NCBI GenBank assembly: GCA_044229845.1
Contig: JBGASG010000007.1
Coordinates: 192,001-256,000 of the forward strand
Origin: Candidatus Obscuribacteraceae bacterium
Lineage (GTDB): Bacteria; Cyanobacteriota; Vampirovibrionia; Obscuribacterales; Obscuribacteraceae
Direction: 5' to 3'
DNA: 64,000 bases
The stretch's first letter is position 1, and every line of letters starts with the position of its first letter. Positions 1 through 64,000 of the stretch are shown here, one piece after another. The translations under genes and the position numbers were made by a program. The notes beneath the pieces were generated by a model, which searched no databases, was not told where the DNA came from, and saw nothing but the letters and a program-made list of their open reading frames with translations.

Positions 1-526
1 CGATCAACCAGGCATGCTCCCAAACGTCCATAACCAGAATCGGTTTGAAGCCGGCAACGTTTCCTTCTTCATGCAAAGTAATCCAGTGGTTGGAAAGTGT
101 TTTGGTTTCCGGATCTTGGAACAGCACTGCCCAACCCACACCGCGCATGGCGCCGACTTTGGAGAAGTCGTTTTTCCACACTTCGAGCGAGCTGTAGACT
201 TCGCCGAGTTTCTTGCCGAGTTCGCTTGATTCTTTCAGTTCGGAACCGCCGGTCTTCATGTTGCCGAAGTAGTACTCGTGCAGCACTTTGCCGTTGTATT
301 CGAAGCCGTAGCGACGCTTCAATTCTGCGTATTCAGGAGTGCCGGCTTTGCCTTGTTCGGTCAGTTCGATGACTTTCTCGCACAAGGTGTTGGTGTTCTT
401 GACGTAACCGGCATAAAGGCCGAGGTGAATTTCCAGTGTTTTGTCGGAGATGCCCGTCAGGCCTTTGAGATGGCTGAAGTCTTTCTCGACATATGGCTTG
501 TAAGATATTTTAGTCTGCGTGGTCAT
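1..526 (-). CDS. Fe/Mn superoxide dismutase family protein (3' end runs off the window)
   Basis: Not in the ORF track. Manual minus-strand translation from ATG at 526 gives MTTQTKISYKPYVEKDFSHLKGLTGISDKTLEIHLGLYAGYVKN...LHEYYFGNM...ILVMDVWEHAWLI, containing the SOD DxWEHA motif. Confidence 0.9.
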   Translation of the reverse strand, partial: MTTQTKISYKPYVEKDFSHLKGLTGISDKTLEIHLGLYAGYVKNTNTLCEKVIELTEQGKAGTPEYAELKRRYGFEYNGKVLHEYYFGNMKTGGSELKESSELGKKLGEVYSSLEVWKNDFSKVGAMRGVGWAVLFQDPETKTLSNHWITLHEEGNVAGFKPILVMDVWEHAWLI

Positions 527-648
527 TTATAGCTCCAATCAAGAAGGAAGGAAGATGGAACAGATATCTTTTGGGTCGCTCATAAATACCACAAAACGCT
601 TATCAAGTGGCGCGTCCCGCTAAAATTGCACGGGGAGCTTATGTTCGA

Positions 649-1179
649 ATGCTGAAGCTATACAAGGAGCAAGACGGCGAACTCCTTTATTGGGAGGCGT
701 GGGAAGACGGTCGAGAGATCATCATCCACTGGGGCGTTGTGGGCGATCGCGGCGAAAGTATGGTGGCGCCCTTACCTGAGTTCGAGCCTCCGATGTCGGC
801 GATCGAACAGCATGCGCACGAGGCGCGCATGGCGGGTTTCTTCGAGCGTCGTCCGGAAGATCTGTTCGAGCTGGTGATTCGGTATGAGTTGCCCGGACGA
901 GAGTCGGCCAACGATGTGCAACGGGCGTACGCGATTGAAGAACTGATGGACGAAACGCTGGGCTGGACGGGCAACGGCTACTGTGAAGGAAACGATATCA
1001 GCGACGGCGTCATGCGACTGTATTGCTTCGTGGTGGAACCGCACATAGCCGGACGCACCATCGTTGAAGAGCTGCGGGGAGCCGAGTTCCTGGATGGAGC
1101 GGTGGTCGCGTTCCAGGACCGCGACGAGTCTTTTGTGGTGCTCTGGCCGCTGGATAACAAAAAGGCATTTGAGTTTTAG
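649..1179 (+). CDS. Hypothetical protein with WGR-like N-terminus
   Basis: ORF 607..1179; ATG 649 follows GGGGAG. YWEAW...IIHWGVVGDRG resembles a WGR domain. Confidence 0.6.
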   Translation: MLKLYKEQDGELLYWEAWEDGREIIIHWGVVGDRGESMVAPLPEFEPPMSAIEQHAHEARMAGFFERRPEDLFELVIRYELPGRESANDVQRAYAIEELMDETLGWTGNGYCEGNDISDGVMRLYCFVVEPHIAGRTIVEELRGAEFLDGAVVAFQDRDESFVVLWPLDNKKAFEF

Positions 1180-1229
1180 GGCACCGTACGCGGTGGCGTG
1201 CCTGCTGTCCCGCACCGCATATGGTGCCC
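1179..1229. repeat. Imperfect inverted repeat (GGGCACCGTACGCGGTG ... CACCGCATATGGTGCCC), possible terminator or REP-like hairpin
   Basis: 17-bp arms with 2 mismatches, immediately after the stop codon of 649..1179. Confidence 0.55.
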
Positions 1230-1258
1230 GGATTGCGTGCCTTTCGAGGGACAGAAGC

Positions 1259-1318
1259 AGGCAATGCAGAAGGAGGCAATGCAGAAGGAGGCAATGCAGA
1301 AGGAGGCAATGCAGAAGG
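1259..1318. repeat. Tandem repeat, 4 x 15 bp AGGCAATGCAGAAGG
   Basis: Four exact units at 1259, 1274, 1289 and 1304. Confidence 0.95.
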
Positions 1319-1743
1319 CGCAAAAGAAAGCAGCCGCCCGAGAGAGCGACTGCCAGTTAATCTTTACCCTTATAGGGTCCCTCCTCAGGGGAGGGGTTTC
1401 CAATGCATAGGAAATTAGAAATGGTTTATGTTCTTACGGTTTTGTCTCTAGGCGAGACCTCCATAAAAGCAAATTTCCTGCACACGATTTAAATACCCCA
1501 ATTTCCGCGCAGAGTATGTTGTCTACTTTACAAGTTTGGAAAACTGTTATGCAGACTACGTTTTCGCGGGGGGTTGCACATTGACTGGTTGGAAAATTGC
1601 ATGGTCGAGCCTCCATTTTTCTCTTTATAGGAGGAATACGTATGTACATACATAAGAGGCAGTGTTATATCGTTTCTGGGCTACATCTAATTCGATGAAT
1701 TTCGCCCCTTTTCCGTCAATCATTGCTGCTCGAGCGAGGGTCC

Positions 1744-3042
1744 ATGTTTGTACGAACGTTGAAGCGCACCGTCGACCGGTTGGTGAGTTCCGTGCAGAAG
1801 CGGTTTCTTCTGCCAGTGGTCTGCACGGTGACATTCTTCATCTGGCTCTCTCTCTGCCATGCGCACTACGACAGCTACTGGCAGGGCACGATCTATCGGG
1901 TGCAGACAGTGGATTTCAATATGCTGCACCACACACTGCCGGCAACGCTCTCGTACCTGGTTCTGACCGGGCGTGACGAATCAGTGCAGAAGGTTCTCGA
2001 CTCGACCTACGGCATCTTCGGGTTGGTCGTCACCGACCCCAGCGGCAACGAAATTCTCTACAAGACAAAAGCTGTCTACAAGCGTGAGCACTGGCAGAAG
2101 ATGGTTTCAGTCGACTATTTGAAGCAGATCAAAGAACCCTACGATCTGCTTACCGACCCGCCTCCCGGCAGTTCCACCCATGTGCATGTGACGCCGCGGA
2201 TGACCGACACCAAAGATTTGTCGGACCAACCGCAGGGGAGAGTGCTGGGACGTGTCTATTACTTGCGCGGGCTGCCGCCCACTTTCGCAGAAGATTTGCT
2301 GGGTGCGGTGTTCAGCAACTGGATGGAGATGAGCGGCTCCAAGCGGGGCTACGTCGTGCTGACGATGGCCGTGCTCGGCTTCGCAACGTCATTCGTCTTG
2401 CTTGTCCTCTTCCGTCAACGGTCGCTTGAACTGAAGCAGAAAGAACTGAAGTCTCGCGAGAGCGAACTCGCCATCCGGCGCAAAGCTCTTGAACAGCTCA
2501 ACGCCGATATCGCATCGCAGAGACAGCGCAAAGAGTGGCTGGAGTCTGAGTCTGAGATGGCGTATCGCCGAGCTCTGGCTTTAAAAGAGTCGTTGCAGCG
2601 TCTCAAAGAGATGTTCTTTGCCGTAGACATGCGTCCGGGAGCGCCCGGGCAGGCCGCTGCCCCAACCAGCACTCAGGCTACTCCAGCCGGTCCGGTACAT
2701 GTGCGTCCACCCTTGCATCCGGCCTCTTCACTGATTGAAGAGATTGAGGGATTGCTCCCTGACCTGGCCAACAATGCCAAGATTTTGAGATCTCAAGCCG
2801 AGGTTCTGCAAAGCTATTGCTCGCAGCTGGAACTGCGCCAGTCCGAGATGCAGCAAGTTCTCAAAATGAGAGAAGCGACTATTTCCGAACAGGTACGTCA
2901 AGCTCAAGCAAATGCTGGGCAGAATATGATGGGTGGCCCCCCTGCCTCAGGCGCATCTAACTCGGTGCATCAAGCCGTTCCGCCTCAGGTAAATGTCCAT
3001 CCCGACCCGGTTATACGGAGCGTGCGCCAAGACCGGCGCTGA
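1744..3042 (+). CDS. Hypothetical two-TM membrane protein with an extracytoplasmic domain and a cytoplasmic coiled coil
   Basis: 439-aa ORF with hydrophobic segments LLPVVCTVTFFIWLSL and YVVLTMAVLGFATSFVLLVLF, followed by a heptad-rich E/K/R/L region. Confidence 0.75.
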   Translation: MFVRTLKRTVDRLVSSVQKRFLLPVVCTVTFFIWLSLCHAHYDSYWQGTIYRVQTVDFNMLHHTLPATLSYLVLTGRDESVQKVLDSTYGIFGLVVTDPSGNEILYKTKAVYKREHWQKMVSVDYLKQIKEPYDLLTDPPPGSSTHVHVTPRMTDTKDLSDQPQGRVLGRVYYLRGLPPTFAEDLLGAVFSNWMEMSGSKRGYVVLTMAVLGFATSFVLLVLFRQRSLELKQKELKSRESELAIRRKALEQLNADIASQRQRKEWLESESEMAYRRALALKESLQRLKEMFFAVDMRPGAPGQAAAPTSTQATPAGPVHVRPPLHPASSLIEEIEGLLPDLANNAKILRSQAEVLQSYCSQLELRQSEMQQVLKMREATISEQVRQAQANAGQNMMGGPPASGASNSVHQAVPPQVNVHPDPVIRSVRQDRR

Positions 3043-3218
3043 GGCGAGAGTTTACGGAAGACGTAAAACCCCTTGGCCTTCGCGATTGATCTTTGCGCGG
3101 ACGTGATAAAGTGTATATCGCCGGGCAAGATGCTGTCCTCGCATCCGTTATGGGTGCCGAGGAGGGCGGATTCCTTTATCAGGCGTGCCCGCAGGGTGGA
3201 TAGGATAACAGGCGCTCA

Positions 3219-6200
3219 ATGAAGCCTCCTTCGAAAACACGTACGCAGCTTTCCCTTCAATCAGTTCAGGACGCGAGCAGTCCGCCCGTTTACCGACGGG
3301 GCGTCCAGTATTATCGCCGCAAGAAAGTTCTGAAGTACGAAGAGCAAAACGATGGTGCCCACATGGAGGCACTGGTGATCGGCTCTGAACCTCAGCCGTA
3401 CAAAGTGATCGCCGACATCGAAGGCCCCGATAAGTTCAAAGCAGTCTGCTCCTGTCCCTATTTCGAAGAGGTCTGCAAACATTCGGTTGCTGTTCTGCTC
3501 ACGCACATCGCCCGCAGTTTTCCCGGCATGCGCTTCGATATGGCCGAACCCGACCGCGGTCGGGACGGGTATCAAGAGCCGATCACCCGCGCTCGCGACT
3601 TGCTCGACGACGCCAAAACCATTCAAGGTCTGGTAATCGCTAATAAGGAGGAGCCGGAGTTCTCACTGGGCGCCCTCGTCCTCGAAAAACCACTGGCATT
3701 GATCATCGGCACGCTGCCTCTGAAAGTGGAAGGCAAGGTCAATATTTTGAAAGTGCCGGAGCCGATGGTGAATGCGCTGCCCGACGGCTCACGCATCCAC
3801 CGTCTGGTCAAATATTTGTTGGGTTTGCCGCAAGCTACCAAAGGATCGGCCGGCGGTCATCGGATTCCGCGCGGCGATGAAGGCATAGTGATCGGGCACA
3901 TCGGCTTGTGCGCCAAACTGGTCGGCGCCACCGACGGCAAAGAAATAGGCTTCTCCAAAACTTATGTGAAACCGCGAATCGTCATATCCGAGACCGAAAA
4001 CGGCGAGCTGGCGATCAAGCTGAAAGCCGTGAACGAAGCAGCCAATGAAGTCATGGAAGACGCGGTCTTTTTCCTGGGGCAACCGTCCTGGGTGATGTCC
4101 GGCAAGATGTTTCATCCAATTGATCTCAGCCCCATTCACAGGCTGTTCCAGTTCTTCGATTCCCGCGGCAATATGACCGTCAAGCTGGAAACCGTACCAA
4201 AGTTTCTTGCCGTCGACTTGCCCATTTTGAAGAAACGCATGGAAGTCGAGCTGGACGAAACCCAAGCACCATTCCCGGTGGCAATCACCGAACCTCCGCA
4301 AGTCGTGATCAAACTGGGTGAGCGCCGCGCCAGCCGCAATGCTACCGGCACTACCGCCAATCAGCTGGCGCCGGAGCTGGAATGCATCCTCGGTTTCCGT
4401 TACGGCAATCTCGTCATGCCGTCGCGTGATGAAACCAGCGCCGTCGAAGCAGAACTCTATACGCGCACCATCTCCGACAGCGGTCAGAGCGTCTGGGTCA
4501 AGCGCCTCTGGGATCAGGAAGGGCAGGTCCGTCGTTTCCTTTCCAACCTCAATCCTTCCAGAACTCTCGCCGACCGCTTCTTCTATTTAGAAGAGCCGGC
4601 CCTGGATGTTCTCTATTACCTTTCTACCGAACAGTGCACCGACTGGGACCTGACCGGACGGGACGATCTGCAGTTCTACAAAGTCTCCCGCAAGCCGGTT
4701 CATCTCAAAGCCATCCTCTCGCTCAAAAAGGACGCTTACAAGTTCGAGTTCGAGTTGCAAGCGAAAGACGAGGAGAGCGGCGAATTTCTGCCGTTCTTCA
4801 GCGTCATCGAAGCCGTCTTCCGCAACCGCAACTATCTCAAGATTGCCAACGGGAATAACGTGCGTTTGCCGGTGACGATGTTGCTCAGCGTCATGAAGGC
4901 GATCGGGCAGAGCAAAGAATCGGCGCGCCCCCTCTACCAGGCGCTGCCCATTGCCCACACTCTGGAAACGCATGGCATCGAGATCGAAGCCGATGAGGGC
5001 TTTAAAGAGTTCATTTTCAAACTGAGAAACTTCAACCAGCTCGAACCGATCGGCGTGCCATCCGACTTTGTCGGCACGTTGCGCGAATACCAGCATGAAG
5101 GTTTCAACTGGCTGGTTTTCCTCCGTGAATACGGTCTGGGCGGCATTCTTGCAGACGACATGGGTTTGGGTAAAACCATCCAGGCTTTGACGTTGCTGCT
5201 CTTCCATCACAAGAACGGCAAGCAACGCAACCCGTCGCTGGTGGTGGCACCAACTTCCGTGGTCTACAACTGGTTGTCGGAAGCCGAGAAATTCTCACCC
5301 AAACTGAACACGGCTCTGTTCCTGGGACGCGACCGTACCGACCTGCTCAACAAGCTGAAGAAAGACAAGGGCAAGCCCGATGTAATCTTCACCACTTACG
5401 GTATCATTCGCCGCGACTGGGAAACTCTCAAAGAATTCCAATTCGACTACCTGATTCTCGATGAAGCGCAAAACATCAAGAACCCGGAATCTGTGGGAGC
5501 GCAAGCATCTAAGAGCCTGAAGGCATTGCACCGCCTGGCTCTTTCCGGTACGCCGGTAGAAAACCGACTGAAGGAACTCTGGTCGATCTTCGACTTCTTG
5601 ATGCCGGATTTCCTGGGTACATATCGCGAGTTCAACGAAAACTTCGAGCGCCCGATCGAACTGGGCACCGGCGAGTCAGGAACCAAACTGCGCAAGATCG
5701 TCCATCCCTTTATCTTGCGCCGCCTGAAGAGCCAGGTTGAGAAGGACCTGCCGGAAAAAACCGACATCATCAGTCTCTGCGAAATGGAAGACGAACAGCG
5801 CTCCCTTTATCTGGATGTGCTGGACGAATGCCGGCAGAAAGTCTTCGGCGAAATTGCCAACAAAGGCATCAAGCGCTCGCAAATCAGCGTGCTCGCCGCA
5901 CTCTTGCGCTTACGTCAAGTCTGCTGCGACCCGCGTTTGCTCAAGAATCGCGAGCCTGGAGACGCCGTTCCCAACTCCGCCAAGCTGGACACACTTGTCG
6001 AGATGCTGGATGAGGTCACCAACTCCGGACACAAAATCCTGGTCTTCAGTCAGTTCGTGGAAATGCTCAGCTTGATCGAAGACGAACTGAAGAAATCCGG
6101 CTACATCTACGAATACATCGATGGTCAGACTCCTGCAAAAGAACGTCTCGACCGCGTCAACAAATTCAACGCCGACCCGAATATTCCGATCTTCCTGATT

Positions 6201-6491
6201 TCACTTAAAGCAGGCGGCACCGGTTTGAACTTGACCGGCGCAGATTACGTCATCCATTACGATCCCTGGTGGAACCCTGCGGTGGAAAACCAGGCTACCG
6301 ACCGGGCTCACCGTATCGGACAAACCAAGCACGTCTTCAACTATAAGCTGATTACGCGCGGCTCAGTGGAAGAGAAGATTCTTGCCTTGCAGAAGAAGAA
6401 AAAGGAACTGGCGGAGATGGTCATTGGCGGTGACGAAAACGTAGCCAAGGAACTGACGCGCGAAGATCTGGAATTCCTGTTCTCGTTCTAA
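3219..6491 (+). CDS. SWIM zinc-finger SNF2-family helicase/ATPase
   Basis: CSCP...CKH SWIM motif; LADDMGLGKT, DEAQ, SGTPVEN, SLKAGGTGLNL, DPWWNP and QATDRAHRIGQ helicase motifs. Confidence 0.95.
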   Translation: MKPPSKTRTQLSLQSVQDASSPPVYRRGVQYYRRKKVLKYEEQNDGAHMEALVIGSEPQPYKVIADIEGPDKFKAVCSCPYFEEVCKHSVAVLLTHIARSFPGMRFDMAEPDRGRDGYQEPITRARDLLDDAKTIQGLVIANKEEPEFSLGALVLEKPLALIIGTLPLKVEGKVNILKVPEPMVNALPDGSRIHRLVKYLLGLPQATKGSAGGHRIPRGDEGIVIGHIGLCAKLVGATDGKEIGFSKTYVKPRIVISETENGELAIKLKAVNEAANEVMEDAVFFLGQPSWVMSGKMFHPIDLSPIHRLFQFFDSRGNMTVKLETVPKFLAVDLPILKKRMEVELDETQAPFPVAITEPPQVVIKLGERRASRNATGTTANQLAPELECILGFRYGNLVMPSRDETSAVEAELYTRTISDSGQSVWVKRLWDQEGQVRRFLSNLNPSRTLADRFFYLEEPALDVLYYLSTEQCTDWDLTGRDDLQFYKVSRKPVHLKAILSLKKDAYKFEFELQAKDEESGEFLPFFSVIEAVFRNRNYLKIANGNNVRLPVTMLLSVMKAIGQSKESARPLYQALPIAHTLETHGIEIEADEGFKEFIFKLRNFNQLEPIGVPSDFVGTLREYQHEGFNWLVFLREYGLGGILADDMGLGKTIQALTLLLFHHKNGKQRNPSLVVAPTSVVYNWLSEAEKFSPKLNTALFLGRDRTDLLNKLKKDKGKPDVIFTTYGIIRRDWETLKEFQFDYLILDEAQNIKNPESVGAQASKSLKALHRLALSGTPVENRLKELWSIFDFLMPDFLGTYREFNENFERPIELGTGESGTKLRKIVHPFILRRLKSQVEKDLPEKTDIISLCEMEDEQRSLYLDVLDECRQKVFGEIANKGIKRSQISVLAALLRLRQVCCDPRLLKNREPGDAVPNSAKLDTLVEMLDEVTNSGHKILVFSQFVEMLSLIEDELKKSGYIYEYIDGQTPAKERLDRVNKFNADPNIPIFLISLKAGGTGLNLTGADYVIHYDPWWNPAVENQATDRAHRIGQTKHVFNYKLITRGSVEEKILALQKKKKELAEMVIGGDENVAKELTREDLEFLFSF

Positions 6492-6976
6492 TGAAAAAAT
6501 CGTACGACGCCTCGAAGATCAAGCCAATTCCCGGTGCGCAGGTGGCTGTCGTTCAGGCTTCCTGGCATAAAGATCACACCGATCGCATGGTGGAGGCTTC
6601 GCGGGAGATTCTCGAGCAGGCTCAGTGCTCGGCTGTCGATGTTTTTGTGGTGCCCGGCAGCTATGAGATTCCGCTGACTGCCAAGAAACTGGCGGCGCTC
6701 GGCAAGTACGATGCAATTTTCGTTTACGGCATCATTGTCAAAGGCGAAACCGATCACTATGACGTGATTGTGCAGACTTGCATTCGCGAATTGGGCAAAG
6801 TCATGTATGACTTCGAAGTGCCGATTATCATGGAGATTTTGCCGGTCCACGATATCGAACATGCAATCGCTCGCACCCAGGGTGACCACAATAAGGGCAT
6901 CGAAGCCGCTCTTGCCGCAATTGATCTGATTGTTCTTTATCGCCAGATAGAAGCCGGTCGCGCGGTGCGCACGTAG
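6491..6976 (+). CDS. ribH: 6,7-dimethyl-8-ribityllumazine synthase
   Basis: VPGSYEIP, KGETDHYD and NKGIEAALAA motifs. Confidence 0.92.
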   Translation: MKKSYDASKIKPIPGAQVAVVQASWHKDHTDRMVEASREILEQAQCSAVDVFVVPGSYEIPLTAKKLAALGKYDAIFVYGIIVKGETDHYDVIVQTCIRELGKVMYDFEVPIIMEILPVHDIEHAIARTQGDHNKGIEAALAAIDLIVLYRQIEAGRAVRT

Positions 6977-6999
6977 AACGGCAGCCCAATTGAGGGGAG

Positions 7000-8940
7000 T
7001 TAAGCTCTACCGAAGCGGTTGTGCTGAAGCGCCTCCTGGTAAGCACGCTCCGCAAATGCTGCACGAGTCAGCTTGTCACCAGCTTTTGACGGTGCAGGCT
7101 TCCCCGTGACGCGGCGCAAAATTGCGTCGGCTTCAGCAGGATCGATCAGAGATTCTGGTTGAAAGTCCAGCGCATCTCCACGGGCAGACCACAGTCCCGT
7201 CTGCGAAAGAAACTGAATCGCGGCGAACTGCGGGTGCGTGACGGGAACATCGGCAAACCAGAAGATCGGAGCGCCGACAGCCAGCAATTGGTTCTGGACG
7301 GTGCGCAGTTTCTTTCTATTTTTCAAAACCTGCTCGGGTGTAGTTAGGTGTTGCAAGCAGTATGCTGCGACGATACCGGCGGCTTCTCCGATTGCCCACT
7401 CGACCGGATGCAATCGATAGGCACCGTTGGTGACGTGCGTCGTGCCGATGTTTTTGCAGGCCGGCAGGAAGTTGGTCACCGGGCGCTGAATCATCGACGC
7501 GAGTGGAATCTGAAATGGTCTGGCGGGCTGTGCAGCGCCCGGCACATCCTGGTGTCCGTGGATATCAATCGGATAGTGTCCGATGCCGATCGAGTCTACG
7601 GCATGTTTTGCTCGCGCATCACCGGTGGTGGCAACGGACTGGTCGGCGCCGTGGTCGACACTCTTTCCACCCACCACATCCTCTTCTTTGATGGTGGAGA
7701 GAGCCTTTATCCGTCTTGATTCGCGGATATACGGATATTTCGAAAGCCCGTCGGTGGTGCCGAGCAGATCCGGGCGCAACCTCATTTCAGGATAGCCTTC
7801 CCCGCCGTCGTCGCGCGGTGCCTTGGTTTGCAACCAGTAAAGGAAACCGAGACTCAATGCCTTGCCGAGAGCCAGTCTGCGTGCCATGTCCTGGTTGGTC
7901 TGGTCGATGATGTTTTCGCCGCGCAGATCATGCGCTTCCCAATTGATCATCGATATGTCGTGAGGCCATTTGTTGCCGGTGAATTTGGCTGCGGCGATCA
8001 AACGCCTGTAACTCCAGAAGGGCAGCTTGCCGGCATGGTTCTCGAACATCTTAAAGCCGAGCAGCGAGAACTTGCCTGCCCGCTGGAACTCTTCGTAATG
8101 GGGTGGTTGTGGAATCAGATTTTCCGCTTTGCTATCCGGGCTCCACTCCAGGATGAAGGGATAGGTGAAGTCCTGAACGTTCTCTGGGTTGGCAGTTTGC
8201 GGTGCATGCGCTTCACCTGTTTCCTGGCGGGATTCGGCGCCGCTTGCATAAGCAACAGAAAGCAGAGGCAACAAGTCTCCCAGCTCAGTTGCGTCGATCA
8301 GGAAACGGCAGCGCAACTCAGTGAACTTGCCGGTATCGAGATTGACGACCAGAACTGCAGTGGCGCGGCGCCCTTTGAGTTTGGCTTCCAGCACCTTTGC
8401 TCGGGGCAGGATGGTAATTTTTCCTTTTGGCGCGTGCCGCTCGATTAGTTTTGTCAGCGCCTCCAGTCCCACATCAGCTTCAAAGGAGAGCCGGCTCACC
8501 CAGCAATCGCCGGCATTGAGCAGCTCCGCCGCCGGTCCGGTTTTTTCTTTGAGAAACTGCCGGTAAAAGCCTCGCAGTTCTTCGCGCAATTCCAGATACA
8601 ACTGCGTGCCACCACTGGTCTCTATCCACGGATTCTCGTCCGGTGCGGAGACACCTTGCGCGGTCATCTGCCCGCCCAGCCAATCGGTTTCTTCCGCGAT
8701 AGCCACGGTCAGCCCGGCTTGCGCTGCTCTGATCGCTGCTGCGACGCCGCCCATGCCACCGCCGGCGACGACGATTTGGAAGTTTCTGACCTTAGGCTTT
8801 CTGGTTAGCGAAAACTTTTTGATTCCGGCCGCCGGGTCTGCGGCGTTGACATTCTGAACATCTACCACTTCGAAGATGCGCGTGCCGTCGCGCTCGACCT
8901 GGGCTGCGCAAGAGCGTGTCGTTTCTTTGAGGATGGGCAT
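7000..8940 (-). CDS. FAD-dependent oxidoreductase
   Basis: VVAGGGMGG dinucleotide-binding motif, LGGQMTAQGV, IDATELGD, YIRESRR, THVTNGAYRLHP; the C-terminus FADVPVTHP is SLH-like. Confidence 0.85.
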   Translation of the reverse strand: MPILKETTRSCAAQVERDGTRIFEVVDVQNVNAADPAAGIKKFSLTRKPKVRNFQIVVAGGGMGGVAAAIRAAQAGLTVAIAEETDWLGGQMTAQGVSAPDENPWIETSGGTQLYLELREELRGFYRQFLKEKTGPAAELLNAGDCWVSRLSFEADVGLEALTKLIERHAPKGKITILPRAKVLEAKLKGRRATAVLVVNLDTGKFTELRCRFLIDATELGDLLPLLSVAYASGAESRQETGEAHAPQTANPENVQDFTYPFILEWSPDSKAENLIPQPPHYEEFQRAGKFSLLGFKMFENHAGKLPFWSYRRLIAAAKFTGNKWPHDISMINWEAHDLRGENIIDQTNQDMARRLALGKALSLGFLYWLQTKAPRDDGGEGYPEMRLRPDLLGTTDGLSKYPYIRESRRIKALSTIKEEDVVGGKSVDHGADQSVATTGDARAKHAVDSIGIGHYPIDIHGHQDVPGAAQPARPFQIPLASMIQRPVTNFLPACKNIGTTHVTNGAYRLHPVEWAIGEAAGIVAAYCLQHLTTPEQVLKNRKKLRTVQNQLLAVGAPIFWFADVPVTHPQFAAIQFLSQTGLWSARGDALDFQPESLIDPAEADAILRRVTGKPAPSKAGDKLTRAAFAERAYQEALQHNRFGRA

Positions 8941-9099
8941 GGTTTTGAATCGGTTAGAGTTTCAGTCAGGCACGCCAATACTACTAAAGTTGAAGCGAAA
9001 TTGCTGATACAATGCGCGAGCCGTGCAGGCTCCCTGCCTGTCAACAGTCAGCTTTCAATCCGCGGTCCCGGTACTGTCGGCTCATATAAGGAATGTGAT

Positions 9100-9693
9100 A
9101 TGCAAGCCACTCTGGCTCCTGAGAAGACATCCGCACTCAAAGTCAGCGACGATGTCATCAAGCGCGCCGCCAAAATTCGTCTCGTGTTGATGGATGTCGA
9201 CGGCGTGATGACGGACGGCAAACTTTTCTATCATCCCGGTGCCGACGGCGTCATGTACGAGACCAAGGGCTTCAATTCTCATGACGGCATCGGATTGCAT
9301 CTGGCTTACGCCGCCGGCATCGCCACCGGTTTGATCAGCGGACGCACATCACCCGGCACCGTGGAGCGCGCTCGCATCTTGAACATGAAGTATGTTTATC
9401 AGGGTCTTCTAGCCAAGGAAGAAACCTACGAGGATGTTCTGAAAGACGCCGGACTGCAAGCGGAGCAGACCGCCTTCATCGGTGATGATTTCACCGATTG
9501 CCGGCTGATGATGAGGTCGGGGCTGGGCGTGGCTGTTGCAAACGCGCGCAGTGAAGTTCGCCAGGTGGCGCATTATGTCACCACTGCCCGTGGTGGCGAG
9601 GGGGCCGTCCGCGAAGTCATGGAAGTGATCTTCCAGGCGCAAGGGCTCTGGCCCGACATGCTAGCCAAGTACGGGTTGGAATCAGCTTTGTAG
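9100..9693 (+). CDS. kdsC: KDO-8-phosphate phosphatase (KdsC/YrbI HAD family)
   Basis: MDVDGVMTDG, IGDDFTD and GGEGAVRE motifs; ATG 9100 follows AAGGA. Confidence 0.9.
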   Translation: MQATLAPEKTSALKVSDDVIKRAAKIRLVLMDVDGVMTDGKLFYHPGADGVMYETKGFNSHDGIGLHLAYAAGIATGLISGRTSPGTVERARILNMKYVYQGLLAKEETYEDVLKDAGLQAEQTAFIGDDFTDCRLMMRSGLGVAVANARSEVRQVAHYVTTARGGEGAVREVMEVIFQAQGLWPDMLAKYGLESAL

Positions 9694-9712
9694 TTCGGTT
9701 GCAGTTTCTGGT

Positions 9713-11917
9713 TCAGGCGGCTTTGGCGAGCGTGATGGCGACGGCGTGCTCGGGAGTGTCCGTGAGCAGGCGGCCTTGCACCGAAGCGATTTGCGAATTG
9801 GGAATGCCTTTGCTCTCGGCCAGTTGAGCGGCGTAGGCGGGAGCGACTGCGGCGCTGCGCACTTCGCTGATTCTGCCGAGCGCGGAGATCAGTTGCGCCG
9901 CGAAAATGGGATTGCCGGCGGCGGCTGACAGCAAGCCGGAGATGGAAGTGAAGGCATTGTCCAGGTCGGCGATGTCGGACATGCGCACTGTGCGGCTGAG
10001 CACTTTGCCGTAAATGGAGTCGGCGTTTTTGGTGGCGGCTTGAATCTGGCTCTGGGCTTTTTCGAGGGTGAAGCCGGCGCCTGACGATCCGCTCACCGAA
10101 GATTCGAAATGCGCCGAAGCGTGCCAGTTGCCCGAGGTGACATTGCCGTTGGCGTCGATGTGTGTTTGTTTGTCGAAGTCGGCAGAACCGTCGGCTCTCA
10201 GGGTCGGGCCCTTGCCGTGGTCCATGGTGATGGTGCCTTGCTCGTCAATCTTGGTACCGGTGACGGTGTTTTCGATTGTTTCGGGCGTCATCTTGAACTC
10301 GGGAGTAACCAGAGTCTTGCCGTCCCAGGTGGTGTGTCCCAGTGCCGGATCTTCAATGGCCAGCTTGTCGCCGTCGATCGTGGTGGTGCCGTTGGCGGTG
10401 GTGACTTTGGGAGCGTTCGGATTGTCGCGGTTGACTTCGGCTTGTGTGGTGCCGTCGGCTGCTTTCACAATCAAGTTGCCGCTGGCGAACATCTGGATGC
10501 CTTTGATGGTGACGTTGCCGGTGGCTTCGTCGATGTTGGACTGGTCCATGTCTTCCAGTTGCTTGGTGAATTTCACCCAGGCTTCTTTGGCGGCATCATC
10601 GGCTTCGACGAACTGGCCGTCGACCATGACCAGCAGCTTGCCGGCGGAAGTGAGCAAGAAGACTTTGTCATCATCGCCGTCTTTGCGAGTGCGGAAGATA
10701 ACGTTGCCGTCGTTGAGTTTTTCAACACGCAGGCGCTTGGTGATGGCGATCGTCATGTCGCCTGCGACCATCATGGAGAGGGCGTTGGCCGGACCTTTGT
10801 CGACTTCATCTTCCATCTTGCGGGCGGCATCTTGGATCGCGACAGTCGGTTCCAGGATGTGCAGGATGGTGTTGTTTTCGAGGTGCTCGGTAATGCCTTC
10901 GCGTGTCATTTCTCTGAGCAGTCTGCCGGTGGCTTGATCGAACACCTTGAGAGTGCCCGACTCACTGCCTCTGTACACTTTGCCTTCTTTGGTCAAGAAC
11001 GTGCCTTGAGCATCTTTGCCCCAGGTGCCTTGCGGGCTTTCGACTTTGGAAACGCCGCCTTCGACGGTGGCTGTTTCGCCGTTGTGGTTGGCTACGGTCT
11101 TGCCTTTTTCGGCAGTGATATCTGAGGTGGTGCCGTCTTTGTTCTTGCGAATGACAGTGACTTTACCGTCGACAACTTTGACTTCAACCGTTCTGCCTTC
11201 TTCGTCAATATAGGTATGGTCTTTGACTTGATCGGTGGCATTGGCGTCGGTGCCGGAGGTTCTTTGTACTGGCGCATCGGCTTTGCCGCTGAGGATGTCC
11301 CACTCGTTCTGCGTCAATTTGACTGTTTCTTTCGGGGCCTGGCAGGAGCCGCCTTCGCCGTTCGGGTAGGGGCTGGAGAAAACCAGACAGCCATCTGCAT
11401 CGACGGGATTGGCTGCCGGCGTGGCGGGCTTGTCGGTCGGCAAAGTGGAGGTGGTGCCGCCGTTTTTCGTTTCATAGGCATGCAGTGCGGCGTAGACGGC
11501 GTCACCGGAATTTCCGTTGCCGGCGGCCAGACCTTTGCCTTCTACTTTAGTAAAGCTGAACGAACCGTCCATGCTCTTGTAGGTCGCGTAGCCAATGCCG
11601 ACGATCGGGTTGACTGCGGCAAGAGCCAGAACATCAATGTTCTGGACGACGGTTTTGGCGGCCACTTTCAACGAGTCGGGAACGTAGGCGCCGACAGCAG
11701 TGGTGATGGAGGTGGCGGTCGGAAGAACGTCTTTGGTGAAGATGTTGGTCGCTGTGTTGACCAGCGCATCTTTTGTAGAGACGGCAATGTCTTTGGCGGT
11801 GGTCAGAGCTTCCGTAGCCATTTTGACGGGAGCGCTTTCCGTTACGGCATCTGCGACGGCGTTGAAGCCTTCGACCGCTTTATCCTTCAGGTTAGTAACG
11901 AAGTCGCCGAATCCCAT
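9713..11917 (-). CDS. Large Thr/Gly/Asp-rich hypothetical protein
   Basis: 734-aa ORF with many short beta-hairpin-like DG(K/T) turns; no family recognised. Confidence 0.8.
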   Translation of the reverse strand: MGFGDFVTNLKDKAVEGFNAVADAVTESAPVKMATEALTTAKDIAVSTKDALVNTATNIFTKDVLPTATSITTAVGAYVPDSLKVAAKTVVQNIDVLALAAVNPIVGIGYATYKSMDGSFSFTKVEGKGLAAGNGNSGDAVYAALHAYETKNGGTTSTLPTDKPATPAANPVDADGCLVFSSPYPNGEGGSCQAPKETVKLTQNEWDILSGKADAPVQRTSGTDANATDQVKDHTYIDEEGRTVEVKVVDGKVTVIRKNKDGTTSDITAEKGKTVANHNGETATVEGGVSKVESPQGTWGKDAQGTFLTKEGKVYRGSESGTLKVFDQATGRLLREMTREGITEHLENNTILHILEPTVAIQDAARKMEDEVDKGPANALSMMVAGDMTIAITKRLRVEKLNDGNVIFRTRKDGDDDKVFLLTSAGKLLVMVDGQFVEADDAAKEAWVKFTKQLEDMDQSNIDEATGNVTIKGIQMFASGNLIVKAADGTTQAEVNRDNPNAPKVTTANGTTTIDGDKLAIEDPALGHTTWDGKTLVTPEFKMTPETIENTVTGTKIDEQGTITMDHGKGPTLRADGSADFDKQTHIDANGNVTSGNWHASAHFESSVSGSSGAGFTLEKAQSQIQAATKNADSIYGKVLSRTVRMSDIADLDNAFTSISGLLSAAAGNPIFAAQLISALGRISEVRSAAVAPAYAAQLAESKGIPNSQIASVQGRLLTDTPEHAVAITLAKAA

Positions 11918-12240
11918 GATTCAAAAAAACCGCTTAGTGCTTTGCCCCAGGTGTGTGTATCCTCGGACCTGCGGAATTGGACACCTCTTGATAACAAAAA
12001 CAGCTTAAAGACCTGTTAAATAGCACCCAAAATTGCCGGCAAACTGAGGCACTCCAACCACCAGCCTGCCCTCACCGCTGGAGTGGACAAGAACTCGAAA
12101 GGCTATCCAGGAACTCGTTTCGCGTTGCTGGCTGGAGGCAGAGAACGGCTCCGAATGATTTAAATGTCGCCATGTGTAGAAGTCTGCTGTATAAGGGATC
12201 CAGTTTGTAGAATATATTTATTAGCGGAATTTCATCAAAG

Positions 12241-13356
12241 ATGAGTACCAGATCAAAAGGCGAATCGGCAGAGCCGGCATCCGACGAAGGGAAATACCCC
12301 GGGCGTTGGTGGCACGAGGTTGCCGACGACAAGATATTCTGCGACCTTTGTCCGCGTGCCTGTGTGCTGAAAGATGGCGACCGCGGTTTTTGCTTTGTGC
12401 GCAAGAACGAAGGCGGGCGGATGGTTCTCACCACTTATGGCAAAAGCACCGGGTTTTGCATCGATCCCATCGAGAAGAAACCGCTCAATCACTTCTTGCC
12501 GGGCTCCAGCGTCCTCTCGTTTGGCACTGCCGGTTGCAACCTGGGCTGCCAGTTCTGTCAGAACTGGTCGATCAGCAAGTCACGCGAGATCGAGCTGCTC
12601 AGCGAACAGGCGACGCCCGAAGACATTGCCGCGGCGGCTGTGCGCATGGGATGCAAAAGCGTAGCATTCACCTACAACGACCCGGTTATCTGGGCTGAGT
12701 ATGCCATCGACACAGCCAAAGCCTGCCACGAGCGCGGAGTGAAGGCGGTGGCGGTGACCGCTGGTTACATCATGCCGGAGGCGCGCCGCGAATTTTATTC
12801 GGTTATGGACGCGGCCAATGTCGATTTGAAGGCTTTCACGCAAGAGTTCTACAAGCATCTGACGCTTTCTGCGCTGGAGCCTGTGCTCGACACTCTCAAG
12901 TGGCTCAAGCAAGAAACCGATGTCTGGTTCGAGATAACCAACTTGATGATTCCGCAAGCCAACGACTCCGAGGACGAAATCGCCCGTATGTGCGATTGGA
13001 TTTTGAACAACCTGGGGACCGATGTGCCTTTGCATTTCACCGCCTTCCATCCGGATTTTCGTCTTCAGGACCGACCGGCAACACCGGCGCAAACGCTTTT
13101 GCGAGCCCGCAAACAGGCGCTGGATGCCGGACTCAAGTATGTCTATTCCGGCAACATTCACGATCCGCGGACGCAGGCAACCTATTGTGCCGGGTGCGGC
13201 CAGTGTTTGATTGCGCGTGACTGGTTCCAGTTGGGCGAGTACAATCTCACAGGTAGCCATTGCCGCTTCTGCAATATGGAACTGCCTGGACGGTTCGAAG
13301 AAGCAGGCAAGGGAGACTGGGGACGCAAACGCATTCCGGTAACCTTCAAAACATGA
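12241..13356 (+). CDS. amrS: AmmeMemoRadiSam system radical SAM enzyme
   Basis: CDLCPRAC...GFCFVR, DPIEKKPLNHF, GCNLGCQFCQNW (CxxxCxxC), AFTYNDP and C-terminal CxxC pairs. Confidence 0.9.
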   Translation: MSTRSKGESAEPASDEGKYPGRWWHEVADDKIFCDLCPRACVLKDGDRGFCFVRKNEGGRMVLTTYGKSTGFCIDPIEKKPLNHFLPGSSVLSFGTAGCNLGCQFCQNWSISKSREIELLSEQATPEDIAAAAVRMGCKSVAFTYNDPVIWAEYAIDTAKACHERGVKAVAVTAGYIMPEARREFYSVMDAANVDLKAFTQEFYKHLTLSALEPVLDTLKWLKQETDVWFEITNLMIPQANDSEDEIARMCDWILNNLGTDVPLHFTAFHPDFRLQDRPATPAQTLLRARKQALDAGLKYVYSGNIHDPRTQATYCAGCGQCLIARDWFQLGEYNLTGSHCRFCNMELPGRFEEAGKGDWGRKRIPVTFKT

Positions 13357-13544
13357 TTGGTATAGCCGTCGATCGACTTCTGATGCTCCTTGTCGGGGTC
13401 ACATTTCTGGGCGGCGGTCTGTGGATCGCAAAAAGCGCGCTCGATTCGAAGAACCTCATGGAGACATCAATCTTCGGACTGATGGTCGTGGCCACCGGGC
13501 TCTTCTTAATCGTGGCCGCCATTGCCGGGCCGCCGGACCAATAG
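13353..13544 (+). CDS. Small two-TM membrane protein
   Basis: ATG overlaps the amrS stop (ATGA); 63 aa with two hydrophobic stretches. Confidence 0.65.
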   Translation: MIGIAVDRLLMLLVGVTFLGGGLWIAKSALDSKNLMETSIFGLMVVATGLFLIVAAIAGPPDQ

Positions 13545-13936
13545 CCCAACTTATGCGCCGTACCAAAAAGCCGGCGCTATTGTGATACCACATACGGTGT
13601 GAAGCGACGAGATTTGGCTTTTCTGCAATTGCGGCACGCTGATAGGGCAGCCGCATTAGCTGAGCGCCGTCTCAGCTTGGCACTGCGTAAATCCACAGTT
13701 AATCAGTGTGCGTCAATGCCTGCAAAACGGATTAGACACGACCCATAATCGAATCATGCTCACTGATACAGCCAAGGGGCAACAGATTACGCGCAGCGGG
13801 GAACAGCGCGGATCCAGCCAGCCCCCGATCCTCCTCGGGGGCTGAGTCTGGACGAAGTTTCCAAAATGTAGAGACGCCCTTCAGATGCTATATTACGCGG
13901 AAAATTACGCGCAATTTGTCTGTCGGAGGCGTAGAG

Positions 13937-14683
13937 ATGCAAGGTTCAAATCGCGGGACTGGTCTGTTTTTGGTTTCCGCACTGGCGCTGTCCTTCGCGC
14001 TAGCGGCGCTGCCGCTTCCCGTCAACGCTGCAGAAACTCCGGATGCGGCGGCCAACCTGGGCTCCGGACGGGCAGGTTTCTGGACCAAGGGCACGCAAGG
14101 GTCGCCTTCTCTGAAACAGGCCGAGAAGAAACTGGCGCAAAATCCCAAAGATGCAGTCGCCAACAACGACCTGGGTTGGGCATATCGTCAGTCCGGCGAT
14201 CTGGACAAAGCAATTAAGTATCTGCAAGAAGCTATCAAGCTCAAAGAAGATCTGGCTCAGGCTCACAGCAACTTGAGCGTGGCCTACTTTGATAAGAAAC
14301 AAACGGCTGAAGCGCTTACCGAAGCTCGGCGCGCGGTCGCGCTCGACCCCAAGAACGCAGTCTATCTACTCGTATTGGGCAATGCGCTGGATCAAAACGG
14401 TGAAACCAACGATGCCATCGAGTCATACAAAGCGGCATTGAAATTGCGTCCCGATTACGAGAACGCGCTTTATCATCTGGGACGGATTCTGACGTCGCAG
14501 GGCAATACCAGCGAAGCCAGCATGATCCTGGCGGAAGCGCTGAAGCTGGACCCGGACGATGAGCGTGTCATGGCTTTGCTTGACCCGATGGTGGCAGAGG
14601 GCGCCGGTGGCGCCGGCACCGCCGACGGTGGCAAGAAAAAGAGCAAATCCTCCGCTTCGTCGTCTACCAAGAAAGAGCAGTAA
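13937..14683 (+). CDS. Exported TPR-repeat protein
   Basis: Signal peptide ending in VNA-A; repeats such as NNDLGWAY, HSNLSVAY and LYHLGRIL; GGAGG ribosome-binding site. Confidence 0.88.
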   Translation: MQGSNRGTGLFLVSALALSFALAALPLPVNAAETPDAAANLGSGRAGFWTKGTQGSPSLKQAEKKLAQNPKDAVANNDLGWAYRQSGDLDKAIKYLQEAIKLKEDLAQAHSNLSVAYFDKKQTAEALTEARRAVALDPKNAVYLLVLGNALDQNGETNDAIESYKAALKLRPDYENALYHLGRILTSQGNTSEASMILAEALKLDPDDERVMALLDPMVAEGAGGAGTADGGKKKSKSSASSSTKKEQ

Positions 14684-15356
14684 TGCGGTTGTAATTCAAC
14701 TGAGGAACGACGACAAATTCGCCGTCGCCCAGTTCGCGCCGGTTTACTGTTTCGATTTCCAGATTGGGCAATTTTGGTTTCTGACGATTGCTCTCATGCT
14801 CGCTGACCAGGTGTTGCGTGCGGGCGATGAACTGGTTTCTTTCTTCATCTTGCATGACCAGTGCGCCTGAGATTAAGGCTTCGGCAGCGGTGCGCGCCTC
14901 ATTGATGCAGGTGGCGGCTCGCATCGCTACTTCGCTGGAGCCGTGAATGAGAAAGGACGCCAGGTTTTGAACAGTCTTCTCCAGCTGGGCATTGGCCAGC
15001 GGAATGGTACCGGCCAGTCCCTGGAAGGCTGTCGCGCAAAGCCGGTTGCGGTCTGCCTCAACAGCGCCGCTGTCAGCGCCGTTGCCTGACTGAATCGCCA
15101 GCGGTGGTGCGATGTCTTTGTTGCGAGCCGCAGTCATCTTCTGCAGCTCCTTGAGCACCGTCTCGAAGTTGGACGCCGTCAAACGAATCAGATCTTGCTG
15201 TAAGACCTTGGCTTGATCGGTAGACTTTTCTTTCTCCGAAGACTCTTCACTTTGATCTGTTTTAGGTTTTGATCCTGTTGCAGAAGTGTCTTTTGATTTC
15301 TCTGTATCTGCTGCGGAAGAGAGAGACTTTTCGGCGGCAGCGCTCGCTTCGGACAT
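14664..15356 (-). CDS. Hypothetical protein with Ser/Glu/Lys-rich N-terminus
   Basis: 230-aa ORF with GGAGG upstream. Confidence 0.7.
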   Translation of the reverse strand: MSEASAAAEKSLSSAADTEKSKDTSATGSKPKTDQSEESSEKEKSTDQAKVLQQDLIRLTASNFETVLKELQKMTAARNKDIAPPLAIQSGNGADSGAVEADRNRLCATAFQGLAGTIPLANAQLEKTVQNLASFLIHGSSEVAMRAATCINEARTAAEALISGALVMQDEERNQFIARTQHLVSEHESNRQKPKLPNLEIETVNRRELGDGEFVVVPQLNYNRITALSW

Positions 15357-15603
15357 GCGCGGAGACCTCCACAGTGTGGTGGCCAGCCCCTGTATCGAAC
15401 CCCTGGGCTAATTATTAATTCGTGCGCGCGTAGCGTCAATCATAGAACCACGTATGAGTGCGGCATTCAGAGTTAGCGCCAACCTGTGATAGCGGCGATC
15501 GGTTTCGTAATTCCACGCTATGCAATTTCCGCACGGTGCTTAGAATCACATTAAGCCCACGTGAAAACTCATAGAGCATCCCCGCTCGAGAAGGCATTGA
15601 CTC

Positions 15604-16824
15604 ATGTCGTTGCAGTTCGAAAGCGCAGCCGCAATAGCAGCTGGCGAAAGACCTCTGGACAATCCCAAACTGCGTTTGACGCAGGCAGCCGAGACTGCAG
15701 CTAATGAGACATTTTTCGACCACGTCTACAATTTCGGCAAGAACGCCGTTACCAACCCGAGCAGCGCTGAAGCCGGCATTGCTCTGATCACCGGGACCGC
15801 CATCGTCGGCAGCATTCTCGCTTACCGCCAGCGCCTGGCCGGAATGGCTGTGAAAGAGCTTGCCGGAGGCGTATTGCCCGAAGCCTCGACGCTGATGCCC
15901 GGACTGACGACGCGCCGCTTTATGTCGGAAGGTGTGGCGCGGGAGTACTCGGTGTATGTGCCCAGCACCATCAAGGGGCTGGGAAAAAGTGAAACGTCAC
16001 CGGTGCTCATGGCTCTGGATGGGTTGACCGTGCGTAACCCGGCCGGCAGCATGGGCACTGTCAATGGATTGAATGCATTAGCCGAGAAAGAGGGATTCAT
16101 CGCTGTCTATCCCAGACCGCAAACGCGCATTCTCGGGCAGATATCAGCGTGGAACCCTGGACTTTTGAATCCCAATGCAGCTTACAGCGATTCGAAGTAT
16201 CTGCTAGGTGTGTTGGATGATCTGGGCAAGACGGGCTTGCCAATTGATTCCAGGCAGGTGTACGGTGCCACTTTCTCAGAGGGCGCCATAGCTCTTAATC
16301 AGGCGGCGCAATCGGGTCGCTTTGCCGGAGTGTTCAACATGTCGGGAACGATGCTGAAGAGCGAAGCACCGGCGGTCGGCGTCAAGCAGAACATCGTCGT
16401 GCGCGGCGAACTGGATCCGACACTGCCGGCTATTGGCGGAGCTGGTCCCAACAGCAGCATTCTGACGCGGTTGGGTCACAATCGCATTCTGGAATCGGAG
16501 CCTGCCCAGCATGCGTGGCGCCTGGCTGAAGCCAATGGATTCAAGGGCGCTCCAAAAGTGATCGAACACCCTTACCTCCGGGAGACGATCTATCCTGGCG
16601 CTCAGACGGCAACTGGTGCCGAGGTCAAAGAATACGTGATCAAAGCGCCGTATGGCGGGCACTCCTGGGCGGGTCGGGCAGCCGGGGACGGCACTGAATC
16701 TGCGGTTTCCGGGCGCAACGGGCCGCTCACTCCGGGTTCGGTTTTCGACGCTAATTCCAAAATCGCTGAAATGATTCGGCAGGGCAAGCTGGCTATCGAG
16801 CGCGATCTGCGGCCATTGCGGTGA
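15604..16824 (+). CDS. Alpha/beta-hydrolase, LpqC/PHB-depolymerase-like esterase with an N-terminal extension
   Basis: REYSVYVP, LAEKEGFIAVYP, AWN, candidate nucleophile in TFSEG, GELD and GGHSW. Confidence 0.75.
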   Translation: MSLQFESAAAIAAGERPLDNPKLRLTQAAETAANETFFDHVYNFGKNAVTNPSSAEAGIALITGTAIVGSILAYRQRLAGMAVKELAGGVLPEASTLMPGLTTRRFMSEGVAREYSVYVPSTIKGLGKSETSPVLMALDGLTVRNPAGSMGTVNGLNALAEKEGFIAVYPRPQTRILGQISAWNPGLLNPNAAYSDSKYLLGVLDDLGKTGLPIDSRQVYGATFSEGAIALNQAAQSGRFAGVFNMSGTMLKSEAPAVGVKQNIVVRGELDPTLPAIGGAGPNSSILTRLGHNRILESEPAQHAWRLAEANGFKGAPKVIEHPYLRETIYPGAQTATGAEVKEYVIKAPYGGHSWAGRAAGDGTESAVSGRNGPLTPGSVFDANSKIAEMIRQGKLAIERDLRPLR

Positions 16825-16856
16825 AACTGAGCGGTATCGCCCGTGATGGCAATGAA

Positions 16857-16880
16857 AAAGGCTGCCGGAAGGCAGCCTTT
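16857..16880. terminator. Bidirectional intrinsic terminator
   Basis: AAAGGCTGCC-GGAA-GGCAGCCTTT between convergent genes. Confidence 0.8.
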
Positions 16881-16907
16881 GGCGGATGGGACACTTTATA
16901 TAATTGA

Positions 16908-17174
16908 TCAGTGGGCGCGGCCGGGAATCACTTCCTCGCGCACATAGAATTGTTCGAACTCGTCCAGCCATTGCGTCGGCACTTGCACAGAGTCGCGTCT
17001 TTCTAAAAGAGCCAGTTCTTTTAGATCCCAGAGGTAGCTGAAGCGTCCCCAGTAGGTCTGCGCTTGCGGACGAACGCGCAGTACGTCATAGAGCTTATTC
17101 AACTTATCCCGCAGAAGTTCGGTCTTGACGGTCATCAAATCAATGCTGCGCACAGCAGTATTAGCGAAGCTCAC
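16908..17174 (-). CDS. Small hypothetical protein
   Basis: 88-aa ORF; GTG start preceded by GGGAGA; ends at the terminator. Confidence 0.6.
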   Translation of the reverse strand: MSFANTAVRSIDLMTVKTELLRDKLNKLYDVLRVRPQAQTYWGRFSYLWDLKELALLERRDSVQVPTQWLDEFEQFYVREEVIPGRAH

Positions 17175-17458
17175 GGGTGTGTCTCCCTGGAGAAGATATC
17201 CTTGTGCTTCTTATATTCCCGCTCTCCTGCTCAGCTAAAACATAAAATTTAGTTTTCAAGAGGGAAGCGATTCCGTCCCTGTGCCGCGCCACCACAGGTG
17301 GTGCATGGCCGCGAGCGGGCAAGAGCGCCGCCGGCATGCTTTGCGAGCGGAGGGCTAGGTTCTGGGGGCAGGGAAATAGGACTTATATCAACATAAGTGG
17401 GCGCACCGGAGGCGCGCCCTTCATGCATTCCGAATTTTGAGGCGAAATCTGTTGATTT

Positions 17459-17632
17459 CTAGGAACGCCGTTTACGTGCGGCTTCCGCTTTGCGTTTGCG
17501 CTTGACGCTGGGCTTCTCGTAGCGCTCACGGCGCTTGATCTCGGACAAGATGCCAGCCTTTTGGATTTTTTTCTTGAAACGCTTGAGCGCGGCTTCGATG
17601 CTCTCGCCTTCTGCTACTCTGACCTCGGACAA
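17459..17632 (-). CDS. rpsU: 30S ribosomal protein S21
   Basis: [20 protein letters not shown]...[14 protein letters not shown] start after GAGGAGG. Confidence 0.95.
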
Positions 17633-17788
17633 GGATGATCCTCCTCTGCAATGCAGACAATATATCCAGAATATAATTCGGAATGCTAATCTTAGCACCC
17701 GCTTCCCGGGCTCACAAGCCTGAAAAGCCCATGGACGGTCAATCTTGACCGTTTTTATTAGAGAAGGGCTTTATCTTTATATAAACGT

Positions 17789-17813
17789 AGGGGCGGCCGT
17801 CCAGGCCGCCCCT
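17789..17813 (-). terminator. Hairpin downstream of the EF-G-like gene
   Basis: AGGGGCGGCC-5nt-GGCCGCCCCT, followed by an AT-rich tract on the minus strand. Confidence 0.65.
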
Positions 17814-17839
17814 GTTGATTTCCTAAATCCCTGCCTGGG

Positions 17840-19927
17840 TTAGGCTTCAGCGGCTGCTGCCGTGGCCTGGGCTTGCAACTCCTTGGAGAGTTCCGGCGGT
17901 ACCTGAGCCAGGTGCGAGAACTTCCAGGTGTAATAGCCAAGACCCTGGGTGAGGGTGCGCAGTTCGATGATGTAGTCCCACAGTTCGCCTTGCGGAATGT
18001 TGGCGGTGACGGCATCCCAGCCCTGACGGTCGGGGTTGGGACCGTATCCAAGAATTTGTCCGCGGCGGCCGTTCAGCTGGCTGAGCACGCCCGAGGTGTA
18101 GCTGCTCGGAATGTGTACCGTCACTTCCGTGATCGGTTCCAGGATGAACGGATGGGCTTTGCCGAGTCCGTCGCGCATGCCCATGATGGCAGCGGTCCGG
18201 AACGACATTTCATCGGAGTCGACGTCGTGGTAGGAGCCGTCAAACAGATTGACGTGCACATCGACCACCGGATAGCCGGCCAGCGGTCCGCGGTTAAGCG
18301 CTTCCATGGCACCTTTTTCAACGCCCGGAATGAAGTTGCGCGGCACCGAGCCGCCGACGACGCTTTCGCTGAACTTGTTGCCTTCACCACGCGGCTGCGG
18401 TTCGATCTTGAAGTAGACTTCGCCGAACTGACCGCGACCGCCTGTTTGTTTCTTGTGGCGGCCGTGGGCGGAATCCACTTTGCCCATGATCGTTTCTTTG
18501 TATGCGATCTTGGGACGCTTCGCTTCCAGCTGGATGTTGTACTTGCGTTCAAGCCGTTGGCGAGCCAGGGTGAGGTGCATTTCGCCCTGTCCGTAAAGGC
18601 AGTATTCATGAGTGTCCGGGTCGCGGTCTACGACGAGCAGCGGATCTTCTTCGACAATCTTGGCGAGAAGAGTGGAGAGTTTTGCTTCGTCGTTTCTGTT
18701 CTTGGGTGCGATGGCCAGCGAGTACAGGGGCGGAGGCTCGTCGGCTTGCGCCATAATGGTGGTTTCTTTTTCCGACACCAGAGTGTCGCCGGTGCGGGGC
18801 GTTTCCATACGCGCAATGGCGACGATGGCGCCGGGACCAGCGGACGGCATAGTTTCTTGTTTCTTACCCAGCATCCAGTAGAGACCGCCGATGCGTTCTT
18901 TGCTGCCACCGCGCGTGGTATCAACTAAGTTGGTGTCGCCGGTGATGGTACCGGTCAAAACTCTCGCCAACGAGAGTTTTCCGGATTGCGGGTTGACGAA
19001 AGTCTTGATCACCTGGGCGACGACCGGTCCGTCTTCCTTGACGGTGATCACTTTGCCGTCTTTGTCTTTGTATTCGCGGTCCAGCGGCGACGGGCAAAGT
19101 GTGATGATGGCATCGAGCAGCGAGAAAACGCCGGCATCGGTTTGAGCTGAGCCGACCAGAATCGGAACAAAGGTGCCGGCTTGGACGGCGGCCTTCAAGT
19201 CTTTCTCGAGCATGTCTTGCGGCGGATCTTTTCCTTCCACAACCATTTCGAACAAAGCGTCGTCTGTGTCGGCGAGCGACTCGATCAGTTTCTCTCTGGA
19301 GTTGTCGACGTCGCTTTGCAGTTCACCCGGTACTTCTGATTTTTCTGGTTTGCCTTGGGCGCCGTAAGTGAATGCTTCTTTCTTCAGTACATCTACATAG
19401 CCGCTGATACCGTTGGCACCGATGATCGGATAGTGCATGGGGGCCAGCGGACGGGGTGTCTTCGTCCCCGGCATGTCCTTCAAAACTTGCAGGGTGGCGG
19501 GAAAGTCAACGTCGGGTTTGTCGAGCTTGTTGACGAATACAAGGCGTGCCACGCCGATTTTTTCTGTGAATCTCAGCAAGCTGTCCATCTGAATCAAGCG
19601 TGCCGGATCCGGTTCGACAACGAACACTGCCGTGTCGACACCCATGAGTGCCAGCTTTGCTTCTTCGACGAAGTCGATGAAACCGGGACAGTCGATGATG
19701 TTGAAAGTAACTCCATTGTAGGTCGTACGCGCCATCGAGGCGGAGGTGGACATCTGCCGAGCTACTGCTTCAGGTTCCCAGTCGGTGGTGGTGCTGCCGT
19801 CCTGTACCTTGCCCCGTCGAGAAATGGATCCGGTCAGGTGAAGAATCGCTTCGCACAGCGAGGTCTTCCCGCTTCTGTTGATACCGATGATTGCTACGTT
19901 GCGAATTTGACTTGCGGAACTAGCCAC
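17840..19927 (-). CDS. Elongation factor G paralogue (EF-G2-like)
   Basis: GINRSGKTS, IDCPGFIDF, NKLD, GQGEMHL, KKQTGGRGQFG and DGSYHDVDSDEMSF; GTG 19927 follows AGGAG. Confidence 0.92.
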   Translation of the reverse strand: MASSASQIRNVAIIGINRSGKTSLCEAILHLTGSISRRGKVQDGSTTTDWEPEAVARQMSTSASMARTTYNGVTFNIIDCPGFIDFVEEAKLALMGVDTAVFVVEPDPARLIQMDSLLRFTEKIGVARLVFVNKLDKPDVDFPATLQVLKDMPGTKTPRPLAPMHYPIIGANGISGYVDVLKKEAFTYGAQGKPEKSEVPGELQSDVDNSREKLIESLADTDDALFEMVVEGKDPPQDMLEKDLKAAVQAGTFVPILVGSAQTDAGVFSLLDAIITLCPSPLDREYKDKDGKVITVKEDGPVVAQVIKTFVNPQSGKLSLARVLTGTITGDTNLVDTTRGGSKERIGGLYWMLGKKQETMPSAGPGAIVAIARMETPRTGDTLVSEKETTIMAQADEPPPLYSLAIAPKNRNDEAKLSTLLAKIVEEDPLLVVDRDPDTHEYCLYGQGEMHLTLARQRLERKYNIQLEAKRPKIAYKETIMGKVDSAHGRHKKQTGGRGQFGEVYFKIEPQPRGEGNKFSESVVGGSVPRNFIPGVEKGAMEALNRGPLAGYPVVDVHVNLFDGSYHDVDSDEMSFRTAAIMGMRDGLGKAHPFILEPITEVTVHIPSSYTSGVLSQLNGRRGQILGYGPNPDRQGWDAVTANIPQGELWDYIIELRTLTQGLGYYTWKFSHLAQVPPELSKELQAQATAAAAEA

Positions 19928-20248
19928 GTTTTGTACTCCTGTTGGCAAGTGCTTTCCGATGGAAAGCGTGGGCGACCTAGCAAATGAGATTTTTCAAGAG
20001 ACGCTCATCTACAGGGAGAGACGGGAAGGAGACACGCCTGCTTACGTTGCAAACAGATCTCAGCGAACGTCTTCGAAGATATGCATTTGTGGTGCTAAAA
20101 AGACTATCAAATAGACACTGTAGATAGAGTATCCGCGCCCTAATTCGCGCGGAATTAATCTCGCCGCCGCAGTCGAGGCGCATGGCAAGCAGAACTTCGC
20201 TGGACCGCCGTCTGCGGAATTCGAGCTTATGTAATCTGCGGACGCAGA

Positions 20249-20893
20249 CTAAATGGGGCTGTCGTCGTCGTCGTTCTTGCCGAAGTTGTTTGAGTTGTCG
20301 AACTGGTTAACGTCGGCTGCTCCGGAACGCTCCCACGCGTTCAAACTTTGTGTCTTGTTGGTCTGGATCTTCATTGTCAGAGTGCGCAAAATCGTCAGAC
20401 GCGCTCTCTTGATGAGAGGAAACTTGTAGCTGCCAACCCAGCCGTCACCGACCGGCGGTGTGTAGACGATCGCTGGAGGAATGGGCACTTCCTTCCTGTC
20501 ACCGGTCACCGGGTCGGTCATCGGCATTGTCTGGCGGCCGAAGGTGAGCACAGTGTTCATGATTTTGGAGCCCGGCAGGTTCATCAAATCCGCTCCGGAA
20601 GTGATGCAAATCAGAGCGGCGAGAAGGAAGAACGGACCATAAAGCAAATGGTGATAAAGCGATCGGCGCTCAACGATCAAAGACTTGTCACTGGACGGCA
20701 GGTGCAAGACGTAAGGCGACAGCCAGGTGATCGGGACAAACAGGAATCCGAAATTCTCGAGACCCGTCCAGTACCGGACTCGTCCCTGAATGGCGGCCAG
20801 ATAAGCTTTGTAGCAGAACGAAGCGCCTAGCACGATCATTGCTCCGCCTACGACGAAGCGCAGCGCTGGCAAAAACGTTTCCATTCCTTCCAT
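20249..20893 (-). CDS. Hypothetical membrane protein
   Basis: 214 aa with three hydrophobic segments; AAGGA upstream. Confidence 0.75.
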   Translation of the reverse strand: MEGMETFLPALRFVVGGAMIVLGASFCYKAYLAAIQGRVRYWTGLENFGFLFVPITWLSPYVLHLPSSDKSLIVERRSLYHHLLYGPFFLLAALICITSGADLMNLPGSKIMNTVLTFGRQTMPMTDPVTGDRKEVPIPPAIVYTPPVGDGWVGSYKFPLIKRARLTILRTLTMKIQTNKTQSLNAWERSGAADVNQFDNSNNFGKNDDDDSPI

Positions 20894-21198
20894 TTCTGTA
20901 TTCCTTGCAGAGCCCTTTCGGGGCAGAGACCTTTGAGCCTGAGAGCCTTCCTGTCGAATTGTCAGGAGGTATTAACATACCTCAGTTTACACTGCTTCTA
21001 TGCCAATTGTGTGGGTTTAAGTCACTTCCGTAAGCGAAAGTCTGACATCTTTTGGCACATTTCTTAAATTAGAGACCGAACGTGCGTAAGATCTTGCAGC
21101 AGGCAGCGGATGCCCACGCACGAGCTTAACCAGTGACTGATGTTGCTGGGTTGTTGCAGTCGTTTGAGGCCACCGCGAGCAGATTTGAGGAGGCTATC

Positions 21199-23040
21199 GT
21201 GACTCGGCCATTTCGCACCCATTACGCAGGAAAATTGACGGCCACCGACGCCGGTACTCAGGTGACATTGGCCGGCTGGGTGAATGTGCGCCGGGATCTG
21301 GGCGGATTGGTTTTCATCGAGTTGCGAGACCCGAGCGGGAAAGTGCAGCTGGTTGCCGATCCCAATCGCAACAAGGAAGTGCACGATGAATTTTCGACCT
21401 ACAAAAGCGAATATGTGATATCAGTCACCGGCACGGTCAGCAAGCGGCCGCAGGGCAGTGAGAATACCGAAACGGCCACCGGCGCGATTGAGATCTATCC
21501 CGAGTCGACTCAGCTTCTGAACACGGCGCGTCCGTTGCCGTTCTCCTTGCATGATGCCGCCAAAGTAGACGAGGGGTTGCGTCTGAAAAATCGCTACTTC
21601 GACCTGCGCCGGCCGGAAATGCACAACAATCTGGTGACGCGCCACCGCGTTGCGCAGGCAATCAGGCAGTATCTGGACAGTCAGGGTTTCATCGAAGTGG
21701 AAACGCCAATCTTGACGAAAGCCACCCCGGAAGGGGCTCGCGACTTCCTGGTGCCCAGTCGTCTGAATCCGGGACAGTTCTATGCACTGCCACAATCGCC
21801 GCAGCTGTTCAAGCAGACGCTGATGATCAGCGGCGTCGATCGGTATTACCAGATCGCGCGCTGCTTCCGCGATGAAGACTTGCGAGCCGATCGGCAGCCC
21901 GAGTTCACTCAGGTTGATCTGGAGCTCTCTTTCTGCGATGAAGAGGCGGTGATGGCTGTGACTGAAGGACTGGTAAGCGCCGCCTTTCTGTGCGTCGGAC
22001 TGAACATCGAGGGTCCGTTCGAGCGACTGCCGTACAAAGATGCCATGGCTCGATTCGGCTCCGACAAGCCGGATAGACGCTTCGCCCTGGAGCTGCAGGA
22101 TCTGACACCGGTCGCTTTAACCTGCAATTTCAAAGTCTTCAAAGGCGTCTGCGAGTCCGGCGGTCAGCTGAAAGCCCTGGTTGTCACAGGCGGAGCTACC
22201 GGCGTGTCGCGCAAACAGCTTGATCTGTGGACCGACTTTGCCAAAGCCGCCGGCGCCAAGGGGCTCGCCTGGCTGGCGCTGGCGCCGGAGGGTCTGCGCT
22301 CATCGGGCATTCATCAGCATTTCTCGGCGGACGAAATAGCTGAGATGAAGAAACTGAGCGGAGCCGTAGATGGTGACCTTCTGCTTCTGGTTGCCGACAA
22401 ACCGAAGATGGTGGCAAATGTGCTCGGACGCCTGCGGTTGAAACTGGCGGAAGAGCTGAATTTGATCGACGAAAGCCAGCATGACTTGCACTGGATTACC
22501 GAGTTTCCCGCTTTCGAATACGACGAAGGTGAAAAGCGGATGTTCGCCGTCAATCACCCATTCACGAGCCCGCGGCTGGAAGATCTGGATTTGCTGGATA
22601 CAGACCCAGAGAGCTGCCGGGCGCGCGCGTATGACATCATCTACAACGGTGTGGAAATCGGCGGCGGATCGATCAGAATCCATTCTAAAGATGTGCAGGA
22701 ACGGGCTTTCGCCGTGCTGGGACTGACTGCAGAGGAAGCCCGCGATAAGTTCGGATTCTTACTGGATGCGCTGGAATCAGGCGCGCCACCGCATGGCGGG
22801 CTGGCGATCGGACTGGATCGGCTGGTGATGCTTCTGGTTGGAGGCAAGTCGATACGTGACGTGATCGCTTTTCCCAAGACGCAATCCGGAGCCTGTTTGA
22901 TGACCGAGGCACCATCGGCGGCGGCAGAAGCTGCGCTGGCGGAGCTGCACATTCAGTTCAAAAAGCCGGCGGAAGAATCGGGTGGCAAAGCCTCGAAAGA
23001 AGCACAGAAAGATTTAAACGCAGCGCCGGCCAAAAGCTGA
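21199..23040 (+). CDS. aspS: Aspartate--tRNA ligase
   Basis: [43 protein letters not shown] and [15 protein letters not shown] after GAGGAGG. Confidence 0.97.
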
Positions 23041-23181
23041 AACGACGGCGTGCCATATTTTGGCTGCCCATATCCGGGTAAAACCCTAGGAAAATCCGCG
23101 GAATAGCCGCGTGCGCCGAAAGCTGGGACAAGTGATAAAATCGAAGGAATCTAAGCTTAGAATTGCCCGCGCTATTTACGT

Positions 23182-24021
23182 TTGATGCCTCACGCCTCCC
23201 ATTTACTACAGAAACGAATTCGGACTCTCACTATCGTCGCCGCGGTAGCGATTGGCGCGTCCGGATTTGCTGCTGGATGCGGCGTTATGAAGAACTCCGC
23301 TGAATATCTCATCTCCGGCAATGAGTTTTTCAAGGTTGGCGACTACCCCAAGGCCGAGAAAGACTATCGTGAGGCGCTTAAGCGTTCGGCTACCCCTGTT
23401 GAGCGGGCCACAGCCCTCAACAACCTGGGTGTAGTTTTGAACGAGGAAGGGCAGTACGGGCAGGCGGTTGAAGTCTTCAAAGAAGGGCTGGGCATCGATC
23501 CCAAGAACGTGATTGCCACTTACGCGATGGCACAGGCGCTGGTGAATCTCAAGCGGTACGACGAAGCCATCGAGATGGCGCGCAAGGCCATCGAGATCAA
23601 TCCGGATGAAGCCGGCGGGCACCGGGCTCTGGCTGATGCCGCATTTGCCAAAGGCGATTACCAGACGGCCTCCGACGAATACCGCTACCTGACGCAAGCC
23701 GATGCCGACGATGACGAAGCTCATCAAAATCTGGCCAAAGCACAAGCCGCCAACGGCGACCCTGAAGGTGCGATGGTCGAAAATCAAAAAGCTATCGAGA
23801 TTAATCCCGACAATGCGCTGGCGATTACGCAGAAGGCCGAGTTGCATCTCAAGAAGGGAGACCGCGCGGCTGCTCTGGCCGAAGTCGAAAAGGCGCTGGA
23901 CAAAGATCCGGATTTGAAGCCGGCGAAAGACTTGCTCAGCCAGCTACAAGGCAGCTCGGAAGCCAGTCGCGCCACCGGCACCGGCACTGCCGCGTCACAG
24001 ACGACTGAGACCACCAACTAA
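23182..24021 (+). CDS. TPR-repeat lipoprotein
   Basis: FAAGC lipobox-like motif and multiple TPRs (ALNNLGVVL). Confidence 0.85.
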   Translation: MMPHASHLLQKRIRTLTIVAAVAIGASGFAAGCGVMKNSAEYLISGNEFFKVGDYPKAEKDYREALKRSATPVERATALNNLGVVLNEEGQYGQAVEVFKEGLGIDPKNVIATYAMAQALVNLKRYDEAIEMARKAIEINPDEAGGHRALADAAFAKGDYQTASDEYRYLTQADADDDEAHQNLAKAQAANGDPEGAMVENQKAIEINPDNALAITQKAELHLKKGDRAAALAEVEKALDKDPDLKPAKDLLSQLQGSSEASRATGTGTAASQTTETTN

Positions 24022-24157
24022 CGCGCGCTATTAGCTTGTTTCTGATCTCTGTCGGCAGATCTTTTTTGGGGCTGGCATTGAACTTTTTTTGCCTCTTGGC
24101 CGTTTAAAAGTAAAGACAACAAATGCAGTTCGGCGCCCTACGGCTATGGAGGTGTCT

Positions 24158-25711
24158 ATGTTTGCACGTGTCCTATCAGGCAGCGTCAGCGGAGTTGAGG
24201 CCTATCGAATTGATGTGGAGGTGGTTTGCCGCAGTGGTATTGGACAGATCAATATTGTCGGATTGCCCGATGCAGCTGTTAAAGAGGCGCAGGACAGAGT
24301 GCGTTCAGCGATCACAGCTTGCGAATATTTGATGCCTTCATGCAGCAAGTGGGTGATCAACCTTGCACCGGCCGACATGCGCAAGGCGGGGCCAGCCTTC
24401 GACTTGCCGATGGCGGTGGGCATGCTGGCTTCGAGCGGGCGCCTCTGCCAGGAACATCTGGGTGATTTCTGGCTGGTCGGTGAAGTTGGATTGGACGGAT
24501 CGATTCGTCCGATTTCCGGGGTGCTGCCGATTGCCATGGCCTGTTTGCGAGAGGGGGTGACCAAGATGATCGTGCCCGAGGCCAATGCCGCAGAAGCGGC
24601 GCTGGTAGTGGGACTGGATGTCTATCCAGTCAGCCATCTAAAGCAGGTTTGCGCATTGCTCAATGACCCTACCAGCGGTGCGCGCTATTATGTCAATCAC
24701 GAGGAAACCTTCGCGCGGTTGTCGCGGAACGGACGCTTCGACATTGATTACATTGATGTGAAAGGACAGGAGTACGCTAAGCGTGCCATGGCGATCGCCG
24801 CGGCCGGACGCCACAATCTATTGATGGTCGGACCGCCCGGTACCGGCAAATCCATGCTTGCCCAGCGGCTGCCGACGATCATGCCGCCGCTGGAATTCGT
24901 TGAAGCTCTAGAGTTGACTAAGCTCTACAGTGTGGCTGGGCTGCTGGCGTCGAAAGGCGGGATCATAAGCGAGCGACCGTTTCGGTCACCGCACCACAGC
25001 GCCTCCATGAGTGGTCTCGTCGGTGGTGGCAACTATCCCCGCCCGGGAGAGATTTCTTTGAGTCACCTCGGCGTGCTGTTTCTGGATGAGCTGACTGAAT
25101 TTCCGCGTCACTATCTGGACTGTCTGCGGCAGCCGCTGGAAAGCGGACAGGTGACAATCAGCCGTGCCAATCTCAGCCTTACCTATCCGGCACAGTTCTT
25201 GCTGGTCTGTGCCTGCAACCCCTGTCCATGCGGCTATCGCGGTGACCCGTATCGCAGCTGCACCTGTTCGTCTGGGCAGGCAGATCGGTACTGGTCGCGA
25301 CTGTCTGGACCATTTTTGGATCGGTTGGATTTAAATGTTCCAGTCGGACGTTTGTCTGCTGAAGACATTAACGGTCTGGGGACCGCTCCCCCCACCAGTT
25401 CGGAAACGCTGCGCTTAAAAGTACTGCGTGCAGTAGATCGGCAGAAGGAGCGCAATCAAACAGTCGATTACTTCTACTACAATTCGCAAATGCCGCCGGC
25501 AGCTGTTAAAAAGTTCTGTCCGATCGGCGAACAAGCACGCCAGTTAATGTCGCGAGCCGTTGACAGGATGGGACTGAGCGCTCGTGGGCACGACCGGATA
25601 CTGCGGGTGGCTCGCACCATTGCCGATCTGGATGGATTCGATGACGTGACTTTGTCGCATGTTGCAGAAGCAATAAGCTATCGGCTGCTCAGACAGCCGA
25701 TACCCTTCTAG
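24158..25711 (+). CDS. comM: YifB/ComM Mg-chelatase-like AAA+ ATPase
   Basis: IVGLPD, NLAPAD, GPPGTGKSML, PFRSPHH, LFLDE, NPCPCG and SGPFLDR. Confidence 0.93.
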   Translation: MFARVLSGSVSGVEAYRIDVEVVCRSGIGQINIVGLPDAAVKEAQDRVRSAITACEYLMPSCSKWVINLAPADMRKAGPAFDLPMAVGMLASSGRLCQEHLGDFWLVGEVGLDGSIRPISGVLPIAMACLREGVTKMIVPEANAAEAALVVGLDVYPVSHLKQVCALLNDPTSGARYYVNHEETFARLSRNGRFDIDYIDVKGQEYAKRAMAIAAAGRHNLLMVGPPGTGKSMLAQRLPTIMPPLEFVEALELTKLYSVAGLLASKGGIISERPFRSPHHSASMSGLVGGGNYPRPGEISLSHLGVLFLDELTEFPRHYLDCLRQPLESGQVTISRANLSLTYPAQFLLVCACNPCPCGYRGDPYRSCTCSSGQADRYWSRLSGPFLDRLDLNVPVGRLSAEDINGLGTAPPTSSETLRLKVLRAVDRQKERNQTVDYFYYNSQMPPAAVKKFCPIGEQARQLMSRAVDRMGLSARGHDRILRVARTIADLDGFDDVTLSHVAEAISYRLLRQPIPF

Positions 25712-25799
25712 AAGCAGTCAGCCTCTCGCCGACACGCCTGGATGCGAGGAACCAAAAAGCCGCCGCTGCGTCGATTTAACGACCTGCGGAGGAAAGCTA

Positions 25800-26543
25800 T
25801 TGGCAGATGTATTAGGCACCAGCGTTGCGGCAGCCCGTTTCTATCGAACTTTGATCGAACTATTGCAAGCAAAGCAAATCCCATTTCTGTTGGGCGGCGC
25901 TTATGCGCTCGTTCGCTACGCGCCGATCAGACGCCGCACCAAAGACTTGGATTTATTCGTTCGTCGGTCCGACTGCGCGCGAGTTTTGAAAGCTGCAGAT
26001 CAAGCGGGTTTTCGCACCGAATTAACAGACAAGCAGTGGTTGGCAAAGGTATTCTCAGATCAGTACTTCACCGACATTATCTTCAGTTCGCGCAACGGAA
26101 TTGCCACCGTCGATGATGCCTGGTTTGAGCATGCTGTTACCAGCAATGTGTTCGGGGTGGAGCTGAGCCTCTGCCCTCCCGAGGAAGTTCTCTGGTCCAA
26201 GTCCTATGTCATGGAACGCGATCGATTCGACGGTGCGGACATCGCCAAATTGATTTACACGCGCGGTTCGCGCATGGATTGGGATCGCTTGCAGTGGCGA
26301 TTTTCCGACACATGGCAAATTTTGCTCGCACATGTGACGCTTTACGATTTCATCTATCCAGGCGCACCGGAAGCAATTCCCACCTGGATCCGCGACTGGC
26401 TGCTTTCGCAAGCCTTTCGTCAGTCCGAGAAGGGACATGACACAAGTGAATGTCGTGGACATCTGTTAGCCCAGAGCCAATATCCCACCGACGCTCCGGC
26501 CGAAAAAAGTGGCGAAATTCGTCGTCGCAAACCGGCAGCATGA
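25800..26543 (+). CDS. Nucleotidyltransferase-family protein
   Basis: LLGGAYAL...RRTKDLDLF (GG + DxD) and ERDRFDGAD. Confidence 0.78.
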   Translation: MADVLGTSVAAARFYRTLIELLQAKQIPFLLGGAYALVRYAPIRRRTKDLDLFVRRSDCARVLKAADQAGFRTELTDKQWLAKVFSDQYFTDIIFSSRNGIATVDDAWFEHAVTSNVFGVELSLCPPEEVLWSKSYVMERDRFDGADIAKLIYTRGSRMDWDRLQWRFSDTWQILLAHVTLYDFIYPGAPEAIPTWIRDWLLSQAFRQSEKGHDTSECRGHLLAQSQYPTDAPAEKSGEIRRRKPAA

Positions 26544-26548
26544 CATCA

Positions 26549-26584
26549 TCTAGAATCTCAACCGATATCGGTTGAGATTCTAGA
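26549..26584. repeat. Palindromic repeat copy 1 (36 bp, perfect)
   Basis: TCTAGAATCTCAACCGAT|ATCGGTTGAGATTCTAGA between convergent stops; its end overlaps the lysC stop codon. Confidence 0.95.
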
Positions 26585-27956
26585 CGGCGGCCGCGGCGGA
26601 GAAAAATTCGGAATGTAGCTGCTTGACGGCTTTGTCGGCGTCCGTGTTGTTGACAACGAAGTTGATGTTGATGTCGGAGGCGCCGCCGGAGATAACGATG
26701 ATATTTATGTCGCTGAGGGCTCGGAACACTCGGCCGGCGATGCCGCTTTGTTCACGAAACTGTCGTCCGACAACTGAAACGATGGCTACTTTATCCAGAG
26801 TTTGTAATTCCCCGAATTCGGATAGGTCTTTAAGTAGTGGCTCGGCCTGGTCTTTTGAGTCGATGGTGAGTGCCACCGAGACTTCCGATGTGGCAATCAG
26901 GTCGATGGGTACTTTATGGCGGTCGAAGACCTGGAAGACTTGAGCCAGGAAGCCGTGAGTCATCAACATACGGGGAGAATTGAGGAACAACGCTGTGATG
27001 TCTTTTTTGGCGGCCACGGCGCGTATTGTGCCCGTGGCGCGAGCGGTGGCAGTAATTAGTGTGCCCTGATTCTCTGGATTGAAAGTGTTGAGGATGCGCA
27101 CCGGGATGTTTTGTTCGACGGCTGGTTTGATCGTCAGCGGATGCAAGACCTTGGCGCCAAAATAGGCAAGCTCGGAAGCCTCTTGAAACGAGACTTCATC
27201 CAGCAAGCGAGCCTCTGGTACCACACGAGGATCGGCTGACAGCATGCCGTCGACATCGGTCCAGATCTGAATTTCGCGGGCTTTAATAGCCGCGCCGATA
27301 ATGGAGGCGCTGTAGTCGGAGCCGCCTCTTCCCAGGGTGGTGCTCACACCGTCAGTGGTGGCACCGATAAAACCTTGGGTGAAGACGATTTTCTTCTGCT
27401 TCAACTCCGGCGTGATTAGCTGGCGGCAGCGCTTTTCGACCTCCTCCCAGAGCGGGGAGGCTTTTCCGAAACTGTCGTCGGTGATCATGAAGTTGCGGGC
27501 GTCCAACCAATGCGCATCTATTTTTTGCTGCACCGCGTATGCGGCTAGTATTTTGGAAGACAGCAATTCGCCGATCCCGGATACGGCATCCAGTGAGCGT
27601 TTTGAAAGTTCTCCCAGGTAGGAGATACCTTTGTAGAGAACGTCCAGCTCTTCCAGGTATGGTGTCAGTTCCTCAAGTATTTTTGCCGCCGCATCACTTT
27701 TGCCTAGCAATTCATCAATCGCTTGTTCGTGCTTGTTGAGAATGGCTCTGACTGTCTGAGATGCTTCCGTCAGGTTGTGAGCCAGTGCCTGCTCGGCGCC
27801 GGCAATCAACAAGTTGGTAACGCCGGACATGGCGGATAAGACCACCACCGGCGGTTCTCCTTTTTCCTTGTCCATCGCGCGGGTAGAAAGCGCCAGCACT
27901 TGCTTCATGCGCTCCGCTGAGCCCACGGAGGTGCCGCCAAATTTCATCACCAACAT
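26580..27956 (-). CDS. lysC: Aspartate kinase
   Basis: MKFGGTSVG, VLSAMSGVT, TTLGRGGSDYSA, IWTDVDG, YFGAKVLHP and ACT domains. Confidence 0.95.
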   Translation of the reverse strand: MLVMKFGGTSVGSAERMKQVLALSTRAMDKEKGEPPVVVLSAMSGVTNLLIAGAEQALAHNLTEASQTVRAILNKHEQAIDELLGKSDAAAKILEELTPYLEELDVLYKGISYLGELSKRSLDAVSGIGELLSSKILAAYAVQQKIDAHWLDARNFMITDDSFGKASPLWEEVEKRCRQLITPELKQKKIVFTQGFIGATTDGVSTTLGRGGSDYSASIIGAAIKAREIQIWTDVDGMLSADPRVVPEARLLDEVSFQEASELAYFGAKVLHPLTIKPAVEQNIPVRILNTFNPENQGTLITATARATGTIRAVAAKKDITALFLNSPRMLMTHGFLAQVFQVFDRHKVPIDLIATSEVSVALTIDSKDQAEPLLKDLSEFGELQTLDKVAIVSVVGRQFREQSGIAGRVFRALSDINIIVISGGASDININFVVNNTDADKAVKQLHSEFFSAAAAV

Positions 27957-28067
27957 GACTGGGGAAACCTCATTCCGAACTCCTTCTGGGGAGCAAAAAT
28001 TCAGCCGCAGCAGGCTTGGCTGCGACGGACTGATTCAGGGGTGTACATTCCGGATGGAACCGACGCG

Positions 28068-29381
28068 CTACCGGCGGTAGACGTTCGCTCCCAGTGCTCG
28101 GAATTTTTCTTCGAGATTCTCGTAGCCGCGATCCAGATGATGCAGACCACTGACCTCGGTGATGCCTTCCGCGGCCAGACCGGCGATGATCATCGCCGCT
28201 GCGGCGCGCAAGTCGGTGGACTTCACTTCGGCTCCCATCATGCGCGGAACACCTTTAACCACAGCCACGTTGCCTTTGACTGTGATGTCGGCGCCCATGC
28301 GTCTGAGTTCGGGAACGTGCATGAAGCGGTTTTCGTAAATGGTTTCGGTGACGATTGCGGTGCCTTCGGCGGCGGAAAGAACTGCCATCACAGGGGATTG
28401 CAGGTCGGTGGGGAATGCCGGATAGGGCAATGTCGTGATGTCGGTTGCGCGCGGTTTCTGGCGCATGATCACTTTGATAGTGTCGGGAGCATAGATGGAA
28501 ACCTCAGCGCCCATTTCGCTGATCTTGCTGATCAGTGAGTAGAGGTGGTGAGGATTCAAGCCCTCAATTACGACCTCGCCGCCCGCTGCCAGTGCCGCGA
28601 GAATGAATGTGCCGGCTTCCAGGCGATCGGGGATGGTATCAAATACGCAGGCGTGCAGATCATTTTGCTGTACACCATCTATGGTGATTGCATAAGTGCC
28701 GGCGCCCGAGATGCGCGCTCCCATGGCGCAGAGGAAATCAGCCAGGTTGACGATTTCCGGGTCTTGCGCGGCGTTTTCAATTACAGTTTGTCCGTCGGCC
28801 AGGACGGCTGCCATCATGATGTTTTCGGTGGCACCATTAGACGGGCGATCGAGATAGATGCGAGCGCCCACGAGTTTTTCCGCGCTGGCATGCACGTAAC
28901 CATGATCCGTTTTTACATCTGCGCCCATGAGCTTCAAGCCGCGTTCATGCAAATCGATACGCCGTTCGCCGATGGCGCAGCCGCCCGGCAAAGAAACTTT
29001 GGCTTGCCCAAAACGACCAACCAGCGGACCCAGCACTACGAAGGAAGCGCGCAGCTGGCTGACCAGTTCGTACGGTGCTTCAATGTCGTGAATATCGCGA
29101 GCATCGATGGCTACTTCATTGCCGTTGATGTCGACTTTGGCGCCCAGGTGACGGATGATGGCCGCCATCATCTGCACATCAGTCAGATTGGGGACGTTGC
29201 GCAGCACCGATATATCTTTTGTGAGCAGTGCCGCCGCCATCATTTTCAAGACTGCATTCTTGGCGCCGCCGACACGCACCGAACCGCTGAGCGGCTTGCC
29301 GCCGTGCACGATGATTTTCTCCTCGGGACTGCCGTCGCCGGGGCGGGTTGGTGGATCAAGCCTGGTTGCCTGGGTGCTCAT
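28068..29381 (-). CDS. murA: UDP-N-acetylglucosamine 1-carboxyvinyltransferase
   Basis: GAKNAVL, LPGGCAIG (catalytic Cys), PDRLEAGT, FPTDLQ and HLDRGYE. Confidence 0.97.
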   Translation of the reverse strand: MSTQATRLDPPTRPGDGSPEEKIIVHGGKPLSGSVRVGGAKNAVLKMMAAALLTKDISVLRNVPNLTDVQMMAAIIRHLGAKVDINGNEVAIDARDIHDIEAPYELVSQLRASFVVLGPLVGRFGQAKVSLPGGCAIGERRIDLHERGLKLMGADVKTDHGYVHASAEKLVGARIYLDRPSNGATENIMMAAVLADGQTVIENAAQDPEIVNLADFLCAMGARISGAGTYAITIDGVQQNDLHACVFDTIPDRLEAGTFILAALAAGGEVVIEGLNPHHLYSLISKISEMGAEVSIYAPDTIKVIMRQKPRATDITTLPYPAFPTDLQSPVMAVLSAAEGTAIVTETIYENRFMHVPELRRMGADITVKGNVAVVKGVPRMMGAEVKSTDLRAAAAMIIAGLAAEGITEVSGLHHLDRGYENLEEKFRALGANVYRR

Positions 29382-29648
29382 TTCTGCGAATGCTCCGCGG
29401 ATGTCCTTGTCGAATCGAACAATCAGATTTCGATGGTGACGCGCTTGCGCCCCGATTCGTTTCTTGCTTTGCTTAGGAATGGCTGGGCTTAGTACCTCAG
29501 CTGATTTAACTGTACATGGTGAACGTAAACCCCACGTTAACCAAGAGCTAATTTAGGGGTATCTGGAAGCTTTGCCGACCTAGATCTTTTCACACAATCG
29601 CTGCTGACAACCGGTGCGATGTACACTGGATGGTAGGCTGGGCGGTAA

Positions 29649-30068
29649 ATGTATATGTCGGTGCTGGCGGCGGTAATGAAACGTTATCTGACCTATTTCT
29701 TCACCATCTTCGGTGTCACTGCCGCGCTCCAGGGTTGCTCGATGACCGAGGAGATGCGCCGCATCGAAGCCGTGAAGCGCATGAACGAGCGGGCGGCGGC
29801 GGCGCGTTCAAGCGATCTGACCGGCGAACAAATCTTCATGCGCAGTTGCAACACCTGCCATCCCGGCGGCAAAGAAGGTATGGGTCCGGCTCTCAATCAG
29901 CTCAACAAGCACTTTTCGGAGGATGCAATGCTGGTAGCGTTTCTTCGCAAAGGCAAGGGCACCATGCCCGGCCAGCCTAAAAACACCATCGACGACCAGG
30001 AGATGAGTGGACTGGTCGTCTACGTGCGGGCGCTTTGCGACGACCTCAACGAGAGCAAGTCCAAGTAG
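29649..30068 (+). CDS. Monoheme c-type cytochrome lipoprotein
   Basis: LQGC lipobox, GEQIFMRSCNTCHPGG (CxxCH) and GTMP axial Met. The start may be the later ATG (MKRYL). Confidence 0.88.
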   Translation: MYMSVLAAVMKRYLTYFFTIFGVTAALQGCSMTEEMRRIEAVKRMNERAAAARSSDLTGEQIFMRSCNTCHPGGKEGMGPALNQLNKHFSEDAMLVAFLRKGKGTMPGQPKNTIDDQEMSGLVVYVRALCDDLNESKSK

Positions 30069-30108
30069 GCACAGCGGTCGGCACTACATGCGGTGCCAGT
30101 CCAGTTCG

Positions 30109-30717
30109 CTAGCCGCGCAAAATCCAGAGAATCCATATGATCAACGCTCCATAGGCCGTGAAAAAAATGGTGCGAGTGAGCAGATTGGCGTGTGGCAGGA
30201 TTACGGGCGGCACCGGACTGAAGCGTTTGATACTATCCGGAACTTTCTTTTTGTCAGCCAGATAGTCTGATTGGATGATCATCGGGATCAGTCCGCGGTC
30301 TTTGCCCTGCGGGCGATAGAGGACGAGAATCAATCCCGGACTTATATAAAGCCGCACTACCTGGGTCCAGTTGACCGAGCGCCTTTGCGGCCAGTACGGT
30401 GCCCTGTATTTGATGCCGTAGCCCGAGAGTTGCAGGCTGGATGGGCTGAGGTAGGGTCTGAGACCCAGCAGCAACGCGAGCAACGCAATTGTGATGAAGA
30501 AGCCTTCAATGTTCAAGAAGAGCTTCCAGTTGCCGGAGAGCCACAGCCCTTCCCAGCAATATCGAGCCAGTCCGGCATACACGGCGGAAAGGATGATGCA
30601 AAAAATCAGCTCGGCCGGCTCGCGCGGTTCGACGAAATTGTCCTGCACGTCCTTATCGACGGCGGCGGAAGCGGTCGGCGGATAAAGGTCGGCGTATGGA
30701 TCGAACTCTTCTTCCAT
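30109..30717 (-). CDS. Hypothetical membrane protein
   Basis: 202 aa, three TM segments, and a PH-like GIKYR...VNWTQV stretch. Confidence 0.72.
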   Translation of the reverse strand: MEEEFDPYADLYPPTASAAVDKDVQDNFVEPREPAELIFCIILSAVYAGLARYCWEGLWLSGNWKLFLNIEGFFITIALLALLLGLRPYLSPSSLQLSGYGIKYRAPYWPQRRSVNWTQVVRLYISPGLILVLYRPQGKDRGLIPMIIQSDYLADKKKVPDSIKRFSPVPPVILPHANLLTRTIFFTAYGALIIWILWILRG

Positions 30718-30842
30718 TTATTGCAAAGCTGTCTAAAAACGAATTCTATCTGCCACCGACAACTAAGGTAAGTACCACAATAGCCCATAGAGAGAACCTC
30801 TGACAAGGTGAAAATCCTGGGATAAAGAGTGGTGAGGGCAGC

Positions 30843-32522
30843 TCAAATCTGGTTGGTGCCGAACACTTCCAGGGCTGACTGCGCCGCTCGTTTCTTCCTC
30901 TGCCCCGGTTCGGCAAGGTGCTCGGACATCATGGCTTTGTAGAACTCCTGGTCGAAATCGCGAGCCCGAACCACCACCGGCATCGGCACCGCGTAACCGA
31001 GCACGAGCGCTTGCTGCTTGGGATCGAGCTGGGCAAGCACCGTGCGCAGTGTCTGGCTGCCGGCAACGCCTGTGAACACCGCGTCAATATCCTTGTCGTC
31101 GTTGAGCAGGGCCGTCACGCGCGTCCCGATCTGAGAGAGAATTTCCGGATCGATGCCGCTCGGCCTTTGATCGACGATCAACAGGGTGACGAAATACTTG
31201 CGCATTTCTCGGGCGATGATCCCGAAGATGGTTTGTTTGGCCACTTGTGGTGCCAAAAACTTGTGCGCTTCTTCGATGACGATCATCAATTTGCGCGGCG
31301 CTGCCGTCTTCTCGGGATTGGCCTGATGCAACTCGGAGAGGCGCACATACTGGCTGTGAATGCGGCGGGTGATGATATTGGTGGCCAGCATGTAGGAGAG
31401 CAGGTTGTTCTGCCGTCCGAACTCGAGCACGATGTGCTTGCCTGATTGCACATAGCGCAGCAGATCCTCGATGTAGTTGTGCGGTGCTCGCGGCATGAGA
31501 TAGGCTGTCTTCTGAACAATTGTGTTCAGTCGGCGCTGCAGAGTTTTGATGGCGGAAGGATGCCCCTTGTTCATTTCGACGAACTCTTCGATCTCTTCGC
31601 CGGTCATGTCCAGCAAAAGCGAGATCCAGTCCTGTCCCAGGCGTTCTTTAACGATATAGGCATTTTCTATCGCTGCGTCGGTGAGCGCCAGCTCTCCTTT
31701 CAGAAGTTCGAGATCTTCGATTTCGATCTGGTCGTAGCCGATGAAAAATTCGTGCACGTCAGGCAGTCCGCGGGCTTTCGAAGACTCGCTGTCCAGGCTG
31801 AAGACGGCCACATCCGGTCCGAAAAGTTGTTTCAGTCCTTTGACGCGCGGCTGTCCTTTATTTTCCGACATGGCTTGCCAGCCGTATTCGTTGTGCATAT
31901 CGAAAATCAAGACGGATGCCAGATCTTTTTTGATCACGCCGCAGAGGAAGATGCGTGTAAGAAACGACTTGCCGGTTCCTGACTTGCCAAAGATGCCGTT
32001 GGAACGCTCAATAAAGCGTTCAAGATCGACGCAAATCGGAATCTCCATGTTCAACGGGCGACCGATGTTGAAGAAACTATTGGTACTACCGGCGGTGTTA
32101 TCTTCCTGACCGAAAACGAGAGCGAAGTCTTCCTTGCTGGCTTCGAATACCGGCGAGAAATGGCTGGGGATAGTTTTCACCGGGCGCAGGTTGAGTTCGC
32201 CTGCCGCCGACAGCTCCAGCATCAGCATCGGCTGCACTTTCACGGTACCGTAAGTGGCAACGCCGGAAAGGACATCAAGAACGAAGTCATCCGGATCTCG
32301 CAGCATTTGCGGGTTACTGAGCATTTGTGCGTTGGTGGCAGATAAAGAAACGTCGGTCAGCATACTGAAGAACCGCGTTTGTCGTCCTTCGACCACGACA
32401 AATCGGCCGACCCGCAAATCTTCGACGCTGACGCTGTGATCGAGGCGCATTTCCAGCCCCGTGGACAGCGCCCCCGCGGTGATTATGCCGATTTGATCCA
32501 ACTTTGCTCTTTTTTTACGCAA
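30843..32522 (-). CDS. HerA/DUF87-family ATPase
   Basis: N-terminal HAS-barrel-like region, GKSGTGKS, FDMHNEYG, IEEAHKF, REMRK and DQRPS. Confidence 0.9.
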   Translation of the reverse strand: MRKKRAKLDQIGIITAGALSTGLEMRLDHSVSVEDLRVGRFVVVEGRQTRFFSMLTDVSLSATNAQMLSNPQMLRDPDDFVLDVLSGVATYGTVKVQPMLMLELSAAGELNLRPVKTIPSHFSPVFEASKEDFALVFGQEDNTAGSTNSFFNIGRPLNMEIPICVDLERFIERSNGIFGKSGTGKSFLTRIFLCGVIKKDLASVLIFDMHNEYGWQAMSENKGQPRVKGLKQLFGPDVAVFSLDSESSKARGLPDVHEFFIGYDQIEIEDLELLKGELALTDAAIENAYIVKERLGQDWISLLLDMTGEEIEEFVEMNKGHPSAIKTLQRRLNTIVQKTAYLMPRAPHNYIEDLLRYVQSGKHIVLEFGRQNNLLSYMLATNIITRRIHSQYVRLSELHQANPEKTAAPRKLMIVIEEAHKFLAPQVAKQTIFGIIAREMRKYFVTLLIVDQRPSGIDPEILSQIGTRVTALLNDDKDIDAVFTGVAGSQTLRTVLAQLDPKQQALVLGYAVPMPVVVRARDFDQEFYKAMMSEHLAEPGQRKKRAAQSALEVFGTNQI

Positions 32523-32523
32523 C

Positions 32524-32793
32524 TTATGCTTTTACGGCAAAGCCGAGGAGTCGTGCGAACTCCTGCACGGCGGCTTTCTTCTGGTCGCCGGGGAAAGTTC
32601 TGGTTCGCAGCACCTTTGCTTCGTCCTCTCCTTCGTACTCAGTGAGTGTGTAGACGAGTGGCTCATTCAGGCTGCGTTCAAGCTTCAGCAAATTGCCGTC
32701 GGTGCCGGTGGCGCCCACCAATCCCCAGGTGCCGTCCAGCGACTTGACGATGTCTTCAACTGTGTGGGGCCATTGCGGTCTCATGATTGCCAT
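32524..32793 (-). CDS. Small hypothetical protein co-oriented with herA
   Basis: ATG 32793 after GGAGG; the stop lies 1 nt from the herA start. Confidence 0.7.
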   Translation of the reverse strand: MAIMRPQWPHTVEDIVKSLDGTWGLVGATGTDGNLLKLERSLNEPLVYTLTEYEGEDEAKVLRTRTFPGDQKKAAVQEFARLLGFAVKA

Positions 32794-32905
32794 CTCTTTC
32801 AAACCTCCAAGTGCTTTAGAAGTCCTCGGTCTTATCTGAAGCCCCACGCTCGCAGCAGCCGAGCATATGGGCTTTCGGTCAGGTACCCGCAATAAGGAAA
32901 GAAAC

Positions 32906-32985
<80 letters not shown>

Positions 32986-33326
32986 TCGACTGGGATTACA
33001 TACTATAACAGTCTGCCCTAAATTCTCTACTCTATATGAGCGAGTTTTTTTGCAATTTAAATGGCGTAGAATGAACTGAGGACCTCATTCCAAGCTGAGC
33101 TCGAGGTGAGCTTGAAGCTGAGACGGAATGCCCGATTCACATAAGCGGCTCCCGGGGGGACCCGTCATCCAGCCAGTCACCATGCGGCAATTGCTGCTTG
33201 CAGTCGGCGATGATCGCAGCGGCCGAGTGCCGAAACCCGCAACAGATGGCAATATTTTATCTTCTCAACAGGTTAAACAAGTGCGAATGGGCATAAATAC
33301 ATTAATCAATACCGGGAAGTCCCACC

Positions 33327-33854
33327 ATGATTGAAATGCACGTTGCTGGGATTGCGCTGGATGCTCGCAACGGGCATCCTATCGTCGTTTTGAACGACCC
33401 CAGCAAGCGGCGTGCTCTGCCCATCTGGATCGGCATGTTCGAAGCCAATGCTATCACCCGCGCTCTGGACAACTACAAACCGGAACGCCCGATGACGCAT
33501 GATCTTTTGCTGGCAGCCATCACCCAGCTGGGGTTCAGGGTCAAGCACATTGAAATCAACGAACTGTCGGCCAACACCTATTTCGCGACGATAGTTTTGC
33601 AGGTCAACGATCCCACCAACAAAGTGTCCGACATTACCAAGCCCATCGATGCAAGGCCGTCCGATGCGATTGCGCTGGCATTGCGGGCCAAAGCTCCGAT
33701 TTTTGTTTCACCGCAAGTGGTGGCCGAAGGCACGATACCGGCTGACTTCGAACGCGATGAAGCGGAAGCGGAAGAGTTCAAGGCATTTATCGAGAATTTG
33801 AAAGCGTCGGATTTCCAGCCGGGCGGCGAAGGCAAACCGGGCAACGGCGATTAA
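33327..33854 (+). CDS. Bifunctional nuclease family (DUF151)
   Basis: LPIWIG..EANAI, RPMTHDL and IDARPSDAIALALR. Confidence 0.93.
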   Translation: MIEMHVAGIALDARNGHPIVVLNDPSKRRALPIWIGMFEANAITRALDNYKPERPMTHDLLLAAITQLGFRVKHIEINELSANTYFATIVLQVNDPTNKVSDITKPIDARPSDAIALALRAKAPIFVSPQVVAEGTIPADFERDEAEAEEFKAFIENLKASDFQPGGEGKPGNGD

Positions 33855-33859
33855 TAGAT

Positions 33860-34213
33860 TCAACTGCTGCTGCGCTTGAGTGCCTGTTTGAGCGCCGATT
33901 CCAGCGTTTGTATTTTTGCTTCCAGCTGTTTTTCGCGATCGCTTTGTACCGAAACTGCCAGTTTTTGATCTTGCACTTCCCAGTCCGAAAGCGTCTTGTC
34001 CTGGACCACCTTTTGCTGGCGCAAAAGAAATCCGGCGCCACCAAATGCGAGGCAAGCGACCAGATACGAAATCAGCATGCCGGTGCCCAGTGTCATGCTG
34101 ATCGAGGCGCCGAAAATGTTCGCGGATACAGCTGAGCCGTTCATGATTGTAAGTGTGCCGACGATCACCATAGAAACGGCAATCAATAGAATGGCGAGCA
34201 GTTGTCGGGACAT
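33860..34213 (-). CDS. Small membrane protein (LapA-like, two TM plus coiled coil)
   Basis: Two TM segments and a C-terminal coiled coil; ATG 34213 after AGGAG. Confidence 0.7.
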   Translation of the reverse strand: MSRQLLAILLIAVSMVIVGTLTIMNGSAVSANIFGASISMTLGTGMLISYLVACLAFGGAGFLLRQQKVVQDKTLSDWEVQDQKLAVSVQSDREKQLEAKIQTLESALKQALKRSSS

Positions 34214-34379
34214 AGAGCGCTCCTGAGTCCTTGATTGGTGGTCCGCATTGGCCAAGGTGATTTTAGCAGGCTGACAGGTACCTGGCTCCGGCGCTGCGCT
34301 TGCGCACGCACTGTGTTTCAGCGTCTTCCGCTGATGGCGCGGGGCGGTTGCACCTGCAATCTTCTTTCATGAAGATCGG

Positions 34380-35324
34380 TTACCGCAGCGCTGCCAGCAG
34401 CTGTTCCAGGTCGGCTGGCAGAGGACAGGCAAACTGCATTTGGCGGTCGTCGATCGGGTGGCGGAAGGCGATGAAACTGGAGTGCAGCGCGTGACCTTTG
34501 ATGCCGAGTTGCTTGCGCGCCTGCTCGCTGCCCGTGGACTTGCGGTTGTAAATCAGGTCGCCGACCAGGGGCGCACCAACGCTCGCCATGTGCACTCTGA
34601 TCTGGTGCGTGCGGCCGGTTTCGAGCTTGGCTTCGATCTGGCACCATTTATGCCCGGTACGCAATGTTTGATAGTGTGTGACAGCGCGCTTTCCGCCCTC
34701 GACGACGGACATCTTCTTGCGATCGGTCGGGTGGCGGCCGATTGGTTTATCGATGGTGGCATCTGGCGGTACCGGGATGCCTTCCAGCACGGCCAGATAA
34801 ACGCGACTGACAGTGCGCTTTTCGATGGCAGCCGCCAGTGCATGATGAGCGCGATCCGACTTAGCCACAAGCATGACGCCGGAGGTGTCTTTGTCCAGGC
34901 GATGCACGATGCCCGGGCGCAGCACGCCTCCGATGCCGGAAAGTGTGTTTCCGCAGTGATACAACAGCGCGTTGACGAGAGTGCCCGTATTCACGCCGGC
35001 GCCGGGATGAGTGACCATGCCGGCCGGTTTGTTGACGACGATCAGGTGCTGGTCTTCAAACAATACATCCAGTGGAATGTCCTCGGCCGGTAAGGCCAGT
35101 TCCAGCCCGCCCGGCACAATCACCGAAACCAATTCGCCGCCCAGTAATTTGGCAGCCGCTTTGCTTGGTTTGCCGTTTAACAGCACCAGTCCATCGGAGA
35201 TCAGTTTTTGCACGCGAGACCGGCTCATTTCCTCGCCCTGGAAAAACTGCACCAGAAACTGGTCCAGGCGGGAAGCATCCTCCAGATCATCGACGGCAAT
35301 CTCGAAAGTGCGCTCTTCAGGCAT
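34380..35324 (-). CDS. rluD: RluA-family pseudouridine synthase (RluD-like)
   Basis: S4 domain RLDQFL, VNKPAGM, HRLDKDTSG and TGRTHQIRVH. Confidence 0.92.
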   Translation of the reverse strand: MPEERTFEIAVDDLEDASRLDQFLVQFFQGEEMSRSRVQKLISDGLVLLNGKPSKAAAKLLGGELVSVIVPGGLELALPAEDIPLDVLFEDQHLIVVNKPAGMVTHPGAGVNTGTLVNALLYHCGNTLSGIGGVLRPGIVHRLDKDTSGVMLVAKSDRAHHALAAAIEKRTVSRVYLAVLEGIPVPPDATIDKPIGRHPTDRKKMSVVEGGKRAVTHYQTLRTGHKWCQIEAKLETGRTHQIRVHMASVGAPLVGDLIYNRKSTGSEQARKQLGIKGHALHSSFIAFRHPIDDRQMQFACPLPADLEQLLAALR

Positions 35325-35850
35325 CTTTCGGATCCTGTGTGATGGCCTCTTCCTGGGCTTGGCGTTCCGGCGTTTGCGGCGGAGCGCGAAACGCTTGAAT
35401 AAACAGCAAGCCGATGCCCACGTCGATGATGGCATCGGCAAAATTGAAAACCGGAAACTGCACGAATGCAAATTCTATAAAGTCGGTCACGCGGCCGGCC
35501 GTAAACCGATCGACAAGGTTGCCGGCGGCCCCGCCCAGAATCAAGCCCAGTCCGATGCTTTCCAGTGGGGCGGGCGGATCTCTCCGGCGCTCGCGGTGAT
35601 AGATCCAGTAAACGATGGCGGCGCACACTGATATCGCCAGTAGTGTCATAAATTCTTTGGAGTTCTTGCCTATTCCGAAGGCCCCGCCAGTATTGGTGGT
35701 GAGCACAAACTGCAGGAATCCCGGTATAAAGGACTGGCGCATGCCTTCCTGTAAGCAGCTGCGCGCCCATACCTTGGTCGAGAAGTCCACGGCGGTCGTG
35801 GCCAGAGCTACTGCCGCAGTGATGCCCCATCTCTGTTTGGCGGTTTGCAT
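35317..35850 (-). CDS. lspA: Lipoprotein signal peptidase II
   Basis: NTGGAFG, GAAGNLVDR, VTDFI and FPVFNFAD. Confidence 0.95.
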   Translation of the reverse strand: MQTAKQRWGITAAVALATTAVDFSTKVWARSCLQEGMRQSFIPGFLQFVLTTNTGGAFGIGKNSKEFMTLLAISVCAAIVYWIYHRERRRDPPAPLESIGLGLILGGAAGNLVDRFTAGRVTDFIEFAFVQFPVFNFADAIIDVGIGLLFIQAFRAPPQTPERQAQEEAITQDPKDA

Positions 35851-35888
35851 GGCTTACACTGAGTAATGGTTTGCGTTGTTTTCGCCGG

Positions 35889-36896
35889 CTATTTGGGCAG
35901 CTCCGGCGCTTTCTTCTCGGTAGTGCTGGTGGCGGTGCTGGTGGCATCGATGGACTTCTCTTCGTCCATGTGCGGCACCACATTCAGCCGCCTGGTCAAG
36001 AAAGCAATGCCTTTCAGAGAACTCTTAGATGAGTCCGTCAAGCCGATGGTGGCCATGAGCAACTCATTGCGGTTTTTTAGATTGGCGGTCATCACGCGCT
36101 CAAGCAGGGGGTGATCGATGGTCGGCTCATTCATCGGGCGCCAGGCGTCGCTGGGTTGCGGCTGCGGATATTGGAGCGGTGTGCTGGTGATCGAGCCGAC
36201 GGCGCTCAGTCCTGGTTCCAGATTCAGCTCCAGGCGAGCTGTGTAGTTGCGGTTGGCTTTCACCTGTTCCGGTGCGGCGAATACGGCTTGCAGCTGGCGA
36301 GCCAGTCCAAATGCCACTTTCACTTTCTCGTAATCGATGCGGTCACCGATAATTTTCCAGGCCGCACCCTGTTTCTTCAGGTAGAGCTGTCCTTCGGATA
36401 CCGATTGCAACTCGCCCTTGGTGCCGATGCCGGGCATTTCTTTAGCGGTGGTGCCGGTGGCCATGTCTCGCGACTCGACGGTGGCAAAGCCGCCTTCGAC
36501 TCTGATTTGTTTGGTAACCGAAGAAGATTTGGCATCCGGATAAGTTTTCCAGAAGTCCTGCGTGAGAGCGCTCACAGCCTTCTTATCCAGGCCGTCGTTG
36601 TTCATGTAATCGTCGGCGTAATAACCCATGACGCTGTCGAGATTGTGCTCGTTCCATTCCTTCTCGATGGTGGAGAGTAATTTCTCGATATCGCTTTTTT
36701 CGCTGTCAGTCTTGGGGATGGCGACGTCCGGCTCGCCTGCGGAGGTCTCGCTGGATGTTGCGGATCTGGTCTCGGCGGCAGCGGCCGGTCTGGGTGATGC
36801 CTGCCCATTGTCATCCGCCGCGAGAGTCGGCAGAGACAGCGAACTGCACATCAGGGCGCCGAGCGCCAGTAGCTTCACGCGACGCAGTTCGACCAC
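35889..36896 (-). CDS. Exported NTF2/SnoaL-like domain protein
   Basis: Signal peptide; WNEHNLDSVMGYYADDY.NNDGL is typical of NTF2-like folds. Confidence 0.75.
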   Translation of the reverse strand: MVELRRVKLLALGALMCSSLSLPTLAADDNGQASPRPAAAAETRSATSSETSAGEPDVAIPKTDSEKSDIEKLLSTIEKEWNEHNLDSVMGYYADDYMNNDGLDKKAVSALTQDFWKTYPDAKSSSVTKQIRVEGGFATVESRDMATGTTAKEMPGIGTKGELQSVSEGQLYLKKQGAAWKIIGDRIDYEKVKVAFGLARQLQAVFAAPEQVKANRNYTARLELNLEPGLSAVGSITSTPLQYPQPQPSDAWRPMNEPTIDHPLLERVMTANLKNRNELLMATIGLTDSSKSSLKGIAFLTRRLNVVPHMDEEKSIDATSTATSTTEKKAPELPK

Positions 36897-37109
36897 AGGT
36901 TCCTCCAGTTGAAGTCAGTGACATTATACAGAGGTAGAAGCTGGCGCGCTCTGGAGCGAGTTTCATCTCGCCCCAGAACCGGGTTTGGTGCCAGTGCAAT
37001 GCCGACAGGCTGAACCGGCTCGCCGCCGCCCGCTCACGCGTATCCGATCGGTTTGGTTTCGGCTCGATGTCAGCCGTACCGGTCTTCTGGAGCCCGGTGA
37101 GCGACCTGA

Positions 37110-38048
37110 CTAGACTGCGACGAGCAGCTTATCCATCGCGGAGATGTTCTCCTTGATGCTCTCTGCCGATTTCTTCAGAGCTGCCACTTCCGCATCCGTC
37201 AGCTTGAGCTCGAGAATCTTCTTGACGCCTTCGCGACCGAGGGTGGCCGGCAGTCCGACGTAGACATCCTTGAGCCCGTGTTGACCGTCTGCGTAGACGC
37301 AGCAGGGAAGCAACCGATTAGAATCTTTGAGAATCGCTTCTACCATCACGGTAGCCGAGGCTCCCGGCGCGTAGTAGGCGCTGCCTGTGCCGAGCAGCTT
37401 GACGATTTCGGCGCCGCCGTCGCGGGTGCGCTGTGATAGAGCTTCCACGCGCTCAGCAGACATCAGTTCGGTGATTGGTACGCCGTTCACTGTTGAGTAG
37501 CGCGGCAGAGGCACCATCAGGTCTCCGTGTCCGCCCAGAACCATGGCGCGCACGTCGGTGACCGAACAGTTCAATTCCATCCCGATAAACGATTGGAAAC
37601 GGGCGCTGTCCAGTACGCCCGCCATACCCACCACGCGGCTGGTCGGCAACTTGGTTGTTTTCCAGGTGAGGTAAGTCATCACATCCAGCGGATTGGTGAC
37701 GCAGATAAAGATGGCATCCGGCGAGTGTTTGAGCAGATTCTCGCTGACATCGCGGACGATTTTGGCATTGATTTTGAGCAAGTCGTCGCGGCTCATTCCG
37801 GGCTTGCGGGCTACGCCGGCTGTGATTACGACTACATCCGAACCTTTCGTGTCTTTGTAGTCATTGGTTCCATGAATCTTGCGGTCGTGTCCATGAATCG
37901 GAGCCGCTTCCATCAAATCGAGGGACTTGCCCTGGGGAATGCCTTCCAAGATGTCGATCAAAACGACATCGGCAATATCTTTTTCGGCTACATACTGAGC
38001 GGTTGTTGCTCCAACGAAGCCTGCTCCGACAACGGTAACTTTGCTCAC
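37110..38048 (-). CDS. mdh: Malate dehydrogenase (LDH-like)
   Basis: GAGFVG, TAGVARKPGMSRDDL, VTNPLD, LGGHGD and GSAYYAP; GTG after GGGAGG. Confidence 0.96.
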   Translation of the reverse strand: MSKVTVVGAGFVGATTAQYVAEKDIADVVLIDILEGIPQGKSLDLMEAAPIHGHDRKIHGTNDYKDTKGSDVVVITAGVARKPGMSRDDLLKINAKIVRDVSENLLKHSPDAIFICVTNPLDVMTYLTWKTTKLPTSRVVGMAGVLDSARFQSFIGMELNCSVTDVRAMVLGGHGDLMVPLPRYSTVNGVPITELMSAERVEALSQRTRDGGAEIVKLLGTGSAYYAPGASATVMVEAILKDSNRLLPCCVYADGQHGLKDVYVGLPATLGREGVKKILELKLTDAEVAALKKSAESIKENISAMDKLLVAV

Positions 38049-38087
38049 AATCACACCCTCCCTGGTGCGCCGCCGTCTGACTCCGTA

Positions 38088-38108
38088 AATCTCAACCGAT
38101 ATCGGTTG
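38088..38108. repeat. Palindromic repeat copy 2
   Basis: AATCTCAACCGATATCGGTTG, about 40 bp upstream of the mdh start. Confidence 0.92.
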
Positions 38109-38376
38109 GCGTTTTTGGCGGCTGGCAAATTTCTCTGGGAGCGTCAATTTACCACGTGATACAGGGATATCCCAGCCATGAGTACAGATCCCGTTATTTT
38201 TGATTCTTTACGACTTTGGTTAAAACCGCCTGGCAGCCGGGCGGGAAATTTCAGTCCATGGCATTCTGTATTTCATGGGGCGCGAGTGGTGAAAACACTG
38301 CTGTAATCGCGCGAAATGGACTTTAGGATATAGAATACAAGTAGTTCTTTGCGGAGAACTCGGACAGGAGGAGTTA

Positions 38377-39075
38377 GTGAGGCTGCCAGTTCTGTTGGAC
38401 CATACGAAACGGACATGGACTAGCGTGACCAGCGCATCCCTGCTGGTTCTTTCGCTTGCTTACCCGACCCTGACTCTGGCAGCAGATACAGCTGACCTAA
38501 AACCGCTGTCCCCTAAAGTGGACACCTCAACTCCTATCGATGCCCCGAAGAAGTTGCGCCCGCTCATGGGTTCTGTCCAGCATAGCGATAGAGTGCACTC
38601 AGGAACCACCGTCAACAAAGCCGCAAAGCTGAATGCCAACGCATCGAGCACCCAGGCGAAGGCTGGACTGAAAAACCTGATGAACGCCCTCAAGGCGCGA
38701 ACAGACGACAATACGCTGAAAGCGAAAGTCAAGGATGACCAGCTTAAAGCCCAGGCTCAATCGAGTTTCGGCATTATAGGCGTGAAATTCGTGCTCACCC
38801 TGGGGCACCCGCCTGTCATCAACCGAGTCTTTCCAGGTACGCCTGCCTGGGACAAAGGTCTTAAATTCGACGATCAGATAGTTGCGGTCGACGGCGTTCC
38901 AACGCTGGGGCTCACCAAAGACGAGGTTTATGACCTGATCATCGGCAGTCCCGGAACTCCGGTGGCACTTACCATCATGCGCAATGGCGACTTTATGCGT
39001 TGTACCTGTATGCGCATGGACATCAACGAAATTCGCGACCCTCTGGTTCGGCGCGACTACATGATGCACATGTAG
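38377..39075 (+). CDS. Exported PDZ-domain protein
   Basis: Signal peptide; FGIIGV...VFPGTPA...GLKFDDQIVAVDG; AGGAGGAG ribosome-binding site. Confidence 0.85.
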   Translation: MRLPVLLDHTKRTWTSVTSASLLVLSLAYPTLTLAADTADLKPLSPKVDTSTPIDAPKKLRPLMGSVQHSDRVHSGTTVNKAAKLNANASSTQAKAGLKNLMNALKARTDDNTLKAKVKDDQLKAQAQSSFGIIGVKFVLTLGHPPVINRVFPGTPAWDKGLKFDDQIVAVDGVPTLGLTKDEVYDLIIGSPGTPVALTIMRNGDFMRCTCMRMDINEIRDPLVRRDYMMHM

Positions 39076-39112
39076 GTTCAATTTTTCAGTGTTTTTGCAT
39101 ACCCGCTTCTGA

Positions 39113-39160
39113 AACTCAACCGATATCGGTTGAGTTCCGCGATCTGAACCGATATCGGTT
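39113..39160. repeat. Palindromic repeat copies 3 and 4 (tandem pair)
   Basis: AACTCAACCGATATCGGTTGAGTT (39113-39136) and ATCTGAACCGATATCGGTT (39142-39160). Confidence 0.93.
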
Positions 39161-39191
39161 GGGGTTGAGGCGACGGGGGATATAATATCCC

Positions 39192-40070
39192 GTGATGAAA
39201 CTGTGTATAGATGCCACCAGATTTGGTTTCGGGCTGATCGAAGCAGTAGAACTGGCTGCCATGAAGGGCGCTCAGGCTGTCGAATATGCCTTTGAGCCCT
39301 TCGAGACGGGCTCCAAAGGTGGTGCGACGCTGTCGGCGCAGGAAAAAACCTATTTGCAGCAGGTGCGAACTCAGTGCCAGCGTCTGGAAGTTGAAATCGC
39401 ATGCCTGCGTCTTAATACCTGGCTGAATGTGACGGACAAAAAAGCAGTCAAGCATTTTCAGCAAATGATGAAGAAGCTGGGGCGCGTTGCCGATGTCGCG
39501 GGCTGCTCCCGTCTGGCTATTTCGCTCCAACCCATGAGTGAGGATCAGTGGATCAACCTGGCCGTGACAGCGCTGACGCCGGTGATTGCCGATCTGGATA
39601 AAAACAACGTCAAATTGCTGCTTTCGCTGGCCACCCCGCAGGTTAATCTGGGGCAACCGCTGCGCAGCTGGCGCCCGCTGGAGCCCCACGAGGTGCGCAA
39701 TTTGCTCGCCGAATTGCCGGGGCTGTCTCTATCGTTTTCAGCAGCGGACATGGCGTGGCAGAACATCGACTACTTGCAACTGCTGCCGCATTTTGTTGCG
39801 GCGATTGAACACGTGGAAGCCAATGACGTTGAGATCAATCGAGCGATGCTGGCCGACAGCGGTCTGTTCGGTCCTCTCTGGTGGCGCTATCGGATGCCAG
39901 GAAAGGGGCAGATCGACTGGAGACAACTGGTGGAGGCGCTCAAGCTGTATGACTACAAGGGCACCTTGTCCATTCATATCGAGGATGAGTTTGCCGGCGA
40001 ATCGATCCAGGATCTTGAAGACTCGCTGGAGACTAGCGTAAAATTCTTGCGCCCACTGCTCAAGTATTGA
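39192..40070 (+). CDS. Sugar phosphate isomerase/epimerase (xylose-isomerase-like TIM barrel)
   Basis: C-terminal WWRYRMPGKGQIDW...YKGTLSIHIED. Confidence 0.8.
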   Translation: MMKLCIDATRFGFGLIEAVELAAMKGAQAVEYAFEPFETGSKGGATLSAQEKTYLQQVRTQCQRLEVEIACLRLNTWLNVTDKKAVKHFQQMMKKLGRVADVAGCSRLAISLQPMSEDQWINLAVTALTPVIADLDKNNVKLLLSLATPQVNLGQPLRSWRPLEPHEVRNLLAELPGLSLSFSAADMAWQNIDYLQLLPHFVAAIEHVEANDVEINRAMLADSGLFGPLWWRYRMPGKGQIDWRQLVEALKLYDYKGTLSIHIEDEFAGESIQDLEDSLETSVKFLRPLLKY

Positions 40071-40107
40071 TATTACAGATGGTGTCAGACGACCGACGGG
40101 GCGTGTT

Positions 40108-42893
40108 TTGAAAACGCTGTACTTGTATGTGCACACCCACTGGGACCGCGAGTGGTATCTACCATTCGAAGGGTTTCGAACCTCTCTGGTCGATGTCGCC
40201 AGGCGTATCGTCCGCGACCTGAAAATCGGGCAGCTGCCACATTTTTATTTCGATGGGCAGTCTGTAATTTTCGAGGATATCCTAGAAATCGCTCCTCAGT
40301 ATGCGGAACAGTTTCGGCAGCTGATGAGCGAGGGAAGGCTGTCGGCCGGACCCTGGTATGTGCTTGCGGATCAGATGCTGGTGGGTGGAGAGAGTCTGGT
40401 GCGCAACCTGCACATCGGACTGAAGGAAACTTCCCGATACGGCACGCCCAGCAAAATCGGCTACTGTCCGGATACGTTTGGTCATTCGCAGGATTTGCCG
40501 CGCATCCTGTCCGGGTTTGGCATCCTGTCGACCGTGATCTGGCGAGGTGTGCCCAGACTGGATTCGCCGGTATTTTGGTGGCAGAGCCCCGACGGCAGCC
40601 GCGTTCTCGCTTATCATTTGACCAACGGTTATTACCAGACTGGTTTTCACGAACTGGGCGGTGAACCGGGAGGCGCTGCGGTGGCAGCTGGGGCAGCAGC
40701 TAAGCGCGGTGCGTTGGAAGCAGCGAAAGACGGGTTGAAGAAACTGACTAACGAACTGCGTTCGTGGGTGGAAGTCGGCGATGGAGACAATGGGCATATA
40801 AGTCCTTATTGCAGCCTTGTGGATGGCGCTCTGCATCCGGTCGGAGCCGATCACTGTGCGCCGCCGTTCAATTTCGCCAGTACTGTCGAGAAGATCAATC
40901 AAGCTCTGTCCGCCGACAAGGTGCCACTGAAGGCGGTATCATGTAGCTTGACCGAGTATTTGGAGCGCGTGCAGACCGCTCTGGAGAAACACAAAGTGCG
41001 GGTTGGACTTCTGGAGGGCGAGATGCGCGACAACAGCGCCGCCAAGCAGTATGCCCGCAGCTATTTATTGTACGGAGTGCTGAGCACGCGGCTTTATTTG
41101 AAGCGCGCAAATCGACTGGCGGAATACAAATTGAGTCGTCTCTGGGAACCACTGCTCTCTTCGCTGCACGTCCGGAAGAAGCTGGCGTATCCAGGTCAGG
41201 AGCTGCGTTTTGCCTGGAAGCTGCTGCTCAAAAATCATCCGCACGACAGCATTTGTGGTTGCAGCGTCGACGCCGTTCACGATGAGATGATGGTGCGTTT
41301 CTCACGGCTGGATCAGCTACTGTCCGTGATTGAAAAGGCTGCCGAGAACGCCAGTGCAGGGAAGACTGAATCCAAAAGCCGGGTCAGCGGCTGCCTGTAT
41401 CGGACCTGGTGCAACTGGAAGCGCGCGAGCCTTGCGATCAGCTCTTCGCCGGCTGGGGAGAAGTGCCGTATTACAAGCTGGTAGACGGCTGTCAGGGATG
41501 GGTGTGGGCTCAAGATGTTCCTGCTCACGGCAGTCGCAGTATTTCTTGGCCCGCTGAAAAGCCGGCTGCCGCACGGGCAGAAAAGAAACGGCATGCAGGC
41601 GCCGGGAACCCGGCACCGCCTGCTGTGCCCGTTTCGAAGGCGCACGGTCGAGCCATGTCCAACGGACTCTTGCATCTTTCGGTCGAAGGGGACGGTACGC
41701 TAGTTGTCACCAGTACTTTACCGGGTCGCGCCGTCCACAGTTATCGCCTGGCACACAAGCTGCGTGATACCGGCGACGGTGGCGACAGCTATAATTATGA
41801 TCCGCTGCCGCGCGACAAGCCACTTTATGCTCGCTTTGAATCGGTGAATGTCAAACGGCGGGGTCCCCTGGTTTCTACACTGGAGATCACTTATTCGCTG
41901 GACATTCCAGAAGGGATTGTAGAGCCGGAGCGCCTGCAGTCGTCGTCGCATAAAGCGCCGGTCTCGAAGGCACCGTCGTTCAGGCGGTCGCGTACGCGCG
42001 TCAGCCACAAGATCACTACTGAGGTTTCGCTCTACCGCGGGCTGCCGATTGTTTTCTTCAACACCAGATGGAACAATCAAGCTCGAGACCACAGGCTGGA
42101 GGTGGTGTTCGATACAGGCAGCCCTGTGCATACCTCGCACTCGGAAAATCACTTCAGCCTGGTGAGGCGCTCGCATTTTGCGTCGCCTCGGGGCAAATCA
42201 CCGCTAAGCGAACTGCCGGTTGCCGAGGCTACTGAAGCGGTTCCCGATCGTTTTCCGTGCCAGCGATTCTTCATCGCCAACGGGCAGCTATTCTTGAACA
42301 GTGGATTACCCGAATACGGAGTCGAACGCAGCACTGTCACCTACACGGTATTGCGTGCCATGTCGTACCTGTCGCGTCCGCGACTGCGGACTCGCGGTGG
42401 TGGTGCTGGTCCAAGCTTGCCCGTCCCAGGCTCTAATTGTCTGGGCGAAAATTTGGTTTCCTACGGGTGGGCACCGCTATCGGTGCCGAAGCGAGCCGGT
42501 TCCAATGACTTACTCACAGACGAGCTGATTGTTGAGGCCTGCTCGCTTGCCGAACAATATGAAGGCTCCCTCTATCCATTGCTCGAGCGGGGTGATGCGG
42601 GAGAGCCCGATCGGCTCTACTTGTTGGATAATCCGGCGGTGCGCTGCGTCGCGCAGTTCGTGGAGGACGACGGGCGTACTCTAGTCTTGCGGTTGCTGAA
42701 TGTTGCGCAGAGCAAACAGAAGGTGCGGATAAATCCGCGGTTTCGTTTTCAATCTGCGGCAGCTTGTTGGTTGAATCTGGAAGTTATCTCTCCGGTCGTT
42801 TTCAACAATGATCAGGCGGAACTGCATTTCGGAGCGAACGAATTGAAGACTCTGCGCTTTGCGCTGAGCGAACCGGCGACTTGCGAAAACTAG
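40108..42893 (+). pseudogene. GH38 alpha-mannosidase split into two overlapping frames
   Basis: 40108..41484 carries HTHWDREWY, FDGQ, GPWY, PDTFGH and HDSICGCSVD. 41409..42893, in another frame, carries GDGGDSYNY, DHRL, GLPEY and ELKTL. Confidence 0.75.
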
Positions 42894-42937
42894 AAACCCT
42901 GGAACGCGAACTAGACTGGGACTGAGGATATGTTGGG

Positions 42938-43420
42938 ATGGACTATGTTTGGAACCCGTGGCGCTGGGCTTACATTTCCGGGAAGGAGAGAAAACGGGGC
43001 TGCGTCTTTTGCGACCTGCCGAAGGAGAACAAGGACGACGAGCATTTCATTCTCCATCGCGCAAGACTCTCCTACATCATCCTGAACATTTTTCCGTATA
43101 CCAGCGGGCATCTGATGATCGTTCCGTTCGAACATCAATCTTCACTGGCAGAACTGCCGGATGACACGACCAACGAGATGATGAATCTGGCAAAAATTTC
43201 TCAGCGGGCACTGGCTGAGGAGTACAAGCCGGACGGCTTCAACATTGGCATGAATCTAGGCGCGGCGGCTGGTGCAGGCATTGCGCAGCATGTGCATTTA
43301 CACGCCGTTCCTCGCTGGATTGGCGATGGCAATTTCATGTCGGTAATTGGTGAAACTCGCATGTTGCCTGAGTCTTTAGAGAACACTCTGCAGCGACTCA
43401 AGCCATACTTTCAGGCTTGA
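42938..43420 (+). CDS. HIT-family hydrolase
   Basis: CVFC, NIFPYTSGHLM, GFNIGMNLG and HVHLH. Confidence 0.93.
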   Translation: MDYVWNPWRWAYISGKERKRGCVFCDLPKENKDDEHFILHRARLSYIILNIFPYTSGHLMIVPFEHQSSLAELPDDTTNEMMNLAKISQRALAEEYKPDGFNIGMNLGAAAGAGIAQHVHLHAVPRWIGDGNFMSVIGETRMLPESLENTLQRLKPYFQA

Positions 43421-43475
43421 TATCCAAGTGATATGTGCTACTGTAGGTGGTGCCCTCTTCTAGAAAGAGCACGCA

Positions 43476-44045
43476 TTGGTCCTCAAAGATCGTGACATTC
43501 GGCAAGCTCTGCACAAGAGCGAAATCGTCCGTATTGTCGAGGCCGATCCAACCAGCTTGGTGCTCGACGAACTCGGTATCTTCCAGGGCAAGTATCGCAT
43601 CGATGTCGCGGTGGTCAACGGACAATTGACCGGTTTTGAGATAAAAAGCGCTGCCGATACTCTGGAGCGGCTACCCAAGCAGCAAAAGTTCTACAGTCAG
43701 GTCTTTGATCGCATCACACTGGTGGCGGACGAACGGCACGTGGTGGAAGCAATGAAAATCGTTCCACCCTGGTGGGGACTAATGGTTGCCACCACTCGTG
43801 ATGGCGAGCCTGTGGTCGAGGAGATCTGGCGCTCGCGCCAGAACCAGTCGGTCGATCCGTTTGCTCTTTGTCAACTGCTCTGGCGCGAGGAAGCCCTGGC
43901 GATTTTGCGTAAGAAGAAAAGGGCTGCAGATTTGCGCTCACGCTCCCGAAAGCTCATGTGGAAACGTTTGGCCAGCGAGCTGGAGCTCGAAGAGCTAAAA
44001 TATCTGGTTCTCAACACGCTCAAATTCCGCACAGATTGGCGCTGA
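43476..44045 (+). CDS. sce7726-family protein (PD-(D/E)xK-like)
   Basis: LKDRDIR...DELG...RIDVAVVNG.LTGFEIKS..DTLERL..Q...YSQVFD...PPWWG...WR. Confidence 0.8.
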   Translation: MVLKDRDIRQALHKSEIVRIVEADPTSLVLDELGIFQGKYRIDVAVVNGQLTGFEIKSAADTLERLPKQQKFYSQVFDRITLVADERHVVEAMKIVPPWWGLMVATTRDGEPVVEEIWRSRQNQSVDPFALCQLLWREEALAILRKKKRAADLRSRSRKLMWKRLASELELEELKYLVLNTLKFRTDWR

Positions 44046-44092
44046 AGCCTCTTCAGGAAGCCAAGACAACACCTGATAGCGGAGGTCACCAA

Positions 44093-44120
44093 AGATCTCA
44101 ACCGATATCGGTTGAGATCT
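44093..44120. repeat. Palindromic repeat copy 5 (28 bp, perfect)
   Basis: AGATCTCAACCGAT|ATCGGTTGAGATCT. Confidence 0.95.
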
Positions 44121-44201
44121 CGAGGGAACTGTAGAGCCGTGCCGGTGGTCAAGGGTAGAAATTGCGGGGAATTTGCTCGTCGGGGCAAAAGAGGCGGTGC
44201 T

Positions 44202-44702
44202 GTGTCGATTCCGGATGTGATAGAGCCTCAGAAGCTCGATGACTACTTGGAGATCATGACCCGGGCTGTATTTCAGGCTGGAGTCAGCTGGGCGCTGGTG
44301 GATAAGAAGTGGGCTGCATTTCGTAAGGCATTTGCCGACTTTGATGTGGAGCGAGTTTCGAGGTTCGACGAGGACGATATGAAGCGTCTGTGTGAAGACG
44401 AAGGCATTCTGCGCAGCAAGAAGAAAATCCAGGCCACTGTCGAGAACGCTCAAATCATGAGGGAGTTGGACAAAGAGCACGGAAGTTTTTCCGCGTATCT
44501 TCATTCATTCGCATCCTATGAAGCTCTGAGCAACGACATACGGCGGCGTTTCCGCTTCGTCGGTGAGTTGAGCGTCTACTACATGCTGTTTCGCGTTGGT
44601 GAGCCGGTGCCACCATTTGATGCGTGGGTACGGACGATTCCTGGAGACCACCCGCGCATGCGGGAGATGGTTGAGCAGGCTGAACGCGCGAAGAAGCCCT
44701 GA
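44202..44702 (+). CDS. DNA-3-methyladenine glycosylase I-like protein
   Basis: FQAGVSW...KW.AFRKAF.DFD...ILRSKKKIQATVENA...FRFVG. Confidence 0.85.
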   Translation: MSIPDVIEPQKLDDYLEIMTRAVFQAGVSWALVDKKWAAFRKAFADFDVERVSRFDEDDMKRLCEDEGILRSKKKIQATVENAQIMRELDKEHGSFSAYLHSFASYEALSNDIRRRFRFVGELSVYYMLFRVGEPVPPFDAWVRTIPGDHPRMREMVEQAERAKKP

Positions 44703-44827
44703 GTTCAGGATTTTAGGAGGGTTCGCCGGGCTGTCGCTGCTTTGCTTGTCGACGGGCATAAGAAATTGGTGCAATTAGCACAAGCGCCGTACAATGACGT
44801 TAGGTCTGATTGAGGACAGGAAAGTTT

Positions 44828-45745
44828 ATGCGTCGTCTGCTGTTTCATCTGAGCTTGGTTGCGGCCATTGCTGGAGTTTCGTCCATGCTGCCCGCGGCGG
44901 CCGGCAGCAAGAAATCCAAATGGGCGGACTCGCCGCTGGCAGCTGAACAACAAGCCCAGATGACGAAAGCGACCAAAGCTATGCGCTCGGGTAAGTACGA
45001 GCGCGCTGAGGGCTATGTTCTACAGACGCTTGATTCCAGCTCGGACGTCGCGAAGTGCCTGGCGATTGCCGACGCAACGGAGGGCACCGCCTATCCCATG
45101 CTGGAAGCCCGTCGTAAGTGTTTGAACAAAGCGCTCGGTCTTTGCTCAACTCGCGAGGATTTTATTCTAGTGGCGCTGAGAGCGCGTAAGTATCAGTTTT
45201 TCGAAGTAACCCGTGCGTGCGTCACGGCACTGATAAAAAACGCGCGCACAGTCAGCGACTTGTACGATCTGGCGCACAAATCCCAAGAGGTTGCTCTCAA
45301 CGACATATCTCACCTGGCGATGGAAAAGGCCTACACCGGCATCAAGACTGTGCCGGATGCGGTCAGGTTTGCCACCGAGGCTAAGTCGCTTGGCATGGAA
45401 GATCTGCAGCGCAAAACCGTCAAAGATTTGATTGATGACGAGGACGATACGCGCAATCTTTGCGAATTGCTTTTGCAAATTGAGCCGATTCTGCAGCGCG
45501 ATCAATTGCGCTATTTGCTGAAGAAAGCTCTGGATAAAGCGACCTCCGTCGGTCATATGGAGGATATTCGGGACTTGTCCAGGCGCTTTAATGAGCCCGA
45601 TATCGCCAATCGAGCTGCGTTCTTTGCCCGCAAGGGTCGGCTCATGCAAGAACAGAAAGACGCAGCGGGAGGCGCCAACTCGGCAGACCGGTTCGGTCCA
45701 TCGGGAGCGGCGGCACCTGGACAAACGCAGGGAAGCGGCTTTTAA
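44828..45745 (+). CDS. Exported alpha-helical repeat hypothetical protein
   Basis: Signal peptide followed by helical repeats. Confidence 0.78.
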   Translation: MRRLLFHLSLVAAIAGVSSMLPAAAGSKKSKWADSPLAAEQQAQMTKATKAMRSGKYERAEGYVLQTLDSSSDVAKCLAIADATEGTAYPMLEARRKCLNKALGLCSTREDFILVALRARKYQFFEVTRACVTALIKNARTVSDLYDLAHKSQEVALNDISHLAMEKAYTGIKTVPDAVRFATEAKSLGMEDLQRKTVKDLIDDEDDTRNLCELLLQIEPILQRDQLRYLLKKALDKATSVGHMEDIRDLSRRFNEPDIANRAAFFARKGRLMQEQKDAAGGANSADRFGPSGAAAPGQTQGSGF

Positions 45746-45947
45746 AGCCAGCACACTGCCCGAACTCCGCTGGACCCTGGCCGCGCGTACTGGCGCCAGT
45801 GTGGCTGACGAAGGCGTGGATTTTGCTGCAACTCGTCCGGTTCGTCTAGGCTAGGGCGCGCATACACAAACGCCTGACGATGGCGTTCCTGCAATGAATT
45901 CAGCGCTTCCTGCGGAGCGACTCTGGAGGCGCGGACTTGCTGATCGG

Positions 45948-46325
45948 CTACGCGTCGTTCAGTCGTTCTGCCATCGCCATCAGCGAGGACGGCTCTAGAT
46001 TGAGCGCCCAGGCCAGGCGACAAACATTTTTGAACGACAGACTGCGGCAGCCGCGTTCGATGTCACTAATGTAGGTCCTGTGCAGTCCCGAGATTGTAGA
46101 GAGCTGCTCTTGGGACATCGACAAGCTGGCCCGCTGTTTGGCTACCGCCTTGCCGAGCAGCTTGACCATTAGTTGGGCACTGCTAACGGTGCTGTCGCCG
46201 TTATGAGTTGGATCACCGGTCATGATCTCATCGACGGGGGCTGCATCCCCGCCTGTCATACCCTCAGTGATGGCTCGTGTCGTGCCGGTTTCTGGCGTGT
46301 GATCTTCCTTACTCAACGAAAACAA
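45948..46325 (-). CDS. XRE-family HTH transcriptional regulator (start uncertain)
   Basis: SQEQLS..SGLHRTYISDIERG.R. Confidence 0.85.
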   Translation of the reverse strand: MFSLSKEDHTPETGTTRAITEGMTGGDAAPVDEIMTGDPTHNGDSTVSSAQLMVKLLGKAVAKQRASLSMSQEQLSTISGLHRTYISDIERGCRSLSFKNVCRLAWALNLEPSSLMAMAERLNDA

Positions 46326-46607
46326 ATTCTGAACCCTCCCGAAAACCTAGCAACAAGTTTTCGAGCTACCCCTGAATCCATTCTTCTACAAAGTCAGCTC
46401 GTTGTGAAGGGGGCGAAACCGTTAGCCTACAGGGATCAGAGTTTGTTCAAAGCCAACATGAGAGGATGCGAAGGGACTGATGCCAGAGCGGCAAGTTCAA
46501 TATGTGTGCAGCTTTGCGCTTCTTATCCAGTTGTCGATGCATATTTTAGAATGCGCCCTAAATCATCTGCTTATTGATCTGGCTGCGACGGCTCAGTCTG
46601 CGACGTC

Positions 46608-47390
46608 TCAATGGAAAGCCAGCGCGGTGAGAAACACTCCACCTGCTTCGGCGATCTCCACGGCAAATCCATACGTGTCGCCCGTTTGACCGCCCAGCAA
46701 AGCTTGAACAAAGTAGCAGGCAGCCAATCCGCAGGTGATGCAAGCCAGCGCACACGCTGCCGGCAACCAGCTGTGCAGTGTGATGGTCAAAAGAGCTGTC
46801 GCCGCCACCGGCAAGGCTGCCGCGATCAGTACATCGCGTGGAAAAACGGTGGTGTCGTGCCAAATTTTGCCCATGCCGGCGGGGCGGGCGTAGTCGAAGG
46901 CGCCGATGGCGTAGGTTTCGCACCACCTGGACCAGGCGGGCACCAGCAGCAAGACAGACCATGCCTGGTGTTGGAACAGAACCAAAAGAGCCGCGCACTT
47001 GAGCAGCACCACTGCCAGTGCGGCGATCACAGCGAAATTGCCGCTGCGGCTGTCACGCATGATTTCCAGCATGCGCTCGCGTGAACGGTGGGAAAATACA
47101 CCATCTGCGGTGTCCAGCAGTCCATCAAAATGAATACCGCCGGTGATCAACAGCCAGGAGAGCCAGATAGAAACGCATGCCAGAACTGCGTTGGCGTGAA
47201 GCTCCTTCAGTCCAAAGAATATCGCACATAGAATCGCGCCAATCAGGAGCCCAACGGCAGGCAGGTAGACGGATAATCCAGAAAGGCTGTCGGTGTCGGA
47301 CGTCTCAGCGGTTCCATCATCGCTGTGCCGGCAAAGTGGCAGGCAAGTGACAAATGACAGGCAAGTCAAAAATTTTGCGATGCAGTTCAT
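46608..47390 (-). CDS. cobS: Adenosylcobinamide-GDP ribazoletransferase
   Basis: TGGIHFDGLLDTADG, LEIMRDSRSG and GGQTGDTYG. Confidence 0.93.
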   Translation of the reverse strand: MNCIAKFLTCLSFVTCLPLCRHSDDGTAETSDTDSLSGLSVYLPAVGLLIGAILCAIFFGLKELHANAVLACVSIWLSWLLITGGIHFDGLLDTADGVFSHRSRERMLEIMRDSRSGNFAVIAALAVVLLKCAALLVLFQHQAWSVLLLVPAWSRWCETYAIGAFDYARPAGMGKIWHDTTVFPRDVLIAAALPVAATALLTITLHSWLPAACALACITCGLAACYFVQALLGGQTGDTYGFAVEIAEAGGVFLTALAFH

Positions 47391-47436
47391 AATGATTCGT
47401 CAGGGCAGCGTGATTTGATCAGGAAGCGTGATTTCT

Positions 47437-48771
47437 TCAGGGCACTTCAGCTGTGTATTCCGGGCGTTCGGCGATGTTTTCCTGATTGCCGACGATCAAG
47501 AGTTTTTTCTTGGGACTGAAGTAGTCTGCCAAATCGGCGGTATGCCGAATGAAGTTAGGATTGGATTCCAGCGCTGAGCAGCGTATTAAAAGCTGATCGA
47601 CCAGCGCGGCCATGGCCTCGTCTGGCAGCGAGAGCGCGCCTCGATCACTGGCATGATACTCCAGCAGCTCCTGGTGCCACGGCAAGTCGCAGTCCGGTTG
47701 CAGGTGTGCCACTATATCTGGTGTGATTGGTAACGGCGAGTTATTGGGAATGCCATAGGCGAAAAGAACCCGGTAGCCGTCGTTGCGTGTCAACATTCGA
47801 AATGAATCGATCAGTTCTTCGCCCCAGGCAATCACAAGCAGAGTGCGGTCCAGGCGGCTGAAGTCGCTGATCGCCTCGACTGGCAGGTCCAGGAGACGCC
47901 CCAGTGCCTCGGCCAGCGGCCGGGCGCTGTGCGAATGATATTCGATCATGTCGAACTCCATTCCGACGGCATCCATGGCGCCGCGCATTGAAAGCACCGC
48001 TTCTGCCACCTTCGACATCTCACTGCCGGCGGTATCAGCGTGCGCGATGCCCGAGAGGGAGAGATCTTCGAGCAGCAATCCACCGTAGAGAATGAAAAAC
48101 CAGTCGCGGGCATTCAGCGAAGGCTTGCTGGAGAGGAGTTCGAGGCGGCGCAGACTGAGCTTGCGATTGGCCAGCTCTTTCTGAATTTCGTCTTTGCCGC
48201 CGACGCTGGCGGTATCGGTGGTTTCGGACAGCTCCACAAGGCGTTCTAGATGATGCCTGGCTTTTTGCGCATCGCGTTTCAATGTATAGCACACTGAAAT
48301 ATTCAGATGAGTGTCGAAGTCTTCCGCCAGCGCCAGAGCTTTCTCAAAATGCGGCAGTGCCTCGTCGAACTTCCTGACGGCCATCAGGGCGAACCCTAGC
48401 TCGTAGCGGATCACCGGTTCGTCCGGACAAACGCGCACCGCATAATCGAGCAACATGGCGGCCAGCTGGAACTGGCGCTCATCGATCAACTGATAACCTG
48501 TATCAAAGAGTAGTTGCGGACTGGATTCCAGAACATTGTCTGTGGCGGCGAACTTAAGCAGCTGTTCTGCCAGAGGGGCCCGTCCTGACTGTTCGACGAT
48601 GCGGGCCAAAAGACGAACAGCTTGCATGTCTTCGGGGTGCGACAGCCAGTAACCGCGTGCTAAGTCGAAACTACCCGTGGTGTCACCGGCGGACAGCATT
48701 TCCTCAGCCCGTTTCAGTGTTTGTCCGCCGGTTAAAGCCGGCAGACTGTTGCCGGCAGTGGTATCGTCCAT
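47437..48771 (-). CDS. TPR-containing hypothetical protein
   Basis: YELGFALM...ALPHFEKAL TPR-like repeats. Confidence 0.75.
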   Translation of the reverse strand: MDDTTAGNSLPALTGGQTLKRAEEMLSAGDTTGSFDLARGYWLSHPEDMQAVRLLARIVEQSGRAPLAEQLLKFAATDNVLESSPQLLFDTGYQLIDERQFQLAAMLLDYAVRVCPDEPVIRYELGFALMAVRKFDEALPHFEKALALAEDFDTHLNISVCYTLKRDAQKARHHLERLVELSETTDTASVGGKDEIQKELANRKLSLRRLELLSSKPSLNARDWFFILYGGLLLEDLSLSGIAHADTAGSEMSKVAEAVLSMRGAMDAVGMEFDMIEYHSHSARPLAEALGRLLDLPVEAISDFSRLDRTLLVIAWGEELIDSFRMLTRNDGYRVLFAYGIPNNSPLPITPDIVAHLQPDCDLPWHQELLEYHASDRGALSLPDEAMAALVDQLLIRCSALESNPNFIRHTADLADYFSPKKKLLIVGNQENIAERPEYTAEVP

Positions 48772-48775
48772 GGTG

Positions 48776-49663
48776 CTAGGCCGTAATCAACTCTTCGGCC
48801 AATTCGCCGGCGTGATAAGAACTGCGGACCAGCGGCCCTGAATGCACCTGGCGGAACCCGAGACCAGTCCCGATGTCGGCCAATTCGGCAAATTCTTCAG
48901 GAGTTACGTAGCGATGCACCGGGAGGTTGTTGCGTGTCGGGCGCAGGTATTGCCCAAGGGTGAGGATGTCGCAACCCACCTGGCGCAGGTCCTGCATCAC
49001 CGCCACAATTTCGTCTTTCGACTCGCCCAGTCCAAGCATCAAACCAGACTTAGTCAGCAGCGCCGTATCCAACTCCTTGCAGATTTCCAAAACCCGCAGT
49101 GACCGCTCGTAAATCGAGCCCGGACGCACCCGTTTGTAAAGGCGCGGCACTGTTTCTACATTATGGTTGTAGACCGCGGGATGGGCTGCCACCACCGTGG
49201 CAATTGCGTCACGCTTGCCTTGAAAGTCGGGCGTTAGAACTTCCACAACCACTCCCGGAATCCCTTCGTAAAGCGCGGTAATTGTGCGGGCAAAGTGGTT
49301 GGATCCTTGATCCGGAAGCTCATCCCGATTGACTGAGGTCAGTACCACGTGGCGCAGCCCCATTTGGCGAGCGGCTTCCACGATGCGCAATGGTTCGGTG
49401 TCGTCAAGCGGCTCCGGCTTGCCTTTGTTGACCGCACAGAACTTGCAGGTGCGAGTGCAGACCTCTCCCATAAGCATGAAAGTAGCAGTGCGTTTAGCCC
49501 AGCACTCGCCTTTGTTCGGGCAACGTCCGCTTTCGCATATGGTATTCAGTCCCTGCTCTTTGAGAATTTTGCGTACCGAGCGATTTTCCTCGGTATTTAG
49601 CACAGTGCGTCGCACCCAATCGGGCAACCGCTCGGTGGTGCCGGAAACCGGCTTCTCGTCCAT
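48776..49663 (-). CDS. lipA: Lipoyl synthase
   Basis: CESGRCPNKGEC, CTRTCKFC, NHNVETV, GQYL and VRSSYHA. Confidence 0.96.
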   Translation of the reverse strand: MDEKPVSGTTERLPDWVRRTVLNTEENRSVRKILKEQGLNTICESGRCPNKGECWAKRTATFMLMGEVCTRTCKFCAVNKGKPEPLDDTEPLRIVEAARQMGLRHVVLTSVNRDELPDQGSNHFARTITALYEGIPGVVVEVLTPDFQGKRDAIATVVAAHPAVYNHNVETVPRLYKRVRPGSIYERSLRVLEICKELDTALLTKSGLMLGLGESKDEIVAVMQDLRQVGCDILTLGQYLRPTRNNLPVHRYVTPEEFAELADIGTGLGFRQVHSGPLVRSSYHAGELAEELITA

Positions 49664-49688
49664 CGTTTCTCTCCATAACCGGCCAGAA

Positions 49689-49709
49689 AATCTCAACCGA
49701 TATCGGTTG
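49689..49709. repeat. Palindromic repeat copy 6
   Basis: AATCTCAACCGATATCGGTTG, about 25 bp upstream of the lipA start. Confidence 0.92.
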
Positions 49710-49764
49710 GGTTTCGCCGTTCCTAGTCAAGGTCATTATTGTACGCGCCCGCGCCCGGAAAAGC

Positions 49765-51723
49765 CTAGCCGACGTGGATTTTCGGCCGGCGCTTGGGAAC
49801 CGGCTCCGTAATTCGCAGCACCTCGCGGCAGACCGGCGCCGTTTCTCCCTCGCCCAGAAATATGAATTTAAAGATATAGGTGAGAGGGTTTCCTTCGGTC
49901 CAACCGAAGTAAGCGTGGGGAATCTTGCCGGTTTTATCGCGTATGTGCAACAGGAGGGCGGCGATAGCGTTGGGAATGGCCGGGCTTGTGCAGCGCAGCA
50001 CCTGGTAGCCGTCAACCTCTACTCCCTTGACGTGCAGCTCGTCCGAGAAATCGGAGGCATCGCTGAGATTTACTTCCAAAAAGATGAAATCACCTTCGGG
50101 GTGCTGAATACTGTGTACCTCACGCGATTCCGCTTCTTTGGTGCAGTAGTCGGTGCCGCCCGGGCGGTGTGACAGTATGCGGATTTCGCCTCTGGATGCC
50201 GCAGTAGCAATGAACTTCTCGGCGACGCTGTCCAATTTTATGTCGCTGACGCGCAATTCGAGGGATCTGATGGCGCGTGAAATGAGGGAAGTGACCAGAA
50301 TTGCGCCAATGAAGAACGATGCGATGTGCAAGCCCTCCGGGCGTTCAATCATGTTGAGGATGGTGGTGTAGGTGAATACCAGCGTGATCACCAGGTAGGC
50401 GATGGTCATCAGAGACATTTTGCGCGCGGCGGAGATTGTCACCGCGACCGCAGCCGAGGTGATCAAGACCAGGACGCCGGTCGCGTAGGCTCCGGCCTGG
50501 GCATCCACATCAGCACGGAATATCAGCGTGACGACGAAGGAGACCAGTGTGAAGAAGACCACCAGTGGACGCATGGCGCCAGCCCAGTCCGGTGCCATGC
50601 CGTACCGCGGCAGGTATCGAGGCACCAGATTGAGAAGCCCGGCCATGGCCGAGGCCCCGGCGAACCAGAGAATCAGAATTGAGCTGATATCGTAGGCGGT
50701 ACCAAAGCCATGACCCAGATACTCGTGCGCCAGGTAGGCGAGCGCCCGTCCGTTAGCTTCGCCATTGTCAGCGAACTTGGCTGGCTCAATCAACAGGGTA
50801 GTTGTGATCGCGCTGCCGATCAGAAAGACGCTCATGAGCAGCGCGGCGGTAAATAATAGTTTGCGAGTGTTTCGAACGCGTCCGTCGGGCTGTTCGGGAT
50901 CGTCATCGGGGCGACCCTTGACCAGCGGCATGACGGCGACTCCGGTCTCGAAACCGGACATGCCGAGGGCGAGCTTCGGGAAGAGAATGAGCGAGATGCC
51001 GGCCATTGTCCAGAAGCTCTTATACTGGTGCATCAGCCCTTGCTGCCAATTTTGAATGTGCTCCGGGTGCTCCAGGATGTCGTTGCCGGCGACACCAATG
51101 ATGATACCGCTCATGGTCAGGTAGAGAATCACGAGCACGATCGAGACACCAATCGCTTCGCGGAAACCCAGCAGAAATATCGCTCCCAGCACGGAGAGCA
51201 GAAACAAGGTGATCCCCTCCCTGGACAATAACCAGGGCGGCACCTGTTGAATGACGAGCGGGTTTTCGACGACGTGTGCGGTGGCATCGGCAGCCGAGAG
51301 TGTAATGGTGATAATGAAGTCTGTGGCTGCAAATCCCAGCAGAATCAGAACAATTGTTTTGCCACGCCAGCCGGGGAAGAGGTTTTCCAGCATGGCAATC
51401 GAGCCCTGCCCGTGGGGACTTTCCTTCGCAACGCGCGAATAGACAGGTAGCGCGCCGAACAAAGTCAAAAGCACGATCGTCAGGGTGGCGAACGGCGACA
51501 GCGCGCCAGCCGCTAAGAAGGCTATGCCGGGCTGGTAGCCGAGCGTCGAAAAATAATCGACGCCCGTGAGGCACATGACCTTCCACCACGCCGCCTGATG
51601 GAGCTTTGAATCGCGGGATTTTTGTTGCTGTTTGATGCCTTCAAAGAACCAGCGCCGAAATTTTGTCGACATCATGCGCGAGCGCTGCTCATTGTCCTGG
51701 GAAACCGTGGTAATCGATGACAT
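49765..51723 (-). CDS. APC-superfamily transporter with a cytoplasmic C-terminal domain
   Basis: [37 protein letters not shown], about 12 TM segments; start could also be a nearby Met. Confidence 0.85.
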
Positions 51724-51769
51724 TTTAGTTGTAAGGTAGTTTTGATGCTCCGATCCTAGATTTGCGTGA

Positions 51770-51820
51770 CATAAAAACACCGCAAATATTTCCCGATTTG
51801 AGATCAAAAAAACGTAAAAA
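51770..51820 (-). promoter_or_regulatory. Phased direct repeats, putative KdpE boxes for the transporter gene
   Basis: CATAAAAA (51770), CGCAAATA (51781), GATCAAAA (51802) and CGTAAAAA (51813); spacing 11/21/11. Confidence 0.5.
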
Positions 51821-51944
51821 TACCGAATCCGATCAGGATTTTTGCTTGATTCAGGCGACGAGATCTTCTGGAGCGTCGGCGGAAGGACGACTCAAAAGGC
51901 TCATTTGGTGCAGGTCACGCGGAACTCATTCAGCATCAACGCAA

Positions 51945-52000
51945 TTTTGATGCCGCCGGATGCGATTTTGACGCACTCTTAACGCCCTGCTGACTACTCT
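51945..52000 (+). promoter_or_regulatory. Phased direct repeats plus -10 element, putative KdpE-dependent promoter
   Basis: TTTTGATGC (51945), TTTTGACGC (51966) and TCTTAACGC (51977); TACTCT at 51995. Confidence 0.55.
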
Positions 52001-52028
52001 TGGAGTATCAGTTGCAGTTAGGTGTCCC

Positions 52029-52226
52029 ATGGAAATTTGCTTGATATTAGGTGCCTTCGTCATCGCCTGGGCAGGCGGACACATGTTGGATAAGCTGATG
52101 ACGCTGGCTTTCCCTGATGCGCCGCAAGCGACCGGTCTGGAGCCCGTGCAATCTGTCGGTGCCAGGGCGAGGAAGAATGTCGGCGCCGCCGGCGGTAGAG
52201 TGGCTTCATGGGGAGCTCGCAGCTGA
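52029..52226 (+). CDS. Small single-TM peptide
   Basis: 65 aa with hydrophobic N-terminus; AGGT upstream; lies behind the repeat boxes. Confidence 0.55.
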   Translation: MEICLILGAFVIAWAGGHMLDKLMTLAFPDAPQATGLEPVQSVGARARKNVGAAGGRVASWGARS

Positions 52227-52293
52227 CCCCATGTCGCGGGGGCGGCGCGGGGCTCGTGCTATATTCGAATCCGTCGAGCAAAATGCGACGGGT

Positions 52294-53004
52294 ATGGACA
52301 CAACCAGGTCAGTCGATCAAGGAATTGTGCTGGTCATTGAGGATGAGCAGCCGATTCGGCGTTACTTGAAGGCTGCCTTGCATCCCTACGGATTTAAAAT
52401 CATCGAGGCTGCAACTGGCGAAGAGGGATTGAGCCTGGCTGCAACCAGCAATCCGGATGTCGTCCTGCTGGACCTCGGGCTGCCCGATGTTGACGGTCTT
52501 GAGGTGACGCGGCGGCTGAGAGAATGGAGCACCGTTCCCATCATCGTGCTGTCTGCTCGTGAGCATGAATCGGACAAGATTACGGCTCTGGATGCGGGAG
52601 CTGACGATTACCTGACCAAGCCATTTGGTACCGGTGAACTGATGGCCCGTATTCGAGTTGCCCTGCGGCACAATTTGCGCACCAAGGGTGATACCGCGCA
52701 GGCGTCCTTTACTGCCGGCAGGGTGCGTGTCGATTTTGCCAAAAGGCAGGTGTTTTTGGATGACGAAGAAGTGCATTTGACGCCGCACGAGTACAAGTTG
52801 CTGACGATCCTGGCTCAGCATGCCGGAAAGGTAGTGACGCACAGACAGCTTCTGAAAGAAGTCTGGGGGCAAGGTTATCAAAACGAGAGCCACTATCTGC
52901 GCGTTTATATGGCTCATCTGAGGCACAAACTGGAAGAAGATCCGGCGCGCCCGCGCCACTTTATCACCGAGCCTGGAGTGGGCTACCGATTGAGGGTGGA
53001 ATAG
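52294..53004 (+). CDS. kdpE: OmpR-family response regulator, KdpE
   Basis: LDLGLPDVDG, ALDAGADDYLTKPF, GKVVTHRQLLKEVWG, HYLRVYMAHLRHKLE and TEPGVGYR. Confidence 0.92.
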   Translation: MDTTRSVDQGIVLVIEDEQPIRRYLKAALHPYGFKIIEAATGEEGLSLAATSNPDVVLLDLGLPDVDGLEVTRRLREWSTVPIIVLSAREHESDKITALDAGADDYLTKPFGTGELMARIRVALRHNLRTKGDTAQASFTAGRVRVDFAKRQVFLDDEEVHLTPHEYKLLTILAQHAGKVVTHRQLLKEVWGQGYQNESHYLRVYMAHLRHKLEEDPARPRHFITEPGVGYRLRVE

Positions 53005-53032
53005 TCTGCGCGCTGAAAGGGATTTCGAGTTT

Positions 53033-54145
53033 TCAGGTTTCTTCCCGAATCTCGGGTGGCACTGTATCTAGTGGCAGTGTGAAACAAATCTGAGCACCGC
53101 CGCCCGGGCGGTTTCCGGCAGTTATTGTTCCACCATGCGCTTTGACTATTCCGTGGCAGATTGCCAATCCCAGTCCAACGCCTGCCGAACTTTTGGCGGC
53201 GCTGCCTCGATAGAATTTCTCAAATACGTGATCGCTTTCTGCCGGGGAGAAGCCGGGGCCGGTGTCTAGAACGCAGACAGTAACTAAGCCCTTGGTAGTG
53301 TCACCGGCACCGCTGGTTGGAGTTGCTGATACCGAAACGGCAATAGACGCGGTGGTTCCCGCGTATTTGATGGCGTTGTCCAGCAAGTTGGTCAGTACTT
53401 GTTCAATCAGAACCGCGTCCAGCGGCACGAGCAACAGTTCATCCGGCAATAGAACCTCAATCCGGGCGCCGGCTAATTTGGCTTCAACTCGTGCCAGGGC
53501 GGTGCCGATTACTTCTTCGATGGCCTGCCATTCCTTGTTGACCAGAATGTTGCCGGATTCAACGCGAGTCATTTCGAGCAAGTTTCCGACCAGGCGGTTC
53601 ATTCGTTCTGATTCTTCATAAATGACCTCCAGCAGCTCATGTCGGGTTCCGGGATTGCTCTCGGCGGCTTCCTGCAAAAGACTGCTCGACGCACCGGTGA
53701 TGGTGGCAAGCGGTGTGCGCAAATCATGAGAAACCGAACTCAGCAATGTGCTGCGCAACCGTTCCGTCTCCATCTGGCTGGAAGCTTGATCGGCTGCTTC
53801 CGCGTGTTCTCTGACTTGTGTGGTAAGCGTGCTTATCAACACCGCTACGGTCAACATCATGGCGAACGTCAGAAGATACTGAGTGTCGCTGACTGCAAAA
53901 CTCAGGTACGGATGCACGCAGAAAAAATCGAAAGCTGCGACGCTCAGAAACGAAGCCAGTACCGAAGCGCCTCTCCCGAAACGAATGGCGACGATCACCA
54001 CCCCTATCAGATAGACCATAATCAAATTAGCGGGTGACAGGTATGGTTTGGCCACCTGCGCGGCGAGCGTAGCGGCTGCGGTGATCGCGGCACCGGCGAG
54101 GTATCCCAACAGAGTTGTGCGTTGCCGGTGAACCATAATCTCCAA
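53033..54145 (-). CDS. Minimal KdpD-like sensor kinase (4-TM DUF4118 + HisKA + HATPase)
   Basis: ANLIMVYL, FDFFCVHPYLSFAV, ERLRSTLLSSVSHDLRTPL, NLLDNAIKY and GLGLAIC. Confidence 0.9.
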   Translation of the reverse strand: MEIMVHRQRTTLLGYLAGAAITAAATLAAQVAKPYLSPANLIMVYLIGVVIVAIRFGRGASVLASFLSVAAFDFFCVHPYLSFAVSDTQYLLTFAMMLTVAVLISTLTTQVREHAEAADQASSQMETERLRSTLLSSVSHDLRTPLATITGASSSLLQEAAESNPGTRHELLEVIYEESERMNRLVGNLLEMTRVESGNILVNKEWQAIEEVIGTALARVEAKLAGARIEVLLPDELLLVPLDAVLIEQVLTNLLDNAIKYAGTTASIAVSVSATPTSGAGDTTKGLVTVCVLDTGPGFSPAESDHVFEKFYRGSAAKSSAGVGLGLAICHGIVKAHGGTITAGNRPGGGAQICFTLPLDTVPPEIREET

Positions 54146-54285
54146 CTATACCGCAGGCGAGGGTCGCACCGGCACCGAAAGTGGTATCAAAACCGAATGT
54201 GCCTTGTAAAAAGCCGCATTATATTGCGATCAACGGCAAGTAGCTTGCGATAAAATTCCCGGAATCACCAGTCGAGGACGGTTTT

Positions 54286-55083
54286 ATGACCTTCGTGCGC
54301 CAGACGATAATTGCCGGTAATTGGAAGATGAACTTGAACCGTAGCGAGGCGAAGCAGCTGACCTCGGCAATTGCCGAAGGAGTCAAGAGTCAATCCGATC
54401 TACCCGCTATTGTCCTTTGCCCGCCGTTCACCAGTCTGGAAACCGTCGGCGCCGCCATCGACCCCAAGACGATTGCTCTCGGTGCCCAAAACATGGACTA
54501 TCGCGACTCAGGGGCGTTTACTGGAGAAGTCGCTCCTCCCATGTTGCTGGATTTGAATGTGAAATACGTCATCATTGGACATTCAGAAAGACGCCAACTT
54601 TTTGGAGAAACGAACCAAACTGTCAATCTAAAGCTGAAAGCCGCGCTCAGTCACAAACTTTTACCGATCGTCTGCGTGGGCGAAACTCTCGATGAACGGG
54701 AAAGCAACCTCACTGACTCGGTCGTCAGCCGCCAAGTAGTAGCTGCCTTGCAGGGGCTGACAGCTGCCGAGCTTAGTTCGCTGGTGATCGCCTACGAGCC
54801 AGTCTGGGCTATTGGCACCGGCAAGGTTTGCGAAGCCATGGAAGCTAATCGAGTCATCCGGACAATACGTCAGACTCTCGCTAACTCCACGTCTCAAGAC
54901 CTGGCCAACCGGGTCCCGATCCTCTACGGCGGGAGCGTCAATTCCAAGAACGTTGACGAACAACTGATTCAAAGCGACATCGATGGTTCATTGGTCGGAG
55001 GCGCCAGCCTCAAAGCGGAAGACTTCCTCTCAATAATTGCCTCCGCGAAGAAATCACGCCTAAAAGTTGCGAATAAAGCCTAG
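54286..55083 (+). CDS. tpiA: Triosephosphate isomerase
   Basis: AGNWKMN, GHSERR, AYEPVWAIGTG, YGGSV and VGGASL. Confidence 0.97.
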   Translation: MTFVRQTIIAGNWKMNLNRSEAKQLTSAIAEGVKSQSDLPAIVLCPPFTSLETVGAAIDPKTIALGAQNMDYRDSGAFTGEVAPPMLLDLNVKYVIIGHSERRQLFGETNQTVNLKLKAALSHKLLPIVCVGETLDERESNLTDSVVSRQVVAALQGLTAAELSSLVIAYEPVWAIGTGKVCEAMEANRVIRTIRQTLANSTSQDLANRVPILYGGSVNSKNVDEQLIQSDIDGSLVGGASLKAEDFLSIIASAKKSRLKVANKA

Positions 55084-55101
55084 GTGCCGGCTGGACTCTA
55101 G

Positions 55102-55121
55102 ATCTGAACCGATATCGGTTC
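55102..55121. repeat. Palindromic repeat copy 7
   Basis: ATCTGAACCGATATCGGTTC downstream of tpiA. Confidence 0.92.
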
Positions 55122-55255
55122 GGGATTGTTTTACGGGACCTTTGCAAGCGAAACTGTTATCCTTGAAAAAGCATGCACCGCGCAGGCGACCGCGGATTAA
55201 CGTGGGGCGGCTGAGGGATGTCCCATCAGCTATAATGTCTCGCCTGAGATTACTC

Positions 55256-55347
<92 letters not shown>

Positions 55348-55364
55348 TTGTTTGAGCTCCGAAA

Positions 55365-56480
55365 ATGGACCAATTTGTCGCCAAGTTAGAAGAGATTGAA
55401 AAGACGTACAGGGAGCTCGAGGAAAAACTCGGCGATCCGAACGTTCTGAGCGATCAAAGTACCTTCAAGCGACTGGCCAAGACACGTCGGCAGCTGGAGC
55501 CGACTATGGATCGCTTCAGTCTGTGGCGCGAGGTGGCACGCCAAATTGAGGGTGCGCAGGAGATTCTGCGTACGGAAAACGACAAAGACCTGCGAGAAAT
55601 GGCAGAAGCGGAGCTGGCTGAACTCAAGGGGCGGCACACGGCACTTGGCGAGCAACTCAAGCTAGACCTGCTGCCCAAAGATCCCAACGACGAACGGGAT
55701 ATCATCGTTGAAATTAGAGCCGGAACAGGTGGCGACGAAGCCTCGCTTTTTGCAGGGGATTTGAGTCGCATGTATCTGAAATACGCCGAGCGGATGCGTT
55801 GGAACGCGGAGTTGGTGGACAAGAACGACGGCGAAGTCGGCGGATACAAGGAAGTCATCATGAAAGTGAGTGGTGACGCTGTCTACAGTAAGATGAAGTT
55901 TGAATCCGGTGTGCACCGTGTGCAACGCGTTCCGGAAACGGAGGCGCAGGGGCGTGTCCATACCTCTACGGCCACGGTTGCAGTCATGCCGGAGGCTGAC
56001 GAGGTTGATGTCCAGCTCAACGAGAACGATTTAGAGATATCGACAATGCGTTCTGGCGGTGCCGGTGGGCAAAACGTCAATAAAGTAGAAAGTGCAGTCC
56101 GTATCGTGCACAAGCCGACTGGCATCATGGTGGCGTGTTCGGAAGAGCGCAACCAACTGCAAAACAAGCAGAGGGCTAAAGAAATTCTGCTTGCCAAACT
56201 ATACAAACTGGAGATGGAGGCGCGGCAGAAAGAATTGGCAGATGCGAAGCGATCTCAGATCGGCACAGGCGATCGGTCGGAAAAAATTCGCACCTACAAT
56301 TACAAGGACAATCGGGTGACCGACCACCGACTGAATCAGAACTTCAGTTTACAGCAGGTTCTCGAGGGCGACCTGGAGAAGGTAATCGAAGCCCATATCC
56401 TTGCAGAACAACAGCGCATGCTGGAAGTCTCTACGCAATTAGATGATAACAATAACGGCTCTGAAAAACGCGGCAGTTAA
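55365..56480 (+). CDS. prfA: Peptide chain release factor 1
   Basis: [23 protein letters not shown] (PxT), [10 protein letters not shown] and RTYN. Confidence 0.96.
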
Positions 56481-57339
56481 GGCGCTGGTTGGCTTTGGGG
56501 TGGAACCGCCAGAAGCGCGTCGCGAAGCCGAGCTGATTGTCGAACACATCACCGGGCTGACAATCGAAGGACAGATAAAAGTCGGTTCTGCCGCCACGCA
56601 CCCAAGCTGGGAAGGTGCCCTGGAAGGAATTTTGGCGCGCCGCCAACGGCGCGAGCCGCTGCAGTACATCCTCGGTTACACCCTGTTTCGCGGCTTGAAA
56701 TTCCAGTGCCACCAGGGCGTATTTATTCCGCGCAGCGACACGGAAACCGTGGTGGCGGTCGCTCTAGACCTGCTTGCTCTGGAGTCCAGCGCGCCGATCA
56801 AAGTGCTGGAAGTGGGTCCTGGAGCCGGCACCATTTGCATATCCCTGTTGCATGCGCTGCCAGATGTTTTGGTGACAGCCGTAGAGAAAAGCGCGGCGGC
56901 GATTTGTGCAACGCTTTCCAACGCTGGCGCGCAGGGTGACGCTATCAGAGGTCGTTTGACCGTTATACAGCAAGACTGGCTTGACTTTGTCGCTAGTGCC
57001 ACCGACCAGTTCCACCTGGTGGTGAGTAATCCGCCCTACATCCCGCTGTGTCAGCAACCGAAGTTGCAGCCGGAGGTAGGTCTTTGGGAGCCGCACGAGG
57101 CCTTATTCGGAGGGGGCGACGACGGCTTGCTTGTCTACCGTCAGCTGGCCCTTCGAGCTCCGAAGGTTCTCTTCCCGGGCGGATATCTGGTGGTAGAAGT
57201 TGGTGATGGGCAAGCGGAGAGTGTCGTGCATATCTTTGAGGCATCCCACTGGCAGGCGGTGAACGCTCACTTGGATGTCCACGGATTGACGCGGGCGATA
57301 AGCGCTTGCGCCCCTAGACAGTCTGTCCAAGCGGGTTAG
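56443..57339 (+). CDS. prmC: Release factor glutamine methyltransferase
   Basis: [16 protein letters not shown] and VSNPPYI; follows prfA. Confidence 0.93.
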
Positions 57340-57367
57340 AAACTGATAAGATGTAACAATCACTCAC

Positions 57368-58264
57368 ATGAGGTGGTGCGGAATGGACGATGGCATGATC
57401 AAGGCTATCTCGACAGATGGCACTATCAGGGCTGTGATCGCCGGAACCACTCATCTCGTTGAAGACGCTCGACAAAGACACGGACTCTCTTTCACATCAA
57501 CCGCCGCACTAGGAAGGGCTCTCACGGGTGCATGCTTATTGTCATCCGTGGTATCTAAACGCGGACAAGTGGCGATGAAGTTCGCTGGCAATGGTCCGCT
57601 GGGCAAAGTTGTCGTTGACGCCTCCCCAAAGGGAACGGTCCGCGGGTATGTAGAGCATCCTCAGGTTGAGCTTCCGCTCAACAGTTTGGGGAATTTTGAT
57701 GTTGGAGCAGCTGTCGGTAATAACGGCTATCTGCATGTGACTATCGACCACGGCTTTGGGCGTCCGTACACTTCTACAGTCGAATTGCAGTCCGGCGAAA
57801 TCGGGGAGGACATCAACCGCTACCTGGTCACTTCAGATCAAACTGGTTCGATTGTCATTCTTGGCACGCATCTCTCGGCACGCGGAGTCGAGGCTGCCGG
57901 AGGGCTGATCGTGCAGCTCTTGCCAGGCTACACGGAGGAGACCATCTGCAAAATCGAGAACAATATCAGCACCTTTGGCACATTTACGTTTCTGATGCGC
58001 CGGGGGATGAGTCTTCAAGACATATTGCAGCGAATCATGACAGGCTTCGAGGTCCAACAGCTCACTGATTGCCTTTCTCTTCGCTTCGCCTGCCGGTGCA
58101 CTTCCGAGCGGTTTGTCGAGGCTTTGAAAGTGCTCGGCAAAAAAGAACTGGTCGAGATGGCGGAGGAAGACGGACAGGCTGAAGGGCGTTGTCATTTCTG
58201 TAATGCCGTTTACCATGTCAGCCGCGAACGACTACTCGACATCGCCCGCAGCGTCAGTTTCTGA
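57368..58264 (+). CDS. hslO: Hsp33 chaperone
   Basis: ALGRALTG, GEIGED..YL..SDQ, AGGLIVQLLP and CRC...CHFC. Confidence 0.94.
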   Translation: MRWCGMDDGMIKAISTDGTIRAVIAGTTHLVEDARQRHGLSFTSTAALGRALTGACLLSSVVSKRGQVAMKFAGNGPLGKVVVDASPKGTVRGYVEHPQVELPLNSLGNFDVGAAVGNNGYLHVTIDHGFGRPYTSTVELQSGEIGEDINRYLVTSDQTGSIVILGTHLSARGVEAAGGLIVQLLPGYTEETICKIENNISTFGTFTFLMRRGMSLQDILQRIMTGFEVQQLTDCLSLRFACRCTSERFVEALKVLGKKELVEMAEEDGQAEGRCHFCNAVYHVSRERLLDIARSVSF

Positions 58265-58290
58265 TAAGCGCTTCGACGATGCCCGACGAG

Positions 58291-58314
58291 ATCTCAACCG
58301 ATATCGGTTGAGAT
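58291..58314. repeat. Palindromic repeat copy 8 (24 bp, perfect)
   Basis: ATCTCAACCGAT|ATCGGTTGAGAT followed by a T tract. Confidence 0.95.
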
Positions 58315-58329
58315 TTTTTTGACGCAGGC

Positions 58330-58360
58330 AAAAAAATGCCGGTCTTGTGAACCGGCAAAA
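58330..58360 (-). terminator. Intrinsic terminator of rpmB
   Basis: TGCCGGT-7nt-ACCGGCA followed by a T run on the minus strand. Confidence 0.75.
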
Positions 58361-58382
58361 TTCTTGATATCGCGGAGAGGGC

Positions 58383-58586
58383 TTAAACCGCTCGGTGCAC
58401 TTTGCCTGCTTTTATGCAGCTGGTGCAAACTTTCAGGCGCTGGATCGCATTGCCAATCTTCGCCTTGACCGGCTGCAGGTTTGGCAGCCAGCGGCGCTTG
58501 TTGTGCGGGTTCCAGTGAGACCGCAGGAAAGTGTAGTTATAGCCGGTTGTAGGACCTTTTCCGCAGACGTCGCAACGTTTAGCCAT
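58383..58586 (-). CDS. rpmB: 50S ribosomal protein L28
   Basis: MAKRCDVCGK...KRRWLPNLQ...VCTSCIKAGK. Confidence 0.95.
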   Translation of the reverse strand: MAKRCDVCGKGPTTGYNYTFLRSHWNPHNKRRWLPNLQPVKAKIGNAIQRLKVCTSCIKAGKVHRAV

Positions 58587-59017
58587 GGCTGAAATCCCTT
58601 CGTTATCGGACGGCGTTCTCCGCCTTTGTAACGGGCAAGACACGTCTTACCTGCTCAAGTGCGCAAAAATCCACCGTACAGAGCGTTTGATTGTATCATG
58701 TAACCCGAAATGTTCATGATGCTTGAATATTTCGCACGCAACATTCGCTTTACTACCAGTTCAAATCCAGGAGAGGAACTTTACAGTTGTTACTTGGTAG
58801 ACGCAGCCAAAATCATGGTAGGCTCTTAGTTGCAGGCATTACTATGCACTGTAACGATCTGCTGCGTCGGCGAGAATTCAAGAGTGTGTAGCTTGGCATA
58901 CTTTTGGGGTAGTAATCACATAGACCAGATTCAAATCGGTCATAATCTGGCGATCGTAATCTGCAATTCGATTCCAGGGCAGTTGGCGAGGCAGGGGCAG
59001 GAAATTAGGGACTAGGA

Positions 59018-59596
59018 ATGGCACTCGTAAATTACGCAGCCAGAGAGATCAACTGCAAAATCGTTTACTACGGCACCGGTCTCGGTGGCAAAACAACGAA
59101 CCTGAAATACATTCACAGCCAGTTGGCACCAACAACTCGCGGTGAACTGATCAGTCTGGCAACTGAAACAGAAAGAACGCTCTTCTTCGACTTCTTGCCG
59201 CTCGACTTGGGCAGCGTGCAGGGATTCAAAACACGGTTTTCTCTCTACACCGTCCCCGGTCAGGTGGAGTACAACGCCAGCCGTAAATTGATTTTGAACG
59301 GCGTAGACGGAATTATCTTTGTTGCCGATTCAGACGTGATGCGCGCGAAGGAAAACGTCGAGTCCCTCCAGAACATGATTGAAAACCTGGCTGAATACAA
59401 TTTGACTCTCGACCAGATACCCTGGGTTCTCCAATACAACAAACGCGACCTGGCGAACGCCATGACGATCGAGCGTTTGGAAAAAGATTTGAATATCCGT
59501 GGCGTGCCCAGTTTCGAAGCTGTTGCTTCCGAAGGACTGGGCGTTTTTGCTACGCTGAAAGCGATTTCGAAGCTGATTCTCAACCGCCTCCAGTAA
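59018..59596 (+). CDS. mglA: MglA-family small Ras-like GTPase
   Basis: [44 protein letters not shown] and QYNKRDL. Confidence 0.92.
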
Positions 59597-59755
59597 CTCA
59601 GTGTAGTTTTCTTTTGCAAAACATCCTGAGATGGAATGCTACTCTGCCTGCGCCTACTGCCTGGTGCAAACTGCTGTTGGATGCCTGAATTGGGTCTATA
59701 ATGCGGTCGGAGAGCCTCTCGGGTAGCCTGTTGTATATACATCTGGTGGGTTGCG

Positions 59756-62404
59756 TTGGAACACACTCGAGGTCCCAAGCCTTTCAACCGTGAGGTCGAA
59801 GTTGCCGCGCTGGCACGGGCGATTGTCGTCGAACGTCGCGCTCGTTATGTGGACTTTCGGGGACACCGTACAACTTTCTCTCAGTTCATGAGGCAGACGG
59901 CCGACAAACTCTGCAAACGATATCCACTTGAACCGCGATGGGCGACGATTCGCGGTTTGTACGTACAATACGCCAATCTGGATTTAGCCTCGAGAATGCA
60001 TGTTTTGCGTCGTACCGAGGAACTACTGTTTGTGGACCAGCAATCTGCTCCTGCTGCCACTGCCGATGGTGCAAGCAATCGCGAACCCGCAACAGACCGC
60101 CATAGTGCGCAGGGTGCGGCCAGCGATCAGGAGAAGATTCCGAACACAACCAAGGCCTCGAGTTCCAAGACTGCGTCCAGTTCAAGGGCTGCATCGAGTT
60201 CGAACCCGGAATCGAATTCAAGCGCCGATGCCAGTGCCGGCGCCGGAAAGTCGAAAGCCTCTAATGGAAGTCGAAATCGAAAGGACCAGGATCCCGCTTC
60301 CGTGGAAGTGAAATTCGTCAAGGGCGTCGGACCGAAAATGTCGGAACTCTTTGAGAAACTTGGAATTTACACCGCCTGGGATCTGATTCGGCACTATCCA
60401 CGTGAGCATGTAGACTTTCAGGACAAAGTGCCTATCAAGTCGTTGCAACCGGGACAGCGCGCAACAGTTTTTGGCATCATTCGAAACGTTGGTGCTTTTC
60501 AGTCAAGAAACAAGAACGTCTCGATAGTTTCGGTCACCATTAACGATGGCACTGGCAGCATTTTGATCAGCCGATTCATTGGCGGCAAATCCAATCGGTA
60601 TTTGTTGGAACGCTACAAGAATCAGTTCCCAAAAGGGGCTCAAGTGCTTGCGTCTGGCACCGTGGAGCTTGATTCGTATTCCGGCCGCAAGCAGCTTCGC
60701 AATGCGGAAGTGGAAGTTTTGGCAGCGGGAGGAGGTTTAGACGATCAAGAATCATTGCATGCCGGACGGCTTGTGCCCGTATATCCGCTAACCGAGGGGA
60801 TAAGTCTGCGCTATGTGCGCACTGTAATGCACAACGCACTGGAAGCATTCGGGCCCTCGATTCGTGATCCACTGCCACCGGAGATTCGCCGGCAATATGA
60901 TTTGGTGGGACTCTCGGAGGCTATCTGGGGCATACATTTTCCAGAAGACCTGGACATGAAAGATGCCGCGCGGCGGCGTCTGGTTTTCGACGAATTGTTT
61001 GCCATGCAACTGCAGCTGGCCATGCGCCGTTACAAGATGGACTCTGTTGAGAATGCCCTATCGCTCGATTCTAGAGAATCCGGCAGCGTTGAGAAGTTCC
61101 TCGCTCAACTTCCGTTCAAGCTGACGTCGGCGCAGGACCGTGTTTTCCTGCAGATTCGCCAAGACCTGGCATCCAGTAAGCCGATGCATCGATTGGTTCA
61201 GGGCGATGTAGGTTCCGGTAAAACGGTGGTTGCCGCGATGGCCTGTCTGGTGGCAATCGACAATGGGTATCAGGTTGCGGTGATGGCTCCTACGGAAATT
61301 TTGGCGGAACAGCATTATCGACACTTCCAGAATTGGTTTTCTGCGCTTGGTCTGCGCTGCGGACTTTTCCTGGGAAAACAGGGCGCTAAAGAACGCCGTC
61401 TCATTCAGCAAGACTTGCGCAGCGGGCAGATACACGTCGCGATCGGCACGCATGCACTGCTCGAGGACGATGTTGAGTTCAACAAGCTCGGCATGATCGT
61501 GATCGATGAACAGCATCGCTTTGGAGTCAAGCAGAGAGCTAAATTGAAGGCGAAGGGTGTAAACCCGGAGCTGCTCACGATGACTGCGACACCAATCCCG
61601 CGCACCCTGGCATTGACGCTCCATGGCGATCTGGATGTGTCGGAGATTGATGAGCTGCCCCCCGGTCGCAAACCGGTGAAAACAGAGCTGAAGACTCCCA
61701 CGCAAAAAAGAGCCATATTCGATTTTGTTTGTCAGCAAGTCATGGAGGGGCGGCAGGCCTATATCGTCTTTCCGCTGATCGACGAATCAGAAACCCTGGC
61801 TGCCAAGGCGGCCACCGCTGAATATGAGCGCTTGCGCTTTGAAGACCTCAGCACGTGCAAAGTTGGACTCATGCATGGCAAGCTCAAACCGGCCGAAAAA
61901 GACGAAGTGATGGAGAAATTTCGCAAAAAAGAGTTTGACGTGTTGGTCTGCACAACAGTCATCGAAGTGGGTGTCGATGTTCCGAATGCGAGCGTGATGG
62001 TAATCGAAAACGCCGATCGGTTTGGTCTTGCGCAACTTCATCAATTGCGTGGACGGGTAGGAAGAGGTGCTGACCAGTCGTACTGTTTCCTAATCTCGAA
62101 TAGTTCGTCCGAGCCAACGCGCCAAAGGCTCGAGGTAATGACACAAACTAACGATGGCTTTGTAATCGCAGAAAAGGATCTGCAAATTCGTGGGCCGGGC
62201 GAGTTCCTCGGAGTTCGCCAAAGCGGGTTGCCGGATCTGTTGCTGGCCGACATGGTTAATGACGCCAAGATACTCGAGGAAGCGCGCCACGCAGCCATTA
62301 ACCTGATAAAGACCGATCCGGAACTGAAGCACCATCTCGGTCTACGCAATCAGGTTCGACGGACCCTCAGCAAAGATCAACTCGATTTGGTCGCATCGGG
62401 CTAA
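59756..62404 (+). CDS. recG: ATP-dependent DNA helicase RecG
   Basis: QGDVGSGKT, MAPTEILA, DEQHRFG, MTATPIPR and QLRGRVGRG; long N-terminal extension. Confidence 0.96.
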   Translation: MEHTRGPKPFNREVEVAALARAIVVERRARYVDFRGHRTTFSQFMRQTADKLCKRYPLEPRWATIRGLYVQYANLDLASRMHVLRRTEELLFVDQQSAPAATADGASNREPATDRHSAQGAASDQEKIPNTTKASSSKTASSSRAASSSNPESNSSADASAGAGKSKASNGSRNRKDQDPASVEVKFVKGVGPKMSELFEKLGIYTAWDLIRHYPREHVDFQDKVPIKSLQPGQRATVFGIIRNVGAFQSRNKNVSIVSVTINDGTGSILISRFIGGKSNRYLLERYKNQFPKGAQVLASGTVELDSYSGRKQLRNAEVEVLAAGGGLDDQESLHAGRLVPVYPLTEGISLRYVRTVMHNALEAFGPSIRDPLPPEIRRQYDLVGLSEAIWGIHFPEDLDMKDAARRRLVFDELFAMQLQLAMRRYKMDSVENALSLDSRESGSVEKFLAQLPFKLTSAQDRVFLQIRQDLASSKPMHRLVQGDVGSGKTVVAAMACLVAIDNGYQVAVMAPTEILAEQHYRHFQNWFSALGLRCGLFLGKQGAKERRLIQQDLRSGQIHVAIGTHALLEDDVEFNKLGMIVIDEQHRFGVKQRAKLKAKGVNPELLTMTATPIPRTLALTLHGDLDVSEIDELPPGRKPVKTELKTPTQKRAIFDFVCQQVMEGRQAYIVFPLIDESETLAAKAATAEYERLRFEDLSTCKVGLMHGKLKPAEKDEVMEKFRKKEFDVLVCTTVIEVGVDVPNASVMVIENADRFGLAQLHQLRGRVGRGADQSYCFLISNSSSEPTRQRLEVMTQTNDGFVIAEKDLQIRGPGEFLGVRQSGLPDLLLADMVNDAKILEEARHAAINLIKTDPELKHHLGLRNQVRRTLSKDQLDLVASG

Positions 62405-62444
62405 CTTCAGACCCAAATCTATCCACAGGATCCGCGCACTAGTC

Positions 62445-62482
62445 AAGAAAAATCTGAACCGATATCGGTTCAGATTTTTCTT
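62445..62482. repeat. Palindromic repeat copy 9 (38 bp, perfect, the longest)
   Basis: AAGAAAAATCTGAACCGAT|ATCGGTTCAGATTTTTCTT. Confidence 0.95.
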
Positions 62483-62543
62483 TCGTCGATTGAACTTTTT
62501 ACCCGCTTGCGACGTTGTATACCTAGGCACATCGAGAGATACC

Positions 62544-63578
62544 ATGAACGAACTTCCATCCAGGCAATTGGACGACGACGCCAGCGCGAGCTTCATCGCA
62601 GAGTTCGACAGGCGCTTCCCCACTAACTTCCACTGCGTTATCGAACTGCGTCGCAGGGCTACAGGCGAGCAAGACCTTGTCTGCCAATGCGGAAGCGGCA
62701 ACATCAAGATAAAGGATGATCGGAACGCGGAATGTCTTGAATGCGGGGAGCAATTCTGGTTGCTGGCGGATACCTTTTTTCATGGCATACGCAGACCTCG
62801 GGCTTATTTGCTGTTGATTGAAATGTTCGCAGAAGGTGTATTCATCAATACGTCCCAGTTTCAGAAGGAGGCGCAGGTTGCATACTCGACAGCTCTGGGC
62901 ATCTTCAAGAAGTTAACCATGGTTATCGCCGGCGGCATGAATGACGGTGTTGAAGTTCCGTCGCACCTTTTTTCTCCGGGTTTCTGCAAGCGAAGCAAAG
63001 TCACACCTGCCGGAGAGCACCCTCGAAATGAAGAACGAGTTGCAGCTCCTCATCTAAATCCCAACCTGTCCATTCGGCAAGTAGACTCCTTGATACCAAA
63101 TCCGGTGACCGATGAAAGCGCTTTGTCAGACGCGGACCTGGAAGTCCTCAATATGCTGACTGCGGACCCCATCCAATTTGATGCACTATTCGAGCGGACA
63201 GAAATGAGTGTGAGTACTCTGCTTTCTTCACTAACCGTCCTTGAGTTGTCTGGATTCGTCCTGCGTTTGAGTGCAGACAGATATGCATTGAGCCCGGAGG
63301 TTCGAACTAATCCAAATGATGATACCGTCGACTCCGACCGGCTCCCGGTGCGACAGGCGATTCTGGAAACAGTGGCCACGATTCTCAACTGGATAAAGAG
63401 TAGTTTCCACGGTATCAGTCGAAAATATCTTCAGAACTATCTTGCAGCGTATTGGTGTCTGAGAGACAGAGCGACCTGGAATCCGGGCGCGCTTGCTCGA
63501 GCATGTATCGATGCCGATGCCATAAGCGATCAGGTAATCCTTGCTTATGTCTCACCGCCCCTTGTCCGAATGATTTGA
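62544..63578 (+). CDS. IS1595/ISXO2-transposase-derived protein with an internal DprA-like winged helix
   Basis: RFPT..C, CQCG...CLECG, TFFHG, HTH-like QKEAQVAYSTA, winged-helix-like LSDADLEVL...LTVLELSGFV...RY, and C-terminal FHGISRKYLQNYL. Confidence 0.72.
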   Translation: MNELPSRQLDDDASASFIAEFDRRFPTNFHCVIELRRRATGEQDLVCQCGSGNIKIKDDRNAECLECGEQFWLLADTFFHGIRRPRAYLLLIEMFAEGVFINTSQFQKEAQVAYSTALGIFKKLTMVIAGGMNDGVEVPSHLFSPGFCKRSKVTPAGEHPRNEERVAAPHLNPNLSIRQVDSLIPNPVTDESALSDADLEVLNMLTADPIQFDALFERTEMSVSTLLSSLTVLELSGFVLRLSADRYALSPEVRTNPNDDTVDSDRLPVRQAILETVATILNWIKSSFHGISRKYLQNYLAAYWCLRDRATWNPGALARACIDADAISDQVILAYVSPPLVRMI

Positions 63579-63585
63579 CAGTCCC

Positions 63586-64000
63586 TCAATAAACTTGTGT
63601 GCCGAACTGCTGCAACAGGCGCGCGAGAAGCGGATCGTCTTCGCTCAAGTTATAACCCTCTGTATAGATTCTCTTGAGGGTTGCAACGAGTGTCGGAGTG
63701 TCCAAGGTCTGACCCGCGAATGGGAACCAGAGCAATTCACCAGGGACAGGCGGACCTCCGTTATAGTTTGGAAACCAGTAGTCTATGTCCAGTGGTTGCA
63801 ATCCAAGTTTCATAAAAAAGCTTTTGCGCTTAGTTCTCACGAGCATGGCTTCGGGAGCCACGCCAGTCTCTTTCGTCGATTCGATCTCGCTGAAAAGGCC
63901 CAGAAAGGCGGGGTATTCGTTTTGCAGCAATTGCTCGCACCGTTTCCGGTGCACGGTTCCGATTCCGCAACCGCGGAGTGAATTGAGAACTGCGGTATAA
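63586..64000 (-). CDS. Probable GNAT-like protein (5' end outside the window)
   Basis: Frame is open to the window edge: YTAVLNSLRGCGIGTVH..., resembling the acetyl-CoA-binding RxxGxG motif; LFSEIE and FFMKLG follow. Confidence 0.55.
   Translation of the reverse strand, partial: YTAVLNSLRGCGIGTVHRKRCEQLLQNEYPAFLGLFSEIESTKETGVAPEAMLVRTKRKSFFMKLGLQPLDIDYWFPNYNGGPPVPGELLWFPFAGQTLDTPTLVATLKRIYTEGYNLSEDDPLLARLLQQFGTQVY

Follow-up and report, generated by a model that had tools for sequence, protein, structure and literature searches.

To our knowledge, bacteria rarely have domesticated transposases; the case known to involve a palindrome, that of RAYT proteins and REP sequences, keeps its enzyme. 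In the REP/REPIN-RAYT system, as the reports on it describe it, a domesticated transposase gene is accompanied by a cognate palindrome (PMC2817692, PMC3686654, PMC5581495). Several paralogues can occur, each with its own class of palindromes; the sites are intergenic, form tandem arrays, depend on the gene being present and were in one report found to cluster near it. REP abundance follows the cognate RAYT gene (PMC3686654), and RAYTs have been read as domesticated (PMC5581495). The pairing of gene and palindrome, the multiple paralogues and the placement of the sites all have a counterpart at the locus described here, which seems to work most like REP/RAYT.

Features of Merlin/IS1595 elements, with likely domesticated copies in ciliates, are described in PMC8101967. 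The IS1595 transposases (ISXO2-like) have a zinc ribbon, a helix-turn-helix (HTH), C-terminal helices and an RNase H core with a catalytic triad; the elements have terminal repeats and an 8-bp duplication and occur as near-identical mobile copies. MatP/matS, SlmA/SBS and ParB/parS have palindromic sites restricted to a single region of the chromosome, to which a dimer presumably binds; they are single conserved genes with sites placed by ori/ter. Lastly, the transformation helicase ComM can extend or collapse D-loops in vitro; as far as we know, DprA, at D-loops, is its only loader found so far. In DprA, a winged helix is joined to an ssDNA-binding Rossmann domain; this winged helix binds ComM, not DNA, and its ComM contact in V. 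cholerae is made up of L350, E353 and L354 (10.1101/2024.10.21.619469).

The gene considered here (62544..63578, + strand; P0001, 344 aa) lies in a window of 64,000 nucleotides from a Candidatus Obscuribacteraceae genome assembled in 22 contigs (G000). A congeneric genome (G001) and a one-contig genome (G039) recur below. The gene is a real chimera, made up of an IS1595 shell without DDE core and with a DprA winged helix inside. The motifs from which the preliminary description had deduced this make-up are all in place, within an intact frame of 344 residues.

When 33 aligned homologues (A1) are set against six canonical IS1595 transposases from related genomes, the homology of the shell is confirmed at both ends. 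Residues 18-133 match with an hhalign value of 99.6 (E 2e-24), and residues 280-332 with 96.5 (E 9e-10); residues 130-170 give no hhalign match to the canonical transposases. The first segment corresponds to the zinc ribbon and HTH (62595..62942, + strand), the likely reader of the palindrome described below. The zinc-ribbon residues C47, C49, C64 and C67 are invariant in the alignment, and the Pfam model Zn_ribbon_IS1595 matches 9 of the 33 homologues at E<=0.1. The second segment corresponds to the C-terminal helices (FHGISRKYLQNYL), followed by a family-specific YVSPP tail (63381..63575, + strand). This tail extends beyond the canonical IS1595 stop and may be derived from the old right end. 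Genome G067 has three canonical IS1595 copies (L138-L140; 99-100% identical, 23-bp terminal repeats, 8-bp duplications, third catalytic position Asp) in which the last codons reach into the right end.

The core itself is gone. What remains is a leftover of its strand 1, reading VEVPS where VEVDE is expected, followed by the family motif KRS.ETP..HP..E (62949..63032, + strand), which beyond FK.S is absent from a sister clade without winged helix (A3). The first-Asp motif is present in 18/18 canonical transposases and in none of 82 members with the winged helix or 17 members without it, so that the view of the protein as catalytically dead holds. All three catalytic positions are missing, as is the K-R pair that is invariant in the 18 canonical enzymes. 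The match to DDE_Tnp_IS1595 is confined to residues 275-301 (13.5 bits for a cut-off of 27), and NF033547 scores 22.4 for a cut-off of 75. In an AlphaFold2 model of the 344-aa protein (pLDDT 75, pTM 0.54), strands are limited to the zinc ribbon, the wing and residues 136-139 and 340-343; the five-stranded RNase H sheet was not found in it, in line with the earlier proposal. In the IS1595 relatives of this lineage, which we take to be ISSod11-like, the third catalytic position is His or Asp. The HUH tyrosine transposase (Y1) domain was searched for as well and gave no Pfam or NCBIfam match at E<=1.

The segment 63123..63290 (+ strand), proposed from the start to be a winged helix, matches Pfam DprA_WH above cut-off over residues 189-243 (E 2.3e-11), and the model folds residues 193-251 accordingly. 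It is the sole DprA match, the Rossmann domain (DNA_processg_A) being absent. The chimera is thus not an IS1595 element (no triad, ends or identical copies), not a RAYT (no HUH domain) and not a DprA (no Rossmann domain). Its winged helix is nearest to the C-terminus of the host family's own DprA: a profile built from this domain of the family gives 72-106 bits with the DprAs of the host family (9/9) and 28-59 bits with 31 other DprAs of the phylum. Either it was captured from the host lineage's own dprA, or it co-evolved with the same partner. The true dprA of the source genome lies elsewhere (C1:1014489-1015751).

The preliminary description had suggested a family of DNA-binding proteins, and this probably applies to the HTH region only, where residues 76-125 carry a median net charge of +4.5. 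The winged helix is acidic (median net charge -3, negative in 70 of 80 copies, -6 in the window copy), with almost no basic residue in its helix 3. For this reason, and because its DprA counterpart binds ComM and not DNA, it is unlikely to be a DNA reader. The winged helix of the host DprA is likewise acidic and shares with the chimera the Pfam domain and a conserved L-E-L-x-G helix end; in the chimera, L233, E234 and L235 are kept in 95%, 94% and 71% of the 80 copies. Mapped by spacing alone, E234 and L235 of helix 3 correspond to E353 and L354 of V. cholerae. The position three before E234 is Thr, in the host DprA too, where the V. cholerae interface has Leu. The segment is therefore best regarded as a putative ComM-binding module that is joined, in contrast to DprA, to a site-specific transposase shell. 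The partner that we propose is available: comM is present in 39 of the 41 genomes searched, and one copy lies in the window (24079..25711, + strand, its promoter at 24079-24103; PDB 8RXD, ComM, E 4.5e-113; TIGR00368 above cut-off). A further protein, encoded at L016:1039-1683 of genome G017, joins a Cro/C1-type HTH to a near-host DprA winged helix; G017 is without the core-less family, and in this fusion the module was captured a second time, independently.

Profile searches at E<=1e-25 find the family in 77 of 87 genomes of the host family and in 0/3 of the order's other family; nine genomes of other orders give short winged-helix matches only. The source names of the homologues point to Obscuribacterales/Melainabacteria, and 670 clusters at 50% identity score E<=1e-30. 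No named family was matched, and no description of this core-less family was found in the literature searched, which supports its suspected novelty. The source genome has five intact copies, the others 27-33% identical to the window copy and all paralogues 27-49% identical to each other. All five are syntenic in G001. The window gene has a dN/dS of 0.17 between the two genomes (17 non-synonymous and 29 synonymous changes over 344 codons), the winged helix alone 0.18 and the other paralogues 0.18-0.38; such purifying selection is in line with the idea of domestication. The G001 orthologue of the C8 copy has a frameshift within the winged helix, and broken copies occur in G056 (L117-L118) and G039 (L194/L197), one interrupted by some 1.2 kb of other DNA and one falling into two frames.

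Some genomes carry no copy and others up to 20 or more, with lineage-specific expansions. In the tree, copies within a genome mostly form one clade (17 in G056, 8 in G044, 7 in G058, 9 in G067), and neighbour genes are common mainly within a genus, with almost no synteny between genera; hence, spread to new loci has been repeated but not recent. Could the gene still be mobile, as a non-autonomous IS1595 derivative on which active relatives act in trans? The 17 copies of one clade in G056 and the active canonical IS1595 of G067, with copies 99-100% identical, would suit this explanation, which we nevertheless consider very improbable. An inverted repeat with an 8-bp duplication is found at 0 of 84 family loci within 300 bp and 0 of 77 within 900 bp, whereas 4 of 6 canonical elements pass in both ranges (swapped controls 0/150 and 1/80); the lack of terminal repeats first noticed at this locus is thus a family trait. 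Moreover, paralogues are only 25-81% identical over all genomes, synteny with G001 is complete and no canonical IS1595 was found in the source genome. Missing ends, divergent copies and synteny already largely refute such mobility: the chimera is found as vertical, single-locus orthologues.

The order of events can also be read from the tree. The sister clade, 21 proteins of 230-262 aa, has neither core nor winged helix (support 0.999; main clade 0.993; both together 0.82), and five copies of G067 without winged helix nest among those that have it. Therefore, of the proposal that the winged helix replaced the core, the loss of one and the presence of the other stand, whereas a one-step swap is improbable. 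In the simplest reading, the core would have been lost first and the winged helix captured later, with occasional loss.

Upstream of the gene, the sequence TGAAC-TTTTT-N12-CGT (62491..62515, + strand) resembles a promoter for an ECF sigma factor. We take it as such because of the consensus that we assume for these promoters and because an ECF sigma gene bears the same promoter. The pattern TGAAC-N17-CGT precedes 75 of 79 loci with the winged helix and 7 of 7 without it, and occurs downstream in 1 of 78 controls. In the source genome, TGAACTTTT-N13-CGT (spacer 17) is found 35 times, each other spacer from 13 to 21 giving 0-1. These promoters have 37 downstream frames, of which 20, picked by eye, were scanned and five more are the paralogues. 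The scanned frames include genes of transformation and recombination (comM, comEC, a comF-like gene, yraN and recA), genes of replication and repair (priA, dnaB, dnaE and sbcC), an ECF sigma, a TnpB, two DUF6088 proteins, four HTH proteins (two with a PLD domain), a DUF1800 protein, a Metal_resist protein and one without family. The promoter precedes comM in 22 of 30 genomes; it was not found at eight dprA loci. Overall, a regulon of about 35 promoters takes shape that covers genes of transformation, replication restart and repair, besides envelope-type genes and a TnpB, in a lineage without cultured model. The candidate sigma factor (C4:10453-11076) carries the promoter itself, and the dnaB gene (C18:312423-314978) contains an intein with a LAGLIDADG domain.

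Just before the promoter lies a perfect palindrome of 38 bp (62445..62482; core AACCGATATCGGTT), the predicted cognate site of the window copy. Satellite palindromes, all kept in G001, are found at 26549..26584 (36 bp, perfect), 38093..38108, 39113..39160 (a doublet, 29 bp apart), 44093..44120 (28 bp, perfect), 49694..49709, 55106..55121 and 58291..58314. The 14-bp core has 9 copies in the window for 0.01 expected. Over the family, a palindrome stands upstream of the promoter at 66 of 75 loci (control 3/78) and at 4 of 7 loci of members without winged helix; one upstream site is the rule, a site in the downstream flank is not. In G067, four members without winged helix (L124, L125, L126 and L129) are preceded by long tandem arrays whose 35-37-bp units contain a half-degenerate site. 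The commonest 12-bp palindromes of the source genome are AGCGATATCGCT (36 copies), AGTGATATCACT (34) and ACCGATATCGGT (27, for 0.58 expected). Thus, the gene is one part of a larger unit comprising a palindrome, an ECF-type promoter and a regional set of predicted cognate palindromes. Winged helix, tail, promoter and palindromes are what the chimera adds to an IS1595 transposase.

An upstream palindrome and a retained HTH would also fit a plain transcription factor that regulates itself and a local regulon and has the palindrome as its operator. We hold this to be quite improbable: the distance from palindrome to promoter is not fixed (27-147 bp), sites form tandem arrays, and the DprA-type acidic winged helix is left without a reason. 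In addition, with crude gene calls, 48 of 56 site groups are intergenic; convergent genes flank 9 of these 48, and there is no preference for divergent gaps (10/48 site groups versus 55/215 gaps).

In the source genome, each paralogue lies inside its own territory of 100-150 kb, populated by the variant of its upstream palindrome. If tandem copies are counted as one and the gene's own site is left out, 14 of the 20 satellite groups of the window gene's variant lie within 80 kb of it, for 0.43 expected; the counts are 9/18 for the C3 gene, 11/20 for the C18 gene and 5/10 for the C10 gene. For cross pairs of gene and variant the count is 0-1; the exception is the C8 gene, near which the C3 and C18 variants number 4-5. 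Pooled over seven genes, the density per 100 kb falls outward from 14.5 (0-10 kb) through 12.3, 9.6, 3.1 (40-60 kb), 2.8 and 0.75 to 0.14 (120-200 kb). As a prediction test, two new variants were read upstream of two genes of G039 and then searched: 21/21 WCCGTTAACGGW sites fall within 3.42-4.01 Mb, the TCC form round the gene at 3.558 Mb, the ACC form round that at 3.966 Mb and mixed forms mostly between. Within 50 kb of a family gene, the ACC form counts 16/41 sites in G039 (3.3 expected) and 8/14 in G067 (1.9 expected). In a hand tally in which kin are not independent, 13/13 genomes without the family have 0-2 exact sites and 61/78 with it have at least 3; the other 17 have fewer than 3 exact ACC sites and may use other variants. 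The HTH residues show no clear correspondence to the site variant.

The 22 contigs of the source genome, with each variant mainly on one of them, raise the question whether the territories stem from a binning artefact or from the import of large segments, each donor bringing its own repeat. Such an origin is hardly conceivable: territories cover no more than part of their contigs, include core genes (recG and prfA, for example), become gradually sparser to either side and recur in G001. As a general cause, it is ruled out by the complete, one-contig chromosome of G039. Territories are not universal, however. In G013 (192 kb, two genes), G044 (100 kb) and G010 (60 kb), the genes' own upstream sites were the only ones found.

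A territory of this size and site number recalls MatP/matS, and a dead transposase that still pairs ends might bridge its own sites and fold a nucleoid domain of 100-150 kb. The lack of enrichment between divergent genes is consistent with such an organiser, as is the conservation of site cores in G001 (13/13 aligned groups, of 15). MatP-type systems are, however, unlike the chimera, of which there are up to 20 paralogues, each the centre of a territory of its own. Copy number and synteny are too variable between lineages, 10 of the 87 family genomes are without the gene, three genomes are without territories and the promoter belongs to a stress/competence regulon; we consider this explanation rather unlikely.

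More may be said for a RAYT-like writer, in which the protein, through a new active site or a partner enzyme, copies the palindrome into nearby intergenic DNA. The territories would then be selfish by-products, and any link to ComM would serve copying. Sites of 26-28 bp, mostly intergenic and in tandem arrays of 29-44 bp, are compatible with it. So are the long, perfect upstream palindromes of G013 and G010, whose locus-specific arms of up to 31 bp suggest templated copying, and the residues R150, S151, T154, E163, R293, K294, Y295, Q297 and Y299, invariant in the homologue alignment. A precedent is the report of REPs piled up near a rayt gene in Thauera (PMC2817692). The comparison of three territories between G000 and G001 points both ways. 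Among 49 site groups, 28 have the same number of sites, 13 differ in tandem number, one has lost a base and 7 cannot be aligned; none of the 42 alignable groups has an empty counterpart. Furthermore, neither a DDE nor an HUH motif was found, and the sister clade is without the ETP..HP..E motif, which is variable in G056. RAYTs also differ in kind, being HUH/tyrosine enzymes with an active site, whereas the chimera descends from a DDE enzyme and has no known active site left; REPs, whose GTAG-type head is accompanied by a loop, number hundreds genome-wide, whereas here 10-35 sites without loop form a local gradient. A writer is accordingly somewhat unlikely. Near a site doublet (about 100 bp away), G001 carries about 10 kb of DNA absent from G000 (C12, about 57.5-67.8 kb), with a junction overlap of roughly 49 bp.

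The gene has lost its core, is vertically kept under purifying selection and has a winged helix nearest to the DprA of the host family, a promoter also borne by comM and other genes of transformation and recombination, and an upstream palindrome; in the source genome and some others, a territory is centred on each paralogue. Our best guess, still a tentative one, is that this dead, domesticated IS1595 derivative serves as a cis-acting, sequence-specific adaptor for ComM that biases transformation near its own gene. In this model, a dimer would read the 26-28-bp palindrome through the zinc ribbon and HTH that formerly read the IS ends, and the winged helix would dock ComM the way DprA does. When the ECF regulon is switched on, ComM would be loaded at the sites and branch migration of incoming DNA would be biased locally. 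As in its transposase ancestors, the protein would act mostly near its own gene, so that only nearby sites would be made or kept; the transposase of IS1 is reported to favour action in cis (PMC12903888). Such a preference would confine action to tens of kilobases, and the private variants and gradients would be explained, since the benefit would fall on linked DNA.

The bias could act in either direction. Reports on comM note that it is often disrupted by mobile elements and propose that ComM takes part in their removal (PMC12378983, PMC12637031). For this reason, protection of the gene's own region against replacement or deletion is the preferred direction, the alternative being promotion of integration. 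Members without winged helix keep the promoter and some a palindrome, so the shell presumably has a role without ComM as well. The making of new sites and of new gene copies is left unexplained by the adaptor model.

In broader terms, the territory pattern hints at an undescribed, gene-steered local recombination. A possible, if more doubtful, formulation is that of a selfish or domesticated element in which a dead DDE transposase with a captured ComM-loading domain and a competence promoter builds a private, sequence-coded territory round each of its genes. There it would control the recombination of incoming DNA, and paralogues of diverging site specificity would divide the chromosome among them. 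We regard the whole system as categorically new, its mechanism being one that we infer. If the link to ComM is true, the chimera is a site-specific loader for this helicase. The hundreds of core-less paralogues come with natural pairs of protein and site variant, with a measurable gradient round each gene. They could inform on the reach of a cis-preferring protein along the chromosome (about 20-60 kb here), on how repeated palindromes arise and persist, and on the ways in which resident elements resist the curing of chromosomes by transformation or turn it to their use. A second recurring palindrome, with core AACACTAGTGTT, is found in the source genome at C8:96148, C8:475037 and C22:177848. 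One of its copies lies just upstream of an HTH gene with an ECF-type promoter; this palindrome is possibly a separate operator.
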